A DNA stretch of 64,000 nt from Fidelibacterota bacterium (GTDB lineage: Bacteria > Fidelibacterota > Marinisomatia > Marinisomatales > TCS56), in contig JBDRBK010000082.1 of NCBI GenBank assembly GCA_043822705.1, positions 34,565-98,564 on the forward strand, read 5' to 3'. The notes under the pieces were generated by a model. That model saw nothing but the letters and a program-made list of their open reading frames with translations. It ran no database searches and had not been told where the DNA came from. The position numbers and the translations under genes are program-made. This document shows, piece by piece, positions 1 through 64,000 of this stretch. Positions within the stretch are counted from its first letter, which is position 1. Each line of letters opens with the position of its first letter.

Positions 1-4
1 TTTT

Positions 5-493
5 GTGGTGGAAACCGAAAGATCTGACTCGTTGAAAATGAAACACTATGAAGAAAAAGCGATTGCTTTTGATTTTGGTACCATTTTCAAAACCGGTTTC
101 AAGAGCATTATTTTTGGAATGGCGATCAGGAATTTTTCCAACGAAGTGAAATATGAAGAAAGTGGCTTCCAGTTGCCGCTGACTTTTAGTCTTGGTCTAT
201 CAGCGGACCTCTTTGATTTCTTACCCAGTCTGAAATTCGGCAGCCATCTCTACTGCTCAATCGATGCAGTCCATGCTCGGTCCTATCCAGAATATTTTAA
301 TTTAGGGTTTGAATATCAACTGACTGATCTGCTGGCCTTCAGGTATGGTTATCTCCATAATCGGGATGAGCGCTCATACAGTTTTGGTTTTGGTGTAAAT
401 GTTTTTGGGGCAGTGTTCGATTATTCATACACACCATTTCCGTCACCTATTTTCGATGATATTCAACGCTTCACAATTCGGTTTGCGTTATGA
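5..493 (+). CDS. PorV/PorQ (UPF0164)-family outer-membrane beta-barrel, 5'-truncated at window edge
   Basis: AFDFGTIFKTGFKSIIFGMAIRNFS...LPLTFSLG...FDYSYTPF...RFTIRF is clearly paralogous to the complete gene at 6711-7712; the frame runs off the left end. Confidence 0.8.
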   Translation: MVETERSDSLKMKHYEEKAIAFDFGTIFKTGFKSIIFGMAIRNFSNEVKYEESGFQLPLTFSLGLSADLFDFLPSLKFGSHLYCSIDAVHARSYPEYFNLGFEYQLTDLLAFRYGYLHNRDERSYSFGFGVNVFGAVFDYSYTPFPSPIFDDIQRFTIRFAL

Positions 494-542
494 TTGTTCA
501 CACTTTTTGCATCATAACCAGCATGATTATCGGGAAGACAAG

Positions 543-3500
543 ATGAAAAGGATTAATTTAACAATTTGTACTATCATTTTAGCAGTCAGTATCGGATTTG
601 CTGCTACTACAGGGAAGATAGCAGGTCATATTTCCGATGCCAGTACTGGTGATGCTTTGCAGGGTGTAAATATTATTGTTGATAAAACACATCTGGGTGC
701 TGCCAGCGATCTGGATGGTTATTTTGTAATCCTGAATGTTACACCTGGTACTCTCATACTTAAAGTTTTTATGATGGGTTACGCCAATGTCACGGTTAAT
801 AATGTTGTCGTCGCAATCAATCAGACGACCAATATAGACGTACAAATGAACGCTGATGTATTAAATATGGCCGAAGTGACGGTTGTAGCCGAACGGCCGA
901 TAGTAGAGGAAGGCGTTTCTCATAGTAAACTGAATATTTCTTCCGAGACGATTGAGACGATGCCGGTTACTAGTGTCAATGAAGTGATCGGTCTTCAAGC
1001 CGGTGTGGAGGATTTGAGCATTCGTGGCAGCAGTTCTTCAGAAACAGCGTATGTGGTGGATGGTTTCATCATGAATGATGAACGGTCTAATGTTCCCTAT
1101 TCCTCAGTTGCACTTAGTTCCGTAAAAGAAATTACCGTTCAAACCGGTGGTTTCAATGGTGAATACGGAAACAGCCGTTCCGGTGTTATTAATATTATAA
1201 CCGAGGAAGGGGATCCTAACCATTATTCCGGCACTTTTCATTTTAACTATCGTCCGCCTGGGGCAAAACACTTTGGTATTTCTCCCTATGACCCGGATTC
1301 ATATTTTTTACGTCCCTATCTCGATGAGGCCGTCTGCTGGACCGGTACTTCCTCCGGTGAACCATATGAGGATTCAAATAGCAATGGTAAATGGGACACC
1401 GGTGAATCTTTCACTGATTATAATGGTGACGGTACCAGGTCCTACTGGGATGCTGCCACTAGGTCCGAGTATCCAACCTTTATGGGTTGGAATGCAATCT
1501 CCGAAGCGCTGATGGCAGATGACGATCCATCTAATGATCTTTCACCGGAGGCTGCAAAAAAACTCTTTGAATGGCAACATCGTCGGCAGGGTGATATTAC
1601 AAAACCTGATTATACACTTGATTTCAGTGTTGGTGGTCCAATTCCGGGGATTGGAAAAAATCTTGGAAATCTGAGATTCAATTTTTCATATCGTGATTAT
1701 CAGAGCATGTTTGTCTATCCATTGTCAGTTGATGCTTACAAGGATAATATTGTTCGCTTGAAATTGACTTCAGATATTGGAGATATGAAACTGTCAATAT
1801 TCGGGTCGTATGGTTTGACAGAGTCGGTTTCGCCCTATAACTGGACACAAACGCCAACAGGAACCGTGCTGCAGTCGGTTTACTCGGTAGCCAATTTAAT
1901 CAGTGGCGAAGCACTATTTGTCCCGAGTTATTACAGTCCTACTGAAATCTACCACACGGTATTTGGTTTAAAACTCACTCACATAGTGAGTAATAAAACC
2001 TTCTATGAACTGAGTATGCAGAATCAGATAAATCGCTATAACACTTACCAGACAGATGCGCGGGATTCAACATTATATACTCCAATACCAGGTTATGCTG
2101 ATTATTTTGTCGACGAATCTCCGTATGGGTTTTATGATGCCAGTGGCCTGACTTCAATCGGCGATGAGATGCGCATCGGTGGCTGGATGAACCTGGGGCG
2201 TGATAAAAGTATTAATCGCACCTATCGCATTAAATTTGACGTTACCAGCCAGGTCAATCCCGCAAACCAAATCCGAGCCGGATTTGAGACTGTAATCAAT
2301 AATTATGATATCAAGTCATTTGCCGTCAACTCCGGTATGAGCACTTGGAACAGGGAACAGATTTATGAAGTGTCGCCTTTCCGTCTGGGGGCGTATATCA
2401 ATGACCAGTTGGAATTCAAGGGCCTGATCGCCAACCTCAGTCTACGGTTGGATTATTCGAATCCGAATACTAAATATTTCATATTAGATCCGTATGATAA
2501 TTATTTTAAATCCGGACAAGGCAATCTGATTGAAGAAAATGCTCCTGCTGAAGATGCTGATCCAGAATTGACTCTGAGTCCACGGCTTGGTATTTCCCAT
2601 CCTATCAGCGCAACTTCAAAATTATATTTTAATTATGGTCATTATCGCTCGGAGGCTTCATCAAGCAGCCGTTTCAGCCTGCAGCGTGAATACAACGGCC
2701 AGATAACCGATGTCGGCAATCCCAATCTTCAACAAGAAAAAACAGTGGCCTATGAAATTGGATATTCACAAAGTCTATTTGACCAATACCTGATTAATCT
2801 GGCTGGGTATTACAAGAATGTCACAAATCAGGTTGGTTGGGTTGTTTATGAAAGCATTAATACTGCGGTTGATTATGTTGTAGCCGACAATAATCAATAT
2901 GAAGATATTCGCGGGGCTGAAATTACTATTGAGAAACGCAGCGGCGACTGGCTGACCGGATTTGTTAATTACACCTATATGATTAACACTTATGGTTATT
3001 TTGGATTGTTGGAAAATTATGAGAATCCAACCAAAATGCGTGAATATCTCAAGGATAATGAATATCAGGAAAAGCCGGTTCCACGTCCCTATGCCCGCGC
3101 TGGCATTGATCTGCACTCACCAGATCGTTATGGACTGCGGTTGGGTGGTTTTTATCCTTTGGGTGGCATCACACTTAATATTCTTGCTTCATGGAAAACC
3201 GGCAGTTACAGCACGTATAATCCAAACAACCAGGCTGGTATTATCAATAATGTTCAATGGGTTGATTCATACAGTATCAAATTGCGACTCACAAAAAATA
3301 TCCAGTTAAAAAATGCCGATATGCAGTTCTATGTTGATGTATCCAACGCCCTGGATACCAAATTCCTGAGTTATACCGGGTTTGCCAGTAGCCAGGATTA
3401 TGATGATTATCTTGCCTCACTGCATTTTGAATGGGAAGATGGAATCCAAAAGGGGAAGGATCGGCTGGGTACTTATCGTGATTTTAATGTGGATTATGTG

Positions 3501-3839
3501 CCAATGCGGGAAATATCATATAACCCACTCGACCCGATGATTCAAGCCGATGACCTTAAGACTGGTGAAAGCGGAGCTGTCTATAAGTTCGAAGGTTATC
3601 CGATTACCGGTTACCAATTAGATGAAGATGATAACATAATCGGATATACTTACGATTACACTCAAACAGCCACTCAATACATTGGTTATGACTATTCGGA
3701 AGACGGTTGGCACCCGATTAATAAATCAGCCTTCAATAAATTATTGGAAAATAAAGCCTATATCGATATGCCAAATATTCAATCAATGACTTTCCATAGT
3801 CCCCGCGAAATTAAAATTGGCATTCAAATCTCATTCTAA
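543..3839 (+). CDS. TonB-dependent receptor with N-terminal carboxypeptidase-regulatory-like domain
   Basis: Signal peptide MKRINL..; TTGKIAGHISDASTGDALQGVNI (CarboxypepD_reg-like); plug motifs IRGS, TGGFNGEYGN..SGVINI; SPRLGISHPI; GNPNL..EKTVAYEIG; C-terminal PREIKIGIQISF. Start moved to ATG 543. Confidence 0.9.
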   Translation: MKRINLTICTIILAVSIGFAATTGKIAGHISDASTGDALQGVNIIVDKTHLGAASDLDGYFVILNVTPGTLILKVFMMGYANVTVNNVVVAINQTTNIDVQMNADVLNMAEVTVVAERPIVEEGVSHSKLNISSETIETMPVTSVNEVIGLQAGVEDLSIRGSSSSETAYVVDGFIMNDERSNVPYSSVALSSVKEITVQTGGFNGEYGNSRSGVINIITEEGDPNHYSGTFHFNYRPPGAKHFGISPYDPDSYFLRPYLDEAVCWTGTSSGEPYEDSNSNGKWDTGESFTDYNGDGTRSYWDAATRSEYPTFMGWNAISEALMADDDPSNDLSPEAAKKLFEWQHRRQGDITKPDYTLDFSVGGPIPGIGKNLGNLRFNFSYRDYQSMFVYPLSVDAYKDNIVRLKLTSDIGDMKLSIFGSYGLTESVSPYNWTQTPTGTVLQSVYSVANLISGEALFVPSYYSPTEIYHTVFGLKLTHIVSNKTFYELSMQNQINRYNTYQTDARDSTLYTPIPGYADYFVDESPYGFYDASGLTSIGDEMRIGGWMNLGRDKSINRTYRIKFDVTSQVNPANQIRAGFETVINNYDIKSFAVNSGMSTWNREQIYEVSPFRLGAYINDQLEFKGLIANLSLRLDYSNPNTKYFILDPYDNYFKSGQGNLIEENAPAEDADPELTLSPRLGISHPISATSKLYFNYGHYRSEASSSSRFSLQREYNGQITDVGNPNLQQEKTVAYEIGYSQSLFDQYLINLAGYYKNVTNQVGWVVYESINTAVDYVVADNNQYEDIRGAEITIEKRSGDWLTGFVNYTYMINTYGYFGLLENYENPTKMREYLKDNEYQEKPVPRPYARAGIDLHSPDRYGLRLGGFYPLGGITLNILASWKTGSYSTYNPNNQAGIINNVQWVDSYSIKLRLTKNIQLKNADMQFYVDVSNALDTKFLSYTGFASSQDYDDYLASLHFEWEDGIQKGKDRLGTYRDFNVDYVPMREISYNPLDPMIQADDLKTGESGAVYKFEGYPITGYQLDEDDNIIGYTYDYTQTATQYIGYDYSEDGWHPINKSAFNKLLENKAYIDMPNIQSMTFHSPREIKIGIQISF

Positions 3840-3862
3840 CCAGAGAATGATTGGGATCTAAA

Positions 3863-6067
3863 ATGAAAAAATTCTTCAAACAGAATATGCGTGGTGTAAA
3901 TCAGAGCGTTGTAGTGCTGATCTTTCTAGTCTTCACTGGAATCCAGGCTCAGAATGACAATGCTGTCGATCCGAATAGTAAAAGCTATATCAGGGTCGGT
4001 AGTCTTCAAAGCCATATTTCAGCTTATGGAGCCGAACGAGCCTGGACCGGCAGTTATTATGAAGGTCTAATCTGGCCGGCTGATTATCTCTACCAGGACA
4101 ATGCTGTTATTAAACGATCCTTCCTGGCAGTTGAAAATTGGACTGACGCAGTTGGTGAACCCTGGGATTACTGGGCTACTTATATTTCACTTGGCAATGC
4201 AGACCTGACACTATTTCCAGTAGAACTCAGTCAGGTATCGAAGTATGATCTGCCACTTGTATTGGTAGATGGTAATAATATTTCCGCGCCCCTCATGAAT
4301 GATATTACTGAACCGATTAATCCTGATCAAATTCCTGACCGGATTGTTACAAATACGGTTAATACTTTCTGCGGACTAACTTTTACACGACGCGTGCTGG
4401 CTTTCACGCAACAATACCATGATAACTATTTCATTAAAGAAATTGTACTACACAATACTGGTAATACTGATTACGATGATGATATTGAATTGACCAACAT
4501 GCTTCATGGTGTGCGCATTGGATGGAGCACGCGCTATGCTGTCAGCCGTGATGGTGCCTCAACGATGGCCGATGGCAGTCAGAAGTGGGGTAAGCATACC
4601 TGGGTTACCAAGCGTGGAGAAGATTATGCTAGCCACCAAGGTGAGATGTTTACCGAAGCAGAGGGAATCCAGGACTGGATTCGCTTGGGATTTTGCTATC
4701 TCGGGCAAAATGAGGCCAGTACCTATAGTACTATCGGAGCCCCGGACTTATACGAAAATGGACGTCTTTGCTCCCCACAGCACGTTGGTACTGGAATTCT
4801 GCATGTTCCTGTGAGTACTATTGATACAACCGACGATGCAACTCAACCCGCGGTATTGGGTTGGCATGCCGGAGATACATATCCCACAGGAGGTTCCAAC
4901 AATAAAGGTTCCATTCCAGCCATGAAACAGATGTGGGATTTTCTGGATGGAATTCCTTTTGGAATTGGGATGGGTGACGATGACCGCATGGATGAAACCC
5001 ATATGACTGATAACTGGGTTGATCCATACACCATACATCGTGATGGAGGTGGTACCAATTTGTGGATTGGGTATGGACCATTTGATATTCCGCATGGTGA
5101 TAGTGTGGTGATAGTTGAAGTGGAAGCGATTGATGGTCTGGATCGTGAAAAGTGTATTCAAATCGGACGAAAATGGTACGAAGCCTATAAGTCGGAAAAT
5201 CAGAGTACTTCATATGACTTTGAAATGCCTGATGGCACGATCAAAACCGGTACATATGCCGATGGTAGTGCCGATGCATATAAAAATGCCTGGATTTTCA
5301 CAGGTAAAGATTCAATTCTGAAAACTATTGGCCGAGCGTACCGGAATTATAAATCCGGCTATGCCATTCCACAACCACCGGCACCACCGACTACCTTTGA
5401 AGTGGCCTCAGGGGGCGATAAAATCACTTTATCATGGAATTTAAGTCCTGATGATAGTGAACCTGATTTTGCCGGTTACAGAATCTATCGAGCAGTGCAT
5501 AAACCAGATACGGTTCATACATTGTTAGCAACAGTCGGTGCTGGTATCACGAGCTATGAAGATAAAACACCTTCACGGGGCTTGGATTATTATTATTACA
5601 TAACGGCCTTTAATGATGGCAGTAATAACACCAGCGGCGAATTGAATCCGTCAGGACCTTTAGAAAGCGGCCGGTTCTATACCAAGACTACTGAACCTGC
5701 CAACCTTAAGCGTAAGCAAGGTGAAAACCTGGCAGACATCATCATTGTCCCAAATCCATATAATATCAGTGCCAATAAGCTTCAATATAGTGAAAGCGGT
5801 GTAGACAAAATTGGATTTCTGAATATTCCTGGGAAATGTGTGATAAAAATATACAGTGAACGGGGAGATTTGATTGAGACAATCCAGCATGATGATGGCA
5901 GTGGAGACGAATATTGGAATTCGATCTCATCCGCACGCCAGGTTGTAGTCAGCGGTCTTTATATCGCATATTTTGAGGTTTCTGAAAATATTTTTGATGA
6001 GGAAACCGGTGAAAAGATTTTCTCCAAGGGAGAAAATACATTTCGAAAATTTATTATTGTCAGGTAA
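3863..6067 (+). CDS. Secreted FN3-domain protein with T9SS-like C-terminal domain (TBDR-associated)
   Basis: Signal peptide; PQPPAPP linker then FN3 (ITLSW..GYRIYR..YYYYITAF); C-terminal IIIVPNPY..CVIKIYSERGDLIETI..W..SGLYIA; start could be 3851, 3863 or 3887. Confidence 0.75.
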   Translation: MKKFFKQNMRGVNQSVVVLIFLVFTGIQAQNDNAVDPNSKSYIRVGSLQSHISAYGAERAWTGSYYEGLIWPADYLYQDNAVIKRSFLAVENWTDAVGEPWDYWATYISLGNADLTLFPVELSQVSKYDLPLVLVDGNNISAPLMNDITEPINPDQIPDRIVTNTVNTFCGLTFTRRVLAFTQQYHDNYFIKEIVLHNTGNTDYDDDIELTNMLHGVRIGWSTRYAVSRDGASTMADGSQKWGKHTWVTKRGEDYASHQGEMFTEAEGIQDWIRLGFCYLGQNEASTYSTIGAPDLYENGRLCSPQHVGTGILHVPVSTIDTTDDATQPAVLGWHAGDTYPTGGSNNKGSIPAMKQMWDFLDGIPFGIGMGDDDRMDETHMTDNWVDPYTIHRDGGGTNLWIGYGPFDIPHGDSVVIVEVEAIDGLDREKCIQIGRKWYEAYKSENQSTSYDFEMPDGTIKTGTYADGSADAYKNAWIFTGKDSILKTIGRAYRNYKSGYAIPQPPAPPTTFEVASGGDKITLSWNLSPDDSEPDFAGYRIYRAVHKPDTVHTLLATVGAGITSYEDKTPSRGLDYYYYITAFNDGSNNTSGELNPSGPLESGRFYTKTTEPANLKRKQGENLADIIIVPNPYNISANKLQYSESGVDKIGFLNIPGKCVIKIYSERGDLIETIQHDDGSGDEYWNSISSARQVVVSGLYIAYFEVSENIFDEETGEKIFSKGENTFRKFIIVR

Positions 6068-6073
6068 AGGGTA

Positions 6074-6697
6074 ATGAATCGCATGAACAGTAAAATGATA
6101 GCAAGAATATTACCACTGATCTTTTTGACCGGATTTTTCTTTTGCTGTGATGATTTCAAAGATGAAGAATATGAATTATCTGAACTGGATCGGGCTGTGA
6201 CGTCGATTATTCGAGATGCACTTCTGATAATCGAAATTGATTTGGATGATCTTACAAAATTTGATGCAACCTGGTTTGGTTCAGAAATTTACTCTAATAT
6301 AAGTAGAATATTGGATACACTGGCAAAGTATGATCAAGAACTGATAATACAGGACAGTTGTTATCGGATTGATATCAGTGGTAGTGATTCATCTTATTTT
6401 TATGTTGAGACGAATCAAGCGGGTGAGTTTGTTTTTTGTTTCAATGAACCGATCAAATTTGAATTGATAGATGATTCAGGTATAATATTGACTAATAAAT
6501 CCAACAGTTATTCTCTGGAAGAGGTAGCTGGTGGCGTGACCTATTACACCGATGAGAATTTTAAACAGACACTGGAATATTATATTGCATTGAAAAACAC
6601 CTATGATCTGGAAGCGAATCGTTATTTAGGTCGGATAATAAAAACTGATATGATAACCGAAACTGTTGTTAAAACAGTCATTAAAGCGACTATCTGA
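6074..6697 (+). CDS. Hypothetical lipoprotein
   Basis: 207-aa ORF within operon, hydrophobic N-terminus ending FFCC followed by acidic DDFKDEE. Confidence 0.7.
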   Translation: MNRMNSKMIARILPLIFLTGFFFCCDDFKDEEYELSELDRAVTSIIRDALLIIEIDLDDLTKFDATWFGSEIYSNISRILDTLAKYDQELIIQDSCYRIDISGSDSSYFYVETNQAGEFVFCFNEPIKFELIDDSGIILTNKSNSYSLEEVAGGVTYYTDENFKQTLEYYIALKNTYDLEANRYLGRIIKTDMITETVVKTVIKATI

Positions 6698-6710
6698 GGA
6701 GGATGCGGAC

Positions 6711-7712
6711 ATGAAAATACTCAACCTCAATCGCCGATCTGTCATGGCTGTGAACCTGATTTTAACAATAATTTGCTTGAATTCTGTTACGGCTGAGAAA
6801 AAACTTGGCCAGACCGGCTTCCAATTTCTGAGCGTATCATCTGATGCCAGGGCTGGCGCTATGGCAGGAGCGGTTACAACGACTTTATATAATTCAACTG
6901 CCCTGTTTTTCAATCCGGCCGGATTATCAAGGATGGAAGAAACGCTTGATATCTCTATGAGCCGTAATTACTGGATAGCCGATATCAATTATTTGGCTTT
7001 CAGTGGTGCCTTTAAACCGGTTGGAGGAAGATTTGGCGTAGTTGCCTTTTCGATATCTGCGATTGATTATGGAGAAATACAGGGAGCAATGCGTTGGGAT
7101 AATCTGGATGGTTATATCCTGACCGAAACAATGAATCCGGCTGCAATTTCTGTTGGAGTCGGTTATGCTAAATCACTGTCGGATCAATTTTCGGTAGGCG
7201 GACAAATCAAACTGGCGGCCCAACAGTTGGGTAAGAGTGTAGTACCTCAAGGCGACAGTCTGACAGTGATAAAAAATCTGGCAGCCGAATATGCTTTTGA
7301 TTTTGGTACAATGTACCGGACGAGTTTCAAGTCATTAGTATTCGGCATGACCGTTCGCAATTTTTCTAAGGAAGTTAAATACGAGACAGAAAGCTTTCAG
7401 ATGCCCCTGATGTTCACAATGGGGATTTCATTCGATCTAATGGATTTTATGCCTGGCGATAACGGCAATTCTTTACTGTTTGCCGTCGATGCGTTACATC
7501 CCCGGTCATATCCGGAGCAGCTAAAATTCGGGCTGGAGTATTCTTTTGGAGAACTGGCCAGCCTGCGACTGGGATATCATCTGGTATCGGATGAGCAGAA
7601 GGTCGCCTTTGGATTCGGTGTGAACAAATTTGGCTTGGCACTTGACTATGCCTACACGCCATTCGGTGTTTTTGACAACGTTCAACGAATAACAATTAGA
7701 TTTTCAATTTAA
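6711..7712 (+). CDS. PorV/PorQ (UPF0164)-family outer-membrane beta-barrel
   Basis: GQTGFQFLSVSSDARAGAMAGA..ALFFNPAGL motif, LDYAYTPFGVF, terminal aromatic strand; RBS GAGGAGG before ATG 6711. Confidence 0.88.
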   Translation: MKILNLNRRSVMAVNLILTIICLNSVTAEKKLGQTGFQFLSVSSDARAGAMAGAVTTTLYNSTALFFNPAGLSRMEETLDISMSRNYWIADINYLAFSGAFKPVGGRFGVVAFSISAIDYGEIQGAMRWDNLDGYILTETMNPAAISVGVGYAKSLSDQFSVGGQIKLAAQQLGKSVVPQGDSLTVIKNLAAEYAFDFGTMYRTSFKSLVFGMTVRNFSKEVKYETESFQMPLMFTMGISFDLMDFMPGDNGNSLLFAVDALHPRSYPEQLKFGLEYSFGELASLRLGYHLVSDEQKVAFGFGVNKFGLALDYAYTPFGVFDNVQRITIRFSI

Positions 7713-7748
7713 TGCGGATAGCACAAACTTTTGAATCAGGAGATTAAA

Positions 7749-8999
7749 ATGGGTAAACAATATATTACCTTCCTAATGTTAAGCAGTATTTTACTTATTG
7801 GAACTGGTTGTGATAATAAAGTAACACCCAGTATCTATGACCGGGATGCAGTCGGAAACGATGCACCGATTATTGACACCGTTGAACCGTCCAGTGTTTA
7901 TGCTCTAATTGATAATATTACTATCACCGGTGATAATTTCTCGGACAACCCGTTATTAAATTATGTTTATTTCGGCAACGCCAAGGCTACAATATTGGAA
8001 AATTCTACCACACAATTGGTAGTACTAGCTCCATACATCGAAGGTGATTCCCTGACCGTAAAGGTAGCCGCATCCGGTGCGTATGCTTTTGGAGAATACT
8101 CACCCTATAAAATTGAATTCGCCGCTATTGAGTATGGTGGCATAACTGAAACCCATGGTGTTAGCGCGGTGGCCTGTGCCGATTCGGAGAAAGTATATAT
8201 TTGTTCCGGTGGACTCATGAAGATCCAGCTTATAACTCCAGAAAGCGATAGTCCCGAAGATTTTGCCTCAATACCATTAACTCTATTATCAACACCATTT
8301 ATTAATATGAGTGTGGGTCCCAATGGCTATCTTTATGGTACTAACCGCAAAGTGGTCTACTATGTGAGTCCTGATGGTAGCATAGTCGATAAATACGCTA
8401 CCCTGGGTGGTAATGCCAATGATATCGATTTTGATATCAACGATAATATGTTTGTTGCCTCGCGGGGAGCGATATACTGCATACAGGCGGATACCACTGT
8501 TACCAAGGCCGCTACCTATGATAGTCGCCACGATCTGAAATCATTACGGATTTACGATGGCTATGTTTATGCAGCAGGTGCATACACTGGCACCAATGTC
8601 ACCTACATTAAACGTGGTGTCTGGCGTAACCAGATTCTGGATGCTAATGGCACTTTGGGTGCCTGGGAAAATGTCTTCGATTGGGGCTCATATATTGGAA
8701 CGGCGGGACCGGATCTTCTATCAATCACGTTTAATGCTGATGGAGTCATGTACCTGGGAGCCGATGAAGCGGTTGGATTTGACGCTATTTACATGCTTGA
8801 ACCGGACGGCGGTGGTTCTTATCTTACATCGGTACCAGAACCACTCTTTCCCGCAGTCTTGAATGCTCCGACTAATAATTTTGTCTGGGGCAGCGATCAG
8901 TACCTCTATGTCAATCGCATGGGGGTGGCTGCAGGGGATAAACGTTTGATCAGAATTACAACGGGAAAACTGTCGGCGCCTTATTATGGCCGCGAATAA
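7749..8999 (+). CDS. IPT/TIG-domain lipoprotein with beta-propeller
   Basis: Lipobox GTGC; PIIDTVEP..ITITGDNFS..VYFG..ATILENSTTQLVV (IPT/TIG); NHL-like blades downstream. Confidence 0.8.
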   Translation: MGKQYITFLMLSSILLIGTGCDNKVTPSIYDRDAVGNDAPIIDTVEPSSVYALIDNITITGDNFSDNPLLNYVYFGNAKATILENSTTQLVVLAPYIEGDSLTVKVAASGAYAFGEYSPYKIEFAAIEYGGITETHGVSAVACADSEKVYICSGGLMKIQLITPESDSPEDFASIPLTLLSTPFINMSVGPNGYLYGTNRKVVYYVSPDGSIVDKYATLGGNANDIDFDINDNMFVASRGAIYCIQADTTVTKAATYDSRHDLKSLRIYDGYVYAAGAYTGTNVTYIKRGVWRNQILDANGTLGAWENVFDWGSYIGTAGPDLLSITFNADGVMYLGADEAVGFDAIYMLEPDGGGSYLTSVPEPLFPAVLNAPTNNFVWGSDQYLYVNRMGVAAGDKRLIRITTGKLSAPYYGRE

Positions 9000-9098
9000 A
9001 CAGACTTATGCAAGTGAATATGCAGTGCGCACTGCGACTTTCATAAGAAACTTAACTAAATAGTTGAGTACTTAACTAAAATCACAAAGGATACAAAA

Positions 9099-10523
9099 AT
9101 GAAAAGAGTGATACTAGTTGTTCTGGCATTGACCTTGTTTACCAGTTCGGCCTTCGCTGTGGCTGGCTGGCAATTCAAGGATTGTGCCGTTGTTGGAAGA
9201 GAATCAGGTTCGGATGATCAAGCGGTAAACGTACCAGGATATAAGAACGCTTACGGCGTTACCGTTGATCCAGATGGCAATATCTGGTTTGGAGCCTACT
9301 ATCAACGTTATAACTACGATGTTGAGACACCATATTATCCCGATGATGTTTCGATTCTGGTACCCGGTGGTGCCTCGGGTGGAGGTGATACGACTATTGT
9401 GAAAGGAACCTATCCGATCTTCCGCTTGAATACTGATGGCAGCTACGATGTATTCCAGTTCCTGCAGTGGGATGATGGTGTCACCGTTGATACAACCTGG
9501 TATGGAAACCGTGGAATGTGCACCGATGTTGATGGCAATATTGTCGTCTCAACCAGTGGCGGATTGATGTACCATATCAATTACCAGACTGGTGAATTAA
9601 TGGCTACCTATCAAAACAGCGGTAAGTTCGGACACCGTCCGGCCGCCGATGCCAATGGCTATATCTACCATGGTGACTTGTTCGGCGGTAATCCGGTAGA
9701 TGTGCTGGATTCCTATGATTTCTCCGTTTACACTCAGGTTACGGCAACCCAGCCTGGTGCTGTTTGTCGCGGGCTGAGCTGCAATACGACAGGAACCGAA
9801 GTATATATTGCCGGGAACTCAGGTGGCAACGGTATTTTCAAATTCTACAGTGAACAGGGTCCCGATGGAACCTATGCCTTAACCGACACTCTGATCAAAT
9901 CGATCATGGTCGGCTCCACAGAGATGTTCCCTGGTGTTACCTGCTGCACTTATGAACCAAGCACCGGCTATGTCTGGTTTTCCACGATTCAGGGTGACGC
10001 TCTGGAAGCCTACTGGGCTGTTGATCCCGCCAATGACGCCATTGTTGACAGTGTCAGTCATTTTTTCTTTGGACCTACGACTGACACCACCAGTGGTGGT
10101 TATGCGTCACCATGGGTCGTTCGTTGCCCTCGCGATGTGGCCTTCAGCAATGATGGTTTAGAAATGTACATTGCCGATATGTACGGCTATACCATCAAGA
10201 CCTGGGAACATGTAGATGAACTGCCAGAGTTAGGTACTGCCGCCAACCACGCGCTGCCGAAAGCGTTCAAACTCAGCCAGAACTATCCGAATCCCTTCAA
10301 CCCGGTTACGATCATTCCGTTCGAACTGGCCAACAGCAGTATGGTCAGACTGACCGTGTATGATCTCACCGGTCGTACCGTCGCGACGCTGATCAATCAG
10401 AATCTCAGCGCCGGAACGCATAGCGCCGAATTCGACGGAACCCGTCTGGCTTCCGGTCCCTATTTCTATGAACTGACCATTGACGGTCAGCGGAACGTCA
10501 AGAAGATGCTGTTGCTCAAATAA
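9099..10523 (+). CDS. T9SS type-A sorting-domain protein (beta-propeller)
   Basis: Signal peptide; YGVTVDPDGNIWF and PRDVAFS propeller motifs; CTD LSQNYPNPFNP..VYDLTGR..KKMLLLK. Confidence 0.85.
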   Translation: MKRVILVVLALTLFTSSAFAVAGWQFKDCAVVGRESGSDDQAVNVPGYKNAYGVTVDPDGNIWFGAYYQRYNYDVETPYYPDDVSILVPGGASGGGDTTIVKGTYPIFRLNTDGSYDVFQFLQWDDGVTVDTTWYGNRGMCTDVDGNIVVSTSGGLMYHINYQTGELMATYQNSGKFGHRPAADANGYIYHGDLFGGNPVDVLDSYDFSVYTQVTATQPGAVCRGLSCNTTGTEVYIAGNSGGNGIFKFYSEQGPDGTYALTDTLIKSIMVGSTEMFPGVTCCTYEPSTGYVWFSTIQGDALEAYWAVDPANDAIVDSVSHFFFGPTTDTTSGGYASPWVVRCPRDVAFSNDGLEMYIADMYGYTIKTWEHVDELPELGTAANHALPKAFKLSQNYPNPFNPVTIIPFELANSSMVRLTVYDLTGRTVATLINQNLSAGTHSAEFDGTRLASGPYFYELTIDGQRNVKKMLLLK

Positions 10524-10542
10524 CAGCCTTTTCCGTTTCTTT

Positions 10543-10580
10543 GAAAGCCTCCGCTGCGGCGGAGGCTTTCATTTTTTTTT
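10543..10580 (+). terminator. Rho-independent terminator
   Basis: Perfect 12-bp stem GAAAGCCTCCGC/GCGGAGGCTTTC, 4-nt loop, followed by A then T9. Confidence 0.9.
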
Positions 10581-10651
10581 AAAACAGCCAGTAATTCCGA
10601 AATAATTTCGGTTTTTGGTTATAGCAGTTGAATCAACATGGTAGCAGAACA

Positions 10652-11584
10652 ATGAAAAACATACTCCTCGCCCTCGTGCTTGCCGGAGCCGTTAACGCGG
10701 CCGACCAGCCGGCCGTTTCAACCGTCGGACAACCGGTACTGGTGCTCGATACCGATCAATATTTCATGTGCCCCAAATGGTCGCCCATCGGCACCGACCT
10801 GGCCCTGACCGGCCCCAATTATAGTAGTATTTATCTATATTTCTTCAACGCCAATGAGGTCCGGATGATATCCGATAAACCGGGGACCGGGTTTGGGATG
10901 AGCTGGTCGCATGATGGTAAATCGATTGCCGCCCGGGTCTCAAAATATGAAAACCGGCGCCGCTGGAGTTCCATCGCTGTTTATACTCTGGAGAATAGTC
11001 AGGAAGATTTGATTACGGATTATGTAAAACTCCTGCCAGGTGAGTTGGCATGGTCGGATAACGATGATATGATATACCTTAAATATTCGAACCCACAAAT
11101 ATTTTCCATTCCGGGTAAAGCCCCATCGCTACCGCGGGCGGATGAAACCATATATTATGTTGACGACAATAAGATTGTCAGTCAATCCCTGTCTGGTAGC
11201 GACACCAATATTTTAATCAGCGTCAACAATACGATCCTGGAACCAGTATTATCTCCCGATGGACAGAAAATCGCTTATTTTGTATATGGCGGTAACCTTT
11301 GGGTCACCGATCTTGTAAAAGGAACGTCTATCGATCTTGGGAAAGGTGAGCATCCCACCTGGAGTGCCGACAGCCGGAAACTGGCCTACATGATTACTGA
11401 GGACGATGGTCATGTATTGACCCAGTCTGATATTTATGTAATAAATATTGACGGAACTGGGATGATTAATCTCACGGACAGTCCCGAAAAATATGAGATG
11501 CACCCTGACTGGTCCCCTGATGGCAGATGGATTGCTTATGATACCAACGAAGATGGAAAAATCTGGATGCAAGAGGTACGCTGA
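10652..11584 (+). CDS. TolB-like PD40 beta-propeller protein
   Basis: Signal peptide; repeated PKWSP, WSHDGKSIA, LSPDGQKIAY, PDWSPDGRWIAY; stop overlaps the next ATG. Confidence 0.85.
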   Translation: MKNILLALVLAGAVNAADQPAVSTVGQPVLVLDTDQYFMCPKWSPIGTDLALTGPNYSSIYLYFFNANEVRMISDKPGTGFGMSWSHDGKSIAARVSKYENRRRWSSIAVYTLENSQEDLITDYVKLLPGELAWSDNDDMIYLKYSNPQIFSIPGKAPSLPRADETIYYVDDNKIVSQSLSGSDTNILISVNNTILEPVLSPDGQKIAYFVYGGNLWVTDLVKGTSIDLGKGEHPTWSADSRKLAYMITEDDGHVLTQSDIYVINIDGTGMINLTDSPEKYEMHPDWSPDGRWIAYDTNEDGKIWMQEVR

Positions 11585-14088
11585 TGCTGTTGAAGCAAAT
11601 AAAATTAAGTCTGATATTATTATTTCTGGTTTCACTCCTGAATGCTCAGGCTACTGGTTTGGCCGGGTGGGACATCTGCCTGGACCCGGGCCACAGCATT
11701 AAACAGAATATGGGTGTATTCAATTACTCGGAAGCAATGAAGAATCTGTATGTGAGTCGCAATCTGCGCGATATATTGCAAACCTACAGTGATATTGATA
11801 CAGTTTATGTTACTCGCAATGACTCGATTTATGATTATTCATTAAGCTCACGCACGACTTATGCCAATAGTTTAAAAAACTATGTTGGTGCAACCTGGTT
11901 CCACTCAATTCATAGTAATGCCGGTGGTGCCTCGGCCAACAGTACATTAATGCTTTGGGCCCAGAATTATAATGGTTCGGAACATAAGGTCGGTAGCAAG
12001 GCCATGGCAGATATTATGGTGGAATGGTTGACGGCTGGGATGCGAACCTATACCAGTGGATCAATTGGAGATTGTGTATTTTACGGGGAATCCTGTCCCA
12101 GAAATTATGTTACCAAGTACACTACCATGCCCGGCGAGTTGAGTGAAGCCGGTTTTCATACCAATGAACGCCAGAACCAGCTGAACATGAACGCCGAATG
12201 GAAACGGATGGAAGCCTGGACTTTTTACTGGTCTATCCTGGATTATCACGATATTGATTGGCCGGCCGTCGGTATCGCAGCCGGGATAATCACCGATTAC
12301 GAGACTTACCAGCCAATCAATGGCGCTACCGTGCAACTTAATGGTGAAACCTATACAACTGATACATACGAGTCATTATTCAATCAGTATTCCACCGATC
12401 CCGAAAAATTGCGCAACGGGTTTTATTATTTTGAAGGATTACCGAATACCAGTCTAGAAATGGTTGTCAGCGCCCCGGATTATTACCCGGATACATTACT
12501 GGTCACAATCGTCGACACTTTCATAACCTTCAAGGATATTAAACTGGTGTCTTCAGTTCCACCATACATAACCGGGAGTTTGCCGGTCGAGGGTGATACA
12601 TCCTACCCGGCCATCGATGATATTATTATCAAATTCAGTCGTACGATGGATCGGTCGTCGGTCGAAGCGGCTTTTTCAATTTCACCAGCCGTTCCCGGTG
12701 TTTTCTTGTGGAAGGATAATTACCGCGAACTGACCTACCGCCCCGATGCCCTCGATTATAAGGTTGATTACACAATAACAATTGCCGATTTGGCCTTTGA
12801 CAGTTATGATCATTATCTGGATGGCGACGGAGACGGAACCCAGGGCGGTGATTATGTACTTCAATTTCGTTCCAGTGCCGAGGATACTTACCCGCCTGAA
12901 ATTCTGTCGGTGTATCCGGCCGCCACATCCAGTAATATTGAATTACAGCCGATTATCAGTTTTGTATACAATGAAATCATTGGTCCCGATTCACTGGTCG
13001 CCGCGAACATCAAATTGCAACGTCTGGCCGATTACACCTATGTACCGGTCGTTGTAGAAAACCACCGAGTTAAAAAGCGCAGTGTAATCAATGTCTTTCC
13101 CGTCAGTCCTTTGCCTGCTGATGAGGTGTTTGTTTCCCGGATAGCTCCCGGGCTGGCTGATCTGTCAGGTAATGCCACCACTTCCTATAAATCCTTCAGT
13201 TTTCAAACCGGTACTACCGGCTGGGATATAACCGGCATTGATAATTTCAACTCCGGTGTAACCTCCAACTGGTGGGAACCGGCTTCCAGCGGATCGACAA
13301 CCGGCTATATCGCCGACAGTACCGGCCGCACAGTCCGCTCGGATATTGTTAATCATTTAACCTCCAGTACGAATGCACTTGAGATCAACTATGGTTGGGA
13401 CCTTGATAAAACCGAATGGTTGCTGCGTGAATACCTGTCTGGCGGCACTCCGCGGAATGTCATTTTCAACAGCTCCTATCGGATGCAGGCTTATGTCTTT
13501 GGAACCGGCAGTGGTGTGAAATTGCGGTTTGCAGTGGATGACCATTATCCAGCTACAGCAGCGGAGTATCATGAAGCCAGCCCCTGGTTTACCATCGACT
13601 GGTATGGCTGGAAGCTGGTTTCCTGGGACATTGCGAATGAATCCGGCACCTGGCTGGGCGACGGTAACCTCGATGGTAACTTGCGCTTTGACAGTATTCA
13701 ACTGACCTATGCTCCCGGTTCCGATCAGTTTGGGTCGGTTATTATTGATGATTTGCGGTTGATTAAACCGGTTACGGTTGGCGTAGAAGCCGCCGGTTTT
13801 ACTCAACCTCTGGAATACAGCCTGGCGGCTAATTATCCCAATCCTTTCAACCCGGTAACCAATATCAGTTTTACGATACCGGAAGCCGGGCAGATTTCTC
13901 TGGCAGTCTATGATATTAGTGGACGGTTGGTTAGAACCTTAGTCCGGCATGACCTCACCGCGGGACAACATCATGTGGAGTGGGATGGAACCAACAATAA
14001 CGGTGAATTACAAGCCAGTGGTGTATATTTTTATCGCCTGTCCGGTGATGATGTAAATTTGTCGCGCCGAATGACCTTGATCAAATAG
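11584..14088 (+). CDS. Secreted N-acetylmuramoyl-L-alanine amidase (Amidase_3) + Ig-like domains + CBM-like domain + T9SS/FlgD-Ig CTD
   Basis: Zn/catalytic motifs CLDPGH, SEAMKN, SIHSNA, LSEAGFH; two Big_5-like domains; NYPNPFNP CTD. Confidence 0.88.
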   Translation: MLLKQIKLSLILLFLVSLLNAQATGLAGWDICLDPGHSIKQNMGVFNYSEAMKNLYVSRNLRDILQTYSDIDTVYVTRNDSIYDYSLSSRTTYANSLKNYVGATWFHSIHSNAGGASANSTLMLWAQNYNGSEHKVGSKAMADIMVEWLTAGMRTYTSGSIGDCVFYGESCPRNYVTKYTTMPGELSEAGFHTNERQNQLNMNAEWKRMEAWTFYWSILDYHDIDWPAVGIAAGIITDYETYQPINGATVQLNGETYTTDTYESLFNQYSTDPEKLRNGFYYFEGLPNTSLEMVVSAPDYYPDTLLVTIVDTFITFKDIKLVSSVPPYITGSLPVEGDTSYPAIDDIIIKFSRTMDRSSVEAAFSISPAVPGVFLWKDNYRELTYRPDALDYKVDYTITIADLAFDSYDHYLDGDGDGTQGGDYVLQFRSSAEDTYPPEILSVYPAATSSNIELQPIISFVYNEIIGPDSLVAANIKLQRLADYTYVPVVVENHRVKKRSVINVFPVSPLPADEVFVSRIAPGLADLSGNATTSYKSFSFQTGTTGWDITGIDNFNSGVTSNWWEPASSGSTTGYIADSTGRTVRSDIVNHLTSSTNALEINYGWDLDKTEWLLREYLSGGTPRNVIFNSSYRMQAYVFGTGSGVKLRFAVDDHYPATAAEYHEASPWFTIDWYGWKLVSWDIANESGTWLGDGNLDGNLRFDSIQLTYAPGSDQFGSVIIDDLRLIKPVTVGVEAAGFTQPLEYSLAANYPNPFNPVTNISFTIPEAGQISLAVYDISGRLVRTLVRHDLTAGQHHVEWDGTNNNGELQASGVYFYRLSGDDVNLSRRMTLIK

Positions 14089-14181
14089 AATTAGCAGCAG
14101 ATTCCCGGTATTATGAATCCACCAGATTCACCAGTCGCCTTGTTCCTGGGTAAGGTGCTGCTAATTCAATAAGGAGAAGAT

Positions 14182-15108
14182 ATGCATTTAAGAACTGTGT
14201 TTTTAATTGGTATGTTTATTACCGGAGCGTTCGCACAGCCTCCTTTGGTGAAAAGTATTGTGCCGTTGTTTAGTGAAACCAGGGAACAATACTATCACCC
14301 ACAGTTTAGTCCTGATGATTCCAGGCTTTTATTGACCAAATCGAACTTCCAGGGATTATTTGAATATCACCTGGAAACTGGTGACCTGAAAACGGTGACT
14401 GATGAGACGGGGGCCGGCTACCAACCAGCCTATTCAGTTGACGGGCAAACCATCTACTATCGAACGAGCGTCATGAATGACAGGCAAAATTATTTCTCTC
14501 TTGTAAGATATAATTCTGCTACCGGAGAAAAAATTATTGTTGAAGCAGGAAAAAGAGATTTGTCACCACCGCAAAATTTAGCTTCCGGTAGCGTGGTTTA
14601 TACAACAGACAATGAAATTCGAGAAATTGAGATTGCTGTTCGGCAAAAAAAGGCCGTGTGCAGCACCCCGTATGCTCAGATTCATGAAAGCAAGTCCATA
14701 CGGATAACAGCTGGTGAAGAAGCTAAGGTCATTCAGCCTAAAGGGAATAGGATGTATTTGTGGCCCTCTGTCTCACCGGATAGCAACAGGCTGTTGTTTA
14801 CAGTAGCTGGAATGGGCACATTTATTTCGGATCTGGATGGAAATATTTTAGTCGAGCTTGGTCAAGCAAACGTGCCTTCATGGTCGCCTGACGGGAAATG
14901 GATCGTTTTTATGCGCGATATTGATGATGGTCATTTGATTACCGCATCAGATATATACATAGCAAACGCCGATGGTAGCTCGGTAATGAATATTACCAGC
15001 ACACCAAATATTATTGAGCTGTATCCAAACTGGAGCCATGAAGGAAGTAAAATTGTATGTTCCACTGATGACGGTGCCATTTATCTGATTAATCTGGAAT
15101 GGAAATAA
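14182..15108 (+). CDS. TolB-like PD40 beta-propeller protein
   Basis: Signal peptide; PQFSPD, PSWSPDGKWIVF, DDGHLITASDIY (shared with the 10652 paralogue); RBS AAGGAG. Confidence 0.85.
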   Translation: MHLRTVFLIGMFITGAFAQPPLVKSIVPLFSETREQYYHPQFSPDDSRLLLTKSNFQGLFEYHLETGDLKTVTDETGAGYQPAYSVDGQTIYYRTSVMNDRQNYFSLVRYNSATGEKIIVEAGKRDLSPPQNLASGSVVYTTDNEIREIEIAVRQKKAVCSTPYAQIHESKSIRITAGEEAKVIQPKGNRMYLWPSVSPDSNRLLFTVAGMGTFISDLDGNILVELGQANVPSWSPDGKWIVFMRDIDDGHLITASDIYIANADGSSVMNITSTPNIIELYPNWSHEGSKIVCSTDDGAIYLINLEWK

Positions 15109-15117
15109 GGGACGGAC

Positions 15118-17379
15118 ATGCGAAAAATTATTATCATGTTCGGAATGCTTGTTTCCAGTGCTTTTACCCAGGATCTGACCGGTATAAAAATCTGTATTGA
15201 TGCCGGCCACGGCGGACACGAATCGGACGACCGCCATATCCTGGCAACCGATTTCTGGGAATCGGAAAGTAATTTGACCAAAGCGCTGGAACTGGACGTA
15301 CTCCTTTCTGCACTAGGTGCCGATGTTCTGCTGACTCGCTATGCCAACGATGATAATGTAGCGGATGATCCGAGTCTTTCCCAGCGTGTAGCGATTGCCA
15401 ATCAATTCAGTGCCGATTTTTTCCACTCGATTCACAGTAATGGCTATAATGGGGAACGGAACTCGACGCTGATGCTGTTTCAGGGCTTTGACAATGATCC
15501 GACTTGGGACGAGGCTAAGGAGTTGTCTGATATTATGGCAGTCGAGCTGTATGATGCACACCGCACGACAGCCTACTCCGTACGGGGTGATTTCGATTTT
15601 TACGGGACCGGTGAGGCCTACCTGGGCGTACTGAAAGGTTTAACTATGCCCGGAACGCTGTCCGAAGGATCATTCCATGATTATATACCGGAGTCCTGGC
15701 GATTGCAGAACCTGGATTACCGGAAACATGAATCCTGGGCGATTGCCCGTTCTTTAATCGCCTATTACACTGCGGGAAGCTATGGCGTTGGTGAAATTGC
15801 CGGTGTAGTGCGTAATAATGAAATGACGGTTGACTATTTTTATCTCACCGCTACCAATGATGCCAAAGCACCGGTAAACGATATAACGGTGACTGTAACC
15901 CCTGGCGATCTTATCTATTACGGCGATGAACTCAATAATGGTTTTTTCCTGTTTGATTCATTATCGCCGGGGCAATACAAGGTTGTTTTTGAGGCAACTA
16001 ATTTTGATAAGGATTCGATAACGATAACGGTTACGGCCAATCAAACAATTTTCGCCGATTGCTGGCTGACACCGGACAGCAACTGGGTGGCACCGCCCGA
16101 AATTCCGGAAAATATCCGCGTGCACAGCATTGATGACACTTCCATCAGGATCGATTGTGCCGAAACGGCTCGCGCTGACAGCTATATTGCATATATCAGC
16201 ACGGATGGAATTGCCTTTGTCGATTCGGTAGTGGCGCCTGACAGCAGTATCCTGATAACGGGATTGACCGAAAACCAACCCTATTATTTCAAACTGAAAA
16301 CTAAAAATGGTACTGGGACTTCGTCTACTACAAAAAAAGTATATGGTGGTGCTCCTTCGTCCGGCGATCTTAATATTTTGTTGGTCAACGGTTTCGATCG
16401 CAGTACGAATACCAGCAACGATTATGTCCGCTTTTACGGAACCCCGATCACAGCCAATGGGTATGGTTTTTCGTATTGCTTGAATGAGGAGGTGTATCAG
16501 GATCGGATTTCACTGCTGAATTATGACGTGGTGGTCTGGGCTTTAGGTGATGAAAGTACTCTCGATGAAACCTTCAATTCAGTCGAACAGGACCGGGTAG
16601 AAGCATACCTGAAAGCAGGTGGATATTTGTTTGTGTCAGGTGCTGAAATTGGCTGGGACCTGGAGGCGAAAGGCACTACCAGCGATATTGCTTTTTACCA
16701 TAATTATCTAAAGGCGGATTACATCGCCGATGCACCGGATAATAAAAGTGCGACCTATTATTCAGCTACCGCCGTTCCGACTAAAATATTTTCTGGTATT
16801 TCCGACGTTTATTTCGATAACGGCACCCATGGTACGGTCGATATTGACTGGCCCGATGCCATAGCGCCGTATGGTGGTTCGGAGACAATCATGATATATA
16901 AGGGCGCTACACAATCCAACATTGCAGCTGTTGCTTTTGAAGGCACATTTCCAGCTGGTTCCATAGCCGGTAAATTAATCCATATGGCCTTTCCGTTTGA
17001 AACTATCTATAATGTGGACAGCCGAATTGAAGTGATGACCAAGGTGCTGGGATTTTTTAATGGAACTAATGTAGCTGTCGAAGATCAGTTGATTGAGCTA
17101 AGGGAAATAGCATTGCGTCAAAATTATCCCAACCCATTCAACCCGGTGACGAATATTAGTTTTACTTTGTCCAGGACCGATCGAGTGATGCTGGCAGTCT
17201 ATGATATCAGTGGACGGCTGGTGAAAACAATTACCTGCGACGATTATAAAGCTGGTCAACATTTCGTCCAGTGGGATGGTACGAACAACGTTGGTGAATC
17301 CCAGGCCAGCGGTATATATTTTTATCGTCTTACCGCTACTGATATTAATTTGTCACGACGGATGACACTTCTCAAATAG
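15118..17379 (+). CDS. Secreted N-acetylmuramoyl-L-alanine amidase (Amidase_3) + FN3 + T9SS CTD
   Basis: CIDAGHGG, WESESN, SIHSN, LSEGSFH motifs; FN3 (ITGLTENQPYYFKL); NYPNPFNP CTD. Confidence 0.88.
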   Translation: MRKIIIMFGMLVSSAFTQDLTGIKICIDAGHGGHESDDRHILATDFWESESNLTKALELDVLLSALGADVLLTRYANDDNVADDPSLSQRVAIANQFSADFFHSIHSNGYNGERNSTLMLFQGFDNDPTWDEAKELSDIMAVELYDAHRTTAYSVRGDFDFYGTGEAYLGVLKGLTMPGTLSEGSFHDYIPESWRLQNLDYRKHESWAIARSLIAYYTAGSYGVGEIAGVVRNNEMTVDYFYLTATNDAKAPVNDITVTVTPGDLIYYGDELNNGFFLFDSLSPGQYKVVFEATNFDKDSITITVTANQTIFADCWLTPDSNWVAPPEIPENIRVHSIDDTSIRIDCAETARADSYIAYISTDGIAFVDSVVAPDSSILITGLTENQPYYFKLKTKNGTGTSSTTKKVYGGAPSSGDLNILLVNGFDRSTNTSNDYVRFYGTPITANGYGFSYCLNEEVYQDRISLLNYDVVVWALGDESTLDETFNSVEQDRVEAYLKAGGYLFVSGAEIGWDLEAKGTTSDIAFYHNYLKADYIADAPDNKSATYYSATAVPTKIFSGISDVYFDNGTHGTVDIDWPDAIAPYGGSETIMIYKGATQSNIAAVAFEGTFPAGSIAGKLIHMAFPFETIYNVDSRIEVMTKVLGFFNGTNVAVEDQLIELREIALRQNYPNPFNPVTNISFTLSRTDRVMLAVYDISGRLVKTITCDDYKAGQHFVQWDGTNNVGESQASGIYFYRLTATDINLSRRMTLLK

Positions 17380-17387
17380 GTGAATAA

Positions 17388-18014
17388 ATGGCAAAACCAA
17401 AAGTAATTCAATTTGTTACAACCATTTTGCTGATCGGACTATTATTATCCGGCTGCGGAGAACCAAATAAAATTGATTTTCCGACTGGATTGAAAACCGG
17501 TGATCTGATTTTCCTGAGAGCTAATCGCAGTGAATTCTGGAAGGCGGCCGGGAATCGTTTTGGAAACATCGGTATAGTCATGGATAATCGTGGCAAACAA
17601 CAGGTACTTTCAGTAAATAATAATGTTCGTTTTATTGCGATCGATGAATTCACTGCTCGAAAGCGTTTTGAGGTACGACGTTTGCTGAATTATGACCAGT
17701 ATCTGCATCCTGGTGCTATTCGGGAAATTCATATGATAGCCAAGCGCTTGCTGAATACGCCGGAAGATCGTGAGTTAGCCTGGGATAATTCTAAATTCTA
17801 CTCGGCTGAATTGGTATGGAAAGTCTATTATGAATTGCTCATGATGGTAGAATTGAGCAAACCCGGCATTTCCAGTGATATTGATTGGACCAAACCGGCG
17901 ATCAGGAATTACATGAATCAGTATATGAATGGTCAGGTTCCCAAAATTCAGACGCTCATATTGCCTGATGCACTATATAGTTCCAAATTACTGGAAACAG
18001 TCTACCAGCGCTGA
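17388..18014 (+). CDS. YiiX/YebB-like permuted NlpC/P60 lipoprotein, catalytic residues substituted
   Basis: Lipobox LSGC; LKTGDLIF, W.NSKFYSAELVWKVY and LPDALYSSKLL match the family pattern, but His and Cys are absent. Confidence 0.7.
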   Translation: MAKPKVIQFVTTILLIGLLLSGCGEPNKIDFPTGLKTGDLIFLRANRSEFWKAAGNRFGNIGIVMDNRGKQQVLSVNNNVRFIAIDEFTARKRFEVRRLLNYDQYLHPGAIREIHMIAKRLLNTPEDRELAWDNSKFYSAELVWKVYYELLMMVELSKPGISSDIDWTKPAIRNYMNQYMNGQVPKIQTLILPDALYSSKLLETVYQR

Positions 18015-18032
18015 CCGGACCCGGTTAATATT

Positions 18033-18063
18033 AAAAAGCCCCGTCGGGAAGACGGGGCTTTTT
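18033..18063. terminator. Bidirectional Rho-independent terminator
   Basis: AAAAAGCCCCGTC-GGGAA-GACGGGGCTTTTT between convergent genes. Confidence 0.9.
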
Positions 18064-18068
18064 GTCTT

Positions 18069-21000
18069 CTACTTCAAATATAATAGTCGCCGGTGCAGCA
18101 GTGTCGATCCGGCTTCCAGTCGGTAGATATAGGTCCCGGAAGCGATCTGCTGGCCGAAATCATTCCGGCCGTCCCAGATCAGAGTGTGATACCCGGGCGA
18201 ATAATAACCATCAGCCAGAGTGCGCACGTGCTGACCGAGAATGTTATAAATATCCAGGCGCAGGTCGCCGGCCAGCGGTGCCGTGAAGGCAATCGTGGTG
18301 CTGGGGTTGAACGGATTGGGGTAATTCTGATGGAGCACGTAATTCTCCGGTTGCAGTGCCGGTTCAATTTCCGTGGCCAGCTCGATCGATTTTTTCACGA
18401 CCCGCAGATCGTCGAAATAGAGCGTGCCGCTGACGGCGCCCTGTTCCCGGTCGTAGGTCAACTGAAAACTGTCGATACGCATGGTGCCATTCAAAACACC
18501 ATCACCCAGCCAGGTACCGGTCTCACCGGCACTCAGGTCCCATGAAATCAGTTTCCAGCCGATCCAGTCGATCGTGTACCAGGGACTGACTTCATGGTTA
18601 CTGCCGGTTTCCACCGGCAGATTATCGTCCAGCGCAAAGCGCAGCTTATTCATGCTGCCGTCGCCAAATACATAACACTGCAGGATATAGGTATTATCGA
18701 ATTCGACCGCACGCGGCGTTCCGCCAGACAAATATTCCCGGATCATATTGGTAGCTGCGGCGGTGTCCCAAAGGTAATCGAGACGCCCCGTTTTGTAGGG
18801 TGCGGTACCGGGTACATAAGCCAGACTGCTGGTGGACCATAATGTACCGGGTTTCAGAATGCCGCTGGTCGTGCCGCTGCCGTCCGGTTGCCACCAATTG
18901 GACGTGAGTGAAAAATTATCGATCAGACGAATTTCATCATACTTGGTAGTGTCGGTACGGAACATGGCCGTTTCTTCGATAAAAGCATTGTCACTGGTAT
19001 CGGTTATGACGCCGGTGAGGGTCAGGTTGTATAGGGCGTTGGACTCAAAACCGGATTCCGGACGGATACTGACCACGGACTGTACGCCGACCTGGGTATG
19101 ATTGATAACTGCCGTGACCGGATTTCCCCGATGGCTCAGTCGAAAAGCGTCGGTTGTTATCGTTGTCGCTTCGATGATTTCATCGAAAACGATACTCAGC
19201 ACATCATTGACGTCAATGCCGCTGGTAGTATCACCGAAAGTCAGGTTGGTCCGGGCAATTTCCGGTGGGAATTCATCGACCAGAGCGGTGCTGAAATTCA
19301 GGATGAAGGAACCACCGGGCTGGCCGTCGCCGTCGGCATCCAGTCGAACGCCATTGACATCGCTGGCGGAGGAATCGATTTTCAACGAGTAGGCGGTGGC
19401 GTAGGCTAGATTGCCGGGGAATTTGATTGTAAGTGACTTGGTCTCATCGGTCCAGGTAAGAGTGTGGGAAGCCGCCGGTGTAATTGTCAGGGCGACGGCT
19501 ACCGCGGCTGTATTCATGTTTTTCGAGAATTTGACTGTCAGTGAGCGATTTACATCAACTGTTTCGCCTTCCGTCGGGTAATGGCTCACGATTGTCGGCG
19601 CCAGCGATGGCAACGAATCGGCCAGCACTGTCGTCGACGGTTCAGACTCTTTCCAGTAGCGATTCAACTGAGTGGCGGCATAGGTATAACGACCGTTGAA
19701 ATCCTGTAGGCCATCGAAGGTTTCGGTAGCCGTAAAACCGTCCGTGCTGAAGTAAATACCAATAATCTGGTCTGATGAAGAATCGATGGTTGCATCATCG
19801 GAGCGATAGACAGCAAACCAGGCGCCCGTGCCGCTTGTGGAGGGCGTCACCGTGAGCTGGTAATTAAAGGAATCGATCACGGTTAATGCCAGTCCCGGGG
19901 CCTCAGGCGCGACACTTTCAGTGTGTGCCGATTCGCGTACCTTAGTGACCCTGGAAAAGAATGTTTCGCCGGCGACTTTCCAGTATTGATGCAGGTCCCA
20001 GAAATCATTCCGGAAGAACTGGAATCCATCAACCCAGGGTACGGTGCGGCTTTTCTCGATGATACTGGGATGGCGCTCCCAGACATTTTCTTCGTCCAGC
20101 CGGTACGAGGCTGGACCGGCGGTGAATAATCGCCCAGCAGCGATTCCCGGCTGGATATAATCTCCCCAGCATTCCGGTGAATAGGCGGTCAGCATGCCGT
20201 AAAAACTGGCAGCGTCCAGCCAGTGGTAATGCATGGGCGTCAGTTGTTCGATGTCACCTTCATTGAACCACAGGGCGGCGTCCTGATAGACTGAGCCGTA
20301 GCCCTGCCAGCCAGACCAGTTATATTTTCCGAGGGCGGCAACCGAGAGGCGCACGTAGGGTTTGACGGTCTGAATCGAGTCATGCAGCATCTGAACAAAG
20401 GTCGTTACGCTGGCGCGCCAGTAATCCTCCCAGGAAGCGTACCCGGCGGGAACGCCGCCGCTGTAGGGATGCTCCAGATCATACAGAAAACGGTTCGGAT
20501 CGGCATAGCGCAGGATTTGAAAATCCTTGGGTTCGTACATGCCGTCCAGCTTGCTGATCTGTTCCAGCTCGGTTTCCCGCAGGGCCCGCATGTCACCAGT
20601 ATCGTATTCGTTCCAGCGGATATAATCCAGGTGCAGGCCGTCCACATCGTAATTGTTGACAATTTCCATAGCTACGTCGCGGGTGTAGTCGCGGACTGCC
20701 GCCAGTCCCGGCGATAGAGCCCGGCTGGATGTCATCGGGTTGCCGCTGCCATCGCGACAGACCCATTCAGGATGCTCGGCGACCGGTGTCCCGGCAACGG
20801 TGGAAGAGGCGTGAAAAACGTTGAACCAGGCGTGCAGCTCGATACCGCGTTTATGCGCCTCGTCCACGGCATAAGCCAGCGGATCGAAACCGGGATCGAT
20901 GCCGCCGGCATAGGCGCCCCAGGGTTCATAACTGGAAGAGTAGTAGGCCGTGCCGCTCTGGCGTACCTGCCACAGGACGGCATTCATATTGGCGGCTTTG

Positions 21001-21185
21001 TGATTGTCCAGAATCTGGCGAATCCGGGCTTTGGTCTGATCGGCGGTATTGGAACTGCTGATATACTCCCAGGTAACGACCCAGGTGGAACGGAATTCGG
21101 TATTTCCGGTCTGGGCTGCGACCGGCAGGATCAGGGCGGCGGACAGCAGTCCGGCAATTATATATTTTGTCATCTGGCTTTCCAT
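18069..21185 (-). CDS. GHL10 (YddW/DigH-like) glycoside hydrolase + Ig-like + CBM-like + T9SS CTD
   Basis: [63 protein letters not shown]; start 21185 or 21173. Confidence 0.88.
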   Translation of the reverse strand: [1038 protein letters not shown]

Positions 21186-21482
21186 AATAATGTGTTGGGA
21201 GAAATCGGATATTAAATCACTGATCTGGCGTCTGAATTTATACCCGCTGGACGAGCGGAACCTATGTTTTTACGCACATTGGGGGTCGCTTGGATATCCG
21301 GTATTGCCGCTTTAACCTTTACAACTGCCGCTATTAATTTCAGGGACTGGAATGGTACGATTTTCGGAAACAAATCTGGCCAGTAACGAATTTAATCACT
21401 GGTTAAACTATTCGGGTGTTTGACAGATCGCAGTGACTGACTGGACCGTCGAAACAGAGACATACTTATAAGGAATTGTAAA

Positions 21483-23342
21483 ATGCCAAGAAAAAAGTCA
21501 AATATTCAGGAATATGAATACAAAGCCGAGATGAAGCAACTGCTGCATCTGATCGTCCATTCGCTGTACACGCATCCGGAAGTATTTTTACGGGAGTTGA
21601 TATCCAACGCTTCCGACGCCCTGAACAAGGTGCGCTTTCGGCTGTTGACTGACAGCAACGTCGTCGATCCCGACGCGGAACTGAAAATCACGCTGACATT
21701 GGATTCCAAACACCACACGTTCAGTATCGAAGACACCGGCATCGGCATGACCGAAACCAATTTGCGCGAGGAAATTGGTACGGTGGCCAGTTCCGGTACG
21801 CTGGAATATCTGGAAAAACTGAAGGCCGAAGGTAAATCGCTGGAAGGCGACCTGATCGGTCAGTTCGGCGTCGGTTTCTACTCGGTATTCATGGTGACCG
21901 ATGAGGTGACGATCGAAACCCGCCAGGCCGATCCGGATTCGTCGGCCTACCGTTGGCAGTCGGATGGACAGGGGAAATATACAATCGAGGAGATCGACCG
22001 CCCGACCCGCGGCACGAAAATTTCCTTCAAACTGAAAAAGGACTACCAGGAATTCGCCGAAGAGTGGCGCGTAAAGAATATCATCGATAAATATTCAACT
22101 TTCGTGGAATTCCCGATTCTGATCGGCAGTGAACGTCTCAGCCGCGTTGGTGCCTTGTGGCAACAGCCCAAGGAAAACATCAGTGACGAGCAGCTTACGG
22201 AATTTTACAAGTATATTGCCAATGATTCCAAGCCGCCCCTGGGGCATCTGCACCTGGCGCTGGAAGGGAAAGTTAATTTCAAGGCATTGATTTTTCTGCC
22301 GCAGGCCGCGCCGCCGTTTTTCATGCGGGACCGCGAAGAAAAAACGCTGAACCTGTATGCCAATAAAATCTTCATCCAGGATGATGCCAAGGAATTGCTG
22401 CCGGAATACCTGCGATTTTTAAAAGGTGTGGTGGATACGGAAGACCTGCCACTAAATGTATCCCGGGAGGTCACTCAGTCCAGTCCGGTTATGCAGAAGA
22501 TCAACCAGGTAGTCGTCAGTAAAGTATTGGGTTTGCTCGGTGACTGGGCCAAAAAGGATCGCGGCAAGTATGAGAAATTCTACAAGGAATTCGGCCAGTA
22601 TCTGAAAATCGGACTGAATATGGATTTTTCCAACCGCGATAAATTGATCGATCTGCTGCGGTTTGAAACTACCAAATCCGAGGCCGGCGAATATGTTTCC
22701 CTGCGGGAATATGTCGATCGGATGACGGATGCTCAGAAGGAAATATACTACCTGACTGGGGAGGACCGTTCCACCGTGTTGCGGAATCCCAATCTGGAAT
22801 ATTTCAAGAAGAATCAGATTGAAGTGCTGCTGCTGAGCGATCCCTACGATATCATGACCATCCCGGCCATCGGCGAATATGATAAGAAGAAGCTGGTGTC
22901 GATTGAAAAATCCGATCTGGACCTGAAGACCGAAGACAGCAGTACCGCCGAAGCCCTGAGCCCGGACCTGTCCCGGCCGCTGCTGGAAGTGTTCAAGGAA
23001 ACCTTAGGCGACCGGGTCGAGGATGTGATCGAGTCAAAACGTCTGGTCAATTCAGCGGCCACCCTAGTGACCGGCAAAGACGCCTTGGACGCTCAAATGG
23101 AACGAATGATGAAAATGATGGACCAGAATTACACCGCCCAGAAGAAAATTCTGGAGATCAATACCAGCCACCCGCTGATCCGGAACCTGGCCCGGATTAA
23201 TCTTGGTGACAGCAAAGACCCGGTCCTGCGGAAGAGCATTCTGCAACTGTTCGAAGGTGCATTACTGATCAGCGGTAATCTGGAGACGCCCACCGATTTT
23301 GTAGAACGGATGACCGAATTGATGACTCAGGCAACTAAATAA
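21483..23342 (+). CDS. htpG: Molecular chaperone HtpG (Hsp90)
   Basis: FLRELISNASDA, DTGIGM, IGQFGVGFYS, DLPLNVSRE. Confidence 0.97.
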   Translation: MPRKKSNIQEYEYKAEMKQLLHLIVHSLYTHPEVFLRELISNASDALNKVRFRLLTDSNVVDPDAELKITLTLDSKHHTFSIEDTGIGMTETNLREEIGTVASSGTLEYLEKLKAEGKSLEGDLIGQFGVGFYSVFMVTDEVTIETRQADPDSSAYRWQSDGQGKYTIEEIDRPTRGTKISFKLKKDYQEFAEEWRVKNIIDKYSTFVEFPILIGSERLSRVGALWQQPKENISDEQLTEFYKYIANDSKPPLGHLHLALEGKVNFKALIFLPQAAPPFFMRDREEKTLNLYANKIFIQDDAKELLPEYLRFLKGVVDTEDLPLNVSREVTQSSPVMQKINQVVVSKVLGLLGDWAKKDRGKYEKFYKEFGQYLKIGLNMDFSNRDKLIDLLRFETTKSEAGEYVSLREYVDRMTDAQKEIYYLTGEDRSTVLRNPNLEYFKKNQIEVLLLSDPYDIMTIPAIGEYDKKKLVSIEKSDLDLKTEDSSTAEALSPDLSRPLLEVFKETLGDRVEDVIESKRLVNSAATLVTGKDALDAQMERMMKMMDQNYTAQKKILEINTSHPLIRNLARINLGDSKDPVLRKSILQLFEGALLISGNLETPTDFVERMTELMTQATK

Positions 23343-23467
23343 GGCAGCAGAAATACCTGGGAGTACTGGTTTGTGCCAGTACTCCTGGAAAAAAGGTGAC
23401 TCAATCAAGTGTCACTAATTGCTGCCCTGAGTTCAAATAATGTGTAATTTTGCTGGCTCCAATGGAC

Positions 23468-23482
23468 GATTGTATTACAATC
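23468..23482. promoter_or_regulatory. Palindromic putative operator upstream of the gap operon
   Basis: GATTGTA-T-TACAATC perfect 7-1-7 palindrome 27 bp before the ATG. Confidence 0.35.
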
Positions 23483-23509
23483 ACAAGCAAATGAAATGGC
23501 AGGTAGATT

Positions 23510-24525
23510 ATGAGTAAACCAGTGAAAATTGGATTAGTCGGGTTTGGCCGGATCGGACGCAATCTGTATCGGATTGGGTATAATAATCCCAATTATCAGT
23601 TTGTCGCCATCAGCGATATCGGCCAGCCTGAAGCACTTCACTATCTTCTCATGCGCGATTCCGTGCACGGACCAATGCCGGAAAAGGCCATATTAGAAGA
23701 TAACCATCTGATTCTGGGAGCGCAGAAATCCCGGATTCTCAAGGGTGGCAATCCCGGCGACATTCCCTGGGATGCATATGACGTTGATGTCGTGATTGAC
23801 GCCACCGGCAAATTTCGGGAAAGAGCCGTTCTGCAGAAACATCTGGATGAAGGGGCCAAGCGCGTAATTATAACCGTACCGCCAATAGACGAAATCGATC
23901 GGATAGTGGTGGTCGGCGTTAACGAGAAAGATATATCAATCAACGACAAGCTGGTTACGTGTACTTCGTCCACGGTTCATGTTTTGGCGCTGATGCTGAA
24001 AATCCTGGATGCCGAATACGGGGTCCGGCGCGCCATGATGACCACCGTTCACGCCTATACATCCGATCAGCCTCTGGCCGATACGGCCCATTCGGACCTG
24101 CGCCGCAGCCGCTCGGCGGTTGAGAATATCATTCCCAACCAGACCTGGGCGCCGGGCATCGTGGAAAAAATCCTGCCCAAGTTCAAAGGCAAGCTGGATG
24201 GCATCGCCTTCAATGTTCCGGTCGCTGATGGCTCCTGCATCGATCTGACCGCCGAACTGGATAAAGTGCCGACCATCGATGAACTGAACGCCGCCGTCAA
24301 GTGTGCTTCGCTGGGCGAATTGGCCGGTATCGTCGGCTACACCGACGATCCGATCGTTTCCGGTGACGTCATCGGTATCCGCGAAACGCTGATCCACGAC
24401 GCCAGGGCCACTATGGTCATCAACAATAAACTGGTCAAGACGGTCAGTTGGTTCGATAACGGCTGGGGCTATTCCAAGCGGATTCTGGAAACCATCGATG
24501 CCTACCAGCGTCTGGAGGTGAAATC

Positions 24526-24529
<4 letters not shown>
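23510..24529 (+). CDS. GAPDH-family paralogue lacking the catalytic cysteine
   Basis: GFGRIGR, TTVHAYT, WFDNGWGYS present; SNASCTTNC replaced by TCTSSTVHV. Confidence 0.9.
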
Positions 24530-25527
<998 letters not shown>

Positions 25528-25554
25528 GCCGGAACGACAAGATAATCGACTTGG

Positions 25555-25584
25555 AAAGAGGCTGCCACTGGCGGCCTCTTTTTA
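25555..25584. terminator. Bidirectional terminator
   Basis: AAAGAGGCTGCC-ACT-GGCGGCCTCTTTTT between convergent genes. Confidence 0.8.
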
Positions 25585-27534
25585 TATCAGTAATTCTGGC
25601 AGGTCGCGGTAGAGGTCCAGCGCCGCGGGATTGGCCAGGGCGTCGCGGTTGATCACATCCTGGCCGGCGATAATCTGTTTGACGGCGATTTCCACTTTCT
25701 TACCATTGATCGTATAAGGGATATCGGCTGTTTCCAGAATTTTAGCCGGCACGTGGCGGGGACTGCAACCGCTGCGGATGGCGCTTCGCAGCGTCCGTTC
25801 CAGTTCTTCGTCCAGCCGGTAGCCGGCGGCCAGTTTCACGAACAGGATCACCCGTTCGTCAGCCTGCCAGGGCTGACCAACCACCAGACTGTCGGTCACG
25901 CCCGGCACCTGCTCCACCAAGCGGTAGATTTCCGAGCTGCCGATCCGCACGCCGCCGGGATTGAGCGTGGCGTCGCTGCGGCCCAACATGGTCACCCCGC
26001 CGTGCTCGCTGATGATGATATAATCGCCGTGGTGCCAGACGCCGGGGTAGCTTTCGAAATAGGCCGACCGGTATTTCGATCCATCGGGATCGTTCCAGAA
26101 ACGGACCGGCATCGACGGGAACGGTTTGCGGCAGACCAGCTCGCCGCGCCGGCCGATCAGCGGCTGCCCTGCCGCATCGAAGGCGGCCACGTCCATGCCC
26201 AGTCCCCGACACTGGATTTCGCCGCGGTGGACCGGCAGGGTGGGGTTGCCCAGCACGAAGCAGGAGATGATATCGGTTCCGCCGGCGATCGAGCTGAGCA
26301 TTACGTCATTCTTGATATCCCGGTAAACATAATCGAAGCATTCCGGTGCCAGCGGCGAGCCGGTGGACAGGATCGCCCGCAACCGTTCCAGTTTGAAGTG
26401 CTGACGGGGCCGGATTCCCGCCGCCTGGCAACTGGCCAGATATTTGGCGCTGGTGCCGAAGACGGTAATCCCCAGCCGCTCGGTCATCTCCCACAGGTAG
26501 TTGCCGTCGGGGTGGAAGGGCGAACCGTCGTACAGTACCACCGTGGCGCCCACCGCCAGTGACGACATCAGCCAGTTCCACATCATCCAGCCGCAGGTTG
26601 TGAAATAGAAGATCGTATCATCGCGGGTCAGGTCGGTGTGCAGGCGCAGTTCCTTCAAATGCTGCAACAGGGTGCCGCCGGCGCCGTGGACGATCGACTT
26701 CGGCAGGCCGGTCGTGCCCGAAGAATACATGATATACAGGGGGTGATCGAAAGGTAATTGCTGAAAAACCAGCTCCGCTGCCGGTGCGCCGGCCAGAAAA
26801 TCATTGTAATTGACGGCCTTTTCAATGGCGGTCAGATCGGGCCGGGGACTCAGGTAGGGGTAAACCACCACTTTCTCCAGATCGGGCAGGCTGGCGACGA
26901 TTTTTTCCAGTTTGGCGAGAGTGGGGAATTCCCGGCCATTGTAATAATAACCATCGGCGGCAAATAAAACTTTCGGTGCGATCTGGCTGAAGCGGTCCAG
27001 GACGCCCTTGCTGCCAAAATCCGGTGATGATGAGCTCCAGACCGCCCCGATCGCGGCCGCCGCCAGCATCGCTGTGACGGCGAAGGGCAGATTGGACACG
27101 AAGCCGGCGACCCGGTCCCCGGCCACGACCCCCTGCGCCCGCAGGGCGGTGGCCAGCCGGGCGACTTCGCCGTATAGTTCGCGATAGCTGATTGAATGGG
27201 GCGCACGGTCTTCACCCTGGAATATCAGTGCCGGCCGGTCATCGCGGTAGTGTAGCAGGTTTTCGGCGAAATTGAGCCGGGTGCCGGCGAACCAGGCGGC
27301 TCCGGGCATCCGCGTTGGATCGTCCACGATAGTCGCAGGCGGTGCCGAATGAATGATGTCGAAATAGTCCCAGGCGGCCGACCAGAAATCGGCAATATTG
27401 TTAACCGACCAGGCGTGCAGTTCGGCGTAATCGCCGCAGTCCACCCGGTAGCGGGCGTTGATCCGCCGGCGGAAATGATCCAGTTGCGTGGCCTGGGCCG
27501 CGGTGGCGGACGGCGTCCATAATGGTGTTGACAT
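25582..27534 (-). CDS. Acetoacetate--CoA ligase
   Basis: YIMYSSGTTGLPKSIVH, FTTCGWMMWNW, GRSDATLNPGGVRIG, NGKKVE. Confidence 0.95.
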   Translation of the reverse strand: MSTPLWTPSATAAQATQLDHFRRRINARYRVDCGDYAELHAWSVNNIADFWSAAWDYFDIIHSAPPATIVDDPTRMPGAAWFAGTRLNFAENLLHYRDDRPALIFQGEDRAPHSISYRELYGEVARLATALRAQGVVAGDRVAGFVSNLPFAVTAMLAAAAIGAVWSSSSPDFGSKGVLDRFSQIAPKVLFAADGYYYNGREFPTLAKLEKIVASLPDLEKVVVYPYLSPRPDLTAIEKAVNYNDFLAGAPAAELVFQQLPFDHPLYIMYSSGTTGLPKSIVHGAGGTLLQHLKELRLHTDLTRDDTIFYFTTCGWMMWNWLMSSLAVGATVVLYDGSPFHPDGNYLWEMTERLGITVFGTSAKYLASCQAAGIRPRQHFKLERLRAILSTGSPLAPECFDYVYRDIKNDVMLSSIAGGTDIISCFVLGNPTLPVHRGEIQCRGLGMDVAAFDAAGQPLIGRRGELVCRKPFPSMPVRFWNDPDGSKYRSAYFESYPGVWHHGDYIIISEHGGVTMLGRSDATLNPGGVRIGSSEIYRLVEQVPGVTDSLVVGQPWQADERVILFVKLAAGYRLDEELERTLRSAIRSGCSPRHVPAKILETADIPYTINGKKVEIAVKQIIAGQDVINRDALANPAALDLYRDLPELLI

Positions 27535-27553
27535 ATGCTGATCCCCTCCTTAA

Positions 27554-27598
27554 AAAATACACAACCCGGCCGGATATAGTCACGCGCTTATTGCCGGG
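27554..27598. repeat. 45-bp direct repeat, copy 1 (upstream of acetoacetate-CoA ligase)
   Basis: 39/45 identical to 28787-28831 by manual alignment. Confidence 0.8.
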
Positions 27599-27609
27599 TC
27601 CGTGGCAGG

Positions 27610-28692
27610 CTAACGGTCCTTTTTATAGTGTTTCATTACAGACTTAACATATTTGCCAAACTGTTTATCCTTGCGCCTTTTTTCAAGGTAGGACATTTCA
27701 TTGAAGGTTGCTTCCCGGTTCATTTTAATATAATTCTGATATCGTTGCTCTGACAGTTGACCGTTTTCCACGGCGCTTAAAACCGCGCAGCCTTGCTCAT
27801 TCACATGCTTGCAGTCGTTGAATCGACAATTATCCGCCAGTGCGGCGATTTCCGGAAAGGTTTCAGCGAGGCCTGAATCTACCGAGAAATTACCCAGTTC
27901 CCGCATCCCCGGCGTATCCACCAGCATTGCGCCGCCGGCTAATTTTAGCAGTTGCCGGGAAGTAGTGGCGTGCCTGCCCCGGCTGTCTTTTTCACGAATA
28001 GTTTTTGTTTTAAACAGGGATTCACCCACAAGATTATTCAGCAGGGTCGTCTTGCCGACGCCGGAAGAACCCAACAGGCAGAAAGTATGTCCGGGGACCA
28101 GCAGGTCGTGGACGATTTTCAGGTCGGATTGAATATTATTGCTGAATGCCCGTACCGGCAGCTGGGGCATCAGTCTATCAATTTCATCGATCCGATCAGC
28201 TATCGCTTCCGGCTTGAGCAGATCGCTTTTACTCAATAAAACCACCGGTCGGATATTGCTTTCATTGACCATAACCAGGTAGCGCTCGAGGCGCCGGAGA
28301 TTGAAATTATCGTCCAGGGACTGGATGATAAAGGCCGTATCGATATTAGCGGCGATCAATTGAAAATCGACTTTTTTGCCCGGCGTCTTTCTTTTGAGCA
28401 GCGACTTGCGAGGCAATATCTCATGAATTATCGAAAAGGTGTTCTGATCATAATAATTGGCCAGTACCCAGTCGCCGATGGTTGGGTAATCAAGCGGCGA
28501 ATCGGCGCTGAATAGTATTTTCCCGACCAGCTCTGCGTTGACATCGGACGCGCCATTGTTGATCGTATAGCTGTCCTTATGGACGGCCACCACCCGCGCG
28601 ATTTCAAACCCGGCCAGTCGCTCAGGATCGACATTATCCCGGAACCATTGATCAAAGCCGAGTTGTTCAATTTCCACTGGTAGGTTGTTCAT
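27610..28692 (-). CDS. rsgA: Ribosome small subunit-dependent GTPase A
   Basis: Circularly permuted GTPase: LSKSD, GSSGVGKTT, GRHATT, DTPGMRE, CRFNDCKH..GC Zn finger. Confidence 0.95.
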   Translation of the reverse strand: MNNLPVEIEQLGFDQWFRDNVDPERLAGFEIARVVAVHKDSYTINNGASDVNAELVGKILFSADSPLDYPTIGDWVLANYYDQNTFSIIHEILPRKSLLKRKTPGKKVDFQLIAANIDTAFIIQSLDDNFNLRRLERYLVMVNESNIRPVVLLSKSDLLKPEAIADRIDEIDRLMPQLPVRAFSNNIQSDLKIVHDLLVPGHTFCLLGSSGVGKTTLLNNLVGESLFKTKTIREKDSRGRHATTSRQLLKLAGGAMLVDTPGMRELGNFSVDSGLAETFPEIAALADNCRFNDCKHVNEQGCAVLSAVENGQLSEQRYQNYIKMNREATFNEMSYLEKRRKDKQFGKYVKSVMKHYKKDR

Positions 28693-28786
28693 GGATAACC
28701 GTAAGGGTGTTTGTATTCTGATTCGTAGTGATCGTTGATCAGCAGATTGCTATAATGATTGCGTTATTCGCTGATTTCTTCCTCGG

Positions 28787-28831
28787 AAAATTAACAATCC
28801 GGCCGAATATTGTCATGCGCTTATTGCCGGG
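28787..28831. repeat. 45-bp direct repeat, copy 2 (upstream of rsgA)
   Basis: 39/45 identical to 27554-27598. Confidence 0.8.
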
Positions 28832-28841
28832 GTTGCTTATA

Positions 28842-29063
28842 CACCTGGGGAAGGGCATATCCCCGCTGTACTATTGTCCGGTTCACCTAGGGAAGGGCAT
28901 ATCCCCGCTGTACTATTGTCCGGTTCACCTGGGGAAGGGCATATCCCCGCTGTACTATTGTCCGGTACATCTGGGGACGGGCATATCCCTGCTGTACCAT
29001 TGTCCGGTCCACCAGGGGAAGGGCATATCCCTGCTGTACTATTGTCCGGTCCATCTGGGGAAG
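28842..29063. repeat. 42-bp tandem repeat, 5 copies plus a partial sixth
   Basis: Unit CACCTGGGGAAGGGCATATCCCCGCTGTACTATTGTCCGGTT starting at 28842, 28884, 28926, 28968, 29010, 29052. Confidence 0.95.
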
Positions 29064-29276
29064 CCGTTCCCCGATATGGATTATTCCTTTCCCCGGATAT
29101 TTCAGGCTATATTTCGTTCGAGTCACTTTTTGCGAATAGTAACTAATTGCCAAGCGTGGCCGCCGGGTAATCGGTTCCGCGATTAATAATCCGCTGCTGA
29201 TGATTTATATCATGCAATATTCATTCTGTGTTAAATTTTCCATCTGTGATTTGGTTAATAAAACTCAATTGGTGAC

Positions 29277-30488
29277 ATGATGAAAATAGCCTTTTTAACC
29301 GCCGGCGGAATCGCCCCCTGCCTGTCCGCCTCGATCGGCGCCCTGATCCAGAAATACAACCAACTGGCCCCGGAGGCCGAACTGATCGGCTACCTGAACG
29401 GCTACCAGGGCCTGCTGCTGGGTAAAAGCATTGTTTTCAGTCAGGCCGTAAAGGATAACGCCGGAATCCTGCTGCAGTACGGCGGCAGCCCGATCGGCAA
29501 CAGCCGGGTCAAGCTAACCAATGTCAAGGATTGCGAAAAACGGGGATTGATCAAGGCCGGAGAAAATCCGCTGGAAGTGGCCGCCCGGCAACTGGTAAAA
29601 GATAGCGTCGACGTGCTGCATACAATCGGTGGCGACGACACCAACACCATGGCCGCCGCCCTGTCCGAATACCTGTCCGGAAACAATTACAACTTGACCG
29701 TCGTCGGCATGCCGAAAACGGTGGATAACGACGTCTTCCCGCTGACCCAGACCCTGGGCGCCTGGACCGCCGCCGAGCAGGGCGCGGTTTTTTTCAATAA
29801 CGTGGCCAACGAAAACACCACCAGCACGCGCCAGTTGATCATTCATGAAGTCATGGGCCGCAATTGCGGCTGGCTGACCGCCGCCACCGCCCGCGATTAC
29901 CGAGATATCCTTGATCGGAAAGCCTTTCTGCCGGAGATCCTGATCGACCGCGCCCGCTGGGACATCGATGCGGTCTACCTGCCGGAAATGGAAATCGACC
30001 TGGCCGCCGAAGCCGCCCGCCTGCGTAAGCGCATGGATGAGAAGGACGGGATCAATATTTTCCTGAGTGAGGGCGCCGGGATCGACAGCATCGTGGCCGA
30101 GTTCGAAGCAGCCGGCGAAACCGTAGCCCGGGACGCTTTCGGGCATGTCAAACTGGATTTCATCAATCCCGGCAAATGGTTCGCCAAACAGTTCGCCGAC
30201 CGGCTGGGAGCCGAGAAGACGCTGGTGCAGAAATCCGGCTACTTCGCCCGCTCCGCCGCCCCCAACGCCCGCGACCTGGACCTGATTCAACGCTCGGCGA
30301 CACTGGCGGCCGAAGCCGCGCTGACCGGGAAGAGCGGTCTGGCCGGACTGGACATGGATAAAAACGGCACTCTGAGCCTGATCGATTTCAGCCGCATCGC
30401 CGGTGGCAAACCATTCGACATCGACACTGACTGGTTCCGGCAGATGCTGGCGGAGATCGGTCAACCGTTGGGAAAAATATTGGAATAA
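29277..30488 (+). CDS. pfp: Pyrophosphate--fructose-6-phosphate 1-phosphotransferase (PPi-PFK)
   Basis: TAGGIAPCL, IGGDDTN (PPi-type Asp), PKTVDND, EVMGRNCG, QKSGYFARS. Confidence 0.92.
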   Translation: MMKIAFLTAGGIAPCLSASIGALIQKYNQLAPEAELIGYLNGYQGLLLGKSIVFSQAVKDNAGILLQYGGSPIGNSRVKLTNVKDCEKRGLIKAGENPLEVAARQLVKDSVDVLHTIGGDDTNTMAAALSEYLSGNNYNLTVVGMPKTVDNDVFPLTQTLGAWTAAEQGAVFFNNVANENTTSTRQLIIHEVMGRNCGWLTAATARDYRDILDRKAFLPEILIDRARWDIDAVYLPEMEIDLAAEAARLRKRMDEKDGINIFLSEGAGIDSIVAEFEAAGETVARDAFGHVKLDFINPGKWFAKQFADRLGAEKTLVQKSGYFARSAAPNARDLDLIQRSATLAAEAALTGKSGLAGLDMDKNGTLSLIDFSRIAGGKPFDIDTDWFRQMLAEIGQPLGKILE

Positions 30489-30523
30489 TTATTCAACAAC
30501 CGGTATATTAATAGAGGACCATT

Positions 30524-31699
30524 ATGAGTACAACACCCCCGAAATTGAATTTGTCACGGCGGTTTCCCGATAATCTGACCACCGCCCATGCCCTGACTCT
30601 GAAAGCTAAAAACGGTGAAAAAGGCGCCACCCGGGGCGAACGTTACGCTCTACCGGCCTTCAACGTCACCACTTTCCAGGGCATCAACGCCGCCTTTTCG
30701 GCCTTCGACCTGTTGGGCGCTTCGGGCCTGCTGGCCTTTTCCGCCTCCGCACTGAAACATTTCGGCGGCGGCGATCCGATCTTCGGACTGGAAATGGCAA
30801 CGGCCTATGTCGAAAAGATGGCCAAGAAATCCACGGTCAAAGTCGCCACTCATCTGGACCACGGCGATTATACCAGTGAAGGCGGCCGCAAGGTCGTGCA
30901 GGCTTCGGTGCAACTGCTGACCAGCGTCATGGCCGACAATTCCACCGACAAGGAAACCAAGAAAGGCCTGCCCCTGGCCGCGAATATCGGCCTGACCCGG
31001 GAAGTGGTCGACATGGCCCATCCGCTGGGCATTTCGGTGGAAGGCGAATTAGGCGTGCTGGCCGGCGAAGAGGACGAGGATACCAAATCCGAATTCTCAA
31101 CCTATACCAATCCCACCGAACTGGATAAATTCCTGCGTGAAACCGGCGTCCTAATGCTGGCCCCCACCATCGGCACCATGCACGGTCCGAACAAGGGCAA
31201 GCCGGGCACCAAAGTGAAGCTGAACATCACTTTAGCCCACGAATTGCTCAAAATCGCCAATAAAATCGACGAAGAAATCATTTTTGTTGCACATGGTGCT
31301 TCCACTTTATATCCAGATGTTGTAAAATATGCTGTCGCACAGATCGGAAAAATGCACGATCCGTCCGACAGCAGCCAGAAATGGTCGGATTTTGTTGGCA
31401 CAGACTGGGACCAGATCCAGGGCCTGATAGGAGCCGGGTTCTGTAAGATCAACACGGATACGGAAAATCGCCAGACTTACCTGTCCGCTCTCTTAGGTGC
31501 CATCGCCGCCAACAGTTCGAAAATTGACATTCGCTGGTACGATAATGTCTGTACCGACGCCCTGACCCAGAGCTATATTCAGAAGCTGATTATGGCCGGT
31601 AATTACGGCGTATGGCATGAACCAAAAATTAATATTGAGAAATTCAAATTTGATCTGAACACGTCACTCAAAGACATTCTGAAGGTTTGTCTTATATAA
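30524..31699 (+). CDS. fba: Class II fructose-bisphosphate aldolase (divergent)
   Basis: PAFNV, HLDHG, VEGELG, GTMHG, HGAS, KINTDT; directly downstream of pfp. Confidence 0.85.
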   Translation: MSTTPPKLNLSRRFPDNLTTAHALTLKAKNGEKGATRGERYALPAFNVTTFQGINAAFSAFDLLGASGLLAFSASALKHFGGGDPIFGLEMATAYVEKMAKKSTVKVATHLDHGDYTSEGGRKVVQASVQLLTSVMADNSTDKETKKGLPLAANIGLTREVVDMAHPLGISVEGELGVLAGEEDEDTKSEFSTYTNPTELDKFLRETGVLMLAPTIGTMHGPNKGKPGTKVKLNITLAHELLKIANKIDEEIIFVAHGASTLYPDVVKYAVAQIGKMHDPSDSSQKWSDFVGTDWDQIQGLIGAGFCKINTDTENRQTYLSALLGAIAANSSKIDIRWYDNVCTDALTQSYIQKLIMAGNYGVWHEPKINIEKFKFDLNTSLKDILKVCLI

Positions 31700-31711
31700 T
31701 ACACCCTCCCC

Positions 31712-31748
31712 AGAGCCCCGGTTACCCCACCGGGGCTCTATTTTTTTT
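31712..31748 (+). terminator. Rho-independent terminator
   Basis: AGAGCCCCGGT/ACCGGGGCTCT stem followed by A then T8. Confidence 0.9.
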
Positions 31749-31831
31749 ATCCGATCTGCCGGTTGAAATCAGTCCGATCTGTCTGCAATCCGGCGGTGAC
31801 CGCTGAACCGGAATCCCCTTGGCAGCGATAA

Positions 31832-31969
31832 TCATTTCCCCATCAGGGCCTGCTCCACTGCTTTCATCGATGACTTGCTGGTAGTCGTGGCGCCGGTGAT
31901 GGCGTCGACGTTGGCATTCCGCCGGTCGCTGATTCGCGGCAAAACGCCCTTGGAAATTTCGGCCAGCGT
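31832..31969 (-). pseudogene. Remnant of an FMN-binding (flavinylation-motif) domain gene
   Basis: Unannotated minus frame reads ..VLPRISDRRNANVDAITGATTTSKSSMKAVEQALMGK*; an in-frame TGA lies upstream and the N-terminal half is missing. Confidence 0.7.
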
Positions 31970-32090
31970 TCAAAAGAATGTTTGATATTGTTATAGCTTT
32001 ATTTCCAATTAATGCTAACTTAACGGGTTACCGGAGGGTAGTATCGCAAGGGAAATATTTGCGTTAAATCAACCGAATATTTATTGAGGG

Positions 32091-33092
32091 GTGGAAATGT
32101 TGAAAATCGTACAAGTCGGGCTGGGCCCGCTGGGACAGAAAATAGTTGGTTATCTGTTGGAACGAGGTGGTCTGGAACTGGTCGCCGCCATCGATATCGA
32201 TCCGCAGAAAACCGGTCGGGATGTGGGGGAGTTGATCGGTGGCGCTCCGATCGGTGTTAAAGTCGCCCGGGATCTGGCTTCCGGTCTGGGCCAGCAGCGG
32301 GCTGATGTGGCGATTCTGGCGACCGTATCCGGTCTGGACAAGATACTGCCGCAAATCACCAGTCTGGCTCAGGCTGGTTTGAACATCGTATCGACCTGCG
32401 AAGAATTATCCTGCCCCTGGCGCACCAATCCCGGATTGGCGGCCGATATTGATCGAATCTGCCGGGATAACAATGTCGCCTGTGTCGGTACCGGTGTAAA
32501 TCCCGGTTTTCTGATGGACTACCTCCCCAGTGTCCTGTCGGCGGTCTGCCAGGACGTAACCAGAATCAGCGTCGAGCGTATACAGGACGCTTCCAGCCGG
32601 CGGATTCCTTTTCAGGAGAAGATCGGCGCCGGACTGACCCTCGATCAGTTTGCCGAAAAAGTCTCAGGCGGCAGCCTGCGCCATGTGGGACTGGTGGAAT
32701 CGGTGCAGTTGATCGCCGGCTGCTTCAACTGGGAACTGGATCAGGTCACCGAAACACTGGAACCGGTCATGGCGGAAACTGAAATCACCACCGGTTTCCG
32801 GCCGATCGAGGCGGGTCAGGCCTGTGGCGTGGAACAGATCGGCAGCGGCTGGCTGAATGGTAAGGAGGTCATTCGCCTGCGTTTCCGGGCCGCCGTCGGC
32901 GAGCCGGATCCGGTCGATTCGATCGAGATCAGCGGCAACCCCGGATTCAAATCCAGCATCCCCGGCGGTGTTCAAGGCGACGTGGCTACCTGCGCGATTA
33001 CGGTCAACGCGTTGCGGGCGATCGGCAATGCCGGTCCGGGCTTGAAAACGATGCTGGATATTCCCGTACCGGGGTATTTCAAAAGTCTGTGA
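32091..33092 (+). CDS. NAD(P)-dependent amine dehydrogenase / 2,4-diaminopentanoate dehydrogenase-like (DapB N-terminal)
   Basis: GLGPLG, VSTCEEL, GTGVNPGFLMD, GGVQGDVAT. Confidence 0.8.
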   Translation: MEMLKIVQVGLGPLGQKIVGYLLERGGLELVAAIDIDPQKTGRDVGELIGGAPIGVKVARDLASGLGQQRADVAILATVSGLDKILPQITSLAQAGLNIVSTCEELSCPWRTNPGLAADIDRICRDNNVACVGTGVNPGFLMDYLPSVLSAVCQDVTRISVERIQDASSRRIPFQEKIGAGLTLDQFAEKVSGGSLRHVGLVESVQLIAGCFNWELDQVTETLEPVMAETEITTGFRPIEAGQACGVEQIGSGWLNGKEVIRLRFRAAVGEPDPVDSIEISGNPGFKSSIPGGVQGDVATCAITVNALRAIGNAGPGLKTMLDIPVPGYFKSL

Positions 33093-33104
33093 TTACGTGA
33101 AACG

Positions 33105-33467
33105 ATGATTATTCCACGGATCGTCAGGTTTGTCTGGGGGAAAGTAATTGTGGAAGGTTTTGATCCTTTCAGGGATGTAATGTTGTTCCCCGGCGGCGCC
33201 CGGGTCTGGGACTGGCGGGAAACCGGCACCAGCCACAGCCCCGGCATCCAGCCGGCAGATGTGCAGGAGCTGCTGGAGCATGGTGCTCAGGTCGTGATTC
33301 TTTCCACCGGTATGCTGGGACGTTTGGGAGTCTGTCCGGAGACCAGGGTATTATTGCAGCAAAAGGGAATCGAAATGCATATTATCCGGACGAAAAAAGC
33401 GGTCCGGTTGTACAATCAATTATGTGCGGATAAACCGGTTGGCGCTTTGATTCATTCGACCTGTTGA
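33105..33467 (+). CDS. Mth938/AAMDC-like protein
   Basis: WDWRETGTSHSPGIQPADV and GALIHSTC. Confidence 0.9.
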   Translation: MIIPRIVRFVWGKVIVEGFDPFRDVMLFPGGARVWDWRETGTSHSPGIQPADVQELLEHGAQVVILSTGMLGRLGVCPETRVLLQQKGIEMHIIRTKKAVRLYNQLCADKPVGALIHSTC

Positions 33468-33508
33468 CCGGGTATGACAATGTCAGAACCCAGGAAAGGA
33501 TAATCATT

Positions 33509-34330
33509 ATGAAAAAACTGATTTTTTATGCATTGTCGCTGCTGGTAGTGATTATTCTGTACGCGGGGGCCGTTAGTCCGACGCTTTCCAATCTGGGCTA
33601 CCTGCGGGAAATTCCCGCCACCGGTGGTGCAAATGACCTGATCAGTAAAAATAGCTGCGAACCGGGAACCGATACGGCTTTCCGGACCAACCTGATTGGG
33701 GCGGCCAGTATCGGTTTCCAGTTGGCGGCGCCCTGGCTGCGCCCTTGGCGTTGCAGTTGGGGGGCGACGGCCCAGGAAATGAAGCTGAATTTGCCGGGTG
33801 ACATCCTGGTCAATGATCCCAGATGGAGTTACACCCGGGCGATCACGATCGCCGCACCCCGGACGGAAGTCTGGCCCTGGCTGGTTCAAATCGGCCAGAA
33901 CCGGGGCGGGTCTTACAGTTATGCAGGTCTGGAAAATCTGATCGGCTGTGAAATACACAACGCTGATACGATCATAGCGGAATTTCAGAATCTGGAAGTG
34001 GGCACGGAAATCTATCTGCATCCCGAGACGCCGCCGTTACCGGTGGTCGCCATGCAGCCGGGCCACTGGTTTATCCTGTACGCCAATGGCATTATCGATG
34101 ATGCCGATGATGTCGAAAACCTCACGACCGACCTGACCTGGGCGTTTTACCTGATGGAAATCGATGCGCAGCACACCCGGATGCTGGTCCGGGGCCGGTA
34201 TAAATACGGCGACCGGCTGGCCGAACGACTGAGCTACGGTCCGATGCTCGTGGAACCGCTGGCGTTTGTGATGGAACGGCGGATGCTGCGGGGCATTAAG
34301 TACCGGGCGGAAAACAGCCCGGTCCGCTGA
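33509..34330 (+). CDS. Hypothetical SRPBCC-like protein
   Basis: WGAT..E..LPGD, AITIAAP..VWPWLVQIGQNRGGSYSY, FVMERRMLRGIK. Confidence 0.75.
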   Translation: MKKLIFYALSLLVVIILYAGAVSPTLSNLGYLREIPATGGANDLISKNSCEPGTDTAFRTNLIGAASIGFQLAAPWLRPWRCSWGATAQEMKLNLPGDILVNDPRWSYTRAITIAAPRTEVWPWLVQIGQNRGGSYSYAGLENLIGCEIHNADTIIAEFQNLEVGTEIYLHPETPPLPVVAMQPGHWFILYANGIIDDADDVENLTTDLTWAFYLMEIDAQHTRMLVRGRYKYGDRLAERLSYGPMLVEPLAFVMERRMLRGIKYRAENSPVR

Positions 34331-35758
34331 TTACTCCTCGACTCTGAAATAGCTGTAGATATATTCCAGTTGATCGGCCTGCCATTCGATCCCGGTGGCG
34401 GATAACCGCTCCTCGAGCCGCCATTTGAACTGAAATTCTTCCCCTTCCAGTCCGGCCAGAATTTCCAACTGCAACGGGCTGAACCAGTTTTTTACCCGCT
34501 CGCCGAAATATCCGCTGTTTTCGATCCTGATCCGGTAGAGCTCGGCATAGCGGAAAATCTGCGCCTGCGTCACGGCGTCATACCGGCCATCGGTGCTTAA
34601 CAGTTTCTGGAACTGGCGGGCGTTGTACGACCGCAGGGTCAGGTTCCGATCCGGTTGGATATCCTCCTGCCACAGACGTTCCGCCACTGTTTCGGTCACC
34701 TGGTAATGTATCGGGTAATATACTTTTTGATCGAATACATTCTGCAGGAAAAACAGGGCGACGAAGGTCATCACCGTGGCCAGGAGCGGTGTCAGAATCC
34801 AACCCAGAGCGATTTTTCGTAAAGTACGGAAGCGGATATTGCGGCCGCCGTGTGTCAGGCCGATCCCGATTACGGCGCCGATCACCGCCTGCGAACTGGA
34901 TATCGGTACCAGCGGAAAGGCCGGCAGGCCGTGGGCGGTGAGCCAGTCGTGCAGACCACGGGAAGCGAACAGGAACAGCACCACCGATTCAGCCAGCACA
35001 ACGACGAACGCCGCCTGCGGTGTCAGATGGACGATATCCTTGCCCACGGTCCGCATAACGCGCTGAGAGTAAGTGAAAATACCGACGGCGATGGCGATTC
35101 CGCCGAGCAGAAACAACTGATGGGTGCTGGACAATTCCCCCAAGCCGTACAGGCTGATCGCCTTGAAAGGCGCCACCGGCACGAAGACGCCCATCACGTT
35201 GGCGATATTATTGGCGCCCAGCGAATAGGCGCCGAAAGCGCCGACGACCAGCAGGCCGGCGCGCGTGTAGGCGTCCAGCCGAAACAGATGAATATTGATC
35301 CTGTGTGTGAATGCGGTCAGTGCTTTATAGAAAATGAAGGAAATGATCGCCGCGATCACCGGACCGCTGATCCAGGCGCTGAAAATGTTGATCAGGGTGC
35401 CCCAGTTGGTCAGCGTGCCGGAAAAGAAATTCCAGCCGATGATCGCCCCGACGATTGCCTGGGAGGCCGACACCGGGATGCCCAGTTTGGTCATCAGGAA
35501 CAGCGTTAAACCGGCCGCCAGAGCAACGATAAAAGCGCCGGCGATCATATTGACCGAGCCTAATTGTCCCAGGGTCTGGCTGGTACCGGAGCCGGAAACC
35601 ACCGCCCCCAGAATCACAAAAATGCTGGCGATGATGGCGGCCGTCCGGAATTTCACCATCTTGGTGCTCACCGCCGAACCGAAAATATTGGACGCGTCGT
35701 TGGCGCCCAGCGACCAGCCCAGGAACAAGCCGCTGGATAGGAAAAACAGCAGCAGCAT
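34331..35758 (-). CDS. Inorganic phosphate transporter, PiT family
   Basis: GANDASN and GANNIAN signature repeats; PVSASQA/PISSSQA. Confidence 0.93.
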   Translation of the reverse strand: MLLLFFLSSGLFLGWSLGANDASNIFGSAVSTKMVKFRTAAIIASIFVILGAVVSGSGTSQTLGQLGSVNMIAGAFIVALAAGLTLFLMTKLGIPVSASQAIVGAIIGWNFFSGTLTNWGTLINIFSAWISGPVIAAIISFIFYKALTAFTHRINIHLFRLDAYTRAGLLVVGAFGAYSLGANNIANVMGVFVPVAPFKAISLYGLGELSSTHQLFLLGGIAIAVGIFTYSQRVMRTVGKDIVHLTPQAAFVVVLAESVVLFLFASRGLHDWLTAHGLPAFPLVPISSSQAVIGAVIGIGLTHGGRNIRFRTLRKIALGWILTPLLATVMTFVALFFLQNVFDQKVYYPIHYQVTETVAERLWQEDIQPDRNLTLRSYNARQFQKLLSTDGRYDAVTQAQIFRYAELYRIRIENSGYFGERVKNWFSPLQLEILAGLEGEEFQFKWRLEERLSATGIEWQADQLEYIYSYFRVEE

Positions 35759-35760
35759 GG

Positions 35761-36402
35761 TTAAATCGAACGCTTGATGGTATAGATCGCCAGGCGGTCG
35801 GCCACGTCCTCGGCCTTGTTGGCCAGGTCGTCAAAATGCTGGACGAAGTAGCGCAGGTGGGATTTTTCGCTCAACATCAGGTCGGATTTGAAAATTTTTG
35901 TCTTCAGCCGTTCCCCCAGCCGGTCGGCTTCCTTCTCAAAATGATAGACCTTGTGCAGGTAGTCGCGCACGGCGATCGGATTCTGGAAAAAAGCCCGGAC
36001 GGCCTTAATGACTTCGTCGATGGCGTGGTTGGAATACTTGGCCAGATCGAGAATGTCCTTGTGGAATTCCTCGGGAATTTTCGGTGTCTGGATATTCAGT
36101 TCAATCAGATTGCTCTTGGCCTTGTTGGACAGGTCGTCGGTATTCTCCAGCAGCGCCAGAACATCTCCGCGCGATTCGGGAATCAGCGTTTCGGTATAAA
36201 GCTGGGCCTCGATTTCGCGCCGCAACTGGTCGCCCCGCTGTTCTTTTTTGCGGATCGTCTGAATCTGCCGTTCCAGGGCTGGAATATCACCCCGCAGATA
36301 GTGTTTGACGCCCTCAAGAAATACCATCCCGGTTTCACAGGTCGTATCCAGGAATTCGTTCATTTTCAGTTCCAGCGCCTTGGTCTTTTTAAATAACTGC
36401 AT
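35761..36402 (-). CDS. DUF47 / PhoU-like phosphate transport regulator
   Basis: E..GD.LRREI and E..AD repeats, AEDVADRL; adjacent to PiT. Confidence 0.88.
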   Translation of the reverse strand: MQLFKKTKALELKMNEFLDTTCETGMVFLEGVKHYLRGDIPALERQIQTIRKKEQRGDQLRREIEAQLYTETLIPESRGDVLALLENTDDLSNKAKSNLIELNIQTPKIPEEFHKDILDLAKYSNHAIDEVIKAVRAFFQNPIAVRDYLHKVYHFEKEADRLGERLKTKIFKSDLMLSEKSHLRYFVQHFDDLANKAEDVADRLAIYTIKRSI

Positions 36403-36417
36403 AATGCATCCGATCAA

Positions 36418-36882
36418 TTACCATTTTTCAAAGGGATGGTCGACCAGGTTGGCGTTGAAATAGCGTGGATCGTCGCTGATTTCCCGGCCTACCCAGTCCG
36501 GTTTGCTAAATTTATGATTCTGCTCCGGCAATTCAACCTCGGCGACAATCAGGCCGGCATTAACGCCGGTGAACTTGTCCACTTCCCAGGTCAGGCCGTC
36601 GATCGGAATCGTGTAGCGGTATTTCTCGATTAACGGCTTCCGGCACAGGTTGTCGAGAATAATTTGCGCATCGGCAACCGGGATCGGGTACTCGAATTCC
36701 ATTCTCGCCAGTCCGGCGGACCGCCCTTTCGCCGTTAGGAATCCCTGCTCGCCGGCAATCCGCACGCGGACAATGGCGTTCGGGTCGGTGGAGAGATAGC
36801 CCTGCCGGTAAAAAACTCCGGTCGCCAGGTTGCGCCAGCGATCGTCGGTGACTAAAAATTTGCGTTCGATTTCGATTGCCAT
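36418..36882 (-). CDS. CYTH-domain protein (triphosphate tunnel metalloenzyme)
   Basis: EIERKFLV, QGYL, VRVRI, EFEYPIP, IEKYRY, AEVEL. Confidence 0.93.
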   Translation of the reverse strand: MAIEIERKFLVTDDRWRNLATGVFYRQGYLSTDPNAIVRVRIAGEQGFLTAKGRSAGLARMEFEYPIPVADAQIILDNLCRKPLIEKYRYTIPIDGLTWEVDKFTGVNAGLIVAEVELPEQNHKFSKPDWVGREISDDPRYFNANLVDHPFEKW

Positions 36883-36971
36883 ATCAGTGTACGGTACACC
36901 CTCTGTGTTTTACATGAAAAAGAGGGCAGTGAATATACAAATATCCGGGCCGTGGAAATAAGCAATATATT

Positions 36972-38339
36972 TCAGGTCCGCCCGGTAACTCCCACAATAC
37001 CAGCAGTTAATAGGGATACGAACATGCCCGGATAAAACGGTTCCAGGCCCAGCGGATAGGAACCGGCGTCGCCGGCGGCATACCAGCCGCCCGCCACTAT
37101 CACCGGTGCGGCCATCAGCAGCAGGGCGGCGGTGGACTGCAACCGGACCCGGGAAAACGTCAGTAAAAACGGCAGCAGCAGACCCGGCACCAGCAGCGAA
37201 CCCAGCACGTACCAGAGTCGAACCACCGACGGCAGTTGCCAGGCCAGCAGCAGGGCGATCAGGGCCGTCAGCAGCAGGCCGTAGCGGCTTAGTTGAGTGG
37301 GGTCGGCTTGTTTTTTGAGGCGCCAGACGATATCCCGGCCGAAGGTGACGGCGCTGATCAGGCCCAGGGAATCGATGGTGGACATGATCGTGGAAATAAT
37401 CCCGGTCAGGAACAGTCCGTAGTACAGCGGCGGCAGGATTTCCCGTCCCAGCCGGGGAAAGGCGAACAAGGCCGGTCCGCCGTCTAAAACGGTGCGGGCA
37501 TAGAGTCCCGAAAACAGGGTCAGCAGGTCAAAAACGAGCCAGAACGCCACCGCTGCCAGGATTCCATTGCGGGCGACGGCCGGTGAACGGGCAGCGGCGC
37601 AACGCTGGTAAAAACCGGGATCGACAAATGTCCACAGGGCAATGAAAAACCAGACCAGGATGAATTGCAGCGATTGGCCGCCACTTGGGTCGCGGTGCCC
37701 CACCGGCAGATTCTGCCACACCTGCAGCGGTGATCCGATTTTTATCCAGGCGAAAATCAGCAGGATGATAAAACCGGCGAACATCAGGACGAATTGGAGG
37801 ATATCGGTGCGGACGACTGCGCCGAAACCGCCGAACCAGATGTACACTAGGCTGAACACGGTCGCCGCCAGCAGGGCCCAACCGAAGGAGATGCCGAAAA
37901 CAAACTGCAGCAGGATGCCGATGCTGAGAATATAGGGTGCGGGGCTGGACAGGAACAGCAGGAAGACGGCGCTCAGAATGCCGGGATAACGACCGTAATG
38001 TCGGTGAAAATGATCGGGGATCGAGAGCTGTTCCTGCCGGCGAATGCGCCCGGCCAGAAAGACCGCGAACAGGATCGCGAAAAAATAATACGGCAGTCCG
38101 AAAATAACCCAGGTCTGGATGCCATAATTGAAGGTGTTTTCACCCACTCCGAGGATGCCACCGTACCAGGTCGCCACCAGCGTGGCCACGAAGCCCGGCA
38201 GGCTCAGCCGGCGGCCGGACAGGATATATTCATTCGGACTGGAACGGCTGCCCCGGCTGCGCGCCAGGCCCAGCGCGATCAGCAGACCGAGATACAGCAG
38301 GATGACCAGTGCGTCCGGGGTCGCGATGTTCAGGCTCAT
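36972..38339 (-). CDS. Sodium:solute symporter, probable thiamine transporter
   Basis: Multi-TM; ATLVATWYGGILGVGE, GGFGAVVRTD, DPGFYQR, IMSTIDS; overlaps the thiamine diphosphokinase gene. Confidence 0.85.
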   Translation of the reverse strand: MSLNIATPDALVILLYLGLLIALGLARSRGSRSSPNEYILSGRRLSLPGFVATLVATWYGGILGVGENTFNYGIQTWVIFGLPYYFFAILFAVFLAGRIRRQEQLSIPDHFHRHYGRYPGILSAVFLLFLSSPAPYILSIGILLQFVFGISFGWALLAATVFSLVYIWFGGFGAVVRTDILQFVLMFAGFIILLIFAWIKIGSPLQVWQNLPVGHRDPSGGQSLQFILVWFFIALWTFVDPGFYQRCAAARSPAVARNGILAAVAFWLVFDLLTLFSGLYARTVLDGGPALFAFPRLGREILPPLYYGLFLTGIISTIMSTIDSLGLISAVTFGRDIVWRLKKQADPTQLSRYGLLLTALIALLLAWQLPSVVRLWYVLGSLLVPGLLLPFLLTFSRVRLQSTAALLLMAAPVIVAGGWYAAGDAGSYPLGLEPFYPGMFVSLLTAGIVGVTGRT

Positions 38340-38980
38340 TCGGGATGGGCGCGAAAGATCAGGATTTTCCCGGTGGACCGAACGCGGAAAGTGGTACCGC
38401 CGGCACGGTTACTGATGCCCCGCCCCGATACCGGCAGCGGTTCGTTATCAAGATTGTACAGCAACCCGCTGGTGGTCACAGCCGGCGATTGCTCCAGCGC
38501 TAGCAGCGACACCCGCTGACCGGCCACCGAAGCAAATTCCCGTTTGCCGGACAGGCAGTCGATCGTAAAATAATCACTGATCGCACGGACCTCCAACCGA
38601 TCACTGTAAGCGTTCAGGATCAGCAGATTGGCCAGGGCATGATCATCACCGCCGCCGCTGAGCCCGGTCAAGGTGATCAGATGAATCTGCTGCTCCAGAC
38701 ACCAGTTCAGGGCTTTTTCGAGATCGGTGTCGTCCTGGGTCGCGACCGCTATGACCGGGCAGGGATATTCCGCCAGCGGCCGGCCGATCGAATCCAGGTC
38801 GCCGATTACCAGGTCCGGCCTCAAACCGCTGTCAAGTGCCCGGTCGGCGCTGCCGTCGGTGCAGATCAGAAAGCCGGCGGCATGCAAGACCTGTAATGGT
38901 CGCTGGTGGGTGGGGAATTGGCCGCCCGCCAGGATCACTACCGGGTCGTTGATGCTGAATTTTAGCGGCTGACTATTCAT
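38336..38980 (-). CDS. thiN: Thiamine diphosphokinase
   Basis: CTDGSA, VIGDLDS, QDDTDLEKAL, DHALAN, GLLYNL, GISN. Confidence 0.9.
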   Translation of the reverse strand: MNSQPLKFSINDPVVILAGGQFPTHQRPLQVLHAAGFLICTDGSADRALDSGLRPDLVIGDLDSIGRPLAEYPCPVIAVATQDDTDLEKALNWCLEQQIHLITLTGLSGGGDDHALANLLILNAYSDRLEVRAISDYFTIDCLSGKREFASVAGQRVSLLALEQSPAVTTSGLLYNLDNEPLPVSGRGISNRAGGTTFRVRSTGKILIFRAHPE

Positions 38981-39938
38981 AGGATGCCACCTGCCAGGAC
39001 TTGTCAAAATGTTTGCGGTAACCACTTTTAACGGAAAGCCGGAAACGCTGGCGGTTTTCCTGAACGCGGCGCGAGTATTCCGGCGAGGAAAAATAATCTT
39101 TTATCTTCAGTGAAACCGGCATGATCATCGGGGCCGGCTGCCAATGGAAGACCTGCCGGGTGTTGCGGTCGCGAATCTGGCCTTCGGTGCAGGCCCAGGT
39201 CAAGCGCTCGAGCCGGTGGCGGAGCAGCAGTTGCTTCTCGATATAATGGATCAGGCCCTGCTGCGCCGGATCGACAAACAGGAACTGACGGCCGTAAAAC
39301 AGGCCGGTGTGCAGGTAATTGGGGACGATCAGGATTCCGTCGGCGTTGCCACGGCGGGCGGCCCAGTACAGCGTCTCATAAACCAGCCGGCCGATGCCCA
39401 GTCCCGGAAATTCCTGGCCGGGCAACTGGGGCCGGAACCGGGTGAATGGTTTTTGTGGATGTTGCAGCAGCAGCCACTCGATGATAATCAGGTCGCTGCC
39501 TCGGGGAGCGGTCCGGATTCCGGACAACGGGGGCAGATTGAAATGACCACGACGGGCGACGATTTCACCGGAGACGATTGTATCTTCGGCGGATTGATGG
39601 ACGATTCGCAGTAGGTGTTTGTAGGAATCGGTGGTATCAAGATAGATCGTTGGCTGCGTCAGGCCTAGATTTTCCAGCGCCTGCAGGACGCCGAATTTTT
39701 TCAGGGCGAACTGAATTCCCAGTTTGCTGAACAGGCCCAGGAACCGGCCGGTCCCGCGGCTGCCGGATAGATCGTTGAAAATATCCGCTTCGGAGAAACC
39801 ATCACCACTGTCTTCACGGGTCAGCAGCAACGGCGACAAGTGCCGGGCGATATTGCGGTATTTCCGCGGCCGCGGCTTCAATACGGTTTTTATTTCGGGC
39901 AACATCGGGACAAATTTAGGACGATTGAATTTTATCAA
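38973..39938 (-). CDS. Hypothetical protein (RPQLPGQEFPGLG motif, possibly GNAT-like)
   Basis: IEWLLLQHP..RPQLPGQEFPGLG..P.YLH..YG; start could be 39905. Confidence 0.7.
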   Translation of the reverse strand: MIKFNRPKFVPMLPEIKTVLKPRPRKYRNIARHLSPLLLTREDSGDGFSEADIFNDLSGSRGTGRFLGLFSKLGIQFALKKFGVLQALENLGLTQPTIYLDTTDSYKHLLRIVHQSAEDTIVSGEIVARRGHFNLPPLSGIRTAPRGSDLIIIEWLLLQHPQKPFTRFRPQLPGQEFPGLGIGRLVYETLYWAARRGNADGILIVPNYLHTGLFYGRQFLFVDPAQQGLIHYIEKQLLLRHRLERLTWACTEGQIRDRNTRQVFHWQPAPMIMPVSLKIKDYFSSPEYSRRVQENRQRFRLSVKSGYRKHFDKSWQVASYE

Positions 39939-39981
39939 TTAACATAAATTGGATTTGCATACTGGGGAACCGCTTTTTTAA

Positions 39982-40015
39982 ATTGGAAACGATAAAAACG
40001 TAAATCGTTTCCAAT
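39982..40015. promoter_or_regulatory. Probable TetR operator
   Basis: Perfect 12-bp inverted repeat ATTGGAAACGAT-N10-ATCGTTTCCAAT overlapping the TetR start codon. Confidence 0.7.
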
Positions 40016-40619
40016 GAGCAAAGAATACGGCAAATTTGAGATTCAGTTATTTCAAGCCGGCTGGCAACTGTTAATCCAGGATGGCCTGCGGTCGTTTACC
40101 GTCGAAGATCTGGCTGCGCGGCTGGGTGTCAGCAAGAAAACGATTTATCAGACGGTCGCATCCAGGGAGAAACTGATCGAAAATACGATCCGGTTCGCCC
40201 TTGAAGATGTCGAACTGAAAATTTTGGATATCATTGATAGTGAAGCCAATCCGCTGCTGCGCTTTATTGGTATTATTCGTTATGTGGCGGCTTTCCTCAG
40301 CCAGATACCGACCCAGCGTCTGCTTGATTTAAAGCTCCGTTACCCTAAAATCTGGCAGATCGTGGAAGAATTCCGTTTCGACCGCCGCCGGCAGTTCCAG
40401 GTAATTCTACAGGAAGCCAGCGCGGCCGGCTATGTCCGCGAGGATTTGGACGTCGATAAATTTGTACTGCTGCTGATGCAGATGATCAACTCGATTTTTC
40501 AACCGGAATTCCTGGTCCGGAACAATCTGGCGATTCCCGATACAATCAGATTTTTCTTCAGAATTATCACCATCGGTACCTTTACCGCAGAAGGACGGAA
40601 ACATGTCGAATCTTTTTAA
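40014..40619 (+). CDS. TetR/AcrR-family transcriptional regulator
   Basis: HTH FTVEDLAARLGVSKKTIY. Confidence 0.92.
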   Translation: MSKEYGKFEIQLFQAGWQLLIQDGLRSFTVEDLAARLGVSKKTIYQTVASREKLIENTIRFALEDVELKILDIIDSEANPLLRFIGIIRYVAAFLSQIPTQRLLDLKLRYPKIWQIVEEFRFDRRRQFQVILQEASAAGYVREDLDVDKFVLLLMQMINSIFQPEFLVRNNLAIPDTIRFFFRIITIGTFTAEGRKHVESF

Positions 40620-42873
40620 TTTCATCATGCGTTACCCGCGGATTATCATCAGCGGCACGATCTTCTTTACGCTGTTATTCCTGTGGAATATACCGGACCT
40701 GAAGTTTGATCCGAGTCTGGAATCGATGATTCCGTCCGATCACCCCACGATCGTAACCCTGGACAAACTGGATGAACTGTTCGGCGGAACCGAGATCGTT
40801 ATCGTTGGTGTGGAGGGTGACAGCATCCTCTGGGAAAAAAGCCTGATAAAATATGCGGCTCTCCACGATTCACTGGAAAACCTGGATCAGTTGGAAAGTA
40901 TCATTTCGCTCTATAATGCTCCCCATATTGCCAGTTCGGCGGATGGTTTTGTAGTTGAGGATGTACTGGAAATCTACCCTGCCACGGTGGAAGAGTTCAT
41001 GGCCCTGCAGGATAAAATCAGGGATAACGAACTGGTATACCTGAACATAGTATCGGCGGATTTTACCGGCATGGCGTTCATGTGCCGGGTCGAGAGCAGT
41101 TTCGGTTATGACGAAAATAAACTGCGCGCGGATGTGGAACGGGTGGTCGATCGATTCCGCGGCGATGATAAAATCTATATTTCCGGACTGCCGATTACCC
41201 GGTCGGTAATGATCGAATTCATGCAGGGCGATATGAAAACATTCATGCCCTACGGCATCGCCTTGATGATCATTCTGCTGGCCCTGAGTTTTCGCAGTTG
41301 GCTGGGTGTTTTCCTGCCGTTGAGTGTCGTGATCATTTCGATCGTCTGGACGTTCGGACTGATGGCCCTGATCAACTATCAACTGCCGTTTATCGGCGTG
41401 CTGGTACCGGTCATGCTGATCGCTATCGCCAATGACTACGGCATACATATAATTGCGCATTACTACGAGTACGTTCATGCTGATCCGACCGGCCCCAAAC
41501 TGGAAATGATCAAGAAAACGATCAAACGCCTGAGCGGTCCGATCCTGCTGGCGGGCATCACCACGGTAATTGGCTTCCTGAGTCTGCTGGGTCATGTTTT
41601 ACCGAAGATCAGGGAATTTGGCCTGTTCCTGTCCTATGGCATCACCATGGCGTTCTTTTTCAGTATTTTCCTGATATCGGCCGCCCTGAGCGTCGCTCGC
41701 CAGCCGCGCTTTCTGGAAAAAGCCGGCAGCATGGAGCGGATGAACAAATTTCTTCACGGCTGGGGCGCCTTTTTCATCCGCTTTCGCCAGCCCTTTATTT
41801 TGATTATGATTGCAGTGATGCTGATCATCGGTATCGGCATCGAGAGCGTCGTCGTGGATGCCAACCCGGACAAATATTTCCGGCCCAATTCCCACCTGCG
41901 GAAGAACAACGATGCCATCACCCGCCTGTTTGGCGGATCGACTCAGCTGCTGGTACTGATCAATGGTGATATCAAGGACCCGGAAACATTGGGGAAAATC
42001 GATCAACTGGCCACGCATCTGAAAAAGCATCCCCTGGTTTCCAACGTGTTTTCCGTTGTCGATCAGATCAAGAGCATGAATTCGGCTTTTCATGAGGGTT
42101 CGGAGGAATATGAGGTAATCCCGGACGATCGCAACCTGATCGCCCAGTACCTGTTCCTGTACGGGATGACCGGCAACGCCGACGATATCGAGCGTTTCAT
42201 GGACGACATCGATGAACCGCAGCATGCCCTGATGATCGCCCGGCTGAAAGAAATCAATACCAGCAAGGTCGTTGAAATGACCGAGGATACGGAACAATAT
42301 ATCAAGGTCAATTTCGGTGATGAACTGCCGATGGAAATCTCCGGCCCGGTTTCACTGATCAGCAGTCTGGCGAAGATGATCGTCCGGGGACAGATAATCA
42401 GTTTGACGGTCTCGGTGGTGATAATTTTTATCCTGATGAGTTTCGTTTTCCGGTCATTGGTCGGCGGATTTTTAGCGATAATCCCCCTGTCATCATCGAT
42501 AATTCTGGTTTTCGGCCTGATGGGTTACCTGGGAATTGAACTAAATCTTGCCACCGCCATGCTCTCCAGCATCATGATCGGCGTGGGTGTGGACTACACC
42601 GTTCATTTCCTCTGGCACCTGCGGGATCACATCCGTGAAGGAGAAGACCTGCAGTCGGCGATTTTTACAACCCTGCGGATTTCCGGTAAGGGCATTATCT
42701 TCAATGCGCTGTCGGTCGTCATCGGCTTCACAGTCCTGACGCTTTCGGCTTTCATGCCGGTATATTTCTTCGGTTTTCTGATCGTACTGTCAATTTCCAT
42801 GTGTCTGTTCGGGGCGCTGGCGATCCTGCCGGCCCTGATCAGTTGGATGAACCCCAAATTTTTATACAAATGA
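40603..42873 (+). CDS. MMPL/RND-family transporter
   Basis: Two repeats of periplasmic loop + TMs; IANDYGIH and GVGVDYTVH motifs. Confidence 0.92.
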   Translation: MSNLFNFIMRYPRIIISGTIFFTLLFLWNIPDLKFDPSLESMIPSDHPTIVTLDKLDELFGGTEIVIVGVEGDSILWEKSLIKYAALHDSLENLDQLESIISLYNAPHIASSADGFVVEDVLEIYPATVEEFMALQDKIRDNELVYLNIVSADFTGMAFMCRVESSFGYDENKLRADVERVVDRFRGDDKIYISGLPITRSVMIEFMQGDMKTFMPYGIALMIILLALSFRSWLGVFLPLSVVIISIVWTFGLMALINYQLPFIGVLVPVMLIAIANDYGIHIIAHYYEYVHADPTGPKLEMIKKTIKRLSGPILLAGITTVIGFLSLLGHVLPKIREFGLFLSYGITMAFFFSIFLISAALSVARQPRFLEKAGSMERMNKFLHGWGAFFIRFRQPFILIMIAVMLIIGIGIESVVVDANPDKYFRPNSHLRKNNDAITRLFGGSTQLLVLINGDIKDPETLGKIDQLATHLKKHPLVSNVFSVVDQIKSMNSAFHEGSEEYEVIPDDRNLIAQYLFLYGMTGNADDIERFMDDIDEPQHALMIARLKEINTSKVVEMTEDTEQYIKVNFGDELPMEISGPVSLISSLAKMIVRGQIISLTVSVVIIFILMSFVFRSLVGGFLAIIPLSSSIILVFGLMGYLGIELNLATAMLSSIMIGVGVDYTVHFLWHLRDHIREGEDLQSAIFTTLRISGKGIIFNALSVVIGFTVLTLSAFMPVYFFGFLIVLSISMCLFGALAILPALISWMNPKFLYK

Positions 42874-42881
42874 GGCTCCCT

Positions 42882-43199
42882 ATGAAAACCGATAAGGCCG
42901 TAAGCCGCGTATTGATGTTGTTCAGTGCGCTGATCCTGATCTACTGGCTGATATCCGCCGGAATCTGGCTCTGGGACTGGTACGCCGGGTCCGGTGGCTA
43001 CTCCGCCAACTGGTGGCCGGCGGTAGGTCAGTTTTTGCTGGATAATCTGAGTATTGTCGTAGCCGTCTACGCCATCATCTGCCTGCAGGTGTCGGGCCTG
43101 GCTGAATTGAAATTCAACAAGAATTTTTTAAAGGCGTTGGGACTGGCGCTAGTATTGACGCCGCCGGTCATGATGATTGTCTACGGGCATCGCGAATAG
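42882..43199 (+). CDS. Hypothetical small membrane protein
   Basis: Three hydrophobic segments, in operon; GAGG RBS. Confidence 0.65.
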   Translation: MKTDKAVSRVLMLFSALILIYWLISAGIWLWDWYAGSGGYSANWWPAVGQFLLDNLSIVVAVYAIICLQVSGLAELKFNKNFLKALGLALVLTPPVMMIVYGHRE

Positions 43200-43213
43200 A
43201 ACTGGAGGACAGA

Positions 43214-43996
43214 ATGTATCGGAAATTTATCATTATCATTGGATTAATCTCAGCTCAAGTTTTTGGGCAAATGACTGCGCGGGAAATCATGCTGCGGGTG
43301 GATAATCAACCGGAGCCGAAATCGATGATTGCGACCACCCAGATGACACTGGTCACAGTCAAGCGCGGGACGGTCAAGGAACGTGTCCGCGAGATTACCC
43401 GCCACCAGCGGAATTATACGTCCGGGGAATTTGCCAGCAAATCACTGATCCGGTTTCAGCAGCCGGCCGACGTCAAGGGGACCGGCTTCCTGATGTGGGA
43501 GTACAACGACGACCGCGATGACGACCAGTGGCTGTTCCTGCCGGCCCTGGGCAAGGTGAAACGGATCGTCGCCCGCGAAAAAGGTGAAAATTTCATGGGC
43601 AGCGATTTCACTTACGAAGACATGAGCGGCCGGGACATCGAAGATGATCATTTCACCCTGTTAGGCGAGGAAAAGCTGGGCGCGGTTGATTGTTACAAAA
43701 TCGAAGCGGTACCGATCACCGGCGAAACTTCCTATCGTCGGCGCGTCACCTGGATCGACAAGGAAAAATGGCTGGCTATCCGGGTTGAATTCTACGATCA
43801 GAAGCAGAATAACCTGCTGAAGGTACTGACGATCGATGAATTGCGTAAGAACGGTCCCTATTGGACGGTGCTGAAAATGCGGATGGAAAATGTCCAGACC
43901 GAGCATAAAACACTAATGGATATCTCTGATGTCCAGTACGACACGGGAATCCGCGACGATTTTTTCACCGAACGTTTTTTAATGCGTGTTGATTGA
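43214..43996 (+). CDS. Outer-membrane lipoprotein-sorting (LolA-like) protein
   Basis: F..PADVKGTGFL, DDQWLFLPALGKVKRI, FMGSDFTYEDM. Confidence 0.92.
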   Translation: MYRKFIIIIGLISAQVFGQMTAREIMLRVDNQPEPKSMIATTQMTLVTVKRGTVKERVREITRHQRNYTSGEFASKSLIRFQQPADVKGTGFLMWEYNDDRDDDQWLFLPALGKVKRIVAREKGENFMGSDFTYEDMSGRDIEDDHFTLLGEEKLGAVDCYKIEAVPITGETSYRRRVTWIDKEKWLAIRVEFYDQKQNNLLKVLTIDELRKNGPYWTVLKMRMENVQTEHKTLMDISDVQYDTGIRDDFFTERFLMRVD

Positions 43997-45345
43997 TGCG
44001 GAAATTCCCGTTTTTCCTGCTGCTGTTAACGGTCGGATCGCTGGCGGCCCAGCCGCGTTTTAACGGTTTTCTACAGAACTGGACGGCCTACAATTTGAAC
44101 GATGACAAGGCGGTATTCCTACTGCGCAACCGGTTCCGGTTGAATACGACCCTGCCCGGTGACTGGGTCCGGGGCTATGCCAGCCTCGATTTCAACGATG
44201 AGCGCCAGACCGCCGAACCCTACCGGGAATTCAATTTGCGGGAATTGTATTTCGATCTGTTTTTTGAACGGTTCGACCTGCGGATCGGCAAGCAGCAGGT
44301 GATCTGGGGCAAGGCCGACGGCGTTTTTATCAACGACATTGTCAATCCGCTGGACCTGCGCTATTTCCTGATGCAGGATTTCGATGATATCCGCCAGGGA
44401 TCGCTGATGATCAAGGGCCGGGCTTTTGCCGGCAATTGGGGAGTGGAGTGTCTGTTCATCCCCAAATTTGAGCCGTGGAAATTCGCCGAGGCGGGTAGTC
44501 CCTGGGAATTTTACCGGCCGGCCCAGATGCTGGTGCCGTTCGAACCGCAACCCGGTACACAGATGACCCTGCCGGTTGCATTTCAGTGGGGAGCGGCGCA
44601 GCTGCCCGAGGCGACCGGAGGCAACGGCGAATTGGGCATCAAAATATCGGGATTCGCCCTTGGTACCGATATCAGTTTATTGTATCTCAATTCATATCAG
44701 GATAATCCGGTCGCCAACATTGATTCGATCAATATGCAGATTGATTTCATCGGTGGCAATCCCGTACCGCAGGGTGGGGACCTGTATCTGACACCGTATT
44801 ATCGGCGTACTACGATGTACGGTTTCAATTTTTCCCGTCCGATCGGCGGTCTGATAATCCGCGGTGAAGTCGGCTTTTTTGATGATTATAATTTTAACCT
44901 GCAGCCGGCTTTTTCGCTGGACCTGTTGGCCTTGATTCTGTCAGGGAATCCCCCGGTTTTTGATAATCTGGTGACATCCGATTATTTGCAGGCCATGGTC
45001 GGCGTCGATGTTAGCGGTCCCTGGGGCAGCAGTCTTTCCGGGCAGTACATACGCAAACAGGTGCTGGATTACGATCCGGCCATGCTCAATAGCGCTGAAA
45101 CTGAAGAATGGCTGACGCTGATGATCTCCGGTACATTCTGGAACGAAGAGGCCAGCCTGCGCTGGCTGACCCTGTATGATAAAAATACCGAGTCGGGATT
45201 GAGCCGACTGACTTTCGGCTACAAACTAGCCGACGCAGTTCTGCTGGAGACTGGGATCGACATCCTCTGGGGCGAACAGGACAGTTTTATCGGTCAATTT
45301 TCCGGTAACGATAACGCCTATCTCAAGTTGATCTATTCATTTTAA
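43996..45345 (+). CDS. DUF1302-like outer-membrane protein
   Basis: LRELYFD..DLRIGKQQVIWGKADG..DIVNPLD; ends YLKLIYSF. Confidence 0.8.
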   Translation: MRKFPFFLLLLTVGSLAAQPRFNGFLQNWTAYNLNDDKAVFLLRNRFRLNTTLPGDWVRGYASLDFNDERQTAEPYREFNLRELYFDLFFERFDLRIGKQQVIWGKADGVFINDIVNPLDLRYFLMQDFDDIRQGSLMIKGRAFAGNWGVECLFIPKFEPWKFAEAGSPWEFYRPAQMLVPFEPQPGTQMTLPVAFQWGAAQLPEATGGNGELGIKISGFALGTDISLLYLNSYQDNPVANIDSINMQIDFIGGNPVPQGGDLYLTPYYRRTTMYGFNFSRPIGGLIIRGEVGFFDDYNFNLQPAFSLDLLALILSGNPPVFDNLVTSDYLQAMVGVDVSGPWGSSLSGQYIRKQVLDYDPAMLNSAETEEWLTLMISGTFWNEEASLRWLTLYDKNTESGLSRLTFGYKLADAVLLETGIDILWGEQDSFIGQFSGNDNAYLKLIYSF

Positions 45346-45503
45346 CCGGAATTCTGACGCCCATATAATGGTTCGGGACTACAAATCCTTGATAGCCGTA
45401 CCGTTATTGAATTAACTTCGACGCGTCCACGAACCTTGCTACGGTGCGTCCAGGTCACAGCGGATTCACCGTATCTTAACTTCTTTGTGCTACGGGGTAG
45501 ACC

Positions 45504-46007
45504 ATGAAAAAAATGACCGAGAATGCCTTGAAGGACGCCTTTGCCGGCGAATCGATGGCCCATATGAAATACCTGGCTTTCAGTGAAATTGCCGCGAAAG
45601 ACGGCTTTCCCCGACTGGCCAATCTGTTTAAAGCAATCGCTTATGCCGAACAGGTGCACGCCCACAACCATGCCCGTGCCCTGGGACTGATCGGCCCAAC
45701 CGCCGAAAATATCAAGGCCGGGATCGCCGGGGAGGCATTTGAGGTCGAGGAAATGTACCCGGCCTATGACGCCATCGCCCGGCTGCAGGGTGAAAAACGG
45801 GCTGAGCGGGCAATATTCTATGCGATTGAGGCGGAGAAAATCCACAAGGATATGTACCAGGCCGCCCTGGAAAAAATTCAGGCTGGGGGTGATATCGATG
45901 AGGCGGAAGTATATGTCTGCCCGGTATGCGGACACACCCATTATGGCCGTCCGAGCGAGAAATGTCCGATCTGCAATCTGCCGCCGGAAAAATACCGCAA
46001 GTTTTAA
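45504..46007 (+). CDS. rbr: Rubrerythrin
   Basis: AFAGESMA, EQVHA, EMYP, EKIH, CPVCGH..CPIC rubredoxin site. Confidence 0.95.
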   Translation: MKKMTENALKDAFAGESMAHMKYLAFSEIAAKDGFPRLANLFKAIAYAEQVHAHNHARALGLIGPTAENIKAGIAGEAFEVEEMYPAYDAIARLQGEKRAERAIFYAIEAEKIHKDMYQAALEKIQAGGDIDEAEVYVCPVCGHTHYGRPSEKCPICNLPPEKYRKF

Positions 46008-46026
46008 ACAAGAAAGGAGACTAACC

Positions 46027-46524
46027 ATGTTTGCCAAGAGTATTGAGTTATTGAATAAGGCTGTAGCCGACGAATTATCGGCGGTACACCAGTACATGTA
46101 TTTTCATTTTCATTGCGATGACCAGGGCTATGACCTGTTGTCAGCCCTGTTCAAGCGCACCGCCATGGATGAAATGCTCCATGTCGAGCGGCTGTCGGAA
46201 CGTATCCTGTTTCTGAAGGGCGATGTGGAAATGCAGGCCGCCGATAAAGTTCAGAAAATCCATGATGTTAAAAAAATGCTGGAGCTGGCCGTAGCCAGCG
46301 AGATAGACGCGATCAAGGTCTACAATCAGGCTGCCAATGAATGTTCCGCCAACGCCGATTCCAATTCCAAGAAATTGTTCGAGGAACTGGTCAATGACGA
46401 GGAGCGGCATTTCGACCAGTTTGACACGGAGATGGAGAACCTGGCCAAATTCGGTGATCGCTACCTGGTGTTGCAGTCAATCGAGCGCAGTAAAACTATT
46501 GCGGCGGGCGGTACTGTCGTATAA
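46027..46524 (+). CDS. bfr: Bacterioferritin
   Basis: ELSAVHQY, DEMLH..ERILFLKG (heme Met retained), EERH; RBS AAGGAG. Confidence 0.92.
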   Translation: MFAKSIELLNKAVADELSAVHQYMYFHFHCDDQGYDLLSALFKRTAMDEMLHVERLSERILFLKGDVEMQAADKVQKIHDVKKMLELAVASEIDAIKVYNQAANECSANADSNSKKLFEELVNDEERHFDQFDTEMENLAKFGDRYLVLQSIERSKTIAAGGTVV

Positions 46525-46548
46525 AGGGAAAATATACGCCAATGTCAG

Positions 46549-46577
46549 CGGCCGGTTGATTCAATCGGCCGTTTTAT
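46549..46577. terminator. Probable terminator between convergent genes
   Basis: CGGCCGGTTG-ATT-CAATCGGCCG followed by TTTTATTT. Confidence 0.7.
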
Positions 46578-47060
46578 TTAGGGTCGGTACAAACCAATCA
46601 GTTGGCATTCGTTCAGGTGCGGCCAGTGCCGGATCCGGATGGCGGCGGCCGTCGCCGGATCGAAACCATGATTGAAATTCGGTACCAGGGTCGCTACCGT
46701 CCGGGTGATGGAGGGATTATGGCCGACCAGGTACAGGGTCAGTTCCGGAATCGAGTATTTTTCCACTAGATTGATTACCGTTTCGGCGGCATCGTTATAG
46801 AGCAGCGGTTCGGACCGGATTTTTCCGGTAAACCCGGTTTCCCGGCTGAACAGGGCGGCCGTTTCGGCGGCACGGCGGGCCGGACTGGTGACAATCAGAT
46901 CCGGTTTGAGTCCGGCGGCAACCAGGTCGGCAGCCACCGTGCCGATGTCGAATTTAGCCCCTACTGCCAGCGGCCGGGAAAAATCAGTGCCATCAGGACC
47001 GAATCCGGCCGCTTCCCCGTGCCGGATCAGTACGATCGTAGCCGAATTTTCAGTCGTCAA
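46578..47060 (-). CDS. SixA-like histidine phosphatase
   Basis: LIRHG, SPARRA.ETA, LVGHNP. Confidence 0.88.
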   Translation of the reverse strand: MTTENSATIVLIRHGEAAGFGPDGTDFSRPLAVGAKFDIGTVAADLVAAGLKPDLIVTSPARRAAETAALFSRETGFTGKIRSEPLLYNDAAETVINLVEKYSIPELTLYLVGHNPSITRTVATLVPNFNHGFDPATAAAIRIRHWPHLNECQLIGLYRP

Positions 47061-47736
47061 TTTTATAACCGATCAGATCAAACGGATTGACCAGGACGGA
47101 TGTGATATTTTTCAGATGAGCGCCCACCCGTTTCAGGTAGCGGGCGTACAGGGCTACTACGGCGGTCAGGGTTTCGTCGCCAAATTTGGTCTTGCCGGTA
47201 AGGATGCTGTTGACCAGTTTATCGGAAGCGTCGTTCACCATGTTCTGGTAAGTCGCCTGCAGGGCCTTGGCCTGACCGGAATCCTGGCTCTTTACCGCCG
47301 TCAGGGTGGCCTCAAACCGGCTCATTATTTCCTGTTCAATGGCCGTTAGTTTGGGCGAAATTTCTTCCGAGATCAGTTTACCGGGGTGATAAATCGCCAG
47401 ATCCAGGATGTTCTTATTATAATCACCTAATCGTTCGATATCCACCACCACGTTTATCAGTACCAGTCCGCTGACCAGATCGACGTTCTCGGTTTTGAGG
47501 GCGTAATGGGTCATCACCTTGCGCCGGACGTCCTTCTGGTAATTATTGATTTCGATATCGCGTGCTTTTAATGCCTTGACTACTTCCAGGTCGCAACCCT
47601 CCCGCAATATTGTGATTGCCTGGGTAAACATTTCATAGGACAGGTCCAGCATGTCGTAACTTTGCTGCCAGGCTTGGGATAACAGATCTTCCTGGTGCCA
47701 GAGTTTTAATAAATCTTTAAATACGTTCATAGTCAC
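47050..47736 (-). CDS. PhoU-domain protein
   Basis: D.EIN..DVRR, DIERLGDYNKNI, RYLKRVGAHLKNI. Confidence 0.85.
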   Translation of the reverse strand: MTMNVFKDLLKLWHQEDLLSQAWQQSYDMLDLSYEMFTQAITILREGCDLEVVKALKARDIEINNYQKDVRRKVMTHYALKTENVDLVSGLVLINVVVDIERLGDYNKNILDLAIYHPGKLISEEISPKLTAIEQEIMSRFEATLTAVKSQDSGQAKALQATYQNMVNDASDKLVNSILTGKTKFGDETLTAVVALYARYLKRVGAHLKNITSVLVNPFDLIGYKIDD

Positions 47737-48875
47737 CTCGCAATGAAAATTAAACTGATTGGGATGAGGAAGAACACAATTACGATGTACAGCACGGGAA
47801 AAATCCGGTTCCGGATCGCCAGTGCCGCCAGCGTCTCGGCCATTTTAATAGGGATATTTCTGATCGCCGGTATCGGCCAGATTACCAGAATTCCAAAAAC
47901 ATTAAACAACAGATGCGCAAACGCCACCGCTACCGGCGCCACTGAAGCCGCCACCAGACTGGCCAGAATGGCGGTTATCGTGGTACCGATATTCGCTCCC
48001 AGGGTATAGGGAAAGATCTGACGCAGTGTCAGGATGCTAGCGCCGGCCAACGGTACTACCAGCGAAGTCGTGATCGAGCTGCTCTGGACCAGCATGGTGA
48101 TGATAACGCCGAAAGCCATGGCACGCATCCAAGTCTTGAAAATGTGCGTATCGAAAAAGGCTTCCAGTCTGGCGATCACCAAGCTGCGGATGGCGACAGT
48201 GAGGTATTTGAGTGCCAGGAACAACATTACCAGCGCTGTAATCAGTACCAACCAATAGGGATTGATCAGCTCCTGCATTTTGTATAATTCGTTGATTGCG
48301 TGCACGGTGGGCTGCGTAATGATTTTTATCGGGCTGTTGAAAGTCACCGTGTTGGTGCCGATGAACCGTTCCGCTAGCCAGTAGGCGCTATTACCGATAA
48401 AATTGGTTTTTAATTGGATCGGAAACAGCACGATTACTGAAAATACATTGAAGAAATCGTGAATGATCGAGGCGGCAAAAGCCCGTTCGAATTCTTTTTT
48501 GTGGACGATATGACCCAATGCCACAATCGTGTTAGTGATGCTGGTTCCGATATTGGCACCCATGATGTAGGGAATCGCGGTTGCCAGGGCTATGCGGGGA
48601 TCGTCGCCAAAGGTACCAGCCGCCACCATGCCTACGACCAGGGACGTTGTAGTCGACGAACTCTGTATAATGCTGGTCGCCAGAATTCCGATGAACAGAC
48701 CCACCAGGGGACCGGCCGAAGTACGGATCAATTGTTCGGCAAATTCTTTCCCGAGTCCCTTGAAAGCGCTGCCGATCAGTCCGATGCTGACCAGAAAAAA
48801 ATACAGCAGGGCCAAAATCGCCAGAACTTTCAGGTACGATTTCCAGGCTGGCACTGGCGGTGGTTTGTTGACCAT
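47733..48875 (-). CDS. Na+/Pi cotransporter (NptA/SLC34 family)
   Basis: Duplicated QSSS and GANIGT motifs. Confidence 0.93.
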   Translation of the reverse strand: MVNKPPPVPAWKSYLKVLAILALLYFFLVSIGLIGSAFKGLGKEFAEQLIRTSAGPLVGLFIGILATSIIQSSSTTTSLVVGMVAAGTFGDDPRIALATAIPYIMGANIGTSITNTIVALGHIVHKKEFERAFAASIIHDFFNVFSVIVLFPIQLKTNFIGNSAYWLAERFIGTNTVTFNSPIKIITQPTVHAINELYKMQELINPYWLVLITALVMLFLALKYLTVAIRSLVIARLEAFFDTHIFKTWMRAMAFGVIITMLVQSSSITTSLVVPLAGASILTLRQIFPYTLGANIGTTITAILASLVAASVAPVAVAFAHLLFNVFGILVIWPIPAIRNIPIKMAETLAALAIRNRIFPVLYIVIVFFLIPISLIFIAR

Positions 48876-49011
48876 CTATTTTTCCTATCGAAAATGGGCA
48901 GGAATTTAACCTTTTATTGAATTAACTTGCTTTGAAAAGTGTCGCTTGATCGTATTTGTTGCCGGTACAGGTTTGGGGGCGACTAATAAAAGAAATTCGC
49001 ACCATCAAGGG

Positions 49012-50631
49012 TTACCATTCTTTGTGGAAAGCACTTTCAAGGTTACGGCGTGTGATTTTCCGCGTCAACAGTGAGAATCTAAAAACAATACCGATGTCAA
49101 GCACTTGACTATCCAACTCATCCTTAAGTGCCACAACTTCACCGGTTGCCAATCTAAGTGCGACCGAAGAGTTTATATGGATATCTGCACCGACCATAGT
49201 CTGGGTTATCGCTCCGCCGCCCAAAGTCAGGTGACCACCACCGGCAGCGCCCACCAATATTTCGCCAAACAGGTTGATCCGCTCATCCAAAAGCGGACGA
49301 TGCTGCAAACCGGTGCCCACCAGCCCGACGGCCAGACCGCCTACATGCTCGCCGGAATAGGCAAATAATCCCTGGCCGGTAAGATACAGGTAATGATTGA
49401 CCAGACGGTCGATTTTCACACCTACCAGATGGACATCATCCGATTTCATGGTAATCTTTCTTTGAGGTTTATCATACACCTGGTCGGATAACCGGACCGA
49501 CCAGCCACTGAATTTGAACATTGGCGAGGTGCTGACGGTGGTTGCTTTTTGCGTACCCAGGCCCAAATCTATCCGGTACCCTAATTGGGCGGTAAAACTG
49601 GCAGCACGCAGATTTCCGTCGGGGGATGATATAAATCCGCCGGAAAATTGCAGCCGCAGCAGAGGGCCGAGCCGAATTTTCAGTCCGCCGTCCAATCCCG
49701 CCAGGAAACCACCGCCGGTTTCGACGTGTCCACCGCCGCCCAGGCCCAGGTTGAGACGGGCCGTCAGGGCGATCAGATGGAACAGATAATCTGACTGGTA
49801 ACCAAAACCGCCGATAATATCCATGTAGCCGTGATGTATCCCGCTGTAGGCTCCGGCCAGTTTCAGTCGGAGGAAGTAATGGTCGTTGAATGACCTGCTG
49901 ATCTCAAATCCCAACAGCCGAAGTATGCCGTCCTGGGGTAAGCCGGAAATATCGAGGGTTCCTTGGCGCTGAAAATAATTCTGTTGGACCAAGGCCAGGG
50001 TAAATTGTTGGAAACCCAGTGGCGGCCTGCCATTTAAATTTACCAGAGACAGTCGCGGTACTTCGGCGTTCATATAATTCGGGCTGGCCAGAGTGACACC
50101 GATCGGTATTTCCAGTGACAGGCCGATTTGCCGACCGTGAATTTCACTGTCGGGGAAAGCGATATCGCTATAATGGATACCACCGCCAACTTTGCCAGAG
50201 ATGTAACTAAATCCATAATAATAGCGGGTCATTAAGCCATCGCCGGTACCCACCTTGCCTCCTCCGCCACCAAAGTAATATCCAGCCCTGAAACGCCAGT
50301 GCTGGTGAATGTGCAGGTTGATGCCGGCTTCAATACCCAGAGTAAATAATCCACCCTGATTGCCGGTGAGCCCGCCAAAAATGCCGGCACCGGAGTACAG
50401 GGCTAATGGTAGTTCTACGGTATAGAGCAGCCCCAGCAGTCCCATTGGTTCGTCATTGGCTGGCATACTGATTTGATCGTAGGTGAACAGATGCTGCGAA
50501 GCTATGCGAAATAAATCATAGCGTTGGTCGGTACCGTTTCCGCTGGAATCCGCTGCCGCTACCGGTGTAAGCCAAGTAGTCGCTGCGATCAGCATGATCG
50601 ACATGAATTTAGTTGTTAATTTGGCCGGCAT
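49012..50631 (-). CDS. Hypothetical Gly-rich outer-membrane protein with three internal repeats
   Basis: Signal peptide after MPAKL/MSIML; amphipathic strands; GGGG-containing repeats; start uncertain. Confidence 0.7.
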   Translation of the reverse strand: MPAKLTTKFMSIMLIAATTWLTPVAAADSSGNGTDQRYDLFRIASQHLFTYDQISMPANDEPMGLLGLLYTVELPLALYSGAGIFGGLTGNQGGLFTLGIEAGINLHIHQHWRFRAGYYFGGGGGKVGTGDGLMTRYYYGFSYISGKVGGGIHYSDIAFPDSEIHGRQIGLSLEIPIGVTLASPNYMNAEVPRLSLVNLNGRPPLGFQQFTLALVQQNYFQRQGTLDISGLPQDGILRLLGFEISRSFNDHYFLRLKLAGAYSGIHHGYMDIIGGFGYQSDYLFHLIALTARLNLGLGGGGHVETGGGFLAGLDGGLKIRLGPLLRLQFSGGFISSPDGNLRAASFTAQLGYRIDLGLGTQKATTVSTSPMFKFSGWSVRLSDQVYDKPQRKITMKSDDVHLVGVKIDRLVNHYLYLTGQGLFAYSGEHVGGLAVGLVGTGLQHRPLLDERINLFGEILVGAAGGGHLTLGGGAITQTMVGADIHINSSVALRLATGEVVALKDELDSQVLDIGIVFRFSLLTRKITRRNLESAFHKEW

Positions 50632-50823
50632 CCGGGATCGTGAATCGAATATTTCACGAGCGAAATTAGGCAGTTGTTTGAACAGGGGTAGCATTAAATT
50701 GCTTTCAATCCTGGTGTGGCGAGTCATTGTGCAGGTTAACCCGGTGATTAATAAGTGGTTTTTATCAACCGGCCCGATCACTAACTTCGGCAATCAGATT
50801 AGAAAATAAATAGGGCTCTAAAT

Positions 50824-52035
50824 ATGAATGTGAATCGGGTTTCGAGTTACCGTTGGGTAGTTTTAACCGTTTTTGCAGTTATCAACGCCGTCGTTCAAAT
50901 GCAGTGGTTGACCTTCGCTCCAATTGCCCGGGAAGCACGCCTGTTCTATAGTGCGACCGCCCTGCAGATCGATTTCCTGTCCCTGATTTTCATGCTGGTG
51001 TTTCTGGCGGTCTGCATCCCGGCTTCGTTTATCATCGATACCTACGGTCTGCGGATCGGCGTCGGGATCGGCGCGGTGCTAACCGGGATTTTTGGTCTGA
51101 TGAAAGGCGTTTATGCAGATAGTTACACGCTGGTTGTAATCGCCCAGATCGGACTGGCCGTCGCCCAGCCGTTCATCCTGAATGCGGCTACCAAGGTGGC
51201 GGGGGTCTGGTTTCCGATCCGTGAACGGGCTACGGCGGTGGGGATCGCCACGCTGGCCCAGTTCCTGGGAATTTTACTGGTGATGCTGTTGACACCGCTG
51301 TTGGTGGTGCAGACCGTCGATGGCTCCCACACAATTCCGGCCATGCTGATGACCTATGGTAGCATCACAGCCGCAGCTGCGGTTTTGCTGTTGATTTTCC
51401 TGCGGGAAAAACCGGCCGTCCCGCCGGAAGCCGGCGAACAGGTCGAGCAGTTTCGAGTGCTGGCAGGTTTCAAACATATTTTACGGCAGCGCGACATGCG
51501 TCTGCTGCTGCTCATGTTTTTCATCGGGCTGGGCATGTTCAACGCCATCAGCACTGTCATCGATCAGATTTGCGAGGTCAAGGGTCTCACCGTGGATCAG
51601 ACCGGTCTGGTGGGCGGTATGCTGCTGATCGCCGGCATCATCGGTGCGATTGTTCTGCCACCGCTGTCGGATAAATACCGCAAGCGCAAGGCCTTCATGC
51701 TGCTGGCCATGGGGGGCATGACCCCGGGTCTGATCGGTCTGACATTTTTTACCGGTTATATTCCGTTGTTGGTTTCAGCGTTTGTACTGGGCTTTTTCCT
51801 GCTGGGGGCCGGGGCACCGGTGGGCTTTCAGTATGCCGCCGAGGTGACCCACCCGGCACCGGAGTCAACTTCCCAGGGACTGCTGCTGCTGTTCGGCCAG
51901 GTATCGGGAATCCTGTTCATTATCGGCATGAACGTAATTGGTATGATCCCGGGCTTGATTACTTTTGTGGCGCTGGCATTGGTGATTATTTATCTGACGA
52001 TCCGGCTGCATGAGTCACCGCTGATGGGGGAATAA
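50824..52035 (+). CDS. MFS transporter (FLVCR/SLC49-like)
   Basis: About 12 TMs; YRWVVL, WLTFAPI, AQPF, WFPIRERATA, AEVTHPAPE. Confidence 0.9.
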   Translation: MNVNRVSSYRWVVLTVFAVINAVVQMQWLTFAPIAREARLFYSATALQIDFLSLIFMLVFLAVCIPASFIIDTYGLRIGVGIGAVLTGIFGLMKGVYADSYTLVVIAQIGLAVAQPFILNAATKVAGVWFPIRERATAVGIATLAQFLGILLVMLLTPLLVVQTVDGSHTIPAMLMTYGSITAAAAVLLLIFLREKPAVPPEAGEQVEQFRVLAGFKHILRQRDMRLLLLMFFIGLGMFNAISTVIDQICEVKGLTVDQTGLVGGMLLIAGIIGAIVLPPLSDKYRKRKAFMLLAMGGMTPGLIGLTFFTGYIPLLVSAFVLGFFLLGAGAPVGFQYAAEVTHPAPESTSQGLLLLFGQVSGILFIIGMNVIGMIPGLITFVALALVIIYLTIRLHESPLMGE

Positions 52036-52149
52036 AAACTGTGGCAGAGACATTGAGAACACAGAGATATTAATTAATGGATTGCTAAATTCACTCAACA
52101 CTCATAGCTAAATATTCTGTATCGAAACCCCTGAAACCTGACCCCTGCC

Positions 52150-52947
52150 ATGGACACACTTTTCTGGTACAAACTGCTCCAAAGTTTTCTGGTCGGCAGC
52201 ATCTGGATCACCGCCAGCACCCTGATTGCCGAGAAGTACGGCAGTAAAATCGGCGGTTTTATCGGCGGTCTGCCATCCACAATTATCATCGCCCTGTTGT
52301 TCATCGGCATCACCCAGTCGCCGGAAGCGGCCGTCCGAGCCACCACAGTAGTACCGCTGACCATGGGCATCAATGGCATATTCACGCTGGTCTACCTGGT
52401 CAGCGTCAAGCGCGGCCTGATCACGGCCCTGTTCCGGGCCTTCCTGGTGTGGATCGCCCTGGCCGGTCCACTGGCGTTTTCGGGGCTGGATAATTTTCCG
52501 CTGGCAGTCACCGGCTGGCTGCTACTGATGGGATTCTATTTTATCGCCGTGGAGAAATTCGCTCACATTCCGGCCCACGGCAAAGTGACCGTCCATTATA
52601 CTACCATTCAGATCGTATCCCGCGGACTGTTTGCCGGCATCCTGATCGCCTTTGCGGTGTTCATGAGCAAACTGGCGGGACCGGTACTGGGCGGAATATT
52701 CGCGGTATTTCCGGTGATTTTCACCTCCACGATGGTGATCACCTACCATTCCGGAGGCTATAAATTTTCCCGGGCGGTGGTGAAAATTCTGGTGGTCAGC
52801 GCCATGGTCAATGTGGGCGTTTATGCGATCGCGGTGCGGTATACTTACAGTGAGCTGGGGCTGGGCTGGGGCACCCTGACGGCAATCGGCGTTTCGCTGG
52901 TTACCGCCTGGCTGACGTTCTATGGAATCAGGAAATGGTTGCTGTAA
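52150..52947 (+). CDS. DUF3147-like membrane protein
   Basis: Duplicated GGFIGGLP / GGIFAVFP motifs, multi-TM. Confidence 0.7.
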   Translation: MDTLFWYKLLQSFLVGSIWITASTLIAEKYGSKIGGFIGGLPSTIIIALLFIGITQSPEAAVRATTVVPLTMGINGIFTLVYLVSVKRGLITALFRAFLVWIALAGPLAFSGLDNFPLAVTGWLLLMGFYFIAVEKFAHIPAHGKVTVHYTTIQIVSRGLFAGILIAFAVFMSKLAGPVLGGIFAVFPVIFTSTMVITYHSGGYKFSRAVVKILVVSAMVNVGVYAIAVRYTYSELGLGWGTLTAIGVSLVTAWLTFYGIRKWLL

Positions 52948-52951
52948 TTAC

Positions 52952-52979
52952 GCAGGGACAACACCGGTGTTGTCTCTAC
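52952..52979. repeat. REP-like palindrome (GTAG type)
   Basis: Minus strand GTAGAGACAACACCGGTGTTGTCCCTGC; related copy at 61491-61522. Confidence 0.7.
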
Positions 52980-52995
52980 CATTTGTAATTAATGC

Positions 52996-54564
52996 TTATT
53001 CCCGGTAGTGGCAGCCGACACTGGAGCGGTTGGCGTGAGCGGCGCGGGTAATCAGCAGGGCGCTGAGTACCATATTCCGCAGGCCGATCAGTTCGTCGGT
53101 GACACGACTGTGGCGGTAAAAACTTTCCACCTGATTATTCAGATGATTCAATTCCTGCAGGGCCCGTTCCAGCCGGTGCGTGGTCCGCACCAGTCCAACG
53201 TAATTCCACATCAACTGGCGGATGTTTTCCATATCCTGCTGAATCAGGGCCTTGTCCGGGAGCTGATCACCGGTGTACTGCCATTCCGGGTAATCGTCTG
53301 CTGATGGCAGCGGCAACGAAGTCAGTGTTGCCCCGATCTGCTGCGCGACCCGGCTGCCCCAGACCAGTCCCTCCAGCAGGGCCGAGCTGGCGATCCGGTT
53401 GGCGCCGTGGACGCCGCTGCAGGCTACTTCGCCGGCAGCGAACAGGTTGTCGATGGTAGTGCGGCCGACCGTGTCGACCCAGATTCCACCGCAGAAATAA
53501 TGAGCCGCCGGTACGACCGGGATCGGGTCGGTGGCAATGTCGATTTTGTACTGGCGGCAGAATTGCTGGATATCGGGGAAACGCCGGCGGATTTCGTCGG
53601 CGCTGCCGATGCCGGTGACGTCCAGATACATATTGGTGGCGCCGCGTTGCAGCATTTCCTGGTGAATGCCGCGGGCGGTAATATCCCGGGGGGCCAGATC
53701 CCGCCATTCGGGACTGTACTTGTGCATGAACGGTTGACCATGCTCGTCGACCAGCCGACCGCCGGCGCCGCGCACCGCTTCGGAAATCAGGAAATTCTTG
53801 GCATGGGGGTGATAAAAAGTGGTGGGATGAAACTGGACGAATTCGCAGTTCAGGACCCGCCCCCCGGCCCGGTAAGCCATGGCCAGACCGTCGCCACGGG
53901 CGCCGGCGGGATTGCTGGTCCGCAGAAACAATTGCCCCACGCCGCCGGTAGCCAGAATGACCGCCCTGGCCAGGATGCGCCGGACCGTGCCCTGCGTCTG
54001 GTCATAGCAGTAAACACCGGCACAGGAGCGCCGGCCATAACGCGCCTGGCGGTCGTTGCTGTGGTGGGAAGTAGTAATCAAATCGATGGCGGTATGACCG
54101 GTCAGAATCCGGACGCCGGCTGTTTCGCGGACAGTATTTAATAAGGCCGTCGCGATAGCCCGCCCGGTATAATCGGCCACGTGCAGGATGCGATCGACCG
54201 AATGAGCGCCTTCCCTGATCAACGACAGATCGCCGTTTTCGCGGCGTTCGAAGGGAACCTGCAGGCGGTCGATCAGGATGCGCCGGACCAGTTCCGGTCC
54301 CTCGGCCGCCAGGATGTCCACTGCTTCGCGGTTGTTGTAATCGGCGCCGGCCTGCATTATGTCTTTCATCAGCATATCCGCTGAATCTTCCGTTCCCCGG
54401 TAGATGATGCCGCCCTGGGCATAGCGGGTATTGCTTTCTTCCGGTTGTTCGGCGCGGGTGACCAGCGTGACCGGCACGCCCAGCCGGGCCAGTTCCAGCG
54501 CGGCGGTGGTGCCGGCGATTCCGCTGCCGACAATCAGTACATCAGTAGTGAATTCTTCGTTCAT
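52996..54564 (-). CDS. nadB: L-aspartate oxidase
   Basis: GSGIAG, YAQGGI, EGAHS, QFHPT, LAPRD, AHYFCGG, HGANRIAS. Confidence 0.96.
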   Translation of the reverse strand: MNEEFTTDVLIVGSGIAGTTAALELARLGVPVTLVTRAEQPEESNTRYAQGGIIYRGTEDSADMLMKDIMQAGADYNNREAVDILAAEGPELVRRILIDRLQVPFERRENGDLSLIREGAHSVDRILHVADYTGRAIATALLNTVRETAGVRILTGHTAIDLITTSHHSNDRQARYGRRSCAGVYCYDQTQGTVRRILARAVILATGGVGQLFLRTSNPAGARGDGLAMAYRAGGRVLNCEFVQFHPTTFYHPHAKNFLISEAVRGAGGRLVDEHGQPFMHKYSPEWRDLAPRDITARGIHQEMLQRGATNMYLDVTGIGSADEIRRRFPDIQQFCRQYKIDIATDPIPVVPAAHYFCGGIWVDTVGRTTIDNLFAAGEVACSGVHGANRIASSALLEGLVWGSRVAQQIGATLTSLPLPSADDYPEWQYTGDQLPDKALIQQDMENIRQLMWNYVGLVRTTHRLERALQELNHLNNQVESFYRHSRVTDELIGLRNMVLSALLITRAAHANRSSVGCHYRE

Positions 54565-54570
54565 GGCAGC

Positions 54571-55617
54571 TTAGCCGATGGCGATCATGCGGTCAACCGC
54601 CCGGCGGGCCCGTTCGGCGATTGCGGCGGGCACTTCGATCACATATTGCCGCTGCTCCAGCGCCAGCAGGGTGTCTTCCAGGGTAATTTCGTTCATGTGC
54701 GGGCAACGCACCGAGCATAACCGCAGCATATCCTTCTCCGGGTGCGCAGCAGCGATATTATCACCCATGGCACATTCGGTCAGCAGCAGGTAGTGGGGGG
54801 CGTCGCTGTCGGCCACCGCCCGCACCAGTTGGTTGGTACTGCCGGAGAAGTCCGCTGCCGCCACCACTGCGGGGCTGCATTCCGGGTGGGCCAGCACCAG
54901 CGTGTCCGGATATTGCCGGCGGACCTGCTCGATGTCGGCCACCGTGAACTGTTCGTGAACTTCACAGCGGGCGTCCCAGCCGATCATCTGATAATCCAGC
55001 ATAGTATCGAACGCTACGGCGGTTCCGCTCTTTACCGGAAAAATAATCTGTCGGCCGGTTTCCTTAGCAACATTGGCGGCCAAGTATTCATCGGGCAGGA
55101 AAATGACGGTGTCGCAGTGCAGCGATTCCACAACCGCCACGGCGTTGCTCGATGTGCAGCAGATATCCGATTCAGCCTTCACGTCGGCGTAGGTATTTAC
55201 ATAGGTTACCACCGGCACGCCGGGAAATTGCCGGTGTAACTCCCGGACGTCGGCGGCGGAAATTCCTTCCGCCAGCGAACAGCCGGCTTTGGCCGCCGGC
55301 AACAGGACGGTTTTTTCCGGGTTCAACAGCTTGGCGGTCTCGGCCATGAAGCGGACGCCGCAGAAGACGATATAATCCTGGTCGGTTTCGGCCGCCTTGC
55401 GGCACAGGTCCAACGAATCGCCGCGAAAATCGGGGACGGTGTAAAATAGGCCCGGTTTCATATAATTGTGGCCAAGAATCACGGCCTTCATTTCGGCCTT
55501 CAATTCCTGAATCCGCATCACGATTGCGGCCTTATGTTCCAGTACCGCCTCCGGCATGGATTTTCCGGTTTTATTGCGCAGAATATCGAGCACTTCGGTT
55601 TTGGTTAAAATTGCCAT
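54571..55617 (-). CDS. nadA: Quinolinate synthase
   Basis: GHNY, GDSL, FCGVRFMAETAK; Fe-S Cys in GCSLA, CEVH, CPHM. Confidence 0.96.
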   Translation of the reverse strand: MAILTKTEVLDILRNKTGKSMPEAVLEHKAAIVMRIQELKAEMKAVILGHNYMKPGLFYTVPDFRGDSLDLCRKAAETDQDYIVFCGVRFMAETAKLLNPEKTVLLPAAKAGCSLAEGISAADVRELHRQFPGVPVVTYVNTYADVKAESDICCTSSNAVAVVESLHCDTVIFLPDEYLAANVAKETGRQIIFPVKSGTAVAFDTMLDYQMIGWDARCEVHEQFTVADIEQVRRQYPDTLVLAHPECSPAVVAAADFSGSTNQLVRAVADSDAPHYLLLTECAMGDNIAAAHPEKDMLRLCSVRCPHMNEITLEDTLLALEQRQYVIEVPAAIAERARRAVDRMIAIG

Positions 55618-55636
55618 GACGTATCCTGAATTCTGA

Positions 55637-56515
55637 TCATTGTTCGATTAATAATGAGATGTCGAGGGCCGTGACCGAGTGGGTCAGGGCGCCGACCGAG
55701 ATAAAATCCACACCGGTTTCCGCTACCAGGCGAATATTGGTATCGTCGATATTGCCGCTGGCTTCCAGTGGAATCCGTCCCGCCGCCAGGACCACTGCCG
55801 CGCTCATTTCGGCCGGGGACATATTGTCCAGCATGATCCGGTCCACCGGCAGGGCCAGCGCCTCGGTCAGTTCGTCCAGCGATTTGACCTCGACCTCGAC
55901 CGGCGTGTCCCGGCGATCGTTCCGGTTCAGATAACCACGGACCGAATTGACGGCGGCCGCAATGCCCCCTGCGGCCCGGATATGATTTTCCTTAATCAGC
56001 GCCATGTCATAAAGACCGCTGCGATGATTGTCACCGCCGCCGATGGCCACCGCCCATTTATCAAGCACGCGCAGGCCGGGGGCGGTCTTGCGCGTATCCA
56101 GTAGCCGGCAGTCGGTTCGGGCCAGCAGTGCTGTCAATTTTCGCGTCCGGGTGGCGATGCCCGACATGCGCTGTAATATATTCAGTGCCGTGCGTTCGCC
56201 AGCCAGGATCGCCCGGACCGGACCTTGAATCGTGGCGATTACCTGCTGGATTTTAACGCTGGCACCGTCCTTGATCTGAGGTGAAAAAATGATCGTTGAA
56301 TCCAGTTCTTGAAATATTTTTTGCGCCACTGCCAGACCGGCGATTACACCTTCCGCCTTCGTCACCAGCCGGGCGGTCCCGCTGGTGGATTCGGGAATCG
56401 TGCCCAGGGTGGTTATATCACCGTCGCCGATATCTTCGGCCAGGGCCCGGCGCACCAGGTCCGTGACCGCCTGACGGTAGTGGGTGGGAATTGTAGCTTG
56501 CGGATCAATCATCAA
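55637..56515 (-). CDS. nadC: Nicotinate-nucleotide diphosphorylase (QPRTase)
   Basis: EDIGDGDITT, DTRKT.PG, IKENH, IMLDN, EASGN. Confidence 0.96.
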   Translation of the reverse strand: MMIDPQATIPTHYRQAVTDLVRRALAEDIGDGDITTLGTIPESTSGTARLVTKAEGVIAGLAVAQKIFQELDSTIIFSPQIKDGASVKIQQVIATIQGPVRAILAGERTALNILQRMSGIATRTRKLTALLARTDCRLLDTRKTAPGLRVLDKWAVAIGGGDNHRSGLYDMALIKENHIRAAGGIAAAVNSVRGYLNRNDRRDTPVEVEVKSLDELTEALALPVDRIMLDNMSPAEMSAAVVLAAGRIPLEASGNIDDTNIRLVAETGVDFISVGALTHSVTALDISLLIEQ

Positions 56516-56864
56516 CGATCCATTCTACAATGGAATTGGATTTATTCAACAGTAGTTTTATAGGTTTGTGACCGGGCCATTCGGCGGCTTCATATTCGGA
56601 ATAACAGGCCACGATAATCTGATCGCCCACAACCACCAGTCGGGCGGCAGCGCCATTGAGACATACTTCACCAGGCTTACCGACGATGGCATAGGTCGTC
56701 AGCCGGGCGCCGTTGGTGATGTCGTAGACATCGACCTGTTCGTAGGGCAGGATATCGGCTGCCCGCAACAGTTCGGGATCAATCGAGATTGATCCTTCAT
56801 ATTCAAGATCGGCCCCGGTCACGGTGGCCCGATGCAGCTTCGATTTGAGCAGTGTTCGGTACAT
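56505..56864 (-). CDS. panD: Aspartate 1-decarboxylase
   Basis: LKSKLHRATVT, YEGS cleavage site, TYAI, NGAAAR. Confidence 0.96.
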   Translation of the reverse strand: MYRTLLKSKLHRATVTGADLEYEGSISIDPELLRAADILPYEQVDVYDITNGARLTTYAIVGKPGEVCLNGAAARLVVVGDQIIVACYSEYEAAEWPGHKPIKLLLNKSNSIVEWIVDD

Positions 56865-56879
56865 AATCAATGGTCAAGT

Positions 56880-57677
56880 TTAAGGTTTTTGATGAATATT
56901 ACGCGCCGGTTGATTCAGGCGCAGGGCCCGGTATAGTCCGTGCAGGACCAGGTCCGGGTGGACCGCGTCGAACAGCCCCTCGTTGGCGAACAGGCTGGAA
57001 AAACCGCCGGTCCCGATCACGATCGGCTGTTCGCCGCCGAAGGCTTCGGCTGTGACCCGGCCGGTGATTTCGCGGACGATCCCGATCTGCCCGAAAAACA
57101 TGCCCGACTGGATGCTCTCGGCGGTGGTGCGCCCCACGACTGTTTCGCGGTTGACGATCTCCACCGAATGCAGTTTGGCGGTCTTGCGCACCAGCGCTTC
57201 CAGGGAAATCTGGATTCCCGGTACGATGATACCGCCCAGGTATTCCCGCGCCTTGTTGATGACGCAGAAAATAGTGGCTGTGCCGAAATCAGCGATAATC
57301 AGGTTGCGGTCGTGGTAGATTTCGGTGGCGGCGATGGCGTTGGCGATCCGGTCGGCTCCCACTTCCAGCGGATTGCGGTAGCGAATCTGGAGCCCGGTTT
57401 TAACCCCCGGCTGCAATTCGAAGGGCGTCAAGTCGAAATATTTCAGGAAGGAATTGCGGATCGAGTGATCGGCATCGGGTACGACCGAGCAGATGGAGAC
57501 CGCAGTGATTTTTTCCGGGGCAATGCCGTTTTCACGCAATACCGACCGGAAAAATATGCCCAGTTCGTCGCTGGAACTGCGCCATTGCGCCGGTTTGCGG
57601 AATTGCAGGATCAGGTTGTCGTTTTCGAATACGCCCCCGTGCAGCGACGTATTACCCACATCCAGAGTCAGGATCAT
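56880..57677 (-). CDS. coaX: Type III pantothenate kinase
   Basis: LDVGNT, VGADR, DFGTAT, TGG. Confidence 0.96.
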   Translation of the reverse strand: MILTLDVGNTSLHGGVFENDNLILQFRKPAQWRSSSDELGIFFRSVLRENGIAPEKITAVSICSVVPDADHSIRNSFLKYFDLTPFELQPGVKTGLQIRYRNPLEVGADRIANAIAATEIYHDRNLIIADFGTATIFCVINKAREYLGGIIVPGIQISLEALVRKTAKLHSVEIVNRETVVGRTTAESIQSGMFFGQIGIVREITGRVTAEAFGGEQPIVIGTGGFSSLFANEGLFDAVHPDLVLHGLYRALRLNQPARNIHQKP

Positions 57678-58918
57678 TGCTCGGCACTCCCGTTTGGTTT
57701 CAGGATCAGATCAACCAGGATTTGTCCCAACGCCGCGGCATCCGCCGCCGTACCAGCCGGCCGGAGTTCCTTTCCGGCGAAAATCAGGTAACCGCCCTGC
57801 CGGTCGCCGGTACGATCGTTCATATCGTTGGCCACCACCAGATCAGCGCTGCAACGCGATTGCAATCCGCGCACCTGTTCCTGACGCTCCGCCGCGGTTG
57901 CGCCGGACAGCAGTTTGAAGGCCGCTAATCGGATATTTTTGTTAGCCGCCTGTGCTTTGATAGTATCCACCAGCTTGTCGGTGCGCCGGCAGTCGAGCGT
58001 GATTTCGGTGGCCCGGGAAGCGAGCTTGTTCTGATCGGGCAGGGCGCTGCTGGTACCGTCGGCCTGCAGGCGGACCGGTCGGTAGTCGCTGACGGCAGCC
58101 AGGTGGATGACAGCTGTGAGCGCCGGATCCTGAAGTTTGGTCTGCAGCCGCTGCTCCAGATCTGTGGTGTCGCTGAACTGTTCACGAAAGCAGGGCAGGA
58201 CCGGCAGCTGGGACTGGACGCCGTGCAGAAAATGGACGTCGGCCCCGGCAGCGGTGAAGACGTCCGCCAGGGCGGCGCCGGTGCGTCCGCTGCTGATATT
58301 GCCCAGATAGCGGACGGCGTCAATACCTTCGCGGGTGCCCCCGGCCGTGATCAGAATCTGTGGCCGGTCGCTGCGGGAATGGTTCAGGTTATCCCAGATT
58401 GCCGCCAGCAGGTCTTCCGGTTCCAGCATTTTCCCGGGACCTTCATCGCCGCAGGCCAGGCGTCCGCTGGCGGTAGGTAGAATGGTCACACCCCAGGCGG
58501 CCAGGGTCTGCAGTGCTTTCTGGGTGGCGGGATGGAAGTACATATTGGTATTCATGGCCGGTGCCAGCAGGTAGGGCTTGCTGCGGTCGTGGGCCAGAAA
58601 CAGGGCCTGCAGCAGCGATTCGCCGTTACCGGCCGCCAGTTTATTGATCGTGTTGGCTGTAGCCGGCGCAACAATGGTAAGGTCGGCCCATTTCACCAGG
58701 TTGATGTGGCTCATCATCGTGCCGGGGGCGAACTGGTCATGGTAAACCGGCCGGCCGGTGAGACCTTCCAGGGTGGCGGCACCGATGAAATTCAGGGCGG
58801 CGCTGCTCACGATGGTTTGAACTTCGTACCCAGCCCGGACCAGCCGCGATATGACCGTGGCGCTTTTATAGGCGGCGATCGAGCCGGTGATCTTAAACAG
58901 AATTTTTTCCCGTGCCAT
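57674..58918 (-). CDS. coaBC: Bifunctional PPC decarboxylase/PPC synthetase
   Basis: TGSIAAYK, APATAN, APAMN, LACG; ITAGGT.E.ID.VR..N.SSG, AAVSDY. Confidence 0.93.
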   Translation of the reverse strand: MAREKILFKITGSIAAYKSATVISRLVRAGYEVQTIVSSAALNFIGAATLEGLTGRPVYHDQFAPGTMMSHINLVKWADLTIVAPATANTINKLAAGNGESLLQALFLAHDRSKPYLLAPAMNTNMYFHPATQKALQTLAAWGVTILPTASGRLACGDEGPGKMLEPEDLLAAIWDNLNHSRSDRPQILITAGGTREGIDAVRYLGNISSGRTGAALADVFTAAGADVHFLHGVQSQLPVLPCFREQFSDTTDLEQRLQTKLQDPALTAVIHLAAVSDYRPVRLQADGTSSALPDQNKLASRATEITLDCRRTDKLVDTIKAQAANKNIRLAAFKLLSGATAAERQEQVRGLQSRCSADLVVANDMNDRTGDRQGGYLIFAGKELRPAGTAADAAALGQILVDLILKPNGSAEQ

Positions 58919-58921
58919 GTT

Positions 58922-59695
58922 TCATTCCCCGTTTTGATTTAACTCAATATTATCGATCAATCGAACCCGCCCCAGAAAAACGGCGCCGTAGCGGCGACCG
59001 GCAAGATCTTCTACGAAGTCTACTACAAAACCGTCCCCTTGTAGTCCGGCGATCGTGTCCGGAATGGTTTTGCCGGCCCGCAGCCAGTGAACGAAGCGCG
59101 GTGCCAGTTGCCGTTCTGCCGGGGTCAGATTCAGGTTGCGGGAGCTGGTGGCCAGACCGTCGGCTTCGCGGATCGTGGGGCAGGGCACGATAGCGGTCGG
59201 CAGGAAAAAGGCTTGCGCCATGTCTTTGATCAACCGGAACTGCTGGTAGTCCTTTTCGCCGAAATAGGTGCGGTCGGCCCGGACGATATTGAGCAGTTTC
59301 AGCACCACCGTCAGCACGCCGTCAAAATGACCGGGTCGGGAAGCGCCGCAGAGCAGTTGGCTGAATTCGGTCTCGGTCACCCGGAAGCGATAATTATCAC
59401 CGTACAATTGGGCGTAATCCGGCAGCAGCACCACATCCGTACCGGCCGCCGCCAGCTGTTTTTGATCCTGTTCGATATCCCGGGGATAATGGCGCAGGTC
59501 GTCGGGATTGTTGAACTGGGTCGGGTTAATGAATATACTAACGACGGTGCAGTCATTTTCAGACCGGGACCGCTCCACCAGCGACAGGTGCCCGGGGTGC
59601 AGGGCGCCCATGGTCGGGACGAAACCGATCGACTGGCCGGCCAGTTCCGATTCCCGGTAAGTCAGCCAGTCGGCGATGGTGGTGAAAGTGCGCAT
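58922..59695 (-). CDS. panC: Pantoate--beta-alanine ligase
   Basis: PTMGALHPGH, NPTQF, RPGHFDGV, FGEKDYQQ, RLIDN. Confidence 0.96.
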   Translation of the reverse strand: MRTFTTIADWLTYRESELAGQSIGFVPTMGALHPGHLSLVERSRSENDCTVVSIFINPTQFNNPDDLRHYPRDIEQDQKQLAAAGTDVVLLPDYAQLYGDNYRFRVTETEFSQLLCGASRPGHFDGVLTVVLKLLNIVRADRTYFGEKDYQQFRLIKDMAQAFFLPTAIVPCPTIREADGLATSSRNLNLTPAERQLAPRFVHWLRAGKTIPDTIAGLQGDGFVVDFVEDLAGRRYGAVFLGRVRLIDNIELNQNGE

Positions 59696-60486
59696 CAGTG
59701 AAAACTCTCCTCCGGGCCGGGGAATTCGCCAGCCTGCACATCGGCGGTGAAGCGGTCGAGGGCCTCCCGGATCAGGTTGAAACCGTCCAGGTAGGTGCGC
59801 AGGAATTTCGGCCGGAATTCCGGGTTCATTCCCAGCAGATCCTGCAGGACCAGCACCTGGCCGGCCGTGTGTGGTCCGGCGCCGATTCCGATCGTCGGTA
59901 TCGATGACTGTCCGGTGGCCTGTTTTGCCAGCGGCGCTGGTACCATCTCCAGCACGATGGCGAAACAGCCGGCCTCCGCCAGCAGTCCGGCATCGTTCAG
60001 CAGCACCTGTTCCGCCGCCTGGCCCCGACCCTGGACCTTGTACCCCCCCAGTTGATGAACCGACTGGGGGGTGAGTCCCAGATGACCCATCACCGGAATC
60101 CCCGACTCGATGACATAGCGGATGCTGTCGACCTGGGCCCGGCCGCCTTCGATCTTGACTGCGCCGGCTCCCGCTTTCATCATTGCATCGACTGCCAGCA
60201 TCAGGCGTCGCCGGCCGTGGCGGTGGGCCAGGAAGGGCAGGTCGGCGATGACCAGCTTGTCGCCGGCGCCCCGGCGGACCGCCGTCACATGGGCCGCCAT
60301 CATATCGACCGTGGCGTTGATCGTGGTGTCGTAGCCGTGCATCACCATGGCGGCGCTGTCGCCCACCAGGATCGCATCGACGGTGCTGGCGCTGATGATC
60401 CGGGCCATGGTGTAATCGTAGCCGGTGACCAGGGTGATCGGCTCGCGGGCGGAAAATTTACGTTGGAAATCCTTGATACTGATCAT
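59695..60486 (-). CDS. panB: 3-methyl-2-oxobutanoate hydroxymethyltransferase
   Basis: LVGDS, DLPF, VKIEGG, GHLGLTPQ, IGIGAG. Confidence 0.97.
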   Translation of the reverse strand: MISIKDFQRKFSAREPITLVTGYDYTMARIISASTVDAILVGDSAAMVMHGYDTTINATVDMMAAHVTAVRRGAGDKLVIADLPFLAHRHGRRRLMLAVDAMMKAGAGAVKIEGGRAQVDSIRYVIESGIPVMGHLGLTPQSVHQLGGYKVQGRGQAAEQVLLNDAGLLAEAGCFAIVLEMVPAPLAKQATGQSSIPTIGIGAGPHTAGQVLVLQDLLGMNPEFRPKFLRTYLDGFNLIREALDRFTADVQAGEFPGPEESFH

Positions 60487-61223
60487 GATTGGGAACCTCG
60501 CGGTTTATCCAGGGTGGAATAAATTTCGACGAAAATGTCGTACACAGCGCGGAAGGGATCGTTCTGCAACGCCCGGCGATGTTTTTCGATTGTGGCCCGG
60601 TCGCCCCGCGCCAGGGGACCGGTCAGCGGGTCGCCGCCGGTAAGCAGATTGGTGGCAATCGCCCGCAGATAGGGCTCGGCGGCGGCCGGCGGCAGGTCCA
60701 GTTGGTCGTGCAGGCGCTGGAAATAATTCTGCCACAGCAGGGTGGTGAAATTTCCGGCCAGGCTGGCCCAGGCATGATAGTAACTTTTACGGTCGGCCGG
60801 GATGGCGCGGGCCGGGTTCGGTAGTTCCGGTAACAGTTCGCTGAAGGGGGTCCGGCCTGCTTCGGTGATGAACCAGATCGATTCATATACTTCCCGGGAA
60901 TACAGTTCACTGCCGAAAGTCATCAGCGGATGGGCCGACTCCACTTCCGGCAAGGACAGGCTGCCGGAGCAGTGAATCCAGCGAATGTGGGGATTTAGTG
61001 AACGATGGCAGTGGATAAAATCGGCGATGGCGTCATCGGGCAGGCAGACGATGGCTTTTTCGACATGCCGCAGGGTGGCGGTTATTGGCGTCGGCAATTG
61101 CCGGTACCAGTGGCGGTGGGGAATACCCAGCAACTGCAGATAATGCCGGAAGTGACGCGCCAGGCGTCCGTTCCCGATCAGCAGATAAGGATAAGTTCGA
61201 GTCGACTTCAGTACCTGTCCCAT
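60483..61223 (-). CDS. panG: Rossmann/DUF2520 protein, PanG-type ketopantoate reductase
   Basis: IGNGRLA, HCSGSL, HPLMTF, YHA, LTGPLARGD; first gene of the pan operon. Confidence 0.82.
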   Translation of the reverse strand: MGQVLKSTRTYPYLLIGNGRLARHFRHYLQLLGIPHRHWYRQLPTPITATLRHVEKAIVCLPDDAIADFIHCHRSLNPHIRWIHCSGSLSLPEVESAHPLMTFGSELYSREVYESIWFITEAGRTPFSELLPELPNPARAIPADRKSYYHAWASLAGNFTTLLWQNYFQRLHDQLDLPPAAAEPYLRAIATNLLTGGDPLTGPLARGDRATIEKHRRALQNDPFRAVYDIFVEIYSTLDKPRGSQS

Positions 61224-61490
61224 GGATCAAGTCCGATTTGATTCGCGGAAAAAAGTATTCAGCCTTCCGGTCGCGGTTTCAATCGAATGAAATCCAGGCT
61301 GGATGACTGATACAAATTAAGCCATTCGCTAAGTGAAAATCAAAAATATCGTGTTGCTATATATTGGACTGGTTAATGGTGACTTGATAGAACTTTCCGT
61401 ACCCTACGGAAATTAATATATCGACAAACATTGTAATTACAGTACATGCGCATATTGATCAGTACGGAAAATACGGAAATCACAATATTA

Positions 61491-61522
61491 TCATAGGGAC
61501 AACACATGTGTTGTCCCTATGA
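61491..61522. repeat. REP-like perfect palindrome
   Basis: TCATAGGGACAACACATGTGTTGTCCCTATGA is self-complementary; similar to 52952-52979. Confidence 0.75.
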
Positions 61523-61606
61523 AATTTTGGCACAGCCAGTCCGCCGGTCATCGGCTTTCCATCAGGTGAGACAGCTGGTAATCACAACCCTGAAGGGATC
61601 CCCGGA

Positions 61607-61647
61607 GTAACCTTCAAGGTCATAGAGCAAGCGACCTTGAGGGTTGC
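61607..61647. repeat. REP-like hairpin (ACCTTCAAGGT type)
   Basis: GTAACCTTCAAGGTC-N11-GACCTTGAGGGTTGC, 15-bp stem with two G-T pairs. Confidence 0.6.
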
Positions 61648-61655
61648 TGAATCAC

Positions 61656-61761
61656 CATTATTTTCCTTGCCCAGCGCCTTGCAATAACAATAAACTCCCC
61701 CGTCGCACCCGGCGTGGGAGTATCCCCGATGTAATTTATTCCAGCTTGTTTCCGGGAGAGG
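61656..61761 (+). repeat. ~106-bp direct repeat, copy 1 (promoter/leader-like)
   Basis: First 41 bp 37/41 identical to 63583-63623; CCGGGAGAGG at the same offset. Confidence 0.8.
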
Positions 61762-61860
61762 GATGATACTGAAAATGAACACATTCAAATGCCATACTGG
61801 TTTTCACAGACTAAGGGATAATATTCTGAATTATATATATGGAAGATAATAATTGGAGTA

Positions 61861-63390
61861 TTGGCAAGAGAATCTAATACTAGAATAAGGAATTATGTTA
61901 AGGTGTTAAATAGACTCCGGTTCGATTCACGCAAGTTAATGGAACTAGCAGTTAAGGTTATGCGCCAATCTGTGTCGGAATCCCGCAAGGATGGTAAAGT
62001 TGATCCGAAAGTTGGTGTGGTTTTGTATAAACCAGATGGTACTATCGAGACTGCATGCCGTGGAGAGCTCAGACACGGTGATCACGCAGAGTATACGCTG
62101 CTCGAAAGGAAGAATCATGGTAATATATTGGATGGGTCGATTCTTTTTGCAACACTGGAGCCCTGCGCGAAAGGTGCAAGAACGCATCCGAAATTATCTT
62201 GTGCGGAGCGTATTTATCTTGCCCGGATTAAGGAAGTTTGGGTAGGTATCCAAGACCCTGACCCGACGGTCGCACGTAAAGGTATTGGTTATTTAATTCG
62301 CCAGGGTGTGATTGTACATATGTTTGACCGTGACCTTCAGGGTGTTATTGAACAAGAAAACGAAGAATTCCTCAAACAGGCTACGGAACGGGCTACTGAG
62401 ATTAAAGAGGAACCGGGGAAAATCGCGCTATCTCCATTGGAAGACAAATTACTTAATACAGAGATTATTAATTTTTCTGATGATGCTCTGAAAATGTACC
62501 ATCAGAGAGCGAAGATTACCGATATTGTCGGCTCTGATTCGTTCAATTTGCGTCTTCTCCGGCAAGGTCTACTGAAAGAGGAAAATGGTGCTTTATTGCC
62601 TACTGGATTTGGGTATCTTTTATTTGGCAAAGAACCGCGGATGGTGATGCCGCAAGCAGGCTTACTCGGGATCATTCACTATCCAAATGGCGATAAAGAA
62701 CGACGTGAGTTTGACGAACCAACTGTCTTGATTCCCAACCAGCTGGAACAGTGGCTTAAAAATAAACTCCCAAATGTATTTGACCGGAGCCGGGTGCTTC
62801 GTCAAGAACAATCGGCTTTGCCTTTTGAAATGGTTCGTGAGGCCGTGATCAACGCACTCATTCATCGTGATTATAATATTACTGGTGCCAAGTGTCAGCT
62901 CATAGTAACAGAAGATACAGTGACAGTGCAGAGTCCGGGTGGACCGCCATCACCGATCACGTTAAATCAACTCCAGGATTTCAGTGCACCTATGTTGAGC
63001 CGTAACCCGGAACTACACTTTGTTTTTGCGCGGATGGGTTTGGCGGAAGAACAGGGCCTTGGTTTGGCTTCACTTCGGGATCGGGCAAAAGAACTTGGTC
63101 TGCCCCAGCCACAATATTTATGGGATCCACCGTATCTTGTACTCAAATTGTTTCGGTCAGCCGAAGGCGCCGTGATGAGTCTTGAGGAGGACACAATCAA
63201 AGCTTTAAGCAAATCGGAGCAGAAAGGCTGGCAATGGCTTGCTACCCGTGGTAAGACGAAGTCTGGCGAATATGCAGATGCTATGAGAGTTGATTCAAGA
63301 ACTGCTCGACGGCATCTGGGGCATTTTGAGAAACTTGGGCTTGTAAAGAAGACAGGAGCCGGTCCTTCTTTGCAATATAAGGTGATATAG
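61861..63390 (+). CDS. Fusion of RibD/cytidine-deaminase-like Zn domain with HATPase_c_4 (RecG C-terminal-like) and wHTH domains
   Basis: PKVGVVL, HAE, TLEPC..SC, DPDP; LLFGKEP, REAVINALIHRDY, SPGG, SRNP, EEQGLG; C-terminal wHTH RTARRHL..GLVKKTG; TTG start uncertain. Confidence 0.88.
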   Translation: MARESNTRIRNYVKVLNRLRFDSRKLMELAVKVMRQSVSESRKDGKVDPKVGVVLYKPDGTIETACRGELRHGDHAEYTLLERKNHGNILDGSILFATLEPCAKGARTHPKLSCAERIYLARIKEVWVGIQDPDPTVARKGIGYLIRQGVIVHMFDRDLQGVIEQENEEFLKQATERATEIKEEPGKIALSPLEDKLLNTEIINFSDDALKMYHQRAKITDIVGSDSFNLRLLRQGLLKEENGALLPTGFGYLLFGKEPRMVMPQAGLLGIIHYPNGDKERREFDEPTVLIPNQLEQWLKNKLPNVFDRSRVLRQEQSALPFEMVREAVINALIHRDYNITGAKCQLIVTEDTVTVQSPGGPPSPITLNQLQDFSAPMLSRNPELHFVFARMGLAEEQGLGLASLRDRAKELGLPQPQYLWDPPYLVLKLFRSAEGAVMSLEEDTIKALSKSEQKGWQWLATRGKTKSGEYADAMRVDSRTARRHLGHFEKLGLVKKTGAGPSLQYKVI

Positions 63391-63396
63391 CGGTAA

Positions 63397-63490
63397 CCGG
63401 ACATAACCCCGGACAGAATTTCCGGTTTGGTATCATTATAATTGGGAAAAACAGCTACCCGGACATTTTTCCGGACAGAATGTCCGGGTA
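63397..63490. repeat. CCGGACA motif cluster (12-bp-spaced direct repeats plus inverted repeat)
   Basis: CCGGACA at 63397, 63409, 63459, 63471; TACCCGGACATT/AATGTCCGGGTA at 63456-63490. Confidence 0.7.
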
Positions 63491-63582
63491 AAAATTGGAG
63501 TACCAATAAATATGAACTTGATATTATCAAAGTTTGAGTGGCGCTAGTTGACGAACTCCATTACTCCACTACTCCAACTCTT

Positions 63583-63688
63583 CATTATTTCCCTTGCCCA
63601 ACGCCTTGAAAAAACAATAAACTTTGCCGTTGCACCGGTTTCGGAAATCACGCTGTTGCTGATTATTGTCTATAGATACCGGGAGAGG
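63583..63688 (+). repeat. ~106-bp direct repeat, copy 2
   Basis: Matches 61656-61761; preceded by ACTCCA short tandem repeats at 63555-63580. Confidence 0.8.
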
Positions 63689-64000
63689 ATATTTATCAAG
63701 AATTGTTAAGCGGGATAATAAAAGAATTGATAAAGAATATTATGGTTTGTGTGGCCTGAAAACTCTTCATAACTAATAGTTATAGAGAAAAAATCATGTC
63801 CAATATATTCCTTCCACTACGATCAAATGCAGGTTGGTTTCACAATCAAAGTACTAGGTCCGCCGCGATTTTTGAACGATGTCGCATAAGCAGCATTTAA
63901 TTCGCTATAATCCATTTCCGGTTAATTGGCAATGATTCTGATTTGACCAGTAAAGTCTACGTTGGTTACGTTGACCGATCAATCGTTTTTTTCTTTCCTT

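Follow-up and report, generated by a model that had tools for sequence, protein, structure and literature searches.

Proteins that combine a Schlafen (SLFN) domain with PF13749 have been named Schlatpases, and 60,692 SLFN-GHKL proteins were counted in the same study (10.64898/2026.05.29.728809). In RzAgo, residues E314 and N318 bind ATP-Mg, the tetramers are driven by ATP, and the E314A substitution abolishes protection; the nucleic-acid-bound RzAgo filament is inactive (10.64898/2026.05.29.728809). Of prokaryotic Schlafens, 69.6% lie near defence genes, and among the seven Schlafen constructs tested only the DUF262 and Ig-like fusions protected, whereas the HisKinase fusions did not (PMC13056530). 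Schlafen-kinase-wHTH proteins have been called backup effectors of BREX (PMC12839542), and PrrC is embedded in a type I restriction-modification (R-M) operon as a second line of defence (PMC3710099). The RibD clade of deaminases was described with reductase fusions only in the part of Iyer 2011 available to us.

The gene analysed here lies near one end of the window, by which we mean the whole stretch of 64,000 nucleotides from a contig of a Fidelibacterota bacterium. Its ORF was confirmed to consist of a RibD-like Zn deaminase, a GHKL ATPase body and a winged helix-turn-helix (wHTH) domain, in that order. The features of the locus are as follows, with residues numbered throughout in the 509-aa frame.

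61657-61770, + strand: upstream copy of an about 110-bp leader repeat, a probable cassette promoter/leader.
61861..63390, + strand: whole ORF, 509 aa from TTG; 495 aa from the probable start GTG at 61903.
61936..62385, + strand: RibD-related Zn deaminase domain (aa about 26-175), based on Pfam, conservation in 69 homologues, the RibG fold match and its own clade; residues H75, E77, C102 and C114, the family-specific R67, R107 and K111, and D132.
62386..63180, + strand: Schlatpase-type GHKL ATPase body (aa about 176-440), based on PF13749, conservation, the DIP2311 match and the role of RzAgo E314/N318; E327-x3-N331 box, S358-P-G360, R381-N382 and G401.
63181..63387, + strand: C-terminal wHTH, based on DSSP, wHTH fold matches and covariation.
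63295-63333, + strand: third (recognition) helix of the wHTH, aa 479-491, with the specificity residues R483 and R484.
63395..63427, + strand: operator-like unit 1, its 9-bp motif X being about the ATCCGGACA class.
63457..63489, + strand: operator-like unit 2, 62 bp after unit 1.
63583-63697, + strand: downstream copy of the leader repeat, probably serving the next cassette, which the contig-end repeat truncates.

The GTG codon at 61903 is probably the real start, since most close homologues are about 495 aa long and, in a relative of 89% identity, an in-frame stop lies shortly before this point. In the Pfam search, dCMP_cyt_deam_1 (PF00383) matched aa 26-129 (E 7e-9) and HATPase_c_4 (PF13749) matched aa 342-419 (E 1e-13), and neither RibD_C nor AlbA_2 matched the ORF. 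The SLFN/AlbA_2 nuclease domain (PF04326) gave no match at E<=0.1, and aa 26-175 form the deaminase instead. The motifs pointed out in the initial annotation were all present in the translation: H75-A-E77, TLEPC102-x11-C114 and DPDP, which make up an intact CDA-fold site, and REAVINALIHRDY, SPGG, RNP and EQGLG of the ATPase body. The AlphaFold model of the protein (pLDDT 91.9) matched DIP2311 (PDB 3LMM) with Z 23.1, RibG (PDB 2B3Z) with Z 19.9 and an rmsd of 1.9, and TadA with Z 14. The C-terminus of the model matched wHTH proteins (Z about 9-10), and Pfam HTH matches in homologues also support a wHTH at this end. The fold comparison, which had been proposed as a check, agrees with the three-part layout.

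Conservation was analysed in 69 full-length sequences, which comprised the query and representatives picked from the 50%-representative search. H75, E77, C102 and C114 were kept in 69, 69, 68 and 68 of the 69 sequences, respectively, and E327, N331, G360, N382 and G401 in all of them. E327 and N331 share the E-x3-N spacing of RzAgo E314/N318. The same GHKL body, E-x3-N ATP motif and C-terminal wHTH are found in Schlatpases, in pSlfn HisKinase-HTH proteins and in DIP2311 (3LMM), and the Schlatpase class has the same R-M/defence-island habitat. The Schlatpase class, however, has a Schlafen RNase where this family has a RibD-derived deaminase, in agreement with the earlier proposal that the effector was swapped on a Schlafen chassis. 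ATP binding and oligomerisation of the present protein may be expected by homology.

The deaminase domain shares the CDA fold, the HxE/PC..C zinc site and the DP motif with RibD/RibG (PDB 2B3Z, 4G3M), but differs from them in several respects. The score against TIGR00326 (RibD) was 56.2 bits, well below the cut-off of 156.35, and together with the lack of a RibD_C match this upheld the view of a deaminase without the RibD reductase. The His of the RibD 'GxH' is replaced by R67 in the family (68/69), and the position of the 'PNP' Asn is variable. The His in the CxxC insert, listed in Table 1 of PMC3239186, is also absent in the family, although only four of the eight control RibDs keep it. In a quick tree, the family deaminases and one prophage fusion formed a long branch apart from the eight control RibDs (SH-aLRT 100). 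In BsRibG, Lys79 binds the phosphate, and Asp101 and Asn103 bind the ribose hydroxyls (PMC8256712). The residues aligned with them are R107 (kept in 65/69), D132 (68/69) and D/N134 (56/69), respectively. Since the pocket keeps the phosphate- and ribose-binding positions of RibG, a free ribonucleotide-like substrate is favoured over internal DNA editing. We infer that the substrate would carry a ribose-5'-phosphate, with a base different from that of the RibD substrate.

The prophage fusion (L112:7959-8876, on a viral contig) joins a deaminase of the same clade to an unrelated C-terminal domain, and lies near an AbiLi/AriA-like ATPase. This fusion suggests that the deaminase is a mobile effector module. 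Longer deaminase fusions (847-2415 aa) were not found among 181 candidates, which is weak evidence.

In the 93%-complete host genome, which has two copies of the family, no ribA, ribH, ribE or full ribD was found, and there was one stand-alone RibD_C protein. No rib-gene Pfam match occurred in the 23 recurring neighbour clusters of the homologues. With the reductase missing as well, these facts agree with the absence of a riboflavin role, as had been supposed.

The word-indexed search gave 2258 matches among 8000 candidates, and both PF00383 and PF13749 were present in all of 120 among the matches listed. The 50%-representative search gave 231 matches at E<=1e-30, and five cluster sets with the deaminase-GHKL architecture (53-457 members) were found in the ESM Atlas. 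Full-length copies occurred in 1 of 40 relatives, in 6 of 401 genomes of the same phylum (seed included; the seventh match was chassis-only), and in 4/401, 4/401 and 1/301 genomes of other samples (seed genomes included). The family is rare (about 1% of the genomes sampled), patchy and mobile. No family member was found on plasmids at E<=1e-30; GenBank phages gave chassis-only matches and no full-length copy, and the 54 related loci in IMG/VR, of which the L112 fusion is one, included no full-length copy. Some homologues carry extra N-terminal domains or an internal insertion (P0174 and P0269, each with an N-terminal region of about 190 aa; P0138 and P0169; P0132 and P0209). These parts gave no Pfam match, and one type of extra N-terminal domain begins with a Zn-ribbon-like CxxC pair.

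The GC content of the gene was 0.46 (GC3 0.41), compared with 0.59-0.64 (GC3 0.68-0.80) in the three neighbouring genes measured and 0.527 in the genome. The gene is AT-richer than its neighbours, as first noticed, and the repeats said to bracket it are real, namely the two about 110-bp copies listed above. By eye, the leader repeat contains TTGCC-N-TAAACT promoter-like and GGGAGAGG SD-like motifs; a consensus promoter scan did not call the promoter-like motif on the + strand. The repeat looks like a portable cassette leader. It is lineage-specific, with ten host copies at E<=0.05 (among them copies on C57, C136, C13, C70 and C40), and most host copies precede AT-rich genes, including those for an HNH-like protein and a ThsB/TIR-like pair on C57. 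Copies of the leader repeat in a related genome (L003:32-141 and 1898-2007) likewise bracket the orthologue there.

This copy is flanked by a pan/nad operon and the IS-like end of the contig and is not in a defence island. The housekeeping run upstream (52996-61223, - strand) reads DUF2520-panB-panC-coaBC-coaX-panD-nadC-nadA-nadB from the translations, with Pfam confirmation for DUF2520 only. A perfect 32-bp palindrome at 61491-61522 is REP-like, and related palindromes occur on several further contigs. Beyond the gene, the contig continues for 610 bp and terminates in a repeated IS-like sequence. The stretch of about 140 bp at 63860-64000 recurs with 99-100% identity on four other contigs, close to or at the contig end; it is probably the end of an IS at which the assembly broke, and it cuts a small ORF that starts at 63797. 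Rfam gave no match at E<=1 over 61200-64000, and a sequencing-run search gave only small shares (<=0.17). The description of the gene as 'lone' held only in part: no rib genes lie nearby, but the contig ends shortly after the gene and the second host copy, on contig C71, is a 40%-identical paralogue. The paralogue (L001:6779-8284; GC 0.40) has its own TTGGACA-class element and lies among non-defence genes, and downstream of it is what we take to be a possible degenerate attC-like sequence.

The neighbourhoods of homologues were analysed in 88 loci, nine from genome contigs and 79 of the best 80 of 587 metagenome loci (L032 was dropped as a copy of L004), which collapsed to 79 independent groups. 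HsdM/S recurred in 26 of the 79 groups, two HsdR types in 11 and 8, and RadC in 14; radC lay in 16/79 loci, mostly directly downstream of the family gene. YhcG, Fic, HipA-DUF3037 and GmrSD were other recurring neighbours. In a uniform tblastn search, type I R-M was found in 29/79 loci, and in 15/35 of those with at least 6 kb of flank, compared with 0/9 loci of the ribD control, which is small and drawn from one order, and 3/11 chassis-only loci. A random-window control for R-M was uninformative because the host genome has no type I R-M match. PADLOC, applied to 101 of roughly 307 singletons among the neighbours (two nearest genes, at least 130 aa), added type IIG/III R-M, BREX/DISARM helicase, CBASS, DarG, LmuA and PDC candidates; on all 91 control proteins it gave two matches (in 2/9 control loci), one of them a desaturase. 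Taken as a union, at least 43/79 loci had a defence gene, mostly type I R-M (22/35 with at least 6 kb of flank). The family gene lay inside hsd operons in five loci. No obligatory neighbour gene was found among the 79 loci, and the genes downstream differ between loci and often lie on the other strand. The predicted defence association was thus found for the homologues but not for this copy, which is outside any defence island. In PADLOC the ORF itself matched only the Aga/pAgo chassis and, weakly, HTH-type profiles, and no named deaminase defence system. A gene for a DSPc phosphatase was observed in six independent loci (L083, L104, L108, L111 and others), mostly directly upstream of the family gene and often beside hsd genes.

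An operator-like element follows the gene. Each unit has the form X-N3-X-N3-inverted X, where X is 9 bp and the total length is 33 bp. Loci whose stop is intact and followed by at least 130 nt were searched for the element, taking one locus from each group. Of these 64 loci, the window and C71 included, 62 carry it within 190 nt of the stop, compared with 14/3348 background windows. Two units were present in 53/62 loci under relaxed scoring, with a spacing of 62 bp in 44 and 61 bp in 6. The spacing of 62 bp, which is about six helical turns, also occurs in the 40%-identical paralogue. Motif copies upstream of the gene showed no excess (5/62, control 3.9), and the element is therefore not a plain promoter operator. 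This lack of upstream enrichment and the little G-U bias in the arm mismatches suggest that it works as double-stranded DNA. Its reading as an RNA hairpin was set aside (G-U 39 and A-C 26 mismatches; fixed spacer length). In several loci, including L040, L047, L055, L060, L066, L067 and L188, leftover operator-like sites of other specificity classes are stacked downstream, before radC or the next gene.

The relationship between the wHTH and the element was analysed in 61 loci, leaving out C71 and two loci without a strict unit. Residue 484 corresponded to bases 7-8 of the motif in 61/61 loci (R with AC in 41, N with CC in 15, Y/F with CA in 5). Residue 483 corresponded to base 5 (R/K with G in 23, Q with G in 1, Q/L/N with C in 35, M/L with T in 2), so that whether this residue is R/K or another predicts whether base 5 is G in 60/61 loci. 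Residues 484 and 483 each had the highest mutual information of all columns; base 4 had no clean residue determinant. There were about 12 motif classes, which differ mostly by transversions. We infer from this covariation that the wHTH would bind the element sequence-specifically.

The strength of the covariation should be read with the linkage in mind, since the helix is about 90 bp from the element and the two move together, which inflates it. On the enzyme-body tree the motif class needed 33 changes (minimum 11, shuffled 38.4), and on a tree of the wHTH only, built without columns 483 and 484, the combined label needed 14 (minimum 13); both are quick trees. Pairs whose bodies are 96-98% identical reach an identity of only 38-72% in the wHTH and carry different motifs. 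For example, L038 and L039 are 96, 91 and 38% identical in the deaminase, GHKL and wHTH parts, respectively, and their motifs differ. These facts suggest that helix and element are exchanged together, as a single block. Six changes were counted on the wHTH tree for residue 484 and six for bases 7-8, but only one or two independent pairs fall on well-supported branches; all of these are concordant, without reaching significance. The element was also present in 11/11 loci with an intact wHTH from a held-out set of 12 (three were recognised by eye). The seven held-out loci at >=50% identity all fit both rules. Of the four at <=43% identity, two fit the 484 rule and two (L186 and L187) miss it; the 483 rule is missed by L198 and by C71. 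L199, which stops before the wHTH, showed no element in 119 nt. The downstream element and the swapped wHTH specificity block go beyond the initial annotation, which had been made from the letters alone.

The arrangement suggests that the deaminase-GHKL-wHTH gene encodes a predicted defence protein that is restrained by its own DNA. Our preferred reading, to which we give about an even chance, is a single-gene mobile backup defence effector that is anchored at its own operator and becomes active once released. The wHTH would dock sequence-specifically on the six half-sites of the two units, 62 bp apart, after its own gene, as the covariation implies, and the GHKL body would bind ATP and drive oligomerisation as in RzAgo. 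Docking on the operator may hold the oligomer off, and loss of the site or competition for it may release the oligomer. This step, proposed by analogy with the inactive nucleic-acid-bound RzAgo filament and with PrrC as backup of type I R-M, is speculative and, taken alone, less likely than not. Candidate triggers of the release are phage-driven breakdown of host DNA, DNA-mimic anti-restriction proteins and loss of the cassette. The active enzyme would then deaminate a substrate bearing ribose-5'-phosphate, for which a free ribonucleotide or the 3' end of an RNA is the likeliest candidate. Arrest of the cell by the enzyme would serve as a second line behind R-M. The choice of a ribonucleotide as the target is speculative. 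The swap of the wHTH and operator block would create orthogonal specificity groups. A bolder form of the reading is a one-gene immune or addiction module with the adjacent DNA site as 'antitoxin', activated by destruction of host DNA or by DNA mimics and diversified by block swaps into orthogonal groups, a logic that may extend to tens of thousands of minimal Schlafen-GHKL-wHTH proteins; this form we regard as doubtful.

It is worth noting that there are other interpretations. wHTH-operator pairs are normally regulatory, radC is frequent and mostly directly downstream, and DIP2311-like proteins are annotated as regulators. The protein may thus be a defence effector triggered by another phage cue, with the wHTH-operator pair only tuning expression, either as a transcription roadblock at the 3' end or by control of radC/hsdR. 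No excess of operator copies was found at the gene's own promoter, however, the downstream genes are variable and often on the opposite strand, and simple autoregulation leaves the repeated swapping of specificity unexplained, so that we consider this reading unlikely. Rapid orthogonal specificity switching would fit a selfish addiction module in which the DNA is the 'antitoxin'. Such a module would be inert with its cognate site, kill cells that lose the cassette and stabilise R-M islands, with no direct role against phage. The leftover sites of other specificity (L040, L047, L055, L060, L066 and L188), which resemble orphan immunity, and the cassette-like flanks are also in its favour. The family was nevertheless not found on plasmids (E<=1e-30), and a related SLFN-GHKL-Ago is a shown anti-phage protein (10.64898/2026.05.29.728809); we hold it to be somewhat less probable than mere tuning of expression.

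A site-specific DNA anchor, the basic residues R67, R71, R107 and K111 around the pocket and the TadA match (Z 14) could also indicate an editor or mutator tethered to the locus, in which the wHTH anchors the deaminase beside R-M genes to edit local DNA or RNA. The element arms, however, showed no excess of C>T or G>A (21/973 C, 24/779 G; A>G 47/714), the motif classes differ mostly by transversions and the Asp that binds the ribose diol is kept, which makes local editing very improbable. The protein could, lastly, be a deaminase of the riboflavin pathway or a metabolic regulator that responds to a RibD-like substrate. In favour of this, the solved deaminases closest to it are RibD/RibG, the positions equivalent to K79 and D101 are kept, and ribA is present in 5/5 other hosts checked. 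The missing reductase, the low TIGR00326 score (56 bits versus 156), the long branch apart from RibD, the host with two copies but without ribA, ribH, ribE or full ribD, and the 0/23 neighbour clusters with a rib gene leave this last interpretation hardly credible.

The protein can be described as a Schlatpase with a swapped effector, and its mode of control may be new. Deaminases also act in the nucleotide-targeting immunity of the dCTP deaminase/AvcD, RADAR RdrB and Kongming systems, and in the case of AvcD the enzyme is kept inactive by a nucleic-acid antitoxin, an RNA. The deaminases of these systems belong to a different clade, and the present ORF has no PADLOC match to any of them and no conserved partner gene; a GHKL-wHTH body and a DNA element stand here in place of the RNA antitoxin or AAA+ partner. 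PrrC/RloC likewise has an NTPase-regulated effector, a suicide effector in that case (PMC3710099), but it combines an ABC ATPase with HEPN, whereas the present protein combines GHKL, deaminase and wHTH, and its R-M linkage is frequent, not obligatory. The element, with its residue-to-base code, has a fixed layout of two direct-plus-inverted units. The word 'deaminase' is absent from the main text of 10.64898/2026.05.29.728809, and neither a deaminase fusion nor such an element is mentioned in the available parts of that source, PMC13056530 and PMC12839542. Among titles and abstract openings no paper on the deaminase-GHKL-wHTH fusion or its element was found; the supplementary tables of PMC13056530, PMC3239186 and 10.64898/2026.05.29.728809 could list the architecture. 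The available parts of Krishnan 2018 (PMC5889660) and of the SoFic study (PMC12249575) held nothing relevant to the fusion.

With this family, a RibD-derived deaminase joins the list of candidate immune effectors. The two-residue/base code across about 12 motif classes provides a natural set of orthogonal predicted DNA-binding pairs, and the wHTH of the Schlafen-GHKL-wHTH chassis, which is very common, gains in the element a concrete candidate ligand. If Schlafen-GHKL-wHTH proteins need a DNA element in cis, cloning for phage screens could have to change. Direct repeats with a 12-bp period, lying after the stop or encoding tetrapeptide repeats of a linker, were seen in many of 60 chassis-only genes (by eye, uncounted, in part of the set), which suggests that the principle of a cis element may be chassis-wide. 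These repeats are candidate operators for the whole Schlafen-GHKL-wHTH class. The chassis-only GHKL-wHTH genes in which 12-bp-period repeats were observed include L175, L178, L123, L134, L161, L176, L119 and L179, among others.
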